Under the pieces are notes generated by a model that did not search any database, was not told where the DNA came from, and was given only the letters and a program-made list of their open reading frames with translations. Shown in pieces: positions 1 to 64,000 of a stretch of DNA of 64,000 nt. The position numbers and the translations under genes are program-made. The stretch is from Microthyrium microscopicum (taxonomy: Eukaryota). The stretch is from assembly GCA_010405405.1 (NCBI GenBank), contig MU004239.1, positions 248,001 to 312,000 on the forward strand, written 5' to 3'. The first letter of the stretch is position 1; the number at the start of each line of letters is the position of its first letter.

Positions 1-71
1 TAACAACATTGAGTCAATGTCATGAACCGAGGCAACGTTGAGGAGAGCATTGATGTGTAGATTGGATATTG

Positions 72-986
72 CTATAAGTCCTTCCTCAGACCTCCACCCC
101 TACGCATTTTTGACTCTCGTTTCTTTTCTTCCTCATTGGGTTCATGCCACCATGTTTTTGCGTTTTGCTTTTCAAATCCCAGCTCTTGCCAATTGCGAAA
201 GCTAGCTGAGGTTATTTGATGATAAGGAATTCCAAGGTCTTTCGATAGCTGGTCCTTCATGTAGAAACCCCAATCCCAAAAATCCATATCAAACTCTGGA
301 CCTCCATCGAAGAAGATTTCGAACATCTTCTGCCGCTCCTCAAACTCCGTGTCCATGTAATCCCTGGACTCGTTCACTATTCTATTCTTGTTATAAGCCC
401 GGGGCTTCGTCCACTTGTCAACTTTCTTCCAGTCAACCTGGAATCCGCCTTCGTCATAAGTAGGCGAGCCATTTGGACCCTTTTTGTGACAGATGTATAA
501 GTGATGGCAGTCATAGTAAGGACTCGAAAGGCTCTTCTTGCGAAATGTCGCGTCCCATTGACTTTGGAATGGCAAGATTTCCCCTAATTTGAGGGGCTCT
601 GGGATGTCAAATCGGGCCTTGTATGAGTCTGTGAGACCCATATTCTCCAGATCGTGCTCATCGTAGCGTGGTCGTGCTTCTCGGCCTGGGGTTGCTCGAG
701 GATCCCGCAATTGGCTTCTGTTGTAGTCAAACTCAAGATCCGGTGTCGTTAGGTGAGGCTTTGTCTCCTTTGCAATTTGAACGTCTGGCTTGGTCTTGGA
801 CGTAGCCTTCTTGCGCCCACTAATGGACGTCTTCGGTGCCACCTTGGTCTTCTTGGCAGGTTGGCCTGCCTGGGGCTCATCTTTCGAATGTCGCTTCGAA
901 TTTTTCGAGTTGATTGAGGACGCACTCGATTGCGTCAGCTTTCCCTCCATCGCGTTAGATTTCGTGCCAGCTCGAGTTGTAGGCAT
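72..986 (-). CDS. Hypothetical fungal protein (304 aa), Lys-rich disordered N-terminus, globular-looking C-terminal half
   Basis: Single intronless ATG-started ORF; no family recognised with confidence. Confidence 0.7.
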   Translation of the reverse strand: MPTTRAGTKSNAMEGKLTQSSASSINSKNSKRHSKDEPQAGQPAKKTKVAPKTSISGRKKATSKTKPDVQIAKETKPHLTTPDLEFDYNRSQLRDPRATPGREARPRYDEHDLENMGLTDSYKARFDIPEPLKLGEILPFQSQWDATFRKKSLSSPYYDCHHLYICHKKGPNGSPTYDEGGFQVDWKKVDKWTKPRAYNKNRIVNESRDYMDTEFEERQKMFEIFFDGGPEFDMDFWDWGFYMKDQLSKDLGIPYHQITSASFRNWQELGFEKQNAKTWWHEPNEEEKKRESKMRRGGGLRKDL

Positions 987-1586
987 ATTGAAGCTCTATC
1001 TTTGTAAATCAGGCAATGTTGAGAGAAGTATCAAGTGGGCAGTAAGACGGACGCTAGCAAGTCTCGTCCTATATACTTTGAGCTGGTTGAGGAAGGGAAG
1101 CCATTGACATCAGAGGTGCGACGCGGTTAGAGATCGGCTCTAAGGCTGTAAACATGGTTGCGGCAGAATATTGATCTGATTGGTTCATGTGTTTGTCGAT
1201 GGTTTGGAGATAGAGCTTGTCTTATTCTCCGCCATTGGGTACCGTATGTTATGCTTTATCTAGATATCGTGATCGCACGCCAATCACGTTATTTATGCTG
1301 ATACATTTTTTTCCATCTCCACGATATCTTTAGGTGGAGGGCACGCAACAGATCAAGTCAGCCGGTGATATCGTGGGGAAATACCAGGGATGATGTCACG
1401 ACTGCCTCTCATTGGCCCTATCATGATCTGATGATCCCCAATCTTTCCCATGTCCTTGCCGCTCATCCCTCTTCTTCTGTCTCTTCTTTCTCTGCAGAAC
1501 TCCCTTTACACCTTCGTTCCAACCTCAAGAATAAAACTTGGTGTCTGCTTATGTTGTAACTGCTCCCGAACCCGGAACTCGACTCC

Positions 1587-3326
1587 ATGTCCTCTCCTCG
1601 ACCTTCGTCCAGCGGCGGCCGACCACTCACTCCAAAACACCATGACTGGGTCACTGTGGGGCTATTAATATCTTTAGCTCCCCTGTCCATTACTCTAGGC
1701 CTGTTGGTTGCTTTGTCTGATGCTGTGTCAAGGGTTGTTGGACACAGGGGAAAGCTACTTCCTCGACTAAATGCACAATCGAGCAATCGCCGCCTCAATG
1801 GACGTCCCCAACCCCCGAGCCAGTCAGTGGAGACCACTGCTATCCTTGAACAGCCTAGGGGGCCAAAATATAATGTTTTGATAACTGGATCTACACCTTT
1901 GGCATTGGCAATGGCTCGAGAGTTTACTAAAAATGGTCACCGAGTTACCGTAAGCGATCACGAAACTGTTCGGCGAGTAAATCGAGCCCGATATTCGAGA
2001 GGCGTGTCGAGTTTCTTGCCGATGAAAAAGGTCGATACTTATGCTTGGCCATTGTTTGGTAGATCTACTCAGACTCTCAGTTTTCCCGAACAAATGCTTC
2101 TTGTTGTGAAGGCAAAACAACCGAATATTTGGCTACCATGTGATGATTCAATTACCGAGGAAGAAATGATGCAGGCAGTTGGGGTTATCAAATCGCGATA
2201 TCCAGAGATTTCGGTCTACTCACCTGGACCGGAAGCTCTCAATCTATCGTGGGACTCTACAGAATTTACTCAATATGTTGAATCTCTGGATCTCACTATC
2301 CGAACACCTAGAAGCTCGATTGTGATGAGCAGAGGCGAAGTTCATCGCATGATTGGATCGCCTGGGAGGACCAAATCAGTACATCTCACTGGACCAGTAT
2401 CAAACAACGGTACCCCGGAGCCTTTTGTGAAAGGCCATCGATGGCGAGACTCTGGATATTCCGAAGGCAGCTCCACTGATGGGAAAGATAGCTTGGAAAG
2501 CTCACAGTTGGAAAAGTCGTTTCACCTACCGCTTGAGAATTTAAGCAAGACATATGACCTCCTGAGCAGCCTTTCCATCAATTCTGTATCTCCTTGGAAA
2601 GCATCCAGTGTTGTAATCGGTCGACCTTGTATTGTTCATGCACTTATCGTTGAAAATTCCATGCGAGCATTTACCGCATATCTTGGAAGCAACAAGATTA
2701 CATATCCAGCAACCGAAGACAGCGAATCAGATTCGTTTGCAGACACCATTAATCCTATGGATCAGGATTCCCCTCTAGTTTCTACGCTTCAGCAATTCTC
2801 CAAAGGGTTCATTTCCAAACTCCCAGGTTACGTCTCCGGTACCATAAGTCTGCGGTTCATACTGGTAGAAACCTCTACATCCTTTGGTCTAGAAGTCAGA
2901 CCATGCATCATTCAATGCCAATTTGGTCTTCCTAAGGCTCTCCTAGGAATTCCAGACGCAGCGCCAACTTGGGCGCTGGGTATGGCCAAGCCTTGTGTTC
3001 GAATGAAGCAAAGACAAGCATCAATTCCAAAACAAGAAATCACATCTGGAATCAATACTGGAGTTTACTCTCTTCCAGGAGCATTTTTCTTCCTCTTCCT
3101 GCGATCGATATTTGGTTTTGTCACGTTCCAGCTCTGCACATCCGATGTGCTTTGCCAATGGCGAGTCTTTGTGGATAAGGTAATGTATTGGAGAGAAGAA
3201 CTGTGGGATTCTGAAGATCCAGGTCCTTTCTTTTGGTTCTGGATTGTAGAACAACCAATCGTTGCATTTTTAGAGCTGCTTTCTCGCATATTAAGGACAT
3301 TTAGAATTATGGCGCCGCTGGAATGA
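1587..3326 (+). CDS. Divergent ATP-grasp-like protein (MysC/FsqD-like N-terminal module) with hydrophobic N- and C-terminal segments
   Basis: 579-aa ORF. VLITG..LALAMAREFTKNGHRV..D...ARYSRGVSSF and 'IWLPC' resemble the pre-ATP-grasp region of mycosporine/FsqD-type ligases; C-terminal W..EDPGPFFW. Family call is from memory of motifs. Confidence 0.55.
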   Translation: MSSPRPSSSGGRPLTPKHHDWVTVGLLISLAPLSITLGLLVALSDAVSRVVGHRGKLLPRLNAQSSNRRLNGRPQPPSQSVETTAILEQPRGPKYNVLITGSTPLALAMAREFTKNGHRVTVSDHETVRRVNRARYSRGVSSFLPMKKVDTYAWPLFGRSTQTLSFPEQMLLVVKAKQPNIWLPCDDSITEEEMMQAVGVIKSRYPEISVYSPGPEALNLSWDSTEFTQYVESLDLTIRTPRSSIVMSRGEVHRMIGSPGRTKSVHLTGPVSNNGTPEPFVKGHRWRDSGYSEGSSTDGKDSLESSQLEKSFHLPLENLSKTYDLLSSLSINSVSPWKASSVVIGRPCIVHALIVENSMRAFTAYLGSNKITYPATEDSESDSFADTINPMDQDSPLVSTLQQFSKGFISKLPGYVSGTISLRFILVETSTSFGLEVRPCIIQCQFGLPKALLGIPDAAPTWALGMAKPCVRMKQRQASIPKQEITSGINTGVYSLPGAFFFLFLRSIFGFVTFQLCTSDVLCQWRVFVDKVMYWREELWDSEDPGPFFWFWIVEQPIVAFLELLSRILRTFRIMAPLE

Positions 3327-3738
3327 TGGGGGAAGTTTACACGAACTGTATATATTTAACGACATAGGTATACGATTATGAACATACACGCATTTCAAGC
3401 ATTTATTCTGAAAAGATATCCTTTTCGTATTTCTATGAACTTGCCAAATATGTAGTAGATTGGAAAACCTCGGTCCATTCTTTATCCTTGTAGCTCGAAG
3501 CTTTCGAAGCTCTCGAAGCTCTCCAGAGTCCAAACCACAAAATCCCATGTTACACAACATCTACACCGCAAAATCTAACACATGAAATCCCGCACACCCA
3601 CATTGTCCCTCCCAGACTATACGCGAGAACATATATGCGCCCAGATCCTCCTACATAAACCACCAACTGCCCCACCTCCTCATTCCCTCTCTCCCCTCTT
3701 TATACCGTGCGTCTAACGAAGTCACGAATCCCAAAAAA

Positions 3739-4404
3739 ATGACAACAAAATTCCAATCCCAAGACCACTCCATCGCTCCCAACATCGCGCACTTCTCAAA
3801 AATCCCCTGGTGTGCTACCTACCTCTCCAACCCCGCCTGGACGCTCGTCCCAACGCGCTGCCGCGAACCTAAAGAGAGTACCGAGGACTCTCTATTCAGC
3901 ACGGCGCTTCAGACACCATCTACGATATCGCACCACCTTACACTCGCCAACGTCCCAAGTCTGCCATTGAAAAGAGATCGTGTATTGGAATGGCGGATCG
4001 CGTCCGGTAGCAAAGAAGCTGCGGATATGGGGTTAAGGATACCAGCGACACAGACGTTCTGGAGTCTAGGCGCGGATCTCAATGGCTTTCCGAATGTTGC
4101 GCATGGGGGCTTATTGGCGGCGTTGCTTGATGAGGCGATGGGACTATTGCTCACAGTGAATGGGGAGTTTGGTGGCGGTAGTGGGGCCTTGATTAATGCG
4201 GTGACGGTGTTTATGAATGTACGGTATCGTGCGCCGGTACAGACGCCGGGGACGGTGTTGGTGGGCGCTAGGTGTACGAAGAAGGAGGGACGGAAGACGT
4301 TTGTGAGCGCGCAGGTGGTGCAGTGGCAGGAGGAGCAGGGGAAGGAGGTGGTGTGTGCGGAGTGTGAGGGGATGTATTTGGAAGTCAAGGAGACGAGGCT
4401 GTAG
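3739..4404 (+). CDS. HotDog-fold (PaaI/THEM4-like) thioesterase
   Basis: LNGFPNVAHGGLLAALLDEAMG motif, VT..MNVRYRAPVQTPG, EGRK. Confidence 0.9.
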   Translation: MTTKFQSQDHSIAPNIAHFSKIPWCATYLSNPAWTLVPTRCREPKESTEDSLFSTALQTPSTISHHLTLANVPSLPLKRDRVLEWRIASGSKEAADMGLRIPATQTFWSLGADLNGFPNVAHGGLLAALLDEAMGLLLTVNGEFGGGSGALINAVTVFMNVRYRAPVQTPGTVLVGARCTKKEGRKTFVSAQVVQWQEEQGKEVVCAECEGMYLEVKETRL

Positions 4405-4783
4405 ATGGTGAGATACTTTGATATTCTTGGGCGATTTGGCAGGATAACGAGCATTTGATATGTTTGGATGATATAGATTTGGATATATTCGCCTCCACTC
4501 CATTCTCCGCTGGTAGGTATATTCAGACACATACAAGTACATTAAAAACTTCCCATCAGACAGCCATACAGACGTTGCATGGCTTGACAAGCGACTGATA
4601 TCTTCCGTTGCAGTTCTGAATATTCTGTCAACCAATCGTCTGTCGCTACTAGCATGTGTGCCGCAGATGATTTATATGGCCGTGTTCCTTGCTTCAGGGG
4701 TTCGAAATTGGTTCGAGATTCACGAAGTAGGCCTTTAAAGATGTATTCGCAAGCTCGCCCATTTCTTCACGATTTCTGTTCTT

Positions 4784-5766
4784 TCATATCGGATGCCCTG
4801 CCGTTGCCTTTGCCTCCAGTACACCACTTCCTCTAGAGCTAAAAATAGCCATGATGCCAAAGAGGCCATAAAACAGCGCCAGAGGATATGCAACCAGCAC
4901 TCTCATCTGGCTCATTCTGCCCACTGCACAAAACATAGCACTCGAGCTATACGTGCACCAGCTGATGGCCAAGCTTGTTATTATGTAACCGAAGAAGGTA
5001 TCCATAGGTACGGCAATACCGACTAGGGATGTGAAGACGAGGGGGAGGATACAGTAGCCGAGTACTGATGTGGATCGGCCAAAGGTCAAGGTCGAGAGGA
5101 GATTACTTGGATGCTCGTGTTGGGTGGAGGACGCATCAGAGACAGTTGGTGGTGCCATGAGTGAGAAGACTCCCCATAGGGAGAGGCTGCCTAGAGCTCC
5201 TAGGCCGTAGATGTAGCCAAAGTGGACTTTACCCGACTGTATAGGTTAGCGTATTGTTTGAAGTTGATGGAGCTAGAGCTTACGAATAGGAGGAAGAAGC
5301 CGAAGAGAAGAAAGAAAAGTACAGGTCCGGCTAAATCTGCATCATCCATGATATGTTGATCCATTCGCGCCAGAGGGTTGAGGACGGAGAGTGTCTTGGA
5401 TGGAAGTTAGTATGCGAATTGTATGCATTGGAAATCAGTCCAGCTTACCTTCATCTTTATGTGTCCGAAATTGACGCCTAATTCTTCCAAGAGTGGAGGC
5501 TCTCCATCATATCCCTCTGTGCCGAATGCCGCGAGCCAACCTGTGCGTAGACCTCCTTGATCTCCCATGCGACCGCTCACACCTGGCTGAGCCCCGAAGC
5601 CTCCACCAAATCCAGTATTTGCGTACCCGCTGGATGATGCGCCAGCATTGTTGTATGCTTGGAATGGAGTTGAGTGGCCGGATACAGGTTGTTGTGAATA
5701 GGAGGATTGGTAGAATTGTAGGTTGGGTGTTGCTTGTTGTTGGGGAGGGTAGCCGTATTGGGCCAT
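4784..5766 (-). CDS. YIP1: Yip1 ER-Golgi membrane protein; 3 exons (introns ~5395-5448 and ~5237-5283)
   Basis: [62 protein letters not shown] motifs across spliced exons. Confidence 0.95.
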
Positions 5767-6192
5767 GGCAGCGGGCGCGAGTGGTAAATTTCTGTCAAAT
5801 TGGATTTAAGGAGAGGAGGAGAATGTTGAGAGACAAGAAGAAGATGTGGCGACGTGTAGGTGATGGGTAAAAGGTGTCATGAACATTAGTGGTAGTAGTT
5901 TGTAGTAGCAAAAGGCAACTGCGTAGCTTTTGAGATGCCAGATGGACTTTGGCGTTGCGCGTAGTTGCGCATCCCTGTCGCTGACAGGTTAAAGTCAGCA
6001 TTTAGTCAGCCAACATCATCCCCGGAATCATCCGATCAGGCCAGAAAAAGTTGGATATGAGAGGCAAGAGGAGAGGCCGCCAACCCTTGATATCTCTCCC
6101 TTCTACTCATCATCAACTGGTCAATTCTCTACAACAAACTTCGCAACCTCTTTTTGGCCAACTCCCGCACCCGCTATCTACTCATCCTCAAA

Positions 6193-7201
6193 ATGGGTTG
6201 GTTTTGGTCCGAAGCAACTCCCGCAATCGCGGCACCCGTTGCGCCTCATCCTATGCCAACATCTTCGGATGCCGTTCCTCCAGTATGTTAGCGACTCAGC
6301 TATATATTATACCCTTAACTAACAAGTATAGCCATCATGTCCTATGCACAAGCCGAAAGCCGTAGAAGCAGACATCAAAGCCTCTTCATTACAGGCATGC
6401 CCGTACACACCACCCGATAAAACCACACGCGACTCTGGTCCTCGATCCGCCACGATATCAAAACTCAATCCACTGAATTGGATGCCCACCAACCTCTCCA
6501 ACGAAGCAGCCCCTAATCAAAATTACAAACTTCCTCTCGAACGCGAACAGAGCACCATTCCCAAAGGCGACGGCTCCGGCAACTGGGAATATCCTTCTCC
6601 TCAGCAAATGTACAACGCTCTGCTACGGAAAGGCTACAATGACACACCCGTCGATGGCATCGAGCCAATGGTTGCAGTCCATAACTTCCTCAACGAAGGG
6701 ACCTGGGCCGAAATCATGGAATGGGAACGCCGCTTCGGCCGAGGTTTGATGCAGGGCTGGCGCGAATGTGCAAGAGGTGAAGCTGGCACCAAGTACAGTG
6801 CCGCTGGCGAGATGGACTGGACCGACAAGGACTTGCCGGCACCGCAACTTGCGCGCTTCACTGGTCGGCCAGGCGAGCTTAGTCCACGAGCACGCATGCT
6901 ACAGGCAGCGGGATGGTTGTTTCCAAGCCATTTCGAGAGCGAGCCGCCGTTTGATCGGCACGACTGGTTTGTGCAGCGCAAACAGCCGGACGGAAGCGTC
7001 AAGGAGGTCAGATATGTGATCGACTACTACTCCGGGCCACCGGAGTCAGATGGCATGCCAGTGTTCTTCTTGGATGTCCGACCTGCTGTCGATACACCAG
7101 CGGCGGCAGCAGCGCGTACTATGCGCTGGGCACGCGAAGTCTGGTATCAAGGAACTGGTGCTCAACTTAGAGAGCAAAAGACACAGAGCTCCAACTCATA
7201 A
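6193..7201 (+). CDS. CYC3: Cytochrome c heme lyase (holocytochrome c synthase); intron ~6283-6331
   Basis: MGWFW start, CPM/CPY heme-regulatory motifs, STIPKG..NWEYPSPQQMYNALLRKG, VHNFLNE, PFDRHDW, RYVIDYY, LDVRPA. Confidence 0.93.
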
Positions 7202-7431
7202 CGTTCCTCTGCCGCGTTTTTTGGCGTTTCATTCTGTGTATTAGCACCTTGCCTGTTCTTTACTCTCCACTTTTAGCATGTTGACGATGGATATCGAAGG
7301 GATGATCCCATGACTGGTAATTTGGCATTTGAGCGTTTTGGTTTCAACCCAGTTTTTGGCGAACCATGTATATATTTCCTTCATAAACAGCAACACCGAT
7401 CAATGCTATGCTAACTAACAGTCAATGCCTC

Positions 7432-10400
7432 TTACTCCGAATCGCTATCGTCAATAATAAATCCTGCTCTCGTCTTCCTCGCTGTGGGTGCCTGCTTCAC
7501 CGAGCCATCGTCCGAGTCCTCTGCGCCATCCATCACAACATCTTCAGTCGCTTTATCCAAACCAGCACTCTCCTGTGACGGCCCAAGAGGCTGTGAAGAA
7601 ACAGGCGTATCTTCACCATCGCTCCCATCCTCCGAAGTTCTTCTCATCGGCGCATCAGACTCATCATCAGAATCAGAAGACAGCCCGGAATCAACATCCA
7701 TCGGATCATCCTCCGCATCACCCTTCCGTCGCTTCCCTCTCTCGGAACCACTCTCCACATCCTCCCCATCACTCTCTTCATCATCGCTCTTCCGCTTCTT
7801 CCCTCGCTTCTTCGTCACTCCCTCACCAGCAACGGCATTAGCAATATTCTTCCGCGCCATCTGCCGTCGCTCCTCCTCCTTGGCGAAAAACTCCTTATCT
7901 CGCTCTTGATCAGACTCATCATCGCTCTCGTGCACCCAGAGGGCTGATTTGATCTTCCTGCTCTTCTCCTTCTCGTTTAAGCGCCGCTTAGCAGCTCGTG
8001 CAGCTAGTTCTGCATCATCTAGCTCTACAACTTCGCGGGCACGTTTGCGCTTCAAGGTACGTTTCTTGGGCTCGACATCTGACTTGCGCGCTGTAGGACC
8101 ACCAGCTGGGAAGAGAACCCCATCGTTGTCGGAGGCATCGTCTTCGCTGGATAGAAAGCCTTCCTCGGTGCTGCGGATGCGTGTGCTGGCGGCGGATTTG
8201 CGGCGCAGGTAGTATTCAGGTGCTTTGGCGTCGGGATAGTCTGCGAGAGTGGAGAGGGTTGATTCAGCGTCTTGGATCTTCTTGAGCGCGTTTGTGAGAT
8301 CTGCGGAGGTCAGGGCGGAAGGGATGTACCAGGTGGCGCCGGGAGTGTCTTCGAGATCCATGCGGAGGAAGCCAACGAGGGTCATAAGAAGGCGGAATTT
8401 GTTGTTTTTGAACATGGCGGTTTCGACTTCTTTGTTGCTGGATTTGACGGTTATTGTAGGCGTTTGAGCGTTGCTTGTCGTCTTGTCTGCGGACGATTCG
8501 TTCTGTTCGCCAGATTCTGCTGCTCTTGTAAGTGCTTCAATTTCCGCCCAGGATGATTGTTCGTCTTCCCAGGCTTTGCGTGCTTCAGCGGCACGGCTTA
8601 GCTCGTCCTTGACAAATTTGATCAAGTCTGATTTTGTTGCTGAAACTAACGCTTCGGTGACGACTCCAATTCGATCACCTTCTGCAATTTTTGGGTTCAC
8701 TTCCAACTCCGCAGGCGGTCTGGGCGCGCTCTTGTTGACTTCTTTATCGAACCCATGCTCTAGATAGAACATAGAGGATGGTATCTTGCTGAACAGCATC
8801 TCCACCATAAGTTCAGGATGCTCTTGAACACGCTTGATCATGCGCTTAAACAGCTGCCGAACCAGCTCTTCCCATTCCTTGAAACAAGATAGGTCGTGAT
8901 CTATACAGGCCTCTCCTTTGATCATATTCTGGAACAGCTGGACAATGTCCACGCGGAACAGAAGCGTGCTTAGCTCTGCCTTGAAGGCTACTCGGTGGAA
9001 GAAACGATGGGCGCGCTTTAGTTGGTCTACGCTGAGGTCTCGATAGAATTTAGTGAACTCGACAAAGGTGTCGACACAGCCTTGTTGCATAAACTTGGCT
9101 GAAAACCGAGCAAAGTCAAACTTTCGTTCTCGTGAAATGATCTCGATACGGCCAACGTCTTCCGGGCCTGAAGCATCGTCTCCGTTGGTAGGAGCAGTTG
9201 TGTCGGTGTCCTGAGCGGCCTGCTTCTTCTTACGTGTTCGTCGGCGAGAGCGGATTTGCATATCGGTATTTTGCTTCGCGTAGCGCTCTAGCATGCGGAT
9301 GAACACGTGTGCCAACTCGGTAACAGCATTGAGGTAGCCACGCCCCTGGTCTTTGTAGTTACGTAGCAGGTCAATTACTCGGGTATGCGTTCCTTCTTCA
9401 TAGAAGAGATTGTTCTGGATGTTGTCGGCAATTTCTTGATCTTCTTCGTTGTTTGACTCTTCCATTTGCTGGACCGTCAGGAGAATTTGAGTGAAGCACT
9501 TCATGCCAGAATTGACATAGTGCCAATCCTTGGAGTCATAGGACGTTTGCATAAACCGATTAAGTAGAACAAATGTCTCCTTGTTCATGACTCCAGCAAT
9601 GATACCAAATCCCTCCTCCTCAGGCTGTTGTCCGGCCTTTTGCTTGCCTTTGGCAGCTGCTGATTGCTTCATATGTTGTCTCCGAGAACTTTCGGCTTGA
9701 AGGAACCAGCTGACGAGGTAGAAGTATTGCATTTTGTGCATTTCCAGCACACGATCCAATTCTCGTTCGATTGACCGCCGTAGATGGGTGAATAGAGGGT
9801 TAAATGCGCTGTCCAGAAAATCTTCCACAAATTTGCGCAAATGCCGACGTGCAGAGCTAGAGACTGGTACTTCCATATCAAACTCAAAAGAGCCTTTATC
9901 TTCATTCGCTTTTCGTCCACCGGTTTTCGGTTTATTCCATTTCTTGGACTTGTCAAGATATTGGAGACCTTTGGCAGGACCACTGATAGCACTCTGTCCA
10001 GAGATCGTGGAAACGCGTTCTTGGTCGCGCGTCAGCCAGAGCATAGTGCCAAATCGATTGTGTCGAGTTGGTGCATATCGTGCGTATCCAGCATGCATGG
10101 CTTTCTCCTTTCTCATAAGCTCCTTTAATTCTTGAGTATTTGTCTGGATGAGCTCGTCCTCTTTCATGAACAGTCGCGTTGGGTCTATGCCTTTAAGGAG
10201 ATGGAATAGAGCCTCCAGAAGTACCACGTCCTGGATTGTGAACTCGTCTCCCATACTTGACGCCACCGTTAACAGTAGCTGAAGGATGTCTTGGTAGTAA
10301 AAGGCATCGATCGTTTTGGATCTGGATATCTCGATCTCATCGACATCGGCTGGGAGGTCTGCTGGTTGCGTAATCATGACAACGTTTCGAATGGCGTACA

Positions 10401-11048
10401 AGACGAGGCGAATGATTCCGTCGTCACGAATACTACGATCATTCTTAGGCTCGGCCATTGCTGGAAGTGCAATTCGCACAAGTTGGCGAAGGATCTTTTT
10501 TGAATCATGCTGAAGTATGGCGCGCTTATATCCGACTTGTGCGAGTCGTAGGTATGGGAGATGCTTGTGATGGTGCGCGGTAAATTCGTGATCTTCAACT
10601 TCCAAGGTCCATGTCAATGGTACCAAAAGTTCCACTGGTACAATTAGTATCACGATCCCAAGCCACAAAATGAGACTCACAGCATAACAGCGCTATCTTC
10701 GACCGCAGCTTATTGTCCTTTCCATCTTCTGGCCAGTCTGCCAGTATTTCAAGAATATCGCCTTTGACAAAGTTTGATTCTGCCAGCACTCGTTGTACGT
10801 CCAATCTTCCAAGTTTCTCGTCGTAGAACTTGATCCATCGTCGCAGATCTTTCAGACAACCGATAACGTCGTCTCCAAGCACATATCTTCCATGCTGCTC
10901 TATACTCGTGCCTCCAACCTGGGTGATCAGTTAGTAGGTTATGCAGTAGGAAAGTCGTTGAACATACTGCAGTGACGAGACTGCCCACGTAAGCGCGAAC
11001 TTCGGGATCCACGGTCTCCCGCTTCTCGAAAAATTCCTCTATACTCAT
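7432..11048 (-). CDS. TOF1: Replication fork protection protein Tof1/Swi1/Timeless; two short 5' introns
   Basis: YVLGDDVIGCLKDLRRWIKFYD, ELLVPLTW, TRHNRFGT, NNLFYEE, LLFRVD, VEMLFSK motifs; acidic/basic C-terminal tail. Confidence 0.95.
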
Positions 11049-11110
11049 GGTGGTGGGGTGATTTGGTGAGTTGGAGAATTGCAGGCAGTCCAGAAGATCA
11101 ATTAACACAG

Positions 11111-11147
11111 ACGCGTTAAATCGCGATCCAAATGTTGCCAGACGCGT
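11111..11147. promoter_or_regulatory. Two MluI cell-cycle boxes (ACGCGT) upstream of TOF1
   Basis: ACGCGT at 11111-11116 and 11142-11147 with TCGCGA between them, 63-99 bp upstream of the TOF1 ATG. Confidence 0.6.
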
Positions 11148-11290
11148 CAAAGTTGCAAGGACACCCCTGTCACAAGATCTCGGTTAGATTCGGAAGCTTC
11201 TGACAATGCCAACCTCAAGCAGCACCTCAACACCAAGAGATTATTTCTTTCGTTGAAAAGGATACACGAGTAAAATTTGGCATATCCATC

Positions 11291-12399
11291 ATGTTATTCT
11301 CACGAGTAGCAAGTCAATTGGCAAAACGGGCTGCACCTGGACAACTCCGCAGCTTCTCATCTTCTTCAGTTCAAATGGAAGTAAAAAAACTAGGCGTCAT
11401 TGGAGCTGGACAGATGGTAAATTTACTACACTATCTTTCAAATATGAAGACGAGTTCTAAGAATAAATCTCTAGGGTCTAGGAATAGCACTTGTTGCAGC
11501 ACAAAGAGCGAAAGTCCCGGTGACTCTTGTCGACACCTCACAAGCATCAATTGACAAGGGGCTGAAGTTCGCAAGTATGATCATAATACTTCTTGCTCAG
11601 TATGAGTTCTTACAAACTACGCAGGTAAACTCCTTGAAAAGGACATTGCCAAAGAGAGAATCACTGCCGAAGAAGCTGCACAAGTACGAGAACGTTTAAC
11701 TACAACTACCAACGTAGAAGACTTGGGAGACGTCGACTTTGTCATCGAGGCGGTTCCAGTATGTCTTCAAACCTGGGTTATCTATCCAGCTAATGCCTTT
11801 AGGAAATACCCGACCTGAAATTCAAGATTTTCGCCCAATTGGCCAAAGTCTGTCCACCACATGCTATTCTCGCAACCAACACATCATCAATATCAATCAC
11901 CAAGATCGCCGCCGCAACAACAACAGATCCCACAGACCTCTCCGCCGCGTCGCGAGTCGTCAGCTGTCATTTCATGAACCCAGTGCCGGTGCAAAAAGGA
12001 GTAGAAATCATCTCTGGTCTCCAGACATCTCCAGAGACTTTAGAAACTGCCATTGAGTTCTGCAAGCGCATGGGCAAGATTCCATCGAAGAGTGCCGACT
12101 CGCCGGGATTCCTTGCAAATCGCATTCTCATGCCATATATCAACGAAGCAATCATCTGCCTGGAGACTGGCGTTGGCGGCAAGGAAGATATTGACAGTAT
12201 CATGAAGAATGGAACCAATGTTCCCATGGGACCACTTCAGCTTGCGGATTTTATTGGCCTGGATACTTGTTTAGCGATTATGAAAGTACTACATGGGGAG
12301 ACTGGAGACAGCAAATACCGGCCGTCGATACTGCTGCAGAAAATGGTTGATGCTGGCTGGATGGGTAAGAAGAGTGGTAAGGGATTCTACGATTACTGA
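11291..12399 (+). CDS. Mitochondrial 3-hydroxybutyryl/3-hydroxyacyl-CoA dehydrogenase; 3 introns
   Basis: Arg/Ser-rich presequence, GVIGAGQMG, VIEAVPE, LATNTSS, HFMNPVPV, PGFLANR, PMGPLQLADFIGLD, GKKSGKGFY. Confidence 0.93.
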
Positions 12400-12694
12400 T
12401 GTACAAAAATATCACGAGTTCCATGGGTTTGAGTTCATGTGCAAGGAGAGATGTTTATTGCTTACAAGCGCAGCCAGTTCCTGCATCCCTTTATCGACTG
12501 CACCTTCTGAACCTGTTTTTTAAACGAGGGTTTTCTCCTCAACAAGGCAAGGTCAACTACTCGCTCTTTGATGTCATCTCCGGGTAGCAAGCAAATGATT
12601 GCAGTATATTACGTTCTGCTTTACTATCTCTGGTCGAACATTAGAGCGCAAATTCTTCCCTACAACCTCCGTGTGCTCTTCTTTCAGAACAGTG

Positions 12695-14130
12695 ATGGAG
12701 ACTACCAACACCATGGCATCGATCCAAAATCCCGCGAAGGATCCAGCAATAGAAGAATCTGCCCAGCCTCTAGATCGCTTGAGCGACGAAGGACCAGCCA
12801 ATGAAGAAGAACCAAGTGAGAGCGCAAAAGACCAACTCATGTCACTTCTTGACACAATACGTGACACACTACCTCGACATGAAGGCAGCCGTATCAAAGC
12901 TGGTTTAACCGCAAACTTGTTTCATGCTAACTACATGTTGAGAACGCTACGAGGCCCAGAGGCCATTAGAGAGATCAAGATGTCACCAGCAGCTGCTAAG
13001 GCTTGGAAGTTGCACATGCAAGGATTGCGCGTTTATGGGTGGGAGCGCCGTATTTACTCCATTTTGAGCTATTGTATGTTGTTCTGATACAAATCGCATC
13101 GTACATAAGCTAATCCCTAGCTCCAAGGGCGTGACGCGTATAAAAAGAAAAGTAAGGCAATACGGTTCCGTGAAAAAGATGCGACCCCGGACAAACCGAA
13201 CGTGGAAAATCCTTCCGTGGACGAGGCCCCCGAATCGAAACGCCAGAAAACTACCCAAGTTAAAGCAATGAGCAGTAGGTCTGACCACAGTAGACCAGTA
13301 TCGATTGCCTCTGGAGACTCATCGGCCATTGAGGCTTCAACCAAGGAAGACGATCATACAAGACATATCAAAGAAATAGTCAGTTCTCAAAGAGATTTCC
13401 CCATAATTCTGCTAACCATCAGCAGGCCAGAGAGAGAGACAATTACGCGTGCATACTGACCAATGTAGAACTGGCCGAAAGCACGCACATCTTCCCACAG
13501 AAACTGCGCAGAAATGGAATGAATGCTGAAGCGAAGCGTGCCGGGCACTACATGGAAATATTTTTCGAGGCCAAAGCACTGCGGGAATCGTGGGAGAAGG
13601 TTGAAATCCAAATGAACAAAGAGACAGCTGCGAATATCCTTACACTCTCGCTCGACGCACGCGTCTACTGGACTGCACATCTGTTTGCCTTGGAGCCGCT
13701 AGATCCAGAAAAACACGATGATCCAGAAAAACTGCTCAGAGTCAGATTTCACTGGCGACCGAAACTGGAGGGCGCTTACCTGTTGGTACACTGCAGACTT
13801 CCAAACGATAAAAGCCCGCTCCGAGAAATTAAATCAGGCGATGTCTTTGAGATTGAGACAGACAACCCAAATAAAAGACCACTTCCAGATCGTGACCTGC
13901 TTCGCTTAGTGTACAACTTTCATGGAGTGGTCTGGGCTGACGATGGCGCCTTCAACGACGACAGCGACACCAAGGATAGCGCTTCAGTAGGTTCCGTGGT
14001 AAGCGATGAGCCCGTTGACTTTCAACAAGCTCCTGGCGGCAGCGAAAGCTTTATCGAGAAAGTCGGCTCCTGGATGGACGATGTTCCCTTGGAAGGCGAT
14101 GAACAGGTTGGATTGGGATGTGATTCCTAG
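12695..14130 (+). CDS. Fungal HNH_2-like (HNH endonuclease-fold) protein, degenerate; exon structure uncertain, possibly pseudogene
   Basis: Reading frame upstream of 13519 gives 'ESTHIFPQ'; then 'ANILTLSLDARVYW..LFALEP', 'FHWRP', 'IKSGDVFEI.T.NP..RPLPD..LL', typical of fungal HNH_2 proteins. I could not splice the upstream ORFs (12695-13087, 13121-13459) in phase. Confidence 0.5.
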
Positions 14131-14592
14131 AAGGGAATTTGTTTGCTTTTCCTTCAAAAACACCTGTTAGTATCATATACCGCGATAAAAAGCTGTTCAA
14201 CTCTTTTTCACGTTCTTTGTTGAGGCTCCAGTATCATCTTGAAATCAAGAGGATGCTGTTGAGGTTACGCGATAGTAAATCAATGCAAGAGCCTCCAGGC
14301 TCCACATAATCATATCAAAGGGCTGACAAAATACCTGACGTCTACGTCTTGGGCTTACCAAGACTTCTGAAGAAAAGCGCTGTTTCCCATCGTGTTCAAT
14401 AAAGATTGTGGATTTAAAGTAGTTCCTAGAAATGAAGCAGTCGACAACAAAACGTGGCATATGGAGCCATGTCAGTTGATGAGGGCACGCCAGTTATTTT
14501 GTCAAATGGTTGTCATATTCTCGACTAGATCTTAGCTGATGATCCCCAAGCAGCGGGCGACATGCCAACATTTACAAGAATCGCTATGCGCT

Positions 14593-15450
14593 TCACCTTC
14601 TGTGTCGTCTTGGGCGATTTGGTCTATAAGATGTGGCCAGCCTCTGATCAACATATTCATAAAGATCCCAGTGCCGCCAGTATTCGCTCTCGACACCAAC
14701 GACATCGTGTACGTCGAGGCAAGCAGTACAAGACGAAGAGGCAGGGTTCTCGGCGTCGTACTGAACATGTAGATATCGCACTTCGCCATATCTCCTCAAC
14801 TCCGTCTCACGAGCCTGAGCTATAGAGATCAGCTCAGGGTTTTCATCCATGGCCGACTCTATCATATCGTCATCAAGGTTTCCGGTCATAAAGTTAGCCG
14901 CAAACAGCGAAGCGGTCTTGATGACCACGTCAATCTTGAGTCCTGGCTGGTCCTCGAGCCAGATCGCTCCTGGTGGAGGCTCACGCCTTGGAGTGTATCT
15001 GTTCACATTCTGCGAGCTCGTGAGAGGCCTTACGCGCTGATTTCTGCCGCGTGCTCGTTCAATGGATAGTTTGTGACCGTAGTATGCGAGGAGCGCTAGT
15101 TCCATACCCAGAATAAGGGAAAATATCTCGGCACCACGTTTCGTTTGAGGAAATCGCTTCGTAGGTAGGAGAAAGTGTAGGTCATTGATGCCTCCAAACT
15201 TCCTTTCGTGGACTGCTGCCTTAGGGTAGGTAGTTAGTATGGTTCTGTTCGTATTCAAGGTCATGACTGGGTGAGGGAGACATTGGGACAATGTAGTCGA
15301 ACATGAAGTCGAGACCACAAGGTCAAAGTTTAAGAGCATCCTCGTAAGACAGGACGGAAGACCAAAATTCGGCATAAGGAAACTTACTGCACCAGCAAAG
15401 GCACCTGGAGTGTCTTTACGCCGACAAATTCCTTCAACATTGATCATCAT
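14593..15450 (-). CDS. RNase H1-like protein, paralog 1 (degenerate active site); 168-nt intron 15220-15387; true start may lie further upstream
   Basis: MINVEGICRRKDTPGAFAGA|AAV..FPQTKRGAEIFSLILGMELAL..IDVVIKTASLFA..ENPELI..YGEVRY..EN: matches the fungal RNase H pattern DGACR..G..PGA / PTNQRAEI.AII.ALE / LDV.I.SDS.YA / NRDLI. Confidence 0.7.
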   Translation of the reverse strand: MMINVEGICRRKDTPGAFAGAVSFLMPNFGLPSCLTRMLLNFDLVVSTSCSTTLSQCLPHPVMTLNTNRTILTTYPKAAVHERKFGGINDLHFLLPTKRFPQTKRGAEIFSLILGMELALLAYYGHKLSIERARGRNQRVRPLTSSQNVNRYTPRREPPPGAIWLEDQPGLKIDVVIKTASLFAANFMTGNLDDDMIESAMDENPELISIAQARETELRRYGEVRYLHVQYDAENPASSSCTACLDVHDVVGVESEYWRHWDLYEYVDQRLATSYRPNRPRRHRR

Positions 15451-16369
15451 CCGGTAAGCTTTGCCCGGCAGCTGCATGATGAAGGATCGCAAAAGCAATA
15501 ACCTGCGTAGATAATGCGATCTTTGATAAGGACTGACTTCTCCGTGTAAGTATAATTTACCTAGAATGTTCGATTTACCGTGGGACTCACACTGGACACG
15601 ACGCGTATTTGCGTAGTGATTTGCTCAATGGGAAGACTGTTGCAGCAACTTGAGGACAGTAGCAGAGGTAAACGACAAGCACAAGATATAGGATTGCCCA
15701 AGGGCTACAATCAAGTTGAGAACTTCTTCAAGAAAGGAGTAGATGAGATGTCGGTTCACACGCTCATCCCCTTTGAAGCAGGGAGTCGCGTCGCTTAGTA
15801 CAGAACGCGTGCGGATATCTGACCCCCGAAAACGCCACCATTTACACTGTCTCACACTTACAACTCGTTCATTTTAACAAAAATTGACAGGGGATCCTAG
15901 AGAAACTTTCCACAATCTTCAGAGACCAAGAAGATTAAGGGAGCTTATGGCTGTGAATACAATGGTCCCTGAGTAGGCAAAATAGCAATGACAGCCTGAC
16001 AGCTTTACATCATGCAATTTAGGCAAACACAGAATCTCTGTCTGTGTTGAAAATGAGTTACGTAGGTTTGGAACGTGAGCAAAAGTAAAAGCAGAGGCTC
16101 TCAAGGTGGTAGATCCTGTATCAAGTGCATATGCTGTCATGAGTTACTGAAATACTTACCTAGATAATTTGCTAATAAGGTTGATAGAGTAGGCAAGACA
16201 GCGAAGCAGACCTCAACATCACGACAGCAGCACATACACGATGCATGAGCATCGCTGCAAGAAGTTTTTGGCAAATGAGTTAGGTATGTGTTCATGTCAA
16301 AACTAGGAGAATTCAAAAAATCATATTCCTTCCTTTGATGCGCTTCATCGACGATGGAGCCACAAGAAT

Positions 16370-17451
16370 TCAATTTGGGCATAATGAACGTTCATCGGTG
16401 CAGTCGAGATAGTATTCCAGAGTTAGGGGTCCATATGCAAAGTCTTCGCTTGCAACATCCTGTGCAATGTTGGTCCTGTATGTCCAGCCACGGACAGGCC
16501 GTCCATATTCGTGCATAAAGTCCAGCTTATCATGGCACACTTCGGTGGCGAAATTTGTCATCGTTTTGGGTATGAGTTTATACCGGATTGTGCCCTGGGC
16601 CAGCACCTCGCATCGACGGCAGAAAATCAACTTGAGCAGGTCGCCATCCTCAATGGCACTGAAGTCTAGCGCACCTTCTGCGTCCGGAGGTAGAAATCCA
16701 AAATCCAGTTTCGAAAGCCTAACGACTTCTGCTGAACTCGTCATAATCGTAACGTCCAATCGAGGCTTTTGAAGGCTATTTTCAGAAACCCAAAGATGTC
16801 TCGGGCCCCTTTGTATTTCCATGTCCAGCTGGCGTTTTCGAGCCTTTGAAATGGCCTTTCTCGAATGTGCTTTGCGAGGCCTTGAGTCCATAATAGCCTT
16901 TCTTGCTTTGGACTTTTGAGGCCTGGAATCCATTATCGCCCTTCGTGGCTCCAACGGGTGACCTTTAGATTTTTCAGGCCAATGAAGCTTTAGATCCTCT
17001 GGCAACCCCAGCTCGTACAAAGATATCAACGCCAGTTCCAACCCCAATAAGATGGCAAATATATCAGCGCGCCGCTTGGTTGCTGGAAACTCGTCATCTG
17101 GAAGAGCATTACGGCGATGGGTCGAGCCTCCATTCTTCTTTACGTGGACGGCTCCCTTTAATGCGTTAGATCCGCCTTTATTTGGAATATACGCCCAACA
17201 GATATCGCGTTATGGACTTCCTGTAAGTTGAGCCGAGATGACAGATTCTGTGAAGTTTGAAGTTTTCACATGCCAATGGGCCGCAACGAAAATTGGAAGT
17301 CGTTTCAACGATCAACTAAAATGATCAATGAACTTACGGAAGCTGCGAACGATCCTTTCCAGCCTTTGGCTCGACAGACGCCATCGGTATGGATTTTCAT
17401 TTCGTATACCGGAACGGGCGCGTCCATGTCCAAATCGTAGACGTCTTCCAT
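16370..17451 (-). CDS. RNase H1-like protein, paralog 2 (degenerate active site); intron 17156-17337
   Basis: Spliced MEDVYD..MKIHTDGVCRAKGWKGSFAAS|GAVHVKK..FPATKRRADIFAILLGLELAL..LDVTIMTSS..EDGDLL..GTIRYKLIPK. Confidence 0.7.
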
Positions 17452-18623
17452 GGTAGAAGGGATAGAAGCAGTAGATCTTGAGGATTGTAGAAAGTTATAT
17501 GACTGTATTGTCGGTCAGTGGATTGGATCTCAAAGATTGGAGGATTTCATACTACACGTCTTTAATCCTTGAGAGTCTGATTCAAACTGTATCTGAGGAG
17601 TAGTTTACGGAAGCGAAGGATGAGATGAGCATGCCCGATTTAGGATGAGCGCAGGTATTTAGTAAGGAAGAAAACTTCTGTCAACGAAGTCTTTAGAAGA
17701 GGGGAAGTGAGGCTAAGAAGCGGCGGTCGCCGCTATCAGTAGTAGTACTCGGAAAGTTTCTGAATTGTGATCTGTCGAATCAAAGTTTTCCATAGGTTCC
17801 AGAATCCTTAACGCCACCACTATTCAGGGAACTTCCCATCAGCTAGGTCTTGGGACCGGAACGTCGCAGGGAACATGCTATCGGGATCCGGATACCAGGA
17901 GATCAAACCACAAAAGCATACGACAGTACATATCACGAAAGGGGTACTGTTCCGTTCCTCTAGTATGCTTTACAATGTGCTTTACCAAAACGCTGATGGC
18001 TATATCTTGTTAAAGTTGTAGAAGTGACGTCGCGCGTCGCGTTTCGCCCCTTTTCACGCACGCACATGCGGTCTATCGACGCTAAAATCTTCCTCGACCA
18101 TTGTGCTGAGCGTGCATATAAGGCTGAAAGCCAAAAAACCGTCCAACGTCCTGCGTTCGTCACATTTAACTCGAGATATCCATCTTCATTATTCAGTGTA
18201 TGGTCGCGATGTAAGAATTATATCGTAGTGACTAGAGTACCCACACCCAACCAGGTCAAACCTACTCTACTCTAGAGCACTTTGTCATGGCTTTACTGCT
18301 TATCCATTGCAAGAGATGGAAAAGCACGCCGGTTATCTGTTTGCCATTTGGTGTTTGCCCAGTACCTGTACTATTCAAATTTACCTTTCTGTTGAAACTC
18401 CTGCCTGTGTGCCTATGTTGCTTTTTACAAGTCTGATTAGTAATGCTGGCATCCACATCTTATTACCGCAGATCTCCAACAGGTAATGATTGGCAGGTCT
18501 GGCAGTAATCTTGGGGGCCGAGAAGGATGCTCGATTTCGCGATCCAACGACTTTCTGACACTGCCTATATCATCCTTCCAGATTTGATTTTTGAAGGAGT
18601 AGAACGTGGATTTGCAGTTGTAG

Positions 18624-20593
18624 ATGCGTGAGTAATCCATAAGGGAGTCCAAGCAATGCTCATTCTTGTTCAGATTCTGTACGTTCCCGTGCCAGAAAGA
18701 AAACCGGCGAAGAGAAGTTGCAACTACAATTAGAAAGATGGCGCCTGAGAGCAGAAAGGCTTGCGCAAAGAGCGGAGAGCCATCAACATCGGCGACGTAA
18801 ACAACAGGAACAAGATGAACAAACGCACCCTGATGGTGAAACACCACTTCCAAAAGTTGAAAGCAATGAGGCATCCAAGACACATGAACCTAAAGGAACT
18901 CTAAATGGAGGAGCAAATCTTCGAGCGCAACTGAAGATGCTTTTCGCAGCAAACATATTTCGACTGCTTATCAATCTCATGTTCGCTTTGGTTCCTGCAG
19001 GTTTTGCGCTCTATTATACTCATGCCGATGATCTTACCGTCTTTTTCGTCAACTTCTTTGCGGTCATTCCTAGTGCTGCTATACAAGGTGTTGCTGCAGA
19101 TGAGTTGGGGCTTAGGCTACGCGCTACGTTCACCGGCAGATGGGGAGATATCATGGCTGGGCTCTTGAATCAGACATTTGGGTAAGTGATATCGATTTAT
19201 GATGAGAGCACCTTCTACGAGGGATGTCAGCCGGTGGGCAAAATAAAAGGCGCGCTTCCGTCAGCCTTGTTGGCTTCCAGATGCTGAGTTCTATCACCAA
19301 GTGCTTTATTTACCATAAAGAGCGTCCAGAATTGAACGTCTTATCGAATACAGTGGGAAAGATAGCACGGCTTGTTAACAGCGTGGGTGGCAGCCATCAG
19401 AGCTGATGGGAGTACGCCTTTACAAGTTACCACACCGTTGAATGTCAGCGGCGAGAGATAATACGCACAAGATGTATGCTAATCTTGGTGAAATAGTAAT
19501 GCAGTACAGCTCATATCTTCCATCATCCTTCTACGAGCTCGAAGAATCAACATCCTTAAAAGCTCGCTCCTGGGTGGAATACTCACAAATCTCCTTCTCA
19601 TGACTGGGCTAAGCTTTTTCACTGGTGGATTACATTGCTTGGAGCAGTATTTCGACGCCACACTTGCTCAGACCATTGGTATGCTTCTTCTGCTCGCCTG
19701 TTTGAGCCTGGTTATACCTACAGCGGCTCATAGCCTCGGGAATACCTCCCCAAAAGGAATAACACAGCAGTCTCGTGGAACTGCAATCATCATCATGATA
19801 TCATATATCCTTTGGCTTCTGTTTCAACTCAAGTATAACAGAGAGCTGTTTGATAACCCAGAGAAACGAGAGAAGAAGAAAAGAAAGTTGACTGATCAAC
19901 AAAGAATGAAACTGGAAGCTCGACAAGAGGTCAAGAGACAGCTTAAGCGTGCATGGGATGCTAAAATCAACCGCGCCAACCCTCCGTCTACGATCAGTAT
20001 CACTCCTGTTGACTCGGATGTCATTGCAAGTGACTCGAGCGATGGACCCTCCGACGGTGAACCGGATGCCACACTGTCCTATGCTACTTGCTTCATTACT
20101 CTCATAATTAGCACCGTCCTAATCGCGTACAACACGGAACTCGCCACTCGAACAATCGAGGGCCTATTGACCGATGCTGGACTATCAGAGACCTTCGTTG
20201 GCTTGATCATCATCCCGTTGCTCAATATCGACCCAATGTGTATCAGTGTTGCAAACCTGGACAATGTCGACCTTAGTATTTCATTAACGCTTGAACGTTG
20301 TATGCAGACAGCGCTGATGGTCGTGCCGTTTATTGTACTGCTTGCATGGTGGATGCATATTCCAGAGATGAATATGGAATTTGATACCTTTCCAGTCTTG
20401 GCGTTGTTCGCGTCGATTATAATGGTCACGTATGTCGTCCAGCAAGGCAAGAGTAACTGGTAAGACTTCATCAATACTGACAGGATGTGGGACTAACGAT
20501 ATGTATAGGCTTACCGGCGCTTTGCTGGTCAAAGTTTATATTTTGATTGGTCTTTCATCTTATTATGTTGGAACGGCAGAATCGATTCAATAG
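18624..20593 (+). CDS. Ca2+/H+ exchanger (CAX/VCX1-like), divergent; introns ~18628-18673, 19182-19496, ~20460-20508
   Basis: GLLNQTFG|NAVQLI, SSLLGGILTNLLLMTGLSFFTGG, SRGTAII..SYILWLLFQLK, SETFVGLIIIP, MQTALMVVPFIVLLAW, GKSNWLTGALL. The 5' end is tentative. Confidence 0.85.
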
Positions 20594-20821
20594 AGGCAAA
20601 TGCTTAGAGGCTACTGAGTCTCCTTTCAACTTCCAACACTGATAGATTTGATTCACAATTAATACGCACTTTGATGCAAAAAAGGGGTGACCAAGTAAAG
20701 TGCAATCAGAGGTACTGTCTAAACGTGCTCTTAGTCGATTGTCTCAACTCTTTTCTACAGTCAACAACTTAACACTTTGCTGATTTGTCTTCCTGTCTCA
20801 GAAATTTAATGTTCCAGTCTA

Positions 20822-23167
20822 TCAAAGAGCTCTTGCCCCGATATCTTTCCGAAACTGCATGCCTTCGAAATTTATGCTTTTGACTCCTACATAAGCCTTT
20901 GCGATGGCTTTTTCTAGAGTTTCCGCCGTAGCTGTTGATGCAATCACTCTTCCACCTGACGTCTTCAGCTCCCCATCATTCAATACGGTCCCAGCATGGA
21001 ACAATACGACATCTATAACTAGTTAGATGGCATATACACTAGATGCAGTTCTGTACAACTTACCGCTTGGTACTGCTTCTATACTCATATGAGTGCCCTT
21101 CTTGTATGAATCAGGATATCCTCCAGCTGCCACTACCACCGTAGCAGCACACTTCTTCGACACTTTGACATCGACTTGGTGAAGTCTACCTTCCGCAGAT
21201 GCCATCAAGATCTCTGCCAAATCCGAGTCAAGTAGTGCCATCAGACTTTGCGTCTCTGGGTCACCAAAACGGACGTTATACTCCAGCAATCGAGGCCCGT
21301 CCTTGGTGATCATATAACCAGTGAACAGACAGCCTATGAAAGGATATCCGTCCTTTTTCATGCCTTCAATTGTCGGCCGAAGAACAGTATCATCAATCTG
21401 CTCCATAATTTTCTGGGTGACGATTTTTGTTGGCGCAGGCGCATAAGTCCCCATTCCTCCAGTGTTCGGACCCTTATCACCCTCAAAGATTCGTTTGTGG
21501 TCCTGAGCAGGCGGCAGGCTCTTAAAAGAGTTGCCATCACAGAAACTCAGTATGCTAATTTCGTCGCCTTCAAGGAATTCCTCAATCACGACTTCGTTTC
21601 CAGCATCTCCAAAGGCTTTGTCTAGCATGACTTCCTTTATGGCTTTGTGTGCTTCTTCTTTGTTTGCTGGGATAATCACACCTTTGCCAGCTGCCAGGCC
21701 ACTAGCCTTGACGACGACATTGTGATCTATCGAGTCAAGATATTTTCGAGCCGCTTCGTAGTCATCAAAATTTTCATATCGGGCGGTTGGAATGTTGTAC
21801 TTTTTCATAAAGTCTTTGGAGAATGTCTTGCTTCCTTCCATGTGTGCTGCTTTGGCGCTTGGCCCGAAGCTTTTGACTTTTGGCGCATGTTTTGCGAAAA
21901 AGTCTACAATCCCGTCTACTAGAGGTTGCTCTGGCCCGGGAATCAAAAGATCAATGTTGTTGGATTTGGCGAACGTGGCAAGATCTTCAAAGTTTGATGC
22001 CGAGACTGTGCTTAGGTTCGTCGTCTTGGCCAGTGAAGATGTTCCCCCATTACCAGGGCAGACAAACAGCTGGGAAACTGTCGGGGATTGAGACAATTTC
22101 CAGGCCAACGCATGCTCACGGCCGCCGTTGCCAACAAGGAGCACTCGAAGACCACCCCATTTTTGGCCAGTAAGGCGTTCATATGCTTCCACGTAACCTT
22201 GTCGAGTTCGATCAACAACGTCTGCAGGCATGCTCACACCGTCTTTGCCTTTCAGTCCATTGTCAATAAGCCAGTCTCGTAGGTATTGCTTGTCCAAACT
22301 TGACTGCGACTTTCCCACCTGATATTTCTCCGTATCCCAGAATCTGCTGCTATCCGGCGTCAAAACCTCATCAATGAGGACGACAGAAGGCGGCGAAGTA
22401 GCCTCGTCCAGTCCAAACTCAAACTTTGTATCAGCAATGATGATGCCACGCTCCGCTGCATAATCCCGCGCAGTCTTATACAACTTCAAAGACAGTGCTG
22501 CGATTGCGTCTGCATAGTCTTTGCCTACGATTCCAGCTGCTTGCTCGGGAGAGATATTCTCGTCTTTCTCACCCACTTCTGCTTTTGTGCTAGGAGTCCA
22601 GATTGGTTGTTCGAGTTTTTCGCTCTCTTGCAGGCCTTCTGGCATTTTCATCCCATGGACAGTCCCGGTCTTCTTGTACTCGCTCCAGGCGCTACCGGTT
22701 ATGTAGCCACGCACTATAGACTCGATTGGAAATACTTTGAGCTTCCTCACTTGCATAGATCGATCCTGCGCCGCTGCTGCATCTTCAGATGCTGCTAATT
22801 TGGCGGGTAGATCTAGAGTCAGCAGGTGCGTTTTGAGATCTGGAATGGCTTTGCTGAGAACCGAGAACCAGTGGGCAGTAAGTCGAGTCAACAAAGCCCC
22901 TTTATCTGGAATCCCATTGGACAGAACCTGGACACCTATCAGAAGTGTCAAATATTGAAATCCAAATGACATACAACATCGAAGGCGCTCACCCTGTCTG
23001 TGGCCACAAACAGGATAGTCGAATCATCAACTTCATAGAGCTCTCTAACTTCAAAAAGGTCAGTATATATACGTTCGAGACGCTATAGCTTGCTCACCCT
23101 TGCCGGTTGAAAGATGCTTGAAGTGTTTCGAAAGGTCAGTGCTCACGACGACTTGATTTGGTGCCAT
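20822..23167 (-). CDS. Fused SAICAR synthetase (Ade1/PurC) + GAR synthetase (Ade5/PurD); introns 23049-23097, 22928-22974, 21013-21063
   Basis: PurC motifs GKVRELY, DRVSAFD, ESIVRGYITGS, TPSTKA, IADTKFEFG, DEVLTPDSSRFW, DKQYLRDWL continue in the same ORF into PurD motifs GNGGREHA, GPEQPL, MEGSK, KASGLAAGKGV, QDHKR..GPNTGGMG, EYNVRFGDPETQ, FHAGT, TSGGRV, FRKDIG. Confidence 0.93.
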
Positions 23168-23817
23168 GATTTATGAAAGTGGTCTTGGTCGAGTTTAGTA
23201 TTATGCACAAATGAGATGCAACAAGTCCGAATTTTGTACTTGCCGAAATCTGATGTTGAAAAACACTAGCTCAGAATTTTTCACAGCATCCATGGACACC
23301 TGCAGTTACATCAAAAATATACCTCGAGCTTGGTAGATGCACGTGATAGCCCTAGTTCTCAGCCTTGTACTATCAGGCTGAGTTGCAACCACATCCTTAT
23401 CACGACTGTCATCAACGAAACCTAGATTTGCTGATTGATTATACAAAGTCCTTCAGATCAGCGGTATGAGTCGACAAAGAGAATCCTCTAACAATGCCAT
23501 TGATGCCATCAAAGACTCTCACTTCCCTTTATACTTGGGCAGTATATGCAAAACAATGGGATTATATATCAACTTCGACTTTCATATCAACCGCTACAAC
23601 ACCATTGATTTTGAAGGATGGCTTGGTTCAACGCTCCTATACTGGCATCATGGCTCCGCTAGAACACATTTATAGCCTTTGGGGTAGTGTGATAGAATAT
23701 TCTACCATGTCAACCAACAGAAGTCTCTCGAAAGCCTGAGTTCAGCATAAATAACTCTAAGCTCTCTACAAGATTTCAGACCCTACTATCCCAAAGATAT
23801 CGTGTTCAGGAGAAACC

Positions 23818-25143
23818 ATGAACTCAATCAAGTTCTCCTCTGATGAGCTCGCTGAGTGGGCAGTGCTCCGAGCAAACATGCAACGAGCAGCTCGCCGCCA
23901 GCGAGTCCAGGTCATTCGACCTGCAACCCCCCTCATCCTCTCCTCTGAGGATGTGGTTGATACCCCATACACCCCACTCCCAAACTACACGGAGTGGGAT
24001 GCACAAAACCGGGGCCCGGTAAGACCACAAACTCCATCCCCAACCCCACCACCTCGCCATGGCTTGGTCCGAAGGCTAACGAACATCTTCAGACGCCGAA
24101 GAGCCACTACACCAGACGAAGAGCAGGGTTCACATCTCGATGCGAACCAGGCTTTGGTCTGGGCACGCCATGCAACTCGACCAGTTACCGCTCCAGAGCA
24201 AGCGCGGGAATCTTCATCGGATTCCAGTGACAGCGGTTCCACCTCGAGCCCTTCGGGTTCCGAATACTCGGACGACAGCTCTGTGGTGTCCGATTCTGTC
24301 TTCTCTGGCTTTGATGGGACATGGGCCGATCCAGATGATAGCCCAATGACCCCTGAGCTTCCTCGAGGTTGCACAAACAATAAACCCTTCCTCACAGAGG
24401 CCGAGTTTGCAGAGTACTTCACTGAAGACTTTGTGATCGAGCTCTGTGACCTGTACTTCCCCACAGATGTCACTGAGGATGTTGTCTCTGAAGCCGATGC
24501 TGATGAGGACCGTGACTACGACCAATATGATGGTCTAGTCCGCCTCTTCACCGTCAGCGCCCTTCCACGCATAGTCACTGCGCTCCCTATGGTCCTGCCC
24601 TTCGTATGGCGCACACCGGTCATCCCTAGTTGTCCAGTCAGTGCTGGCACCGAGTGGTTGACAATGCCAAAGATCGGGGACTATCTCTCCGCCGCCAACG
24701 ACGACCGAGACATGCGGACATTCTTCAACTCAGCCAGCAGTGCCAGCTTCTCTGACGTCTCCATGTCACCCATGTCCCCAGAGATCTCACGGTCTCAACC
24801 TCCTCCACAAAAGTCCCCTCCCCAAACCACCCTCCCAAGACGGTGGTCTGCACCAGCCGCTCTGCAAACAACACCAACATCCCCCCGTCCGCGCCTCATA
24901 TCTTTCGCACCCCTCCCCCCAGCCCCAGACCACAACCCGCTGGCCCGCCGTCTTCCATCGGCCTACAGCGCGCAGCAGCAACGGCGGGCAAAGCGGGCGA
25001 TCCGGACAGCAGCAGCTGGAGACGCAATCCGCGCAGACTGGGATCGCCAATTGGCGCAGAATCGTGCTCGGAAAGTAGAGCGGATGCGACGAAGAGAGTG
25101 GCCGCTATGGAAAAGGGTGGTGTGCTGTACTGCTTTAAGGTAA
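23818..25143 (+). CDS. Hypothetical low-complexity Pro/Ser/Arg-rich protein (441 aa)
   Basis: Long intronless ATG-started ORF with a T-rich 3' flank; no recognisable domain. Confidence 0.65.
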   Translation: MNSIKFSSDELAEWAVLRANMQRAARRQRVQVIRPATPLILSSEDVVDTPYTPLPNYTEWDAQNRGPVRPQTPSPTPPPRHGLVRRLTNIFRRRRATTPDEEQGSHLDANQALVWARHATRPVTAPEQARESSSDSSDSGSTSSPSGSEYSDDSSVVSDSVFSGFDGTWADPDDSPMTPELPRGCTNNKPFLTEAEFAEYFTEDFVIELCDLYFPTDVTEDVVSEADADEDRDYDQYDGLVRLFTVSALPRIVTALPMVLPFVWRTPVIPSCPVSAGTEWLTMPKIGDYLSAANDDRDMRTFFNSASSASFSDVSMSPMSPEISRSQPPPQKSPPQTTLPRRWSAPAALQTTPTSPRPRLISFAPLPPAPDHNPLARRLPSAYSAQQQRRAKRAIRTAAAGDAIRADWDRQLAQNRARKVERMRRREWPLWKRVVCCTALR

Positions 25144-25488
25144 ATAGTACCTTTGACGCTCGCTTTGCTTTTCCTTTTGTAAGTAAAATAGAATTTCTTT
25201 TTCTGAGAATATTTGTGCCTTTGATTTTTTTTCATGTGATGGGTTTCTAGTGATATTGGGTAGGACGTACCTTGGTAACGATTCCTTGAGAGGTCGATAT
25301 AGGATAGGATGTCGTGAGATATGCATCTGTTGGAAGGCGGGTACGCTTTACCCAGCTCGAGAAGTTAGGAGTAGAATAACTCTAGCAAGTACGAAACGTT
25401 GTCCAATAGGAAAATTCTCATTGCTGATTTGGATATCAATCATCCAGGGGTATTCTACATGTATACAAAAACACTCAAGTCACAGCCT

Positions 25489-28356
25489 CTACAAGGCAGA
25501 CAGTTTCTTCAAAACACTCAACAATCCTAGAAAAGGTTAGCAAATCTTTACTCTTGTAATGATCTCGTAATATCCTGAACTTACCACTCGTACCCTGCGT
25601 CAACGTCGCTGCCGCCTCCGTATTTCGCTTTCCAAGACTGACCGTCGTAACATCGCGCACAACACCACTAACACCAAGCTTGTTCGCCCACTTGAATGCA
25701 CTCTCATCCTCACGATCATCGCCTGCGACGAAAAGGAAGTCAATATCGCCGTCCGCTTTCGCTTTGTCCTCGCCATCCACCTCCTTGCGTAGACCGTCAA
25801 AGACCCAAGCCGCGGCTGATGCCTTTGTCCAATCCAGTGGCTCAATAAGCACACCGTTCTTGATCGGCACAGCATGGATGCGATGGCTGGAGCACGCAGC
25901 ATCAATATGGTTCGCACAGTCGCCCGCCTGGCGCTGCGCGGATTCCATGTCTTCGGGCTTGACGTCGTCGTAGCGAAAGATGAGACTGCAGTTCTTTTCT
26001 TCGACGCGCGAGCCTGCGATACGTTCGTGGTAGTATTGGAGGATTTGTTTGACGTTTTCTTTCCATTCTAGCATGGCGGCCTTTTGTGGGAACATTGTCC
26101 ATTGGTCTTTTGCAAAGGGTCGTACGAAGCAGCCGTTCTCGGCGATGAGGCCGACGTTGGGGAGATAGTTGAATGCACGAGATAGTTCTTCTGGCGTGCG
26201 GCCAGACATCACGTAGACGAGATTACCCGGGATGCTGGAGAGTTTAGTTAAAGTTTCGATTACGCGGTATGGATTGTTCAAATGGACATGCTGAGGGTTG
26301 GAGATGTTGGCCAATGTGCCATCGTAGTCCAGCAAGAAGAGACGGTTGCGGGCTTCGCGGTATTTGTTCGTCAACCCAGCAATGTTTAGTCTTGGAATAG
26401 CTGACATCTCGCGTTGTTGGTGTTCGGCGTGGAACTTATTGAGATCGTCAATGAGCTCTTTGACCCATACTCCGCCAGTCTGGTTGAGAACGATGCCACG
26501 TAGTTGGTTATAACGACGTTCCTTTTCTTCCACTGGCATCTCGAGGGCAACCTTGATTGCTTGTGCACAGGTTTTGTAATCCCAGGGATTGACAGCTAGA
26601 TCCCCGCCTTGGAAGACTGAGCTTGAACCTGTAAACTCGGACAAGATGACAGGTCCATGTTTCTTGTCCGACATGGAGCCGTCTTGACAGAGAATGTATT
26701 CGTGGCAGGTCAGGTTCATGCCCTCGCGTAGACTTGTGATCATGAGCACATCAGCTACGGAGAGCAGGGCAAGGTACTGCGAGAATGGAATGTCTTGTCT
26801 TAGAAAGACTAGAGGTTGATGAGCAAGTGTGCTGTGCTGGGAGTCAATTCGATTAACAATTTCAGAAACGACATCGGTGAGCTGTGGATTATCGGGAGTC
26901 GAGGTGGCCACCTGGATCAACACAACATCCTCCTTGTATTCTGGATATTTGTTGAGGAACAATTCGAAAGCCAGCAGCTTTTGTCGAACGCCTCTAACGT
27001 GGTCGAGCTTGTCTCGTGCGGCAATGATTTTCTTGCCCTTGTATCGTTCTTTCATGGTGGCAATCCATTCGGCAACCTCTTCCATTTGACGAGCGTCGGA
27101 AAAGCCTTTGGGATCCACTCCGATTGGGGTAGAGACGACGTTGATGAATCGATCTTCTAGCTGAATGCCGTTTTCCATGGCTTCCACTACAAGCAAGCGG
27201 CTGCATGTAGTCAGGAAATGTTCTTCGTACTCGGGGCATTGGAATGCGATGAGGTTAGCACCGAGCATTCCTTCGAGTAGTTCCTTTCGAACCGAGAGAC
27301 AGCGGAACACTTCGGAGGATGGGAAAGCAGTGTGCAGAAAGAATCCAATTTTAGCATCCGGAAGCTTTTGGCGAACCATGTTTGGAACAAGCAGCAGGTG
27401 ATAGTCGTGAATCCAGATCATGTCCCCGCGTTTATAGCTAGCGACGATCTTGTCGGCAAATGCTTGATTCACTTTAACGTAGAAACCATATGAATGATCC
27501 TCATACGCTTTGCTCTTTGGATGATCTGGAATTTGATAATGGAAGACAGGCCAGAGGATGGTCTTGCAAAAGTGAGTGTAGTGTCCATCGAAATCGCTAT
27601 CGCTGACAAAAACTACCAGAGATTGTAGTTCTTCAGAGTCAAACTTTTCGCAAATGTCATTCTTGACATTTTCTTCCAGAGAATCGGTAGGGAATCCAAG
27701 AGTGCCCATCCAAATAATGTCATCACCAACCGTGTTATCTCGCTCGGCAGCTTTGATAGCATTGGCTAGGCCACCATTGCCTTGCTCGGCAGGTTCAACA
27801 GTCCATTCGGAGCCCCAGTACTTTCCTCTTTGACCGCTTGTAGATCGAGAAGCATTTGATTTTCTGGCACTTGGAGTTGGACTTCGCTTCTTTCGAGGAG
27901 CTCCAATTCCCACACCATTGTTCAGGCCAAGAAGATCCTGGCCTGGCTGAGCAGCGTAGTGGCCAAGTAGAGTTCGTGGTGGCAGCTCTTGAGCGCGACT
28001 AGGAGGGTGATTGAAGAGTAATCCGGCACCCCAATCAGCGACATGAGCATCACTTCGCATCAATGTTCGAGGGTCGTGTGGCTTGACGAAGTGAGTAGCC
28101 GCCTTGGGCTGATTTTGGGCGAAGAAAGCAGCTTCATCGGCGGTGATGCCTGGAGTCTTTGCAGGAATTGGTTGGGTCTTTTCTAAGAGGGAGAGGCGTC
28201 GTTCGGGGTCACCAAAGTAGTCTTCTGCTCGACTTTGCTGACTAGGAGACTCTGGGACCTGGAAGTCTATACATGTGTTAGCTTTGCAAGGCAGAGTATT
28301 TGGAGCTTCGTACCCAGGGTATAGGGTAGGAACAGGCTAACAACGTGAACCACCAT
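25489..28356 (-). CDS. TPS3: Trehalose-6-phosphate synthase complex regulatory-type subunit (Tps3/Tsl1/TslA-like); short 5' intron and 3' intron 25527-25584
   Basis: MVVHVVSLFLPYT start, GT20 domain (ILWPVFHYQIPDHPKSKAYEDH, WIHDYHL, GFFLHTAFPSSE, REGMNL, LSEFTG) followed by a HAD phosphatase domain. Confidence 0.9.
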
Positions 28357-29440
28357 GTTTACGGCGATAGCTTAGGCTGAAAGGGTTTTTGTGATAAGAG
28401 GTAGAGGTGAAGAGGAAACGAAGGTGGAAAACAGGAGCCCGAGGCCGGGCAAGGAGGTTTGATGAGTTATTGGCAAGGCGAAGAGAGAGTGAGTGGTGTA
28501 GGAAATTGACAGGTCCGCGGACTTGGGAAGGCGAGGTAGCACTTCCAATCAAAGGTTTGAAGCCTGGTACTTGGTACTTGGTACTTGGGTAGTTAATAGT
28601 TGGTAGTTGGCAGTTGACAAGTAGTGAGAGTAGTAGGAGGAGCACAGATGGTGGGCATTCGTCATGCCCAAGTACCAATGCACAACGCAATGTGATTGTA
28701 GGAAGCTCGGGCTCGCCAGGAACACTGTATCCTTGATATAGAGCAAGAGTTGGCAAGCAATTACGGTAAGCAAGTCTGAAGCAAGCGCAAAATATCACTC
28801 AAAACACCAAAAGTTGGCAGGAAACACGGGCTGGTAAAAAGCTACAAAACATGTGGCATTCTGGCACTAAACAAGTCCCTCTGCTTCTCACCGTATTCTT
28901 GTAGATTCTAGAAGACATATCCTTGTAAACTATCGACGTCATACTACCACATTGGCCAATTGAAATCCAAGTTTAACCTGCCAAAACATTGGCCATTTCC
29001 CATTGGTCGAATTGTATCTATTTTCAATCCTAGCTACCAGATTCTTTATACAATTTCGTCTATATGGCATACTATTTAAATGCTCTTTGCCCTTTGCCAT
29101 ACTTGTTCTAATTGTTATTACGTATTAAGAATAGGCAGTTCACCACTGTCTGTCAAACCACCCCTACCACGTGTTCGTCACAATGATCGCCCACATGCCT
29201 GTAAGGCTGTAACATATGCCCAACGACTACATATTGCTCCGAGGCAAAGAATTCTCATCACGATGCACTCGAATGACATTTAATTCATCCCACGTCATAC
29301 CGCTACTTGCTTCTTAAACATTGCCCTGATGATGTTGATCGCAACCAACCGCTCTGGACTTATTTGCGACATATATCGAATTTCTGTATTTGCCAGCTAG
29401 GATCAAGGCGTGGGCAACCTGCATAAGTCTGAGTACTTTC

Positions 29441-30883
29441 TCAGGCCTCTGCCGCAGAATTGGCGTCCACGGAGGCAAGATCAGGCTTCTTGAATCGAGC
29501 CTGCATCCAGCACCGATACATCTTCAGCCTTCGTTGTCGATTCACCAACATCCGCCGATCAACTCCAAAATTGACCACCTCAAACCTCTCTTCTGTCCGC
29601 TCTTTTACCGACAAGCGATCCATTGCAGCGTCTAGCGCATCTCCTTCCCGGCCTTCCGATGCTTCCGCTCCTTCATTGCGTGTGCCCGTCCACAGCCGCC
29701 TCAATTCCTCCTCGTCAAAGAAGTAAACTCGCGTCCCATCGCCTCGCACGTAAAAGTTCTCTTCCATATATCTTCCCTTCTTGAACCGCACCTGTGCCAG
29801 ATCTCCCCTCCCATAATCTCGAAAGAGCACTTGTCCACCTGGCTTCAAACATGCCCATACGTTCTTCACCGCCTGCGCCCATTGTGACGGTGCGAGTGCA
29901 CTGAATATGAATATGAGAACTACAACGTCTACGGTACCTGGCTCTATGCCTTCTGGTAGGGTCGCCTTCTCAGTCTCTGGGTGGGGTGGTGCGGCAATGT
30001 CCCAGACCGACGCGTGTAGTGTGCCTAGCATATTCTCCGCATTATAGTCCGGGGATTTCTGGATGACTTCGACGGCTTTCTTGGAAAAGTCGCAAGCGTG
30101 CAGCGTTAGACCAGGGTTCTGGTTCAGCTTCATGACTGGGAAAGCAGTATTGCCAGCACCAGCGCCGACTTCTAGTATGACCGACGGGGCCGCATCGGCT
30201 TTTGAGAGGTCTGAGAGGATAGGAAATTCTTGATGCAGCCATTTGCGATCTTTAAAGAAATTGGCGTTGTTATTCGAGTAGAATTTATTCCACCACCGTT
30301 CAGGGGTTTCGTTGAATCGCTCTGTGTGCGCAGGTCTCATTAGCATTTCGAGATTCCTTCGTAGAGATTTGATGAGACTAGTAAAACAGACGCCCAGCAC
30401 TCACATACTCTTGTCAAACTCGCTCACTGGCTCACTCCGTTGCTTAGCATACATATCTTCAGCAAACACCCTATACGTTTCATCCGTTTCCACATGATCC
30501 CACGCATTATAAGAGAAGATATCATCTCCTTCTTCTAGATATCGCGAGCCAAACTGGAATGGATCGCTGCGTTTCTCGGGGTTCTGGGATGAATCTGTTC
30601 GAGGTTTACGCACTGGGTGGATATAGCCTGGCATGCCGTATGTGGTAGGCTCTTGCGCTTCTGGAAGGGAAGAGGTGGAGGTGTCTTCGAAGGTAGAGGG
30701 AGTGGAGGCGCTTGGTATGGATTCATTCGGAGAATCAGTAGAAGGAGGTGGTGCCAATGGGGTCGAGGGAAGAGGAACGGCGACGGCATATCGTATGTGC
30801 TCCATGGCGGTCGAGAGCTGTTTCCGCTTGCCTGTGGATGGGTTAGGAGGGAGGGGAGGGAGTGCTGATGCGATGTCGTCCAT
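29441..30883 (-). CDS. TRM140: tRNA m3C32 methyltransferase (Trm140/Abp140/METTL2-6 family); intron 30322-30408
   Basis: FGSRYL..NAWDHVE, WWNKFY..NFFKDRKWL..EFP, LEVGAGAGN, IFIFSAL, FRDYGRGDLAQVRF, YVRGDGTRVYFF, MYRCWMQ. Confidence 0.92.
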
Positions 30884-32301
30884 AATGTACAGAAAATAGC
30901 GATCTTGTTACTTGGCAACTGAAGGTTTTGGTAATTTGCAATGTCTACCGAATCAAGCCCGCAGTCGGCGCTGTGTATCAAAGTCGTGGGATGAAATAAT
31001 TGAAATTCGAATAATGCGCTAACTTTGATAAGATGCTTTTGATAAGATTTGCCTCTAGCTGTATATGGACTAGTTCAACAAATTTCAGCCTTATGGTTCA
31101 ACCAACATGATACTGGGAATTATGATCACGGAGCTGAGTTTTTGGAAGCGTTAGAAGTCTCTGTCTTTAGCTTTGAGATCCGCCTGCAGGAAAGAATCAC
31201 TGTCAGTGACAGAGTAGCACGCTCATCGTCTGTCTATCAGAAACAAAACACGTAGGTACCTAGAGAGTGGCCAGACTGATTTACATGCAGAAGGACTACA
31301 TCTCTAGTGTCCGTTGAAAAAGCCACTATAAAAGCTAGCTGTTTTTTTTTGCAACGCAAATTCGTACATTTCATGATGACACTATCTTGAATCTCAAGTG
31401 GTGACAAAACATACACGTGGATATTGTCCTTTTTGTCCATGAACTACGAGCCTAGCCACCTAGGTCGTACCTGTGGAACATTTTTTTAGTGGGTAGTACG
31501 CACATGAGAAAGTAAGTCAACTATTCGAGACATCTGGTCAAGGGCAGGTGATGTTCTCATTGACTGTGGTTTGGGTGCTGAAGAGAGGGGAGCCAAATGC
31601 TATCACAAAAAGTCGCACTCAAGACTCCAAGAATGTGATATATTTCAGGGTTTTGCAGATCACTCCTATGAATATGTTTTTCCGACTTAAGTCACATGTG
31701 CAACAGACATTTATGGACCGCGGCTTGCTTGAACAATGGAAAAGTTAACAACCAGTGACTAACGCAAGTGCGGTGAAGATACTCTAGTCTTCCAAGGTTA
31801 TTTCATTGTATATCAGTCGCATTATAGGTTACACAATTCAGTTTCTTATCGCTGTGCTGAGCCAAATTAGAGTACAGGCACAAAGGATCATGCAATCGCC
31901 TTGAGGAAATGTGTCCGATTCCACAGTCGTGGAGAAACACCTCATATTCGGATCAAATGCGCGTGAAATCAACAGATATGAGATATCTCAGGGAAGTCAC
32001 GACCAGAAAATGTGATCTAGGCCGTTCCTCAAGGGAGATCGCGACTTCCCAATCCGGTGAAAACTCAAGCTTTGACATAGGAAGCACGGTAGTTCTTGCC
32101 TCTTAATGCTAGCGTTACTGTTACCTGTTACAGCCGACCTAATCTCTCTTCTTATTACAGCTGACCATTCGTTTGCAACCATTGTGACATTTGTGGAATG
32201 GCATGAAAAGAAGACGTCCATACGGAAAACAAGTACACAATCGCCGTTTCAAACCTCACTGAAGTCTCACTGAAGCTGCAACTTCAATCTTTCTTCTGAA
32301 C

Positions 32302-34391
32302 ATGGCAGAATATATGGCAAATCACCGAGACTTTGATGCTGTCGACCACTTACCCGCCGAGGAGTATGATGAGAAGAACACGCGACGACTCTTGAGAAAG
32401 GTTGACTTGAATCTCATTCCACTTCTCAGTCTGCTCTACTTGTATGAGCCCTCTTCCTCTCTCTGCTTACCCCTATTGACAAAGGCATAGCCTATCTTTC
32501 CTCGATCGAAGCAACATTGGCAACGCTAGACTCGCCAATTTGGAGAGAGACCTGCACATGTCAGGCCTAAACTACAACGTGCGCAATACTTACTTAACAA
32601 TGACAAGGCACTAACTTGACAGAATGCGCTAGCCATATTCTTCCCCTTCTACGTAGCCGCAGAGATCCCATCAAATCTCATGATGCAGGTACTATTGCCC
32701 CTTCTCCAACCCGCTCTTCCTAAACCCATGGCGTAAATCCATGCTAATCATGACAGGCCACCCGCCCATCCAGATGGATCCCATCCATCATGGTCGTTTG
32801 GGGCTTGATGTGTATTATCATGGGCTTCGTCAAGTCCTACGCTGGTCTCATGGCCGTACGCGCTGCACTTGGCCTCGCAGAAGGTGGTCTGTTTCCAGGA
32901 ATCACCTTCTACTTGACTTTATGGTACTGTCGCCATGAGACTGGTTTGCGCATGTCGTTGTTCTTTTCTGCGGCGACTCTGGCTGGAGCGTTCGGAGGAT
33001 TGCTGGCGAGGGCGATCATGCTGATTGATGGGAAGGGAGGGTTGGCGAGTTGGCAGTGGATCTTTGTCATTGAGGGGATTGCTACTGTGATTATTGGTAT
33101 GGTTCCGAGGGTGGTGGTTTGCTGGGACGTTGACTAATTCTGATAGCTACGGTGGCTTTTTTCGTCATGAAGTGAGTCTCCCCGTGCGGCGACATCCTCG
33201 TTTTGATTGATCGCATTCTATCGAGTGTCACTATGGAGCAGTATCAAGGGCATCGCGGCTGATGTAAGGTGTCTGGTGCTTGTAAATGTACTGACAATGT
33301 CCAGTGACCTCCCAGAGACTGCCAGATTCTTGACTGAGCATGAGAAGATGGAAGTCGTGCGACGACGTAAGTTTCGTCCAGAAAACCTGGTCTCAAGTGG
33401 ACTTGCTTGAGATCTTTGATCTCAGTTCCTGGCGGTTCATACAAGCTATCCATCAAGCTAGCTGGTGTTGACAACAATCCGTACTGACAAGCCTCTAGTA
33501 CACGAAGATCATGGACCGAGCGACGAAAAGTTCTCAATGAAGTATATCTGGGACGCATTCAAGGTAAGTTTACAATCCTATTCTGCCTCACTTAGGCAGA
33601 TTATCCAATAGCCGCTGTATTCCGAGCCTGCTGATGAAATGGCCGGACTTGGTTTGCATGTCATGGAGCTTACCCAGTCGTTGTTCCAAATGGACGCAGA
33701 TTATGTACGATAAACGATCATCCAAGCTGACGATATCCAGGACTGGAAGATTTGGGCCTACTGCCTCGCAACAGTCGGCATCTTCACACCTCTCTACTGC
33801 ATCAGCCTCTTTCTCCCCACAATCGTAAAAGATCTAGGCTACACCAACAACAAAGCCCAATTAATGACCGTCCCACCCTACGTCTTTGCCTGTGCCTGCT
33901 GCATCTGCAATGGCTTTGTCGCCGACAAGATCCGCCAACGAGGCTTGCTAATCGCCGGATTTCTAGCTCTCGCGTGAGTATCACCTACACCCATCCATGC
34001 AAACTCTCCAACTAACCCTCATCCCAGTCTAACCGGCGCCATAATCCTCGCCGCCTCTCCCAACGCACACGTAAAGTACTTTGGCACCTTCTTCCTCGCA
34101 GGCGGCATCTACACCTGCGTGCCAGCCATCTGTGCGTGGAACGGCAACAACATCCAGCAGCGCTACAAGCGCAGTGTTGGCATGGCATTGCAGGGCGCTA
34201 TGGGGAATTTGGGAGGAATTATCAGTGCGTATATGTATCTTCCGAAGGATGGGCCACAGTATCATCGGGGTCATGGGGCGCTGTGTGGGGTCATTGGGGT
34301 GGCGTGTGTTACTAGTTTGTTTTTGACGTGGTGGTTTCGCAAGGAGAATAAGAGGGCGGGTATGGGTGGTGGATTTCGGTATACGGTGTGA
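32302..34391 (+). CDS. MFS transporter, anion:cation symporter/Dal5-Tna1 family; 9 exons (introns 32442-32490, 32579-32622, 32689-32756, 33097-33146, 33172-33304, 33367-33498, 33564-33740, 33974-34027)
   Basis: Spliced LLRKVDL, LSFLDRSNIGNARL, EIPSN, EGGLFPG..YLTLWY, LAGAFGGLLA, WQWIFVIEG, PETARFL, FLPTIV, GFRYTV; all exons splice in frame. Confidence 0.92.
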
Positions 34392-34624
34392 GAGATGGGT
34401 GATATGGGTGAGAATTTGGCGATTGATGGCGTGGATGGGGATGCAGATTGAGGTTATGAGTGGTTCATTCGAGCTCCGTTTGACGACTCAGGCTATATAA
34501 TTTGAGCTTGGAACTGGGCGATGGATCGGTAAGTAAATAGACTGCCAGCTGGAGTAATACCGGTACTATAGTTGAGTGAAAGGATCAGATTGAGACCAAA
34601 TACCATGCATATATCGAGCGGTGT

Positions 34625-35853
34625 TTAATTATCCCGTAAGAGATATTCAAGTATCTTCTCATACGCTATAGCCGCATCTTCAAGTTCCTTCACTTTCAGA
34701 TGCTCATTAGGCCCATGGCAGACTTGTATGCTACCCGGACCATACAGATACTGCTTATGCTTGCCCTCCAGATTCGGTATGTCGGTGCCATAATTGACTG
34801 ACACGGAGTCGAAATCTGGTATATCAGTGTCTATGCGAACAGGTCCGTAGCCTCTGTTGCTGAATGACACGGATAGATGACCTCCTTGGGCCTCTGTTTG
34901 GGACTTGATGGGTTTGAGTGCGTCTTGAACCAAGTCTCGTATGTGCTCAGGGGAACCAGACGCTATGCGAATCGAGATTTCCGCTGTGGCGCTTGCTGGG
35001 ACGACATTGTTGGCCACGCCGCCTTGAATCATGCCAAAGTTGATAGTGCTGTTTCCAAGCACCTTGTCTGCCGGCAATTCACCTTCCAATTTTTCTAAAG
35101 CGTTCAAGCAGTGCAGGAGAATTCTATTCGCATCAATGCCAAGCCAGGGATAGCCTGAGTGTGCTGCTTTGCCTTCAATGGAGAGGGTGAAGGACATCAT
35201 GCCTTTATGGCCGCTGGCAAGTCTGCCTTCCGTTGGCTCGCCAAAGAGGACGGCGGAGTAGTTTGAAGGCGCGTTCGCAGAGAAATACTTCATTCCTGTG
35301 CCACTGACTTCTTCACCAACAACGTAGAGTAGGGATAGAGATTTTGTAGACTTTGTTGTTTGCAAGAGGCGTAATGACGCGATGATTTGGGCGGCGACGC
35401 ATGCTTTTGCATCCACAGAACCTCGTCCCCAAATCGAGCCATTGTGGATGGAATATGGGATATATGGAGGGACCTGTAGCGATTTAGATCATGAAGAATG
35501 GGACGAGCCTGTACGGATTATTGGCTTACAGTGTCAATGTGGCTGGTGACGAGAATATCAGTTTTGTTGGAATTTACATAGGCCAAGATATTAAGTCTAT
35601 CTTTGGTCACATATTGTTTTTGGACTTGGAAACCATGCATTACTAGGTACGAGGCGAGCCAGTCTCCAATAGCTTGTTCATTGCCGGATATGGATTCAAT
35701 CTCGATCAATCGGCGATGTAAAGACAATAGCTCTGTATTGGAGGTAGAGGATGCGGGCAGGGATGGTCGGGTTAGTAGTGGGAGTTGGGTAGCGAGACAG
35801 GTAATTGCGGATGTTAGTAGTAAGCATAGCGATAGAGATTGAGAACGCTTCAT
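34625..35853 (-). CDS. M20 family metallopeptidase / acetylornithine deacetylase-like with signal peptide; intron 35474-35529
   Basis: IESISGNE, TSHIDT|VPP, GRGSVDAK, VGEE, GEPT, GKAAHSGYPWLG, YGPGSI..HGPNE. Confidence 0.92.
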
Positions 35854-37910
35854 GATTGAATAAAGGAGAATAGAGCAAAGGGAACTGGAGGATTGTGGAG
35901 TGTAGAGAGATTGATCGCAGGAGCGAATGCGGAAGACAGTCGCATAGGAGGTGCAAGAGTCAAGGCGGGGCAGTGGCGGATCGTGGATCGTCGGGCTATA
36001 ATTCAAGTGGTTGGTTTTAAGCGAAAAGGGTATATTTTCCTGTGATTGCTATGATACGTAGATAATGTAGATATTTCAGAAGATGTTGTTTTAAAAAACA
36101 TGTATAAATTTGGTAGGAACCAAGCAACCGGTGCATGAAGCTGTGCCGAGTTTCCGTTGACGGCTGGGAGAGATGTTGAAGTAAAGGCGGCGCTTTGAAG
36201 CAAAGGTTGTTCGGAGTCGGTTCCGTAGCTTAAAGGGTAAATTCGAGCCACTCGGCCAAAGAGCTGGGCGCTTTGACAGGGCAGCCACGCCGTTGACACT
36301 AACTTTATCGGGCATGATTGAGTTAAACTTCAGGCAGGAACGGCCCAAGAATGAGGCATATTTTACTGGAAGGCACGACGGCTAACTACTGCATAGGGGA
36401 AGTACTCCTGGTATCGATTTCCGAGTATGGCAAGCACAATCAAACATCAAATGAGATAAAGAGAGGCAATGGAGGAAGGCACCTGGGTGCAGCTGACATC
36501 TGGACCGTGATCGATCGCCATCAAGTCAAATAATGGAAAGAACAGACAACGACTGGTTCAAAGTAGTAATGAAACTGTCTATCGTATGTATCTCCTAATT
36601 TACTAGTCATGTCTTGTGTCTAGTTGTTGAAGCAGGATGCGTGGATGGACAGACGCAATGGGTACAAGATAAGATCGACTGCTCACCAGTCTCTTCACAA
36701 CGCACTTGATCGTGTCGATGGCATTTAAGTTATATGTACCCAGGCAAAAAGGCAAGAGATGCTGCAGGCTAAAATCGCCATCTGCAAAAGTATCAAAGAT
36801 GCATTGCCCTACGGAGAAGACTCCGATATGTTACAGGGGCTGGACCATGGCCAACCTTGCCGAAGATGCAAGACCCATGCCATCGGCTACCTCACCACCC
36901 CAAACTACTCTCCATATTTCCCGATCTTCCTCTCTCTCCTCGATTTATTGGCCTTGGCCACAACAACCGCCTTTCCACTTCTCCTCCACTCTTGTCGCTC
37001 AACTCGCTGTCTAAGGTCCTTGGCTGCTCACTATCCTCCATCACCTTGCAAGGTTAAAGCCCATCCCACTGACTCCCTTTGCCTCTCTTTACACTGCCTG
37101 TCACTTGCCCAATCTGCTTCGCGTTAAAGCGATTACTGCCTATCCGTATCTCGACCCTTCAGACTTCTCCCTAGGTCTAGCCAGCTAAGCCGTTTCAACC
37201 TTCTCTCGCCATCTCGATTGCACAACTCAATTCAGCTGTTATACTACCCGCTGACCTGTCGACAATCGATGCTAAACTAGCAATTTTCTCGCTGCAGCCT
37301 CGGGACGACCGTCTACGTCTCCATAATCTTAGCACTAAGCATGTAGCAGCTGCTTTCCACTCGCCAAATCTACCACTGCCTAGCACCCAAACGCCAACAA
37401 GAAAAAACGTGCCGCTCGCGTGCTTGTCTTTTCGCTTCTTTCTCATGCTAAAATAGCCTTCTTCTTTTGCCATCAGTTTACGGCGAGTACACGATTGTCC
37501 GAAACTGAAGGCCCTTTTATTTTCCTCCACCACCTATTTCTTACTATTACGCGACGTCATGAGCCAGAACCTCAACTGACTAGAACCCTTTTGTTTTACT
37601 ACCAAATTCGACAAGTTAGTGACTTTGTCGCCTTCTGTCTGCTCCCTTTTGGCTCAAAACTGTCCCATCAATATCTTCACCGTCTCCTCTTTCTGTCAGT
37701 GACACTACCGGCTTCGCCAAGCTGCTGTTTCTTTGACCACGCTCTACTTTTGCATCTGTACGTTCTGCTAGCCTTCTATTCTCCCTTGCGCTCTCGTCAT
37801 TAACCGATGCGCCAGCTCTCAACAGGTCAAATCTCTTGTCTCTATTTTATCAAGGCCATTTATTCCCATGCTGCCTGTTCTATACAACAGTCCCACCAAC
37901 CCAGCTCTTC

Positions 37911-39688
37911 ATGACAGACCTAAGTGACCGCTTTGCACGGCTGGGTCTCACCGAGTACTTCCCTAGCTTCGTTACAGAAGGTTTTGATACCTGGGAAACT
38001 GTCTTGGATATTACCGAGTCTGATTTGTATGTACCTCGTCCTTGGCATCTATACACCAATCACTAACTTTGATAGGACCTATCTAAATGTGAAATTGGGT
38101 CATCGAAGAGTAAAATTTTATACTCCTTCGTCCCTATCCGTATACTGACCTCAATCTTCCTCAGAAACTCCAGCGGGCTATAGCCGAATACAGAGGGCAA
38201 CCGCCGGATCGTGCTCTTGCGCCAGAATTGTCAAAGTCCAGTATCGATCCGGCCTGTAGAAGCGACGACTCGGGTACAGAAAGAAAAGATTCAGCACCTC
38301 GGGTGTCAAACTCCTCAGCCACTGGCTCAGGGAACCCTCCTGTCACCACTGGAACTAAACGAAAGTACCGTCGCCACCCAAAAGTATGTGTATTTCAACT
38401 TTAATATTATCAAGCTGATCACGTATGATTAAAGCCAGACACCAATGCACCTGAAAGACCGCCATCAGCCTACGTAATTTTCTCTAATCGTAAGTATCCA
38501 TCCCGTCATTTAATAGCCATATCGACCAAGTTTTTTTGTATTTAACTGTTCACAGAGATCCGTGAGGAACTGAAGGGTCAAGAACTCTCCTTTACAGAAA
38601 TTGCAAAGGTTGTAGGTGAACGATGGCAGGTTCTCAGCCCGCAGATAAGGGAGACTTGTGAACAGCAGGCAAATGCCGCCAAGGAAAGATATTATACTGA
38701 GCTGGCGGAGTATAAGAAAACTAGAGCATACGCTTCCTATCAAGAGTATCTACTAGAGTTCAAGGCCAAGCATTCCGTTCCGCGCACAGGTATTTACTTT
38801 CTGTTCTCTTTCGCTATCAAAGCTGATGAATCCATAGCCGATGGAAAGCGATCTAGACTTGAGAGCGAACCAAGTTCCATAGCTTCGTATACGACTCCCA
38901 CCGGCGAGCATCAAAATTCTATGCTCGAACGGCCATCGTCACATCAATCTGCGCCTTCTTTGTCTACGGGTGTCACACGCAGTTCTGGATCAAGCCCGCC
39001 AGGCGCAAATCACTCCGCATTCAGAAGACCTACGTCCTCCTCTCCCGCACTCCGCACCGAGCAATTGCACTCTCCCAGAAGAGCTGACGCATATTCCCCT
39101 GGCGCTGGTACGAATCCACCGGCGCAAGAGTATCGCGCTATCGGTATAGGGAGGTCGAATGCAGCGGATAGTTGGCACCGAGATACCGGTGTGCCTGCCA
39201 GTATTCCTTCTACTGCAAACCACTCTGGAAGCCATACCGGAAGCCAGGCCCCGTATCAATCGCGAAACACGGATACCTGGCAGTCGCGGGATGTAGATAT
39301 CGTCCAGCATGGCACACAGCATACTCATAACCATTTCCCTGCGCTCACGCGCCGACAATCACGAGAGTCGATATCGAATCCTCCGCCTCTCGTACGCGCC
39401 GGATCAACATTATCTTCATTGGAGAGCGTCACGCAACCTTCCATAGTGCCCAATCTCCTCCCAACGATCGAAGGCGCAAAACAAATACCAACACCTACAC
39501 GAACATTACCGCAACCTGTCGTCACGATGGCATCACGAGGGCCTGTAAATTTGGTCGAGGGTCATACGTTACCACCCCTGGTAGCTCCGATACGAGATGG
39601 CCATGGACAGAGAGCGGCGAATTGGCCGGCTCTACTGAGGGCTACTGAGCTGGCGAGGGAGGATTTGAATGATGGCGAGGCGGATTGA
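37911..39688 (+). CDS. SAM-domain + HMG-box protein; ~5 short introns
   Basis: LGLTEY..FVTEGFDTWETVLDITESDL..LNVKLGHRRKLQRAI (SAM); KRKYRRHPKPD.NAPERPPSAYVIFSN..LSFTEIAKVVGERWQ (HMG). Confidence 0.9.
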
Positions 39689-40219
39689 ACGAGCTTGCTA
39701 AACATGTGAAGGAGAAGCATACGAGGGAGAAGATGCTCAAGGATGAACACTTGTGCGGAACAAGATGAGGTCGAGTATGCAGAAAGATATGGATTAGAAG
39801 ATCCCGCGAGTCCAAAGAGTGGTTGTCCATAACGCTACTCTTGGCCTCATATTTCGGTTTTTAGCGCATCATACATGCTGCTCTTGATGAGAGATATACG
39901 ATGATTACTGGATGATATATGCTCGAAATCATTGAGCGTTCCCATTTTGGAGATTGTCTAAATATAGATATATATCAAATGTCCTGCGGAGAACGAGAAA
40001 TCTAGACATGATGAGAAGGACATTTAAAGTTGTGAGGATTAACAGTGACAATATTATATGCTTCTCTACGATTTTCAAAAGTGTCTAACATGATCAATAT
40101 GTGTTAAACTAGCAGCAGATATAACCCATTTTCATTCTTACTCCAGCCATATATTGGCATTTCCTTCACCACCACATCACTTACGCTACTAGTGTCTTTA
40201 TATTACTCTTCCCTCGTAT

Positions 40220-43200
40220 CTACGGATTCCAAACCGCTCCTCCATGATAACTAGCAATCTCCTCCTTCGTAATCCCACTCCTCTCACACATGCCACTAAA
40301 TATCCCACCCGCCTCAAACAACCTCAACGGATTATCCACCTCCGCAATACGCCCCTGATCCATCACCACAATACGATCATACGAGATAATCGTCTTCAAT
40401 CTATGCGCAATGCAAAGCAGCGTCTTACCCTTGAAGGCCGTCATGATCGTATTCTGAATCTTCTTATCCGTCTCAAAATCTACAGAGGACGTGGCTTCGT
40501 CGCACACGATGATTTGTGAATTTCGCACAAGTGCGCGCGCGAGTGCCATCATTTGCCGTTGGCCGAGGGAGAAGTTTAATCCTTCTTCTTCGACTGTGCT
40601 GTCAAGATGCAATTTGCCCTGCTTTTCTTCGTCGCCTGTGATGCCCTTTGCTGCATCGGCGGTGGCTTGTTTGGAGGCGGCGAGGGCGGTGGCGGCAGTT
40701 TGTACATTGTCGCTTTCTACGAGATCGGCGGCGCGGAGCGCGTGCCAGAGCTCGAGGTCGGTGTGTTCGCCAAAGGGGTCGAGGTTGGAGCGGATGGTGC
40801 CGCGGAAGAGGGTGGGGTCTTGGGGAATGATGGAGAGTTTTGTGCGCAGGTCGAGGAGGCCGATGGTGGAGATGTCGATGTTGTCGATTGTTATGGAGCC
40901 GCCGGAGATTTCGACCATGCGGAATAGGGTGCTCATGATGGAGGATTTGCCGGCTCCGGTGCGGCCGACGATGCCGATGCGTTCGCCGGGTTGGACGTGG
41001 AGGTCGAGATCTTTGAGGACGAGGGGGAGACCGTCGCGGTAGCGCATTTGGACGTGGTTGAATTTGATTTCGCCGCGTTGGGGCCAGGATTCTGGGACGG
41101 GGGCGAGGTGGGCGGGTGCTTCTTCGTCGAGTTCGGTGGCGTAGTAGTGGAGGCGCTCGGTGGAGTTCATGTTGTTTTCTACTTCGGCGAGTTGGCGGAC
41201 GGTGAATTGGATCATTTGCACGATGGAGAGGATGTAGGAGAGTACGAGACCGCCGATGGATGGGTTGATTGAGAAACGACTCGTGACGACGAGGAGACCG
41301 ACGGTGAAGACGAGCAAGTTTCCTATACAGTCGAGACGGATGGATAGCCAGCGCTGGTTGGCGAATGTGAGGAAGTAGATTCCATTCATGCCGTCAATGG
41401 CATCGCGGACGCTTTCGCGGAATCGATCCTCAAGACGATAGGCGCGGATTGTGGCGACTCCAGAGACAGCTTCACTGAAGCGTGAGAAGACGTATGAACG
41501 CTCGACAGCTTCGTGACGCTTGATTTCACGGGCTGAAGATCGATAGTAGGCGGCGGAGAAGCAGAAGCCGATGAAGAGTGGTCCTAGTGCTACGGCAAAG
41601 TAGTGGAAGTAGGCGATGATGAGCGCGAATACACTTATGATCATGCCGAGGGTCATGAAGTACATTCTCATGGCATCAGTCAAATTGTTGTCCATGGTAT
41701 CGATATCTCGAGAGAATCGATTGGTGATACGTCCAAGTGGCGTGGTGTCAAAGAATGACATTGGTGCTCTTAGTACTCGGCGCATGGAATCTCGAAGCAT
41801 GTGTTTGCTAGCCTGGGTTCCGAATACTGAGAGTGATAGAGAGTATAAGAACATGAATAGAGATTGACTGGCTCCAAGGGCGGCATAAACTCCAATCTGA
41901 TAGTACGGTTAGATCATCACTTTCAAATCGGATTGGCAAACTTACGTATACTCCTTTGGAATAGCCCCATTTGTTTGCAGTCCACCAAGAAAGCCAAAGA
42001 CTGGTTGCAATGTTGGAACCTTGAGTGAGTACCAAGAGCACAAATACCAAAGGCGCAACCCAGTATCCGCCAGCTGCTTTGACGTAAGCTCCATAGACTC
42101 CCCAGCCTACAGCCTTGGTCTGTCGTTCTTCGATGGTCATGAGAGCAACACCCTTTTTCGCACCCTTTGTCGTAGCCTTCTTCTCTTCTTCAATCTCATC
42201 ATTAATTTCTTCTTTGACCTCTTCCTCCTTTTCTTCTTGGCTAGTGCTAGACATGAGTTTCTGGAACTCTTCGCTCGTAGCCATAAGATTGTTGAAAGTA
42301 TCAATAGTCTTGATATGGCCATCATCCATCCATATAATTCGGTCGCAACGATTGAGTACGTGTAATTGATGGGTAGCAAGGATTCGGCACTTGCCCTTGA
42401 GTAGACCACAGATGGCATTGTCCATGATGTGGCGTCCAACATGAGCATCGACAGCAGATAGAGGATCATCCATCAGGACAATGTCCGCGTTGAAGTATAT
42501 CGCTCGTGCAATGTTCAATCGCTGTTTCTGACCTCCTGAAACGGTGATACCACGCTCACCAATCTCAGTCATGTCGCCATTTGGAAGCATCTCCAGATCG
42601 GGCCGTAGTGCACAAGCATCGACAACAGTATCGTACCAAGCCTGGTCAAATTCCTGTCCAAATACAAGGTTGTCGCGCACTGTAGTATTTTGAATCCAGG
42701 CATATTGAGGACAAAACGCGCGACTGGCACCCATCATGATTCGACCTTCAGTTTTGCGCATGTCACCAGCCAATGCCGCAAGCAAAGAGGATTTGCCGGA
42801 GCCGACTGTACCAATAACTGCAACGAGTTCATCTCGGCCTATACCAAAGTTCATGTCGTGGAGTTTGTATGGTTCCAATTCACGCGTAGAATCTTCGTCT
42901 TCCTTTTCACCTTTTGCCTTTCTCTTCGCGGCGTCCTTGTCGGACTTTTTGACAGCTTTGCGTTCGGCTTTGAGCGCTTTGGAGGACATTTTGCCTCTAC
43001 CTGGCTCCTTGTCAGGATCTTGAGTTGGGGCACGTTCCCAAGTAAAGCTGGCGTTCTCCAATGCAACAGCGTTCTTGTTCTCATAGTCCCACTCAAAATC
43101 TTCACTGGCTTCTTCGGCGAGGAGGAACTCCTGGATTCGGCGTACTGATGATATAGCGTCAATGACTTGTCCAAGTACCAATGGCAAGAAGTTGAGGGGC

Positions 43201-44796
43201 ATTCGAAGGCCGTTGAAAAGAGCGAGAGACGAAAAGATTGGTGCTGGATTGAGCTCGTGGTTTGACACAGAGTAAACGATGAATGCAATCATCGAGGCAA
43301 ATACAGGTACTGACATGGAAACAGCATTGATGGCGTTTCGTGTAGCCAGCAATTTCTGGATTGAGAAAATCTCACGTTTTCGAATTGCGAAAATTCGATC
43401 CAGAAACGACGCTTCCCAACCAAAGAACTTGACGAACCGAACAGATTGCAAAATCTCTTGAGTCATCGTAACACGTTGATCAGTGACTTTGTTGATGCCG
43501 ATACGACGCTTGAGTAATCCTCGAATCGCCCGAGCAAGGATTGGCATGGCAATGAGGAGAAGTGCAAAACCAGCAAGAGCACTGTACGTCAAGTTGATAA
43601 CCAAGAGTACCAATGCAATAAGGATCTGAATTGGGGCAGTCCAAAGCATATGGAAGAAACCAGAAGCTTGATCAACACGATAAGTGTCCACAGACATGAG
43701 ATTGATGATTCGACCATTGCTCCAGCCTCGACCGTCGCCGAGAATACCGGTTTTATCGGGAAGTTCGGCCTTCTTTGTCTTTTTCTTGAGTAGTTTCTTG
43801 TACCATTTTCTTTCTTCTTCGCTACCAGGCTTGATGTGTGGAGGGGGCATCTCAAGTGATTGGCCACCGGCTTTGGCTCTGCCAGATAGGCGCATAGCCT
43901 TGTCGAAGATGACTGTCATAAGAACAGCACGAAGTTGACCACCAACCATCATACCACGATAGAGAAAGTGATTACCGCAAAGAGATGAGGCAACCTGAAG
44001 AACCAGAATTCCAACCACAAGGCCAATACCACGGGATAGTGGCGGAGGTGCTCCGCCGTCGAATTTAGCGATATATGCATCTTGAGCAAAGGCGATGAGA
44101 AATCGTAGAAGAAAAGGGGACACAGTCTGAATGACTGATGACATGAGCTGGCAAGCACCACCTAGCAAAAATTCGAATTTAACAGTGTCGTAAAGTGCTC
44201 CTAGGAGCGGCCGCTTATCACCACGATCTAGGCGAGTCTTGAATGAAGCGTTGAGTTTGGTGGCTAATACTCGTGATGCCCGGTCAGGATTGACCAGGTA
44301 AAGATCGTTTAGTTCCAGCGTTCGCTTATAGCCAGTCTAAACTTTGGTTAGTAAATTGTTCAATCACTTGAAAAGGACTTCGTGGAAGCTTCTGCAAAGA
44401 ATGCAATGTTGCTGGAATTAAGAGCCAACTTACAGTCATCACCGGTTGAATCCATTGGAATATTAGTCTGCTGACCCAGTTGGCAGTATACTCTCTTGAA
44501 ACCTGTCTTTCTTTGGGTACTGGAGGAGGATTCCGCTTCAGTGGATTGAGTCGTCGAGACCATTTTTGTTTGGCGGGTTTTGATTGGATTGAAGTAGTTT
44601 CGTACATGATCTCAGAGCCCTTGGATGGCGAGCGAGAGAGTTGTCGTGACGAATTCTCTTTTTCAAGGCTGGTCATGATTTCCTTCTCGTCTCCATCTGC
44701 TGGAGATGCAACTGGCTCATCTTGAGCAGTAGTATTCGCCCCAACGGAAGGGTCGTTGGACTCCCACTCCTTCTCTGTTTGGCGTGGATTGCTCAT
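40220..44796 (-). CDS. YOR1: ABCC/MRP-type ABC transporter, Yor1-like; introns 44337-44433, 41897-41945
   Basis: TMD-NBD-TMD-NBD architecture; Walker A GTVGSGKSS and GRTGAGKSS, signatures VSGGQKQR and FSLGQRQ, DDPLSAVD / DEATSSVD. Confidence 0.92.
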
Positions 44797-45273
44797 GGTG
44801 GTACACACTTGTGCAGATCGACCTGAATGCAAGGGATCGCAAATGTGAGGTACCAGCTATGGGCAAAAGAACAATGGAATCTAATTTGTTACGGATGGGA
44901 AGCAGGTACTCGTGTAGTCTTTAAAGCCTCAAGCAAAAGCCAACCAAAGAATCGGTCTCGGCCTTTCCAGGCTTGCAACACAACAGGCTACAGGAAGCTT
45001 GAAAAAAATAAGGGTCCTTGACGGCTATCCAGCTATTCCACGGCAAATCGTGCATGGCAAAGGCATGCTCTAGGAGCGGATCTGGTAATCAAGCGACTAC
45101 GCTTCTTGTCAAACCAGGTCGCAATTGGATCTGGGGGAACGAGAAAAACGGTTTGTGGCTTGCAGCTCTGGCGTTTTTCCCACCACCATCATGAATCACT
45201 CTAGAATTCTTGCCTCAATTTCAACTAGGTAATCCTTGTTAGACAGGCCAGATGAATAGCTACTTTTAAACTG

Positions 45274-45385
45274 GGGCGATGTTATTCGGCCACCCCAAAA
45301 ACACTATTCGACCACCCTAAAATTACTATTGGGCCTCCTTTGTAATTCCGATTAGCTGCTAGTCCCAAATAGGAAATAAATATAT
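45274..45385 (+). repeat. Left terminal inverted repeat
   Basis: Matches the reverse complement of 48069-48180 at 106 of 112 positions. Confidence 0.95.
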
Positions 45386-48068
45386 TTTCTTACTATATAT
45401 TTAGCTTAGCTCCGCTAAGCCCTATAAGTTATAGGAATATTACCAAAATCCTAACTTTATCTCTTACCTTTAGCAAAATTCTACTACTACTCTACTAAAA
45501 TCTACTAATACTTTAATCTACTACTACTATATTAAATAGCTATTAAATTTCCTCCTAAGGATAGCAAATTTTACTTCTTTAAAAGTGCTCTTAAGCATAT
45601 ATAAAATTATAGTAAATAATATAGTTATGCTATAGTTAAAAAGTGATCTAAAACTAAGGAAGGTAAAGATACTCCCTACGTTTACTACTATAAATATAAT
45701 TACCATAATAACTACTCCTTAACGTCTCTTAGCATACGAAAGCCTAAAACAAAGCAAAAAGACTATTCCTTTAGGCTCATTATATAGTAGTAAGAGGACC
45801 TTTAGTTTAATTAGATTTAGAAGATTAAAACTAAACCTAATAGTTATAACTATCTGCTATTAAATAATCCTACTTTATACGCTTAATACTATTAAGATAT
45901 ATTAAAATTAATTAGTAGTAGTATAGCAATTAATAAATATATAGATTAAGGCTAGAAGATAAAGCGCATCTTTATAAAGCTTATAAAGAATAAATCTTTA
46001 ACAATAATTCTATAGGATATCTATAATTATTAAATATAATCTTAAATTAAATATTTAGCTAGTAAAATACCTATAGAGGCGTTAATTTAAGACCTTAAAA
46101 AGGATAAGGAATTAGTATATAAATATTTAGTTACGCTAGATCTTTACCTTAAATCTATCTTCTTTATTATAATTTTGTAGATAAAGCTTTATTATGCTTA
46201 TCTAAATATCTTATTAATAGATATAACCTATAGTACTAATAAGTATAAGATACTACTTCTTTACTTTGCTAGCGTTACTCTAGTAGGTAAATACTTCTCC
46301 CTTAGATTTTACTTTATATCTAGTAAAGCTAAAGAAGATTATATTTAGGCTTTTAAAGCTTTTAAACGTTATACGCGCTATAATAGTATTAAATTGCTAA
46401 ATATCATTCTTACTAATTACTATTAAGCCTTTAAGAACGCCCTAAATAAGGTATTACTAGCGCCTTAACTAATTTGCTTATTTTACTTAAATAAAGCTAT
46501 TAATTATTAGTTTAAATTGGCCTTTAAGACTAAGGAATATATAAAGGATAGTCCTAGTTATCTTAAAGTGGTAGAAGAGAAGGAAGCTACGCGTAATATT
46601 TAGCAAAAGGTTAGTCTTTAGCTCTCTATCTAAGTTAGAATACTAATAAATTACTAGGTAGTCTACTTCTTTACTAAGGATAAGCATAAAGCTACTTAGA
46701 CTAATTTTAATACTAAATATTCTACTTTATATCCTAAACTTATTACTTACCTTACTACTACTTAGATGCTATATAAAGATTAATTTGCTAGCTATTATAT
46801 TATTAATTTTAGGTACTTTAATGCTTAAATAACATTACTATTAGAAAGACTTTATAGTAGCCTTAAAAAGTAGCTTAAAAGTAGCAAAATAGACTTATAT
46901 ATAGTTATTAAATATATTAAGATTGCTATTAATACTTAGTACGCTAAAATAAAAGGTATTTTAGGTCTTAATTTAATTTACATATCTTATTACACTAGCG
47001 CTTTAGTAATACTAGTTCTTAATATAGATTTTAAGAATTTTATCTTAAATATAGCTCGTATTATAATTAGTAAGCAATATAAGAAATACGTTAATAAAGA
47101 TTCCTAGCTAGCATATCTTTATAAATGTACTAAAAGCTTTACTAAAATATATAATATTACTTACTCTTATATAATACAAAATTATCTTGCCTTTAATAAC
47201 GTTTAGTAGCTAGATTCTAGTAATGTTAATACCTATTAGTATTATAATTAATCTAAATCTAGTAACGCGACCTAGATCTCTTTAGGCCTATAATTTGCAC
47301 CTCTGCTAGTTCCTTAAGTTCCTACTATCCTACCTCTAGATATTATATGCGCTATAGGTTGTCTACGCGTAGGATAAGCTTTATCTTTAACTAATAGAAT
47401 ATAAAGCTTCTAGGAGGGAGAATTATAGCCTTTAGCTAGTACTATTAATAGTTAAATCGCTACTAAAGCTATAGATTGTAAGAATATTTTATAAGAAGTT
47501 ACTAAAACTATAGTTCAATGAGTCTATGAAGTAGTTAACCTTACTAACTCTCTACTACCATAAAAACGCTAAAAATAAGCTTTAGCTTGCTTACTAGTAC
47601 CCTTAAATAAGGTGCTTATAGTATATTAGGCTCCTTCTTTGTTTTATATATTATTTATATATAAATAGAAGCAACGTAATAATTTAGTAGAGGAATAGGA
47701 CTTACTATAGGCGTAGCTAGATGTCCTCTAAGCTTAGATTACTACTATGCATAGAGAGTGTAGATGAGGTAGAGGGCGTAGATCTTAAGGAGGAACTATA
47801 ATACTATTAACTTATAGAGGTAAAGGAATAGCTATAATAATATTATAGGGTTATAGAGGTAGAGGATAAGCTAGTTAGTGGCCTCTTGGTTGAATTTACG
47901 CTTTAAACGATATAATTATGGACTAAAATAGCTTTAAGATAGAGGAATTACTATGGGTAGTAAATAGTAATAAAAGTGCTTAGTTATGCTTTAAGATCTA
48001 TTTAAATCGTGCGCTAGTAGTAGGCGCTAGTAACCCTCCTAGTGCTAGTACTTATTACTTCTAGAAAT

Positions 48069-48180
48069 ATATATTTATTTCCTATTTGGGACTAGTAGCT
48101 GATTGGAATTACAAAGGAGGCCCGATAGTGATTTTAGGGTGGTTGAATAGTGTTTTTGGGGTGGCCGAATAACATCGCCC
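48069..48180 (-). repeat. Right terminal inverted repeat
   Basis: Reverse complement of the left TIR; followed directly by the TSD TTTAAACTG. Confidence 0.95.
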
Positions 48181-50112
48181 TTTAAACTGTCTCCCCAAAG
48201 GAGATAGGCAAAACGTGCAGCTCCGAAGCTTGTTTCGATTCATCATACAAACGTGTGCAAGGTTTATCTAGAAACTAAACAACACAACATCCCGTCAATC
48301 TTCAATAATTTTGACGATTTGCAGATATAGAGAGAGCTTGGGTCATACCCGCTTCAAGCTTAAAACCTTGTAATTTATCTATATTGTAATCGTTAGGGTG
48401 AGGCCTGTCACTGTCCCGACATCTGGATTCACAACCCAATTGTACAAGTGCCGAACAGCCGCTTCCAACGAGGGAGGATTGATGATCCACGCTGTCGATG
48501 ACACAACCACCTGGCTTGTCAACATGTTCCCCAAATAATCGCACACCTGGAATTGTGAAAAGTCAGAGTACGGAGTTGAGCCTCATGTTTCTGTTTCAAT
48601 TCAACAGCCATTCCCCTTGCAGCTTTGTCCTTTAACCAAAGAAGAGAAGATTGAATGCGCTCAACAGCTGATACTAAATGAGTACCTCTATGCTGCTGTA
48701 TAATACACAATCGATGATTCGTGGAAGTCGCTGCATATTTGGCCGAGGTAAGATATAGAAATAAGCTCACTACTCGCGCCTCGCTCCAGGTTTACATCCA
48801 CTAAATCCTCCTCCTCCTTTTATTATTACATCGCGTGGAGGCGTCAATAGTAACTGCAATATGCATCTACAGAACGGTTGTGCCTCTGCACATTTGAAGA
48901 GTGACGCCTGAACTCATGCAGCTAATGCGGAGCGGGATCGGCTCGATAATGCAGATGATATGATTTGTTGGAATACACCGCTCTGATTTTTAAGCTCATC
49001 GGCATTTGCTAACACCGATGGGATCGATTTTCACAAATTCCTCATTTTTACCCATTTGGGTAGGTCCAGCATAGGACAGCCGGCTGATGGTAATCTTCCG
49101 TTACCGCTTCGAGCGTTAGTTGTGAATATCGCGATCTTGGAATTGACAACGAGATTGATCATCGCATGGACAATCTGACGATTCTGAGGGTGATATCGGA
49201 AGCCAAACTTACTTAATTGCATTTGAGATTTTGATATGTGAATCTCAATCAGTGCGATATCGAAATACCGGGTCACAATACTAAGGCAGATTTGGTAGGG
49301 TGATTGCCCTGTCCATCCACTTTCCATCAGGCTGAAGCGCTTATTCGTATGAGATATCAGGCACACGTTATAGATACTTACGGAACACAATCGACATCAC
49401 ATAACTTAGATACACCTGCATGACTTTGTGACCAGTAGGAGTTTTTATTCAATTTCTAACCTCGGGTACAGTGGTCCAATACGATTTCACACAGAAACCC
49501 AGCTATCGACTCGTTTAGTCTATTCAGAATCCGATGCTCTCAAATAGGGGTGAAGAAAGTTCGTATACAGTCGTCTTCCCGTTCTTTCGAAATGTCCATA
49601 ATTGCTTATGCACACAGATGTCCCAGTGTATTTCATAGCACATTGCTTTCAGTGATTATCAAGCGATCTCTACTATTATTCAGCCAGACGGTGAACAAAT
49701 AGTATAGCAACCCGGCACGTTGGATTGAAACCTGTCGCTGCTAGTCAACGGAGCTTTCTTTTCTTTCGGAAGTCCCGAGATACAGATGATTCGGTCAATT
49801 TTACAAAATCCTTGTTCAACATATTTGGTTCGCGATACACCCACCAGCTCCAAGATCAAAAAAAATGCGATTACTGCCATCGCTGGTTCTGAGGAGTAGG
49901 TACTCCAACATCTATCGCACTCGAATAACTACGAATCTTTGATATCAAGGCAACATGAAGGTACGAAAACGAAGATATGCATTTTTTCTAGTTGATAACG
50001 AAACTAAACCTTGTTCCATAACTCCAACAGATTTCCTGCATGCATGCGCAAAGCTCGATCGCAGCAAGGTGATATGAATTCACGGATCAGAATACTCTAC
50101 ATGTATAATCGA

Positions 50113-51625
50113 CTATTGCTGTAAGATCTTTGCTTCTAGGTCACCCTTGACGGAAGGCAAATCAGCCATTGCTTGTTCGATGATACTGAGTGCTTTCTTG
50201 ATTTCATCTTCCGTGATCACCAATGGTGGAGCCAACCGGATGATATTTTGATGTGTTGGTTTTGCCTAGACAACTGTTAGCGGTAATCTTTCCTTCGTCA
50301 AAGGATTTCTACACATACCAACAAGCCTCTCTCTTTCATGCAGAGACATAAATCATATGCAGAACGGCCAGCAGTATGCGCTTCGTCAATCACAATAGCA
50401 TTCAGCAAGCCTTTGCCTCTGACAAGCTTGAGCATGGGATTTTGAATTTTGTTCAAACCATCTCGGAAAAGTTGTCCTAGACGTTCGGCGTTTGCAACCA
50501 TATTCTCTTCTTCAACAAGTTCCAATGCCCGAATCGCGACCGCAGAGCCTAGTGGATTACCGCCATATGTTGACCCATGAGTACCAGCCTCCACAGTCAG
50601 CATAATTTCTTTACGTGAAAGTACGCAAGACACTGGATACATGCCACCAGATATGGCTTTGCCTAGGAGAACCATGTCGGGTTTGATGCCTGACCATTCA
50701 CTGCAAAGCAGCTTGCCAGTGCGTGCAATACCTGTTTGAATCTCGTCACAGATTAGCAGCACATTGTGCTCCTCACAGAGCTTCTTGACATCAGCAAGGT
50801 AGTTGTCATCTGGGACGACAATTCCAGCCTCGCCCTGAATAGGCTCAACGAGGAAAGCTGCAGTGTTTTTGCCATGTTGCTCTAGCATTTTGCGAACATC
50901 ATCAACATTGTTATAGCGCACACGCGCTCCAGTTGCTGGGCATACTGCGCCAATATTGGGAAGATATGGTCCATAGTTGTCACGAGACTCTGCGTCCGTA
51001 GACATGGTGATGGCGGCAAACTATATTGGACATTAGTTCGACGCTTTCTCACAGCAATATGGAGAATTACTCACTGTTCGACCATGGAAGTTCTCTTCAA
51101 CGCCAAAAACTAGAGCCTTGCCTTGGGGGATTTTCTTGACTTTGTAGCCCCATTTTCTAGCAATTTTGACTGCAGTCTCCACGGCTTCTGCGCCAGTATT
51201 CATAGGCAACATCATATCATATCCAAACATTTTGGTTGCCTTTTCGGCAAAACGAGGAAAGACATTATTGTAGAATGCCCGACTGCTGAGTGTGAGCGTC
51301 TGAGCCTGTTCTGTAAGTGCGCGAACTAGTTCTGGATGGCAATGACCCTGATTGACAGCACTGTAGGCGGAGAGAAAATCGAGATAATGGTTGCCTTCCT
51401 GCAAAGCAAGTAAGTTGGTTAGAAATCAAATGGTTGTGATTGGGTGAGAATACGTACAGGGTCCCAAACTGAAGCTCCTTTAGCGCGGGCAAACACCACA
51501 GGCAAGGGATGATAGTTGTGGGCTGCGAAGTCGGCTTCGACCTTGAATGTTTCTTTGGAGGATGAGGTGTGGTATGGGGAAGACTTTGTTGATTGCTCCT
51601 CAGGAGACAAGGCAATAGGAGACAT
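50113..51625 (-). CDS. CAR2: Ornithine aminotransferase; 3 introns
   Basis: [94 protein letters not shown]. Confidence 0.96.
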
Positions 51626-54600
51626 TGTGAAGTAATATCAGTGTCTAGAATGCTGCGTAGCGAGGGAGATGGAGACGCAGGTTCTAGCTTGAAATATCGA
51701 TAGAAGTAGAACAGGGAGTGCGTTTTGAAGGCTAGTTACGACTTGATAGTCGAGGAAGAGTGCAAAGAGTAGACCAATCACAGGAATGTAATTGGGAATG
51801 TTGAGACGGAGAATTGATGGAGGATGAAGAAGTCAAAGTATTTGCAGATTGAAGTTGAGGATCTTGATACCATGTGCCGTAGCTAACCATAAGTAACCTT
51901 TAAAGACTGGAACTCTAGACCTTTAGACGTCTAGTAGTACCATGGATTTATCAATTGTTTGGAGCGTTGGCCACGTTGCTCTCTTGACGTCGATTGTCGG
52001 TTCTCCTTGCACTTAGGGGGATAGTGGTTTTGGAAATTTCCATTTTCCATGTCATGCGGCCACACGGAAGCGGGGCGAGTATGGATGAGCTCCTTGTTTG
52101 CAGAAATATTTTCTTGGAGAATATGGGAGTGTAAATGACATGAGTTAGTTTAGAAGATCTAAGCAATCATAATCTATGAGGAATGCTCTATTGTATACAA
52201 ATGCTTATGGTACAGGATTTACAAACGTCGTGGGCACCAGTAAGGAGCTTAGAAGATTATACTTCCTAAGTTCATAGTAATACTCTACATACTGTAAAAC
52301 GGTTCTCGTGTAGTGGCAAGCAGAGATCATTTGCTTCTTGAAGAAAGTAACAATCAAATGAGAACACCAAACCAAAGAGAGTTACATAACAAACCCATCA
52401 GACAAAAAGGTTCAATCTATCAACAGCATTCCACGTCCAGGGTCTCGTAGGTTCATTTAATCTGCAGGGGTAAAGTCGTTGGACAAAGAACTTTTCCAAT
52501 CATGGATGGACGACCATATTCTCATGATCTTATGCGATATTGAACATATGTAGTAAAATCCTGTCTGTATATTCTCAAGATTAGTATGTATGCTTTCTAG
52601 ACATTGATCTTGAGATTTACTATGTCAGTATTACCAGTATTGTCTTCTTCATCGACCATAAACGAATGGAACCAAAACATGGATAGTATAGACTAGAGTA
52701 ATTGCAGGCAAAATGGTGCGCAATACGTTATCTTGGTCTTGTTATCTTCTATGGAGTAATGAAAATACTTATGCTAGCCTGGCTAGCACAGTAAGTCTCA
52801 ACGTTCTTGTTTTCTCGGAGCCTTCTCCGGCTGCTTTTGTCGGGTTTTCCTTACCTCTCATCCATCGAGTGGATAAAATTCCAGTTGCCTTGTTATGCAC
52901 ATGCTGTGAACCATCCGCCTCACTTTTCGTCATTGCCCTATCCAATGCCCATTCATGTCACACGGACCCCGGAACTGTATCTCCTAGATGCTTGGGATGT
53001 CGCTGTCTCTTGGAAGCCGGTCAGAGTCAGCCTCCAACTCACCAAGATTTCTCGCTTGTCGTACCATGATGGCCTGATCCAAAGCATGTTCTTCTCTGAC
53101 CAGCTTGCTAAGATAGACCGAGAACGTACTGGTAGGACTTGCCATTTTCAGCAATTCATACATTCGTCAAGTTGGGCCCTTGTATCCTACCTCATAGAAG
53201 CATTTTACAGCATTCTAATACCTAAATTGCGCGAGACAAATGCACGAGAGAAGTCTAGGGTTTTGCAAGGCAAAGGTTCGCCGACCCGATTCAAAGAAAG
53301 AATGTCTGTCACTATCAGATCCATTGGTAGGTAGTCCTCAATAGCTCAGTAAGAGATACACTTCAAGCTTCAGTGAAATTATCTGGTGTCTGACAAGTTT
53401 TATCAACCAAAGGTTCAAACCTAGATTCACCGCCACAACATTTGTCGGAACCTTTGGACGCACATTGATGTGAACTGTGCCAATGGAAACATCTGTATGA
53501 ATGGTTCGTAAAAACTTTCTGGGTAACCAATGGGAATTCAAGAAGTCATACATCTGACGCAGCATTGAATGCGAGATATTCTTTAGCGTAGCCTCACTTT
53601 TTTCTAACCTGGTCAACTTTGCTTTTCCCACAAGGCTACTGTATCTCGATTCCCTTGATGGCCAAGCGGCAGATGTTTGATCCTTTGGCTCGTGATGGGG
53701 CTCTGCGGTAGTCCTCATTTTGAGCTCTTTATCTCATCTACCACTTCACTGTACCAGAATCATCAGAAGTCATTGCGACCAACAGTGGCCAAGCTCGCAG
53801 CAACTTTGCGCATTTTGAGGCTGGAAATTGGCCAGAAAATAACCATCACTGCGGTCCATCAGCTTGTCATAGAACTAAATTGAGTTTGCAATGACATGTT
53901 CCTCCTACAGTGCCGTTGATCGATTAGGCTGAGGCCTCTTTTCGAGGCTGCATGCGGATATTCTTAAGATAGGTATATAACTCGTACCAGTACACTGAAC
54001 AGGCCTCGTTCATTTTGGTAGCAAATTGGTTTGTATGTAATAAGCTGCAAGTAATCGTGTGGGGGCATTAATTCACAAAGTCGCCGACGGAAGGTGAATC
54101 GAAACAATGTGCCAATATGACATGTCAATGTGCAATGACTTCTTAGATATGCCAGTCAGCCTTACGGGGGCGACTTTCTAGCCATCCCAGATCAAGAAGG
54201 CTGTTGAAAAGGATGTTCACTTTTCCACTCTTGGCCCGCAGTCATTTTGGCGGATACGTCGCCTGACTGTTCTTTTCCTTAATCGCACTCACCGTCCTTC
54301 GTAAAAGATAGTTCCTACATGAGCTCTAGCTCGACAACTTGCACAGCCTGGCCCTCGTACTTCAAGATTGGTAAGTCGGCATGCCCCACTCTCTCCCTGA
54401 ATTCGACATTGAATCTCTCAATCCATCCGAGGCCAAGCGTCCTGATTCTCCTTGCTTGAAACCGGTTGCCTACTTTTCTGCGCTTCCCATAGCTAGCACG
54501 ATGTGCGCTTATATATCCCTCCGCCGTGCCGCTCCTCGCCTTCGCTTCGCTTTTACCACTTCACACCTCCATCCAGCTTTTCCAATCCAGTTCTGATAGC

Positions 54601-54798
54601 CATTTCGATCTGTTCAAGTTATCACTAGTGTTTCCTTCCTTGTACATTTCATCTGCTTCGCCCATCATTTGACCCATATCCTGCTTGCACATACCCGATC
54701 TGGACTAGCGCGTGGTAGCCATCAGCCTTACTGACCTCAGACCTGATTGTCATCCTCGGATAAAACCAATTGTGTTTCCTCAAGATCATTCATCTAGC

Positions 54799-57050
54799 AT
54801 GTCCTACTTGAATTCATTTGATGATGTAGACAACAGTTTCGATGGCTCTGGAGGGCAGTGGTTACCTAGCCCCAAACATGAGTCGCCAGATCTCACCTCG
54901 CCGATGGAGGACCATCCAGCGTTCAGCCTTGGCAGCAATTACGATATAGAATTTATGGCATCGCCCTTTCTTTCGCCAGAAATATCTGCCAGTGAAGTGG
55001 ATTCTAATCCAGGTTCCTTACAGTTGCCCTTTGACCTGAGCAGTGGAATACCCAAGTTCGGTTTCAATCACTCCTTTCCTGGAGCTGGCCATTTCCATCA
55101 GCATATGCAGCATTCTGTGATTGCTCCAGATTTGCATAACCTCTCCGAGCAAGAACAATATGGCGATTGGGGGTTCGATGTTCTGATGAGCCAGGAGAAT
55201 CCTCTGCCATACTTCGACCATCTTCAATCACAGAGCTCAGCAGCAACGAACCGGCTGGATCTCAATCACGTTCCCCGTGGATGGGCGAAACCCACTAGAG
55301 CTACTTCTACTAATATGTCTCGAACCGAAAGCGTTCTTAGCGGAAATTCTGTTGAATCTTATGCCAGCGGACAGAGTTGGGATGATTTTCATGCCGAGCA
55401 TAGCCCAGAGGACGAGACATTACCAGAGGATTGCCGCCCGTTATTATCGCCAAGCAATAATTCGAGACTACATGACACCGATTGGCCTAGTAATGCATCA
55501 AATGCCGACAGCATGGACAACGCCGCAAATCCCAAAGCGGTCCCCATTGTGGGAAATACTATGGGAAAGCAGAAGAAAGGCCGAACAGGTAAACTGACTG
55601 AAGAGCAGCGCGCATCCGCAGCTTCTGTTCGGAAGATTGGCGCCTGTATGACTTGTAGGAAACGTCGAGCAAGAGTAAGAAGCGCCATTACAACTGTATG
55701 AGCCATTGTTGATTATCGTTAGTGTGATGAAGGCATTCCGTGCAGATCGTGCCGCCGTTATTTCAGAAACAACCCGAAAGGTCTCGCAGAGAATCCTTGC
55801 CGTGGAGAAGCTCTCCATAATGTTGCAGACTATATTTTACGCCAAAATGCGTTCCCCAAGGGCCCTTTTAACAGGTTCCTTAGCAAAGACTATGTGATTG
55901 AACCAACTGAGTACGATGTCTTGCTTGACTTCGGCTTTGGTAACATGCCTTTCTCCTGGAAAGTGAAGCTTTTGAGAGCCAAGTCTGGTGCTGGAAACCA
56001 TCATCCTTTCATGCATAAACATGTTGAGTATCCATGGCCTCCACAACCTGGACGTTCCATTAAACTGGTGCGCGATGATTTGGTTTTCCCTGGCGTCCTA
56101 TCTGAAGACACGGACATCATTGCCCAAGTCGAAATATATCTAACAAAGCTTCTGGACAACCGAAACCAATTTACCTACTTCCCGTTATGGCGAAGCAAGC
56201 TCAAAGTCCTACGTGTCATATACAAGTACTATCTAAGTTTACCATCGGTGAGTAATTTCTGAGGACAATTTGCTCAACTCTTCTAACCCGCAAGTAGAAT
56301 CACCGTAAACCGCTCAAGCAAGCTCTTCAGCTTCTTATACTTGTCCACGTCGGCGGCGACGTACGACTGATTCCTGGTGATCCGGTTGCCGAAGCAATCA
56401 ATGCGAGGTTCTTTCCGGGACTGGACCATGAAAAAGTCACACCATGTTTCATTCGTGCGCAACTTGGCCCAATATTCTCCACTTTGGCTCATACTCTTAT
56501 GGGCAGCGTCTTGAAGCAATTAGAGCAAATATCTCAATCCCAAGATAGTAGAAGTTTTCCTATGATCATTTCAACCTTCTCGGCCCTCTTTCTGGCCCTC
56601 GAGTCCCTTCAGTATCATTTCGAAAAGGAAGCTTACCATTCTCACCATGATGAACCTGGTTATTTCCATGATGATTCATCTTCAACGCGTGATCTCGCCA
56701 CCTTTGAAGTTGGCGACGTTCTTTTGCGATTTTATAAAGCTACTCAGTGTCATGCCAGCCTACGGACTTTATACGATCTTGCTGCTCAGAGGCAGCGCGA
56801 TCTGGGGGGCAGTCTCCCGAAAGGGTATACTTCTCTTTCCAAACTCTCAGTACAGGTCGCAGGTGACGAGCGCACAACTGCGTTCATGTACTCTCTGTTT
56901 GGTGCACTGGTGTATGCTGGTCCTTACCTTGTGGAGAAAGTCCAAATGGATACCATTGTTTCATCTCAGGATATGTCTTGCTTCTTTGACCGACAGCTAG
57001 CAAAGATGTATCTTCTGGAACCAACGGATTACCCTGCTGCTACAAGATGA
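54799..57050 (+). CDS. Zn(II)2Cys6-type transcription factor with internal cluster; introns 55675-55722 and ~56248-56295
   Basis: Splicing restores VRKIGACMTCRKRRAR|CDEGIPCRSC...NPC, the six-cysteine cluster. Confidence 0.85.
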
Positions 57051-57470
57051 TCGATTTTACCCAACGAATATCAACGTTTCTATACGCTTTACGACTGCTA
57101 CGGCCTTTGGGATTTCATTAGAACGTATTTCCAGCTGTTTACAGTTTCAGTTGTTCATTTTGGTGCTTATACGGGCGCACTGATGCTCGTCTTCCCTAGG
57201 AGCGAGCGGTGTATTACTTTCTGTTTTGAACTAGTGATTATCAGTTCTTTCATTACCTAATATTTAGCCACATGGAGTTGGATATTTGGATGTTTGTTGG
57301 CCCGGACTAAAGAGTTCTCGTTTTGTTCTAGCGGTAGATCTTTGCCTTTGCCAATATAGCTATTGAATCGAAGAAACATAAAACGTGACTGTCATTGATG
57401 GTCTGAGCCTATATATGTAGCGCACGAGACGACCGGATCACTCCTTGTTGGACATTTTGAAAGCAATATG

Positions 57471-58866
57471 CTAGCTGGGACTTGATTTCAAAGCCAGATA
57501 CTTCTTCGCATCTGCAACAACATCTGCACCCCATAGCCACTGTAGATACGGCTCACTTGGGAACCTCGAATTCATATCCGCAGGAGGCTGTTTCTTCAAT
57601 CGTCTCTCTTCTTCGCTGAAAGCGAACTCGGCTTCTGCGTCTTTGGTCTGCTCCGCCAAAGCAGCATCGCGCATTTTCTTGAAGTCTCCACCAGCGCTCA
57701 AGAAACCAAAACCTTCGTGTGACGCAGTTTGCATGCGCTGGACCCGAGGCTTACGAATGGTCTCATAAGCTTCTGTCCCTTTAGAAATGGGCAATTGGTT
57801 CTCAAATGCCCATGTCACGCATTCTGACAACACAGCCGCGTCCTCAATAGCAGAGTTGCCGCCACTTGCCGAATGCGGTATCATGGCATGACATGCATCA
57901 CCAATGAGTACAATTTTACCGTCTTCGCTTCTAAAGGTCTCAATGGCTGGCAATTCCGCTAGCTGCCACTGAACGCAGCCATCAACTCTTTCCAGCAAGT
58001 CACGAACTTCAGGGCAAAAGTCCTCAAAGTCCTTTGCCATTTCTTTGGGATCAGCTAAGATTCCCCACTTGCCTGGTGGCAGATCAACTTGGCGTTCAAT
58101 GGCGCAGACGACATCGTAAGATCTGTTTTCTGGCAGCGGCCAGCTGAGGACATACTTTCCGGGTGATGTCCAGCACATTTCGTTCCCATTGTGTAGTAGC
58201 CAGTCCAAAGTTGGAACGCCAATCATGCGGTCTTTTGGGACTGTACAGCGGAAACATTGCTCTAAATGCGGCTTTGGGTCGATAGTCGAGAGTTTCGGGA
58301 TGGACTTTTGGACAGCTGAGCGCATACCATCGGCTCCAACAATGAGATCGGCAGTGAGAATCTTGCCATCAGACAATATGACTGCTGGTCGTTCGAGATC
58401 TATGTGCGTGCAATGGGCATCAAACAGTAAGGTTGCTCCGCTCTGTTTCGCGGCTTCAGCTAGGACACGCTGATAGTCTGCTCGGTTGATGTTCCAGGCT
58501 CTAATGGAGACGAAGCTCGTTAGCATTCAAGCTTGCAATCAGACCGTTCATTAGGACGCACTCATCTCCGTAAGTAAGCTCACTATAGTTTTTGTGGTTG
58601 TGAGCAATTGCTCCTAGCTTTTCGTTGGTGATGGCATCTCGAATCTCCAGAAAACCGTTCTTAGTGATAACTTCACCGAACTTGCTCTCCAATCCCCATG
58701 CTTTCAAACAGCGAACACCGTTGGGGAGTATGCCAATACTGGCCCCAAACTCGTTCAGCGTTGGCTTTGACTCGAGAATTGTAACTTTGTGTCCTTTTTG
58801 TGATAGTGTAGTGGCGGCTGCAAGACCAGCAATGCCAGCTCCAGCGATGATAATGTCATAACCCAT
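57471..58866 (-). CDS. FAD-dependent monooxygenase (salicylate hydroxylase-like); intron 58501-58561
   Basis: IIIAGAGIAGL Rossmann motif, DLIVGADGMRS, VLIGDACHAM.PHSASGGNSAIEDA. Confidence 0.93.
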
Positions 58867-59419
58867 TTCTGAAGAGCAGTTTAGAGCTTTGGAAATGTCC
58901 TGCGAGTAGAGTTCAGAATGATAAGAAGTATTTAAAGTATATTAACTTCCATTTGAGTCGTAAGACAGTCAGCACTAATAACAGTCTTCATGTCATCTTA
59001 CATCACGCTAGCAGTGGGTACTTCCATATTCCCATGACTGCTATCCAAAGATTTGCCCTGGATGATAAGTTGTTGATGGCACGAGAAATGAGTCTTATGT
59101 GCGGATGAAGTATGTTCAAGGCATACAAAGTCGAGAGATTGTAGTTGTGGAAGGGTACCTCTAGCCCGACGTACAGAAGATATCAAAACCGAAATGACCC
59201 CAAATTATCCTGATAGATTCTTCCAGAGGACCAGAGCCCAGAGGTAATGGTCATAATTTGCGAACAATTCTATGCAGTTAGGCTTAGCGGGACTGCACGG
59301 ACTAAGCCGAGTCGCACACTAGATCTTTTGATCCAACTTTTCGCAACTCCACCATTGAACTTTTTTTTATTCCAATTGACAGCCTGTATTGTATCACAAG
59401 AGGTCAACCGTCAACCACC

Positions 59420-60718
59420 ATGGACGCCCTACCACTTATGCCAGCCAAACGCTCGTTGGAGCCTGAAGACACGCTCGATTTTAGCTCAAGCAAGCGTTCT
59501 AAATTCGCCGCGGCAGACCCTCCAACTCCACCTCAAACCCTCTCTCCAAGCACTCCCAATCGCACCAACAATGACCCGCGTCCCCGCATCTACGACTGCC
59601 ACTATCCTCCTTGCACCGCTTCCTTCACACGCCCCTGCCGTCTTGCCGAGCATGAGCGTTCTCACACTGGCGAACGGCCCTACTTGTGCCCACGCCCAGA
59701 CTGCGGCAAGACATTCTCCCGCGACTACCATCTCTCACGACATCTGACGTTCTCTCACACTGATGCTCGCATACATGCCTGTACCTGGCCCGGCTGCGGC
59801 AAAGCCTTTGCAACCACTCAGCGCAAGCGCGAGCACGAAAAGACGCATGAACGTAAACGCCAATTTGCCTGCGTCGGCCACGATCCGTCCTGCACCGAGA
59901 CCTTCCGCAAGAAAAGCACTCTCGCTACACATATCGCCAAAGTACATCTCGGCATCAAACCGTTCCCCTGCACTGAGAATGACGACGAGGGCGCACCATG
60001 TACCGCCGCGTACGAGACACAGGGCAAGCTGAACGAACACATGCGCAAACGACACAGTGGCCCTCGCTACTTCTGCACACTCTGCGAAGACCCAGCTGCG
60101 GACGCCGAGCCAGGTGTGGCAGAGGACGAAGACACAGCCATGGGTGGATTCACGCTGCCCAAAAACCCACTTGGATTTACAACCATGCCCGCTCTGCTGG
60201 CTCATAAACGCGAAGCCCATCCCAAACAGCCCAAGCCCAGAGGCCGTCCGCGCAAACCAGTGGATCCCAATGTCTTTGGGCGTGTACGCGCAGCCAACAA
60301 CCAACATACCAAAGGCCGAACTGCCCGACCGCGTATCGCCGATGAACTTCTGGGTGTTGCACCAGAGGCTGAGGCAAGCATTGCATGTCTACGGTCTGGA
60401 TGCGACCACCGCTTCACCAATTCCACGGAGCTAGAAGAACACTGCATGGAGAAACATGGCATGGCGCGCATAGAGGTTGCCGAGGCGGAGCGAGAGCGGG
60501 AAGCGTTGAGCGGAGGTGTATTCTGGATGGGCGGCGTGGAGCCCGAGTACGAAGAGTACGGCTATGGCAGCCCATTCGGAAATGTGCATAGTGGCGTGGG
60601 CGTTTACGAGGATGATGAGGAGGACGAGGTTTTGTTCGGTAACGGCTTTGGTGCTGGTGTGGGAACCGCGATGGATATGAGTGAAGACTTTATTGATCCG
60701 GCGCTTGGAATGCAGTAG
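59420..60718 (+). CDS. PZF1: C2H2 zinc-finger protein, TFIIIA (Pzf1/Sfc2)-like
   Basis: Tandem C2H2 fingers including an HTGERPY linker, a split sixth finger with acidic insert, a distal finger, GGVFWMGG and a C-terminal IDPAL, as in fungal TFIIIA. Confidence 0.75.
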   Translation: MDALPLMPAKRSLEPEDTLDFSSSKRSKFAAADPPTPPQTLSPSTPNRTNNDPRPRIYDCHYPPCTASFTRPCRLAEHERSHTGERPYLCPRPDCGKTFSRDYHLSRHLTFSHTDARIHACTWPGCGKAFATTQRKREHEKTHERKRQFACVGHDPSCTETFRKKSTLATHIAKVHLGIKPFPCTENDDEGAPCTAAYETQGKLNEHMRKRHSGPRYFCTLCEDPAADAEPGVAEDEDTAMGGFTLPKNPLGFTTMPALLAHKREAHPKQPKPRGRPRKPVDPNVFGRVRAANNQHTKGRTARPRIADELLGVAPEAEASIACLRSGCDHRFTNSTELEEHCMEKHGMARIEVAEAEREREALSGGVFWMGGVEPEYEEYGYGSPFGNVHSGVGVYEDDEEDEVLFGNGFGAGVGTAMDMSEDFIDPALGMQ

Positions 60719-61560
60719 CGGTTTGCCAACGAAGACAAAATGGTGTTGTGGATGTAGTTCGTCCTTGCTGTATGGGGCGTCCCAGAGAACATGACGCATA
60801 TAAGACAGTTTCTCAACGAAAACGTGCTTTTCTGCCTGTATACATACTGTCCCATAGAGAAGCTCCCAGGGCCACAGGACGCGGCAAGGAACAAGATCAT
60901 TGCGCCAGCATAGCATAGCACAACAACTATCAAAATAAAATCAACCAGTTCATTCATATACACATCTAGCCATTCACCGTCTATCTACAAGGCATGATAC
61001 CATCATTCCGTGACAACCATAACGATTCGTATAGAGGTTTCCAATAGAAAACCAGGTCTTCTGAGACCAACGAAATGCTCAGCCTACCAAAAAAAGATCC
61101 TGAGTGGAGCCGAATCTTACATCGCGCTGGTAAATAGATCTGTGATGCAGAAATCCCATGAAAAAGTGTTTCGCGTGAATTCGAATTGCCACCCATGTTG
61201 CGTCTTGGGTCGTAAACTCCGTATATGCTACCAGATGGGCAAATCGTGTCGCTGAAATGCAGTTTGCTCCTCTCATATTCGTACATTCAAGCTGTATATG
61301 AAGTCTTTGCGGCTAACCGATATATCAGAATTATGCTGCGCGATGCACTAGATAACCGATGGTTTGCCGACTACGTCAAGCCCTGGATTGAAGAGCCTGG
61401 ACAAATTACGCAGATTGGCGAAGCCGTACCTAGCGAGTCAAAGATGTTGTCGGACTGTCCCGGTGTATCCAGAATTTGACATCTGAAACCAGCATGTTCG
61501 TGGCGAGGCGAGAAACATGGAAGGGATTTGGCTTTTATCTCAACAAAGGCAACTCATTCC

Positions 61561-64000
61561 TCATGGGGAGCCTTCTTTTGATGTCTCGCCATCCTGCAGC
61601 TCGCTTACACTGCCCTTTGGTTGCCACCGGCGCTTCAAGAATCGCCTGAAGCTCGTCGATAGCCTGCGGTTTTTGCCGCTCTTATCTTTAGCCTCAGATT
61701 CATCTGCAGCCGCGCCACTCCGAAGCATGTGAACGCTTTTTGAAGCGCTACCGTTACTGATGTAGCGTACATCTGTTTCGCTCGCTGCAAAAGAACTGCT
61801 GGTGCCGTTGGGCAATGGAGTATCGTCAGTTGGCGATGGTTTCCTACGTGGATGATGCGCGGATACGGCGCGTTGACCAGGAGTAGAAGGAGAGGACTCG
61901 CGTGGTATTATTGGTGTGGAAGCGGCTTGTTTATGACCGATGCTACCATTGCCATTGCTGCTGGTGTTTCCGTTGCTGTCGCCAACGCCATTAAGTTGTG
62001 GAGCTCGACCGCGATCAAGTGTGGGAAGTGATTTTGAAAGTGGTTGGCTCATTAGCACCGGATCAACCCCAGGCTGCGTTGACAGAGGGAGAGCAGTAGT
62101 AGTTATCGAGGTTTGAGCGGCAGCCAGTTGGCCTTGCAGGATGCTAGGTTCAGAATTGCTCTTGTTCTCTTTGGTTGTCGATAAAGGAGATCCCATTAGG
62201 TCTTTATCCAGAGGAACCTTCCTGGTCGGGCTTACGTTATGTGAATCTTTTCGCCTTGCGCATTGGCAGTTCTTTGAGTCTGCGCATGTGCAAGGTTGCT
62301 GATCCGATATTTTCTTTTGCCAGGTGATTTTGTTCTTTTCCAATTCGTCCACACTAAAGTGCATGGGAGGTAGAACATCAGTTACGCTTTCGAATAAGGG
62401 ACGAGCAAATATATTCATAAAGCCCTGCTGGGACTCGCCAAGTTTGATCAAATCACCTACAACCGGTGGTCCACCAAACAGGCAAGTTGGTATTCCAAGC
62501 TCAGCCTCCATGGAGCCTTGGTTCGCAAACTCCTCGGTTAATATGTTAGCCCACTGGTGTGCGCAAGGGAAGACTCGAGCCTTGCTTGAATTAGTACATT
62601 TGTTATCATCAATTTGAGTTTGGAGACATACCACATTAGATATGTCTGCACACTTGATGAGCAGCCCACAAAGTAAATCGCGATACTCCTCCTTTTCCTT
62701 GGCATTCCATGTATCCAATAACATTGCGTCATGCACCAATTTTTCCTGGAGGTTGCCCAAGTCCGCCATGTACTTAAAATGGAGACCCATATCTGTAGCC
62801 AAGATATTGTTGATCATCAATCGGCGAAGTGTGGTATCTTTAAAAGCGGAAGGCCAATGGCGTCGTAAGATTTGCGAATATGCAGCGCAGTGAAAAGATT
62901 CCAAAACAGAACGATCGTTGTAGAGCTGAGCAAGGGGAGCATTGAGCGAAACTAAGAAAAGATTGTTGACACCCGGATGCCCGACATCGTGACCAATGGC
63001 AGAAACTAAAAGAGTGAGGGCATCGAAAGGTTGCAACAGCGAGGCGATAGGTGAGGTCTTGGTAGGAACTGTGGTATGTGCAAATTCTGGTAATACCTGA
63101 AGTTGCAAAAGAAAAAAGAAGCAAGCTTGCATGACATCGACAGCGTGTCGGAAGTTGTGGTAGTGGACGAATTCGTTATATGCGCCTTGACATGCCTCAA
63201 GAAAGGGAATGAGTTGAGCTAGAATAGATTAGTGCAAATGTACACGGCCAGCCATAGGTTGCACGTACATGTAGGTATCCTCCATTTCTCCAGCTCGGGC
63301 ATTGACAAAGTGTGCTCCATCATGATGAGAGATGCATAGAGCAATTCGTCGTCTACCAAACTATGGGCAGAAAAGGACCAAGAGCCAACGGCTTTAGCAA
63401 CAGTTTCTTTCTGCGCATCGCTGAGATCTATGGATGATATATCCCTAGTTCTTACATTAGCCTAAAAAGTGGGAGAAGGGTTATTGCCAGTTATTTCTTA
63501 CCCTTGCGGAATGATATCGGCATCTTTTTCTGGGCTACAAATGCCACTCATGAGCCCAGACACCATTGCTTCGCGCAAATAAGCATACGGCTTTTCGTCA
63601 TCAACTCCAACCCATGAAAGTTTGCGATTGCGTTTGGAGGCCAGAAAAGCATGGTCTGCCTTACTAACGTCTTTGTAGGTGCGATATGCGTGCACCGCTA
63701 GTCCATGCGCATTAGGTTTTGACAACGGGCTCACCAGAACATCAACTGCCCCAGCGTCAATGAACCGGGTAAGTCGTACACTATCAAGCATGACCTGCGA
63801 TCCATGAACGCTCGGTGATGGAACATTTGCGGGTGCCCAGTCGCGCTCAAAGCCACTAACTACAGCGATAGGTATGACCAGCTTGGAAAACTTCTTGAAC
63901 TGAATCTCGGAAGCGATATGTCCCAGAAGACGCAACCCGTAGATATCTGTTGGTTCGGCGGTCGAATCAACGGTCATTGTTCGTATTAAGCCACGAGAAA
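61561..64000 (-). CDS. PDE2: High-affinity cAMP phosphodiesterase (class I, Pde2/PdeH), 5'-partial; introns ~63446-63501, ~63218-63268, 62581-62631
   Basis: YHNFRHAVDV, AIGHDVGHPGVNN, YNDRSVLESFH, ILATDM, LIKCADISN; reading frame is open to the window edge. Confidence 0.93.

Follow-up and report, generated by a model that had tools for sequence, protein, structure and literature searches.

SAICAR synthetase (PurC), which converts CAIR, aspartate and ATP into SAICAR, and GAR synthetase (GARS, or PurD), which makes GAR from phosphoribosylamine, glycine and ATP, act at non-consecutive steps of purine synthesis. GARS is fused to AIRS in Ade5,7 and in S. pombe Ade1, and to AIRS and GART in animals, and these proteins also join a homologous GARS to a non-consecutive step. 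Animal PAICS fuses SAICAR synthetase to AIR carboxylase (PMC10912719). In the Dothideomycete Zymoseptoria tritici, a monofunctional, essential GARS (MYCO4, 428 aa) is published, with AIRS encoded by a separate gene and a MYCO4 knock-out that is a purine auxotroph (PMC5568738). A fusion of GARS and SAICAR synthetase is described for Francisella (PMC8449271), and a literature search finds the gene name purCD in seven papers.

Here, we describe an in-frame PurC-PurD fusion located in a 64-kb stretch of DNA (the window, meaning the whole stretch analysed). The DNA is from Microthyrium microscopicum, a leaf-dwelling fungus of the Dothideomycetes (Microthyriales). Judged from its sequence, the locus is very likely a genuine single M. 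microscopicum gene in which PurC, two glycines and GARS encode a bifunctional enzyme of purine synthesis. It is a new fungal case of the architecture known in Francisella and not an architecture new to biology; other bacterial fusions exist too. An initial reading made from the sequence alone knew of no described fungal PurC-PurD fusion, and for fungi that statement stands, in that no description was found in the open-access literature searched; the architecture itself, however, was known from Francisella, and the fused gene model was already public in NCBI/UniRef. Among the papers listed for M. microscopicum, nothing on purines was found in the titles and opening lines of the abstracts.

Like the fungal fusion, Francisella PurCD carries PurC at the N-terminus and GARS at the C-terminus of one polypeptide of similar size, and this order, in an uninterrupted frame, is found at the fungal locus in both the DNA and a spliced RNA contig. 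Unlike the fungal gene, Francisella PurCD is bacterial, lacks introns and has a longer segment between the Pfam domains. In a Francisella-type representative of 769 aa (P0201), SAICAR_synt spans residues 26-272 and GARS residues 328-747. Its identity to three loci bearing the title Francisella is 90-92%, and it shares 34.6% identity with the fungal fusion. The same two enzymes occur in the reverse order in P0124, P0125 and P0148 (760-762 aa; GARS at 1-420, SAICAR_synt at about 455-726), at 40-42% identity to the fungal protein. These data thus contain three or more joins of PurC to PurD, one in the fungi, one in Francisella and one, with the order reversed, in other organisms. The nearest ESM Atlas cluster by features (score 0.98), named 'Multifunctional fusion protein' and comprising 113 proteins, is 98% bacterial with Actinomycetota as the commonest phylum, and may represent a further join.

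The remaining systems share one module each with the fungal fusion. In GARS-AIRS proteins the partner, AIRS, lies C-terminal of GARS, whereas in Microthyrium the partner is PurC and lies N-terminal. The GARS half is 56% identical to an 802-aa GARS-AIRS representative (P0123), whose match to the window is confined to residues 10-433 of P0123, and the fungal protein ends at ...IGARAL and a stop with neither AIRS nor AIRS_C following GARS and no AIRS among its Pfam matches. Animal PAICS, a bifunctional purine enzyme too, likewise has PurC as its N-terminal part, but the partner is PurE, from the consecutive step; no PurE/AIRC domain is among the Pfam matches of the fungal protein. Monofunctional Dothideomycete GARS of the MYCO4 type is orthologous to the GARS half and has the same ...IGARA(L/F) end and no AIRS. 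Dothideomycete free GARS keeps its Met and first residues, and Microthyrium has a whole PurC in their place. The general statement in the sequence-only reading that ascomycete GARS is fused to AIRS does not hold for Dothideomycetes, where GARS is free in named fungi of many orders and is published as such for Z. tritici (PMC5568738). No AIRS lies within the window, and with the AIRS part of P0123 as query against shorter proteins only, no Dothideomycete or M. microscopicum name appears among the 120 matches listed.

Gene structure and continuity across the junction

The fusion gene occupies the minus strand from 23167 to 20822 and is composed of four exons (Table 1), the sum of which is 2199 nt, or 732 codons and a stop. 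The spliced model is identical, residue for residue, to a 732-aa NCBI protein assigned to Microthyrium microscopicum (P0003). One Logan contig of 12,122 nt, from run X1, aligns to the window with 0 differing letters and exactly three skips (51, 47 and 49 nt), each with CT..AC ends, equivalent to GT..AG on the minus strand, and each at a predicted intron. Run X1 is not recorded as RNA, and we take the contig to be RNA-derived because of these three GT..AG skips; it is presumably from the same organism as the window. At intron 1 the contig joins 23048 to 23098, and at intron 2 the skip is given as 22926-22972 with a cut offset of +2, consistent with 22928-22974. This splicing evidence comprises one contig from the only run listed for this sequence, and because the contig also covers neighbouring genes it demonstrates splicing and continuity rather than a single transcript or a start site. 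The sequence-only reading was silent on the three introns.

Table 1. Features of the fusion gene; positions are those of the window
Feature	Position	Strand	Details
Exon 1	23098..23167	-	ATG 23167-23165; MAPNQ...STGK and base 1 of the Val24 codon; matches P0003
Intron 1	23049..23097	-	49 nt, GT..AG; skipped in run X1 contig
Exon 2	22975..23048	-	Remaining bases of the Val24 codon, then RELYEVDDSTILFVATDRVSAFDV; sequence, P0003 match, contig
Intron 2	22928..22974	-	47 nt, GTATGT..CAG; sequence and contig skip
Exon 3	21064..22927	-	1864 nt; remaining PurC, GG linker, GARS_N, GARS_A, beginning of GARS_C
Intron 3	21013..21063	-	51 nt, GTAAGT..TAG, phase 1; skipped in contig
Exon 4	20822..21012	-	End of GARS_C, ...IGARAL, TGA 20824-20822; translation, Pfam
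SAICAR synthetase (PurC/Ade1) half	22157..23167	-	Residues 1-305; introns 1 and 2 inside
Linker Gly306-Gly307	22151..22156	-	Sequence; 2-5 residues here in relatives
GAR synthetase (PurD) half	20825..22150	-	Residues 308-732; intron 3 inside

The junction lies within exon 3, which is supported by its translation, by Pfam and by the RNA contig, unbroken and without a differing letter. Trp305 (22159-22157), the two glycines and Leu308 (22150-22148) are contiguous, reading ...YERLTGQKW-GG-LRVLLVGNGGREH..., and the junction DNA contains no stop, Met or spare sequence between the PurC and GARS domains. The contig is continuous over 21064-22925, junction included, and reveals no misassembly, stop or intron there, in agreement with the earlier description of an in-frame join free of intron-like sequence.

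Could one gene nevertheless give rise to two proteins, with an internal promoter or start, or cleavage at Gly-Gly, freeing PurC and GARS? Contigs cannot reveal transcript starts, and an in-frame Met (...GVSMPADVV...) is located upstream of the junction. However, a start at this Met would append part of the PurC C-terminal helix to GARS. Free GARS has a Met and 2-5 residues directly before LR(V/I)LL, whereas the Met before the GARS part is absent in all fused relatives. In the AF2 model (mean pLDDT 90.7, pTM 0.79) helix 283-301 leads into strand 308-314 through a short, confidently placed connection (block 301-310, pLDDT 88) and not through a long disordered linker. We therefore consider separate products decidedly unlikely, and infer that the fusion is one polypeptide in vivo.

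Two complete enzyme halves

Both halves are complete, as had been proposed from their conserved motifs. Exon 3 alone (621 aa) matches Pfam SAICAR_synt (PF01259) with an E value of 2.7e-61. The alignment of P0003 to a solved SAICAR synthase of 306 residues (PDB chain 1A48_A) runs from 9 to 306 in P0003 and from 5 to 305 in the chain, with an E value of 5.9e-109. The three GARS domains are all complete and in order, with GARS_N (6.8e-36) and GARS_A (8.9e-85, profile 1-194 of 194) on exon 3 and GARS_C (7.4e-21) on the 62 residues of exon 4. Cryptococcus GARS 7LVO gives an alignment over residues 306-732 with an E value of 3.2e-140, and residues 308-732 align to 3-426 of the 431 residues of PDB chain 1GSO_A, a GAR synthetase. 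Each half spans a solved enzyme end to end. By homology to free orthologues, SAICAR synthetase activity is predicted for the PurC half and GAR synthetase activity for the GARS half, whose orthologue in Z. tritici is essential for purine prototrophy (PMC5568738), and the protein is probably bifunctional.

Verruconis, Tothia and Trichodelitschia have free PurC enzymes with which the PurC half shares 72-74% identity, and which are 71-72% identical to each other. With the free GARS enzymes of these three fungi the GARS half shares approximately 70% identity, and their mutual identity is 69-73%. Because identity to the free enzymes matches that among the free enzymes, neither half shows signs of relaxed constraint. 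This bears on whether M. microscopicum encodes free PurC and GARS elsewhere, with the fused copy half-inactive or serving a side role. The copy search covers the best 120 matches for each half, and free copies more diverged than these could exist. Nevertheless, no second M. microscopicum protein is present among the best 120 PurC matches (59-75% identity) or the best 120 GARS matches, both lists being filled with other Dothideomycete orthologues in that same range. In addition, the matches of both halves to Pfam families and to solved enzymes are full-length, the fusion has been kept across a diversified clade, and the neighbours of the gene are unrelated housekeeping genes and not a metabolite cluster. 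A redundant or specialised paralogue is thus very improbable. The Bas1/Gcn4-type motif TGACTC occurs 23 times in the window versus 38.5 expected, with none upstream of the fusion gene (23168-23760), and offers no hint of regulation.

Relatives and origin of the fusion

Eighteen of the best 120 matches (P0003-P0019 and P0021) contain the tail of PurC and GARS in one frame, although the gene calls behind most of these relatives are partial and cover a single exon. Besides P0003, they comprise 17 further protein clusters from JGI, ENA and Logan assemblies. Over a 57-residue window at the junction there are 16 distinct sequences among the 18 fused proteins, with linkers of 2-5 residues. The other 102 matches are free GARS without PurC, most of about 430 aa, and those that are named come from many Dothideomycete orders. 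An artefact of assembly or annotation that wrongly joined two genes would fit a fusion seen in one named genome only, with RNA support from one run that presumably derives from this very organism, but it is rejected as having next to no chance, given the identical junction in the spliced contig, the same join in 17 other clusters from independent assemblies and the lack of a stop, Met or spare sequence between the domains.

A quick GARS tree of 63 rows, which omits 60 of the 102 free GARS matches, places the 18 fused rows and one free GARS (P0020) in a single group, with an SH-aLRT of 89 that is below the threshold for a starred branch. On this tree the fusion label needs two changes, of which the starred branches force at least one, and none of 500 shuffles was as low. 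P0020 sits within the fused group at its unresolved base, possibly as a result of one secondary fission or of a slightly later origin of the fusion. The grouping of the fused rows fits a single origin. Among the named fungi in our searches, the evidence supports a fusion limited to one lineage, and the lineage specificity proposed in the sequence-only reading is borne out in that scope. Metagenome DNA yielded 557 stretches that proved to be relatives; of the 80 loci retained, none (0/80) has an uninterrupted PurC-GARS frame; five of the 80 were flagged by tblastn as spanning the junction, and all five are broken by stops. One metagenome locus carries bacterial purC and purD in the same frame, with a stop and 18 nt between them.

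A ready-made bacterial purCD, of the Francisella or Actinomycetota type, could in principle have been acquired by horizontal transfer. The Francisella-type protein has the same domain order, and the nearest cluster by features is the mostly Actinomycetota one of 113 proteins. However, the two halves are 70-74% identical to free Dothideomycete enzymes versus 34.6% to the Francisella-type protein, from which we conclude that the fusion in fungi arose natively and on its own. On the tree, Dothideomycete GARS encloses the GARS half, bacterial rows are set apart on very long branches, and the fusion gene contains three spliceosomal introns. Common descent with the bacterial fusion is not borne out by these data, and transfer was rejected as having a negligible probability.

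Because Dothideomycetes have a stand-alone GARS, we propose that PurC was fused to a GARS that was already free. The starting point would have been an ancestral Dothideomycete with stand-alone GARS and not the usual fungal GARS-AIRS. In the ancestor of Microthyrium and the rest of its small clade, PurC may then have lost its stop and last few codons, and the shortened gene would have been placed directly before GARS, which would itself have lost its Met and first 2-5 codons. PurC and GARS are unlinked in the nearest named relatives, being found on contigs of unequal size in Verruconis (572,761 versus 422,860), Tothia (317,812 versus 793,445) and Trichodelitschia (2,035,263 versus 1,876,117). 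Therefore, a rearrangement was needed, and plain read-through would not have been sufficient.

Predicted function and wider meaning

In the native fusion, the two active sites would work independently on their non-consecutive steps. By analogy with GARS-AIRS and GARS-AIRS-GART, the main gain may be 1:1 co-expression and co-localisation of the two enzymes, which may also be the selective reason for the fusion. A bearing on purinosome scaffolding rather than direct channelling, as put forward in the sequence-only reading, would be one conceivable role. A more speculative idea, to which we give a low probability, is that the repeated joins reflect a general physical partnership between PurC and PurD in a purine metabolon, with the two-residue fungal join freezing a pre-existing interface. 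If true, the fungal protein would provide a natural rigid model for the packing of non-consecutive purine enzymes.

The fungal fusion reveals no new mechanism, nor does it resolve a long-standing question. It shows that in fungi the enzymes of purine synthesis can be wired together in more than one way: the classical GARS-AIRS would have been split in Dothideomycetes and, in one sub-lineage, PurC would have recaptured the freed GARS, giving a Francisella-like architecture and a clean case in which non-consecutive pathway steps were fused convergently. The join is a possible rare-genomic-change marker for the poorly sampled Microthyriales and their environmental relatives, and a natural construct with which to test the effects of fusion on kinetics or assembly. 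It also carries a warning for annotation, in that public names cover one half or mislabel single-function proteins. The public name of the fused protein covers the GARS half only, and in the PurC and GARS match lists various single-function proteins are called 'bifunctional Ade1'.

Gene structure and continuity of the reading frame

The sequences for SAICAR synthetase (PurC, Ade1) and GAR synthetase (PurD, GARS) are carried by one four-exon gene, the exons of which sum to 2199 nt, or 732 codons plus the stop. The junction lies inside the long exon 3, where ...YERLTGQKW (W305, 22159-22157) is followed by G306-G307 (22156-22151) and then LRVLLVGNGGREH (L308, 22150-22148), with neither a stop codon nor a methionine at the join. 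The spliced translation matches at every residue a public 732-aa protein, P0003, named in NCBI as 'phosphoribosylamine--glycine ligase [Microthyrium microscopicum]', a species placed in the Dothideomycetes, Microthyriales.

Coordinates of the fusion gene and of open frames beside it
Feature	Coordinates	Strand	Basis and remarks
Fusion gene	ATG 23167 to TGA stop 20824-20822	-	Sequence
Exons of the fusion gene	23167-23098, 23048-22975, 22927-21064, 21012-20822	-	Sequence
Convergent neighbour	19492-20508	+	Pfam: Na_Ca_ex, E 1.8e-17
Open frame of 460 aa, Ser-, Pro- and Arg-rich	23761-25143	+	Candidate gene, divergent from the fusion gene; no Pfam match
953-aa open frame	25475-28336	-	Pfam: Glyco_transf_20, E 2.2e-157; Trehalose_PPase, E 2.3e-44

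Exon 3 alone matches the Pfam families SAICAR_synt (E 2.7e-61), GARS_N (6.8e-36) and GARS_A (8.9e-85, full profile), and exon 4 matches GARS_C (7.4e-21); AIRS, the usual fungal GARS partner (Ade5,7), and PurE are absent among the matches of these two exons. The alignment of residues 9-306 to the SAICAR synthase chain 1A48_A is end to end (residues 5-305 of 306), as is that of residues 306/308-732 to solved chains of GARS, among them those of Cryptococcus and human and 1GSO. The 15 distinct PDB sequences matched at E 1e-40 or better consist of 11 GARS and 4 PurC, none of which spans both halves.

A 12,122-nt Logan contig of X1, the one public sequencing run holding this stretch, maps to the window with zero differing letters. 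It skips exactly three stretches (51, 47 and 49 nt, with CT..AC ends, GT..AG on the gene strand), which coincide with the three predicted introns, and it is continuous from 21064 to 22925, over the junction. The record of this run bears no RNA label; three GT..AG skips at the predicted introns indicate, therefore, that the contig comes from spliced RNA. It is evidence of splicing and continuity, short of proof of one transcript, and it spans neighbouring genes too. Together, the DNA frame and the spliced contig bear out the sequence-only reading of an in-frame fusion with no stop or methionine at the junction.

Distribution and ancestry of the fungal fusion

Among the best 120 of 7999 scored matches to exon 3, 18 clusters (P0003-P0019 and P0021) join a PurC tail to GARS within a single frame; those besides P0003 stem from JGI, ENA and Logan assemblies, most being partial calls of a single exon. 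The 57-residue junction window takes 16 distinct sequences in these 18 clusters, and KW (RW in one) is followed by a linker of either two residues (GG, PS, SA, VQ, QS, HS, EG, KS or RS) or five (QSVGG or QSEGG). No fused locus was found among the 80 loci kept from a metagenome scan, in which five apparent spans are interrupted by stops.

Compared with the free enzymes of Tothia fuscella, Verruconis gallopava and Trichodelitschia bisporula, identity is ~70% for the GARS half (free GARS, ~430 aa) and 72-74% for the PurC half (free PurC, ~306 aa). Among themselves, these three species share 71-72% (PurC) and 69-73% (GARS) identity, and by this comparison neither fusion half has changed faster than a free enzyme. 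Our GARS tree has 63 rows, comprising the 18 fused clusters, 42 of 102 free matches (the other 60 being omitted) and three outgroups. The fused rows and one free GARS, P0020 (which starts MSQNLRVLL), form one group with SH-aLRT 89, adjoined by a clade of free GARS and then by the Tothia/Verruconis clade. The 'fused' label needs two changes on this tree, of which the starred branches force at least one, and none of 500 shuffles was as low. This fits a single origin of the fungal fusion, with P0020 representing either a sister lineage of the fused clade or a secondary split. As proposed from the sequence, the fusion is lineage-specific with respect to the named fungi in these searches.

The contigs that carry PurC and GARS differ in length in each of the three nearest named relatives, and the two genes are therefore unlinked there, so that fusion required a rearrangement beyond simply dropping the intergenic spacer. 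Free PurC extends 0-4 residues past KW in the nearest relatives, and free GARS has Met and 2-5 further residues ahead of LR(V/I)LL; relative to these termini, the join is almost end to end.

Passages of PMC8449271 describe fungal GARS as fused with AIRS, and the sequence-only reading had assumed the same for ascomycetes. That assumption fails in Dothideomycetes: the free matches to exon 3 among the best 120 have GARS domains only, most are ~430 aa, and those that are named come from many Dothideomycete orders. Yemelin et al. (PMC5568738) reported that MYCO4 of Z. tritici, of 428 aa, has GARS domains only, like its Mycosphaerellaceae relatives, that AIRS and GART are encoded separately, and that MYCO4 inactivation leads to purine auxotrophy. 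Stand-alone GARS (e.g. P0028, P0030, P0037, P0040 and P0043) are found among the best 120 matches beyond the Mycosphaerellaceae of that study. Many carry the misleading name 'Bifunctional purine biosynthetic protein ADE1', as do plain PurC proteins. No AIRS was found within the 64-kb window.

PurC-GARS in bacteria and other GARS fusions

The PurC-GARS architecture is already known in bacteria: for Francisella, passages of PMC8449271 state that 'GARs and ... SAICAR synthetase are fused together'. A search of 1.84 billion representatives gave 37,717 matches, of which 150 were listed and 20 of those Pfam-scanned; SAICAR_synt and GARS occur together in four of these 20. In P0201 (769 aa) PurC precedes GARS; three loci titled Francisella match it at 90-92% identity, and these three are alone among 39 loci in covering both halves. 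In P0124, P0125 and P0148 (760-762 aa) GARS comes first. P0003 is 34.6% identical to the Francisella-type P0201, and 40-42% identical to the reverse-order P0124. Both families also occur together in an ESM Atlas cluster of 113 'Multifunctional fusion proteins', which is 98% bacterial and has Actinomycetota as its commonest phylum.

We found no description of a fungal PurC-PurD fusion in the open-access literature; the fused M. microscopicum gene model was already public. The interpretation drawn from the sequence alone is supported in part, and the M. microscopicum gene adds a fungal case to an architecture already known in Francisella. The fusion is native to fungi, transcribed, clade-specific and convergent on the Francisella PurCD arrangement, and its function is one that we infer.

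Further GARS fusions in the Pfam-scanned representatives join it to formyltransferase on either side, to AIRS and to a PfkB kinase, and GARS is clearly a common fusion partner. In P0206 (733 aa), a PfkB-family sugar kinase domain (24-289) precedes a complete GARS. On L002, a sediment-metagenome contig that is apparently bacterial (no introns; ORFs under table 11), purC (973..1866) and purD (1885..3162) are adjacent and share a frame, with one stop codon plus 18 nt between them. Read through, 973-3162 is 46% identical to residues 7-732 of the fungal protein, a layout that is one mutation short of fusion.

Predicted function and genomic neighbourhood

Each half is predicted to be a complete ATP-dependent ligase, conserved to the same degree as its free orthologues. 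Most simply, the protein would be bifunctional, with one active site for the GAR step and another, acting independently, for the SAICAR step. Since the two steps are non-consecutive in purine synthesis, direct channelling between the sites is not expected. Likely gains would be fixed 1:1 expression and co-localisation, as is also argued for GARS-AIRS and for the animal trifunctional enzyme. Mean pLDDT is 90.7 and pTM 0.79 in an AF2 model based on an alignment of 59 rows. In it, the PurC C-terminal helix (283-301) is connected by a six-residue turn to the first strand of GARS (308-314), with pLDDT 88 for block 301-310, and the sole weak region, 521-550 within GARS_A, holds the KGPNTGGMG stretch. 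The model suggests a compact arrangement of the two halves, not beads on a string. According to passages of PMC8449271, the Cryptococcus GARS unit alone has a kcat/Km for PRA ~3-fold below that of the GARS-AIRS protein, a difference indicating that a fused partner can tune GARS.

The neighbours of the fusion gene, namely a convergent Na/Ca-exchanger-family gene, a trehalose-phosphate synthase/phosphatase, a methyltransferase and a Timeless homologue, are unrelated housekeeping genes, and no signs of a metabolite cluster were seen among the genes beside it. The X1 contig passes from the 3' end of the fusion gene into the exchanger gene, where a loose end at 20508 seems to resume at ~20430-20460, which suggests that this gene has an intron and that the two 3' ends overlap or abut. 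The 953-aa frame is an ordinary fungal trehalose-phosphate synthase/phosphatase-type gene. Elsewhere in the window, an AT-rich block at 45500-48000 (GC 24-31% in 500-nt windows, versus ~41-49% in its flanks and ~45-53% over most of the window) contains no ORF of at least 250 aa and may be a degraded, RIP-like repeat.
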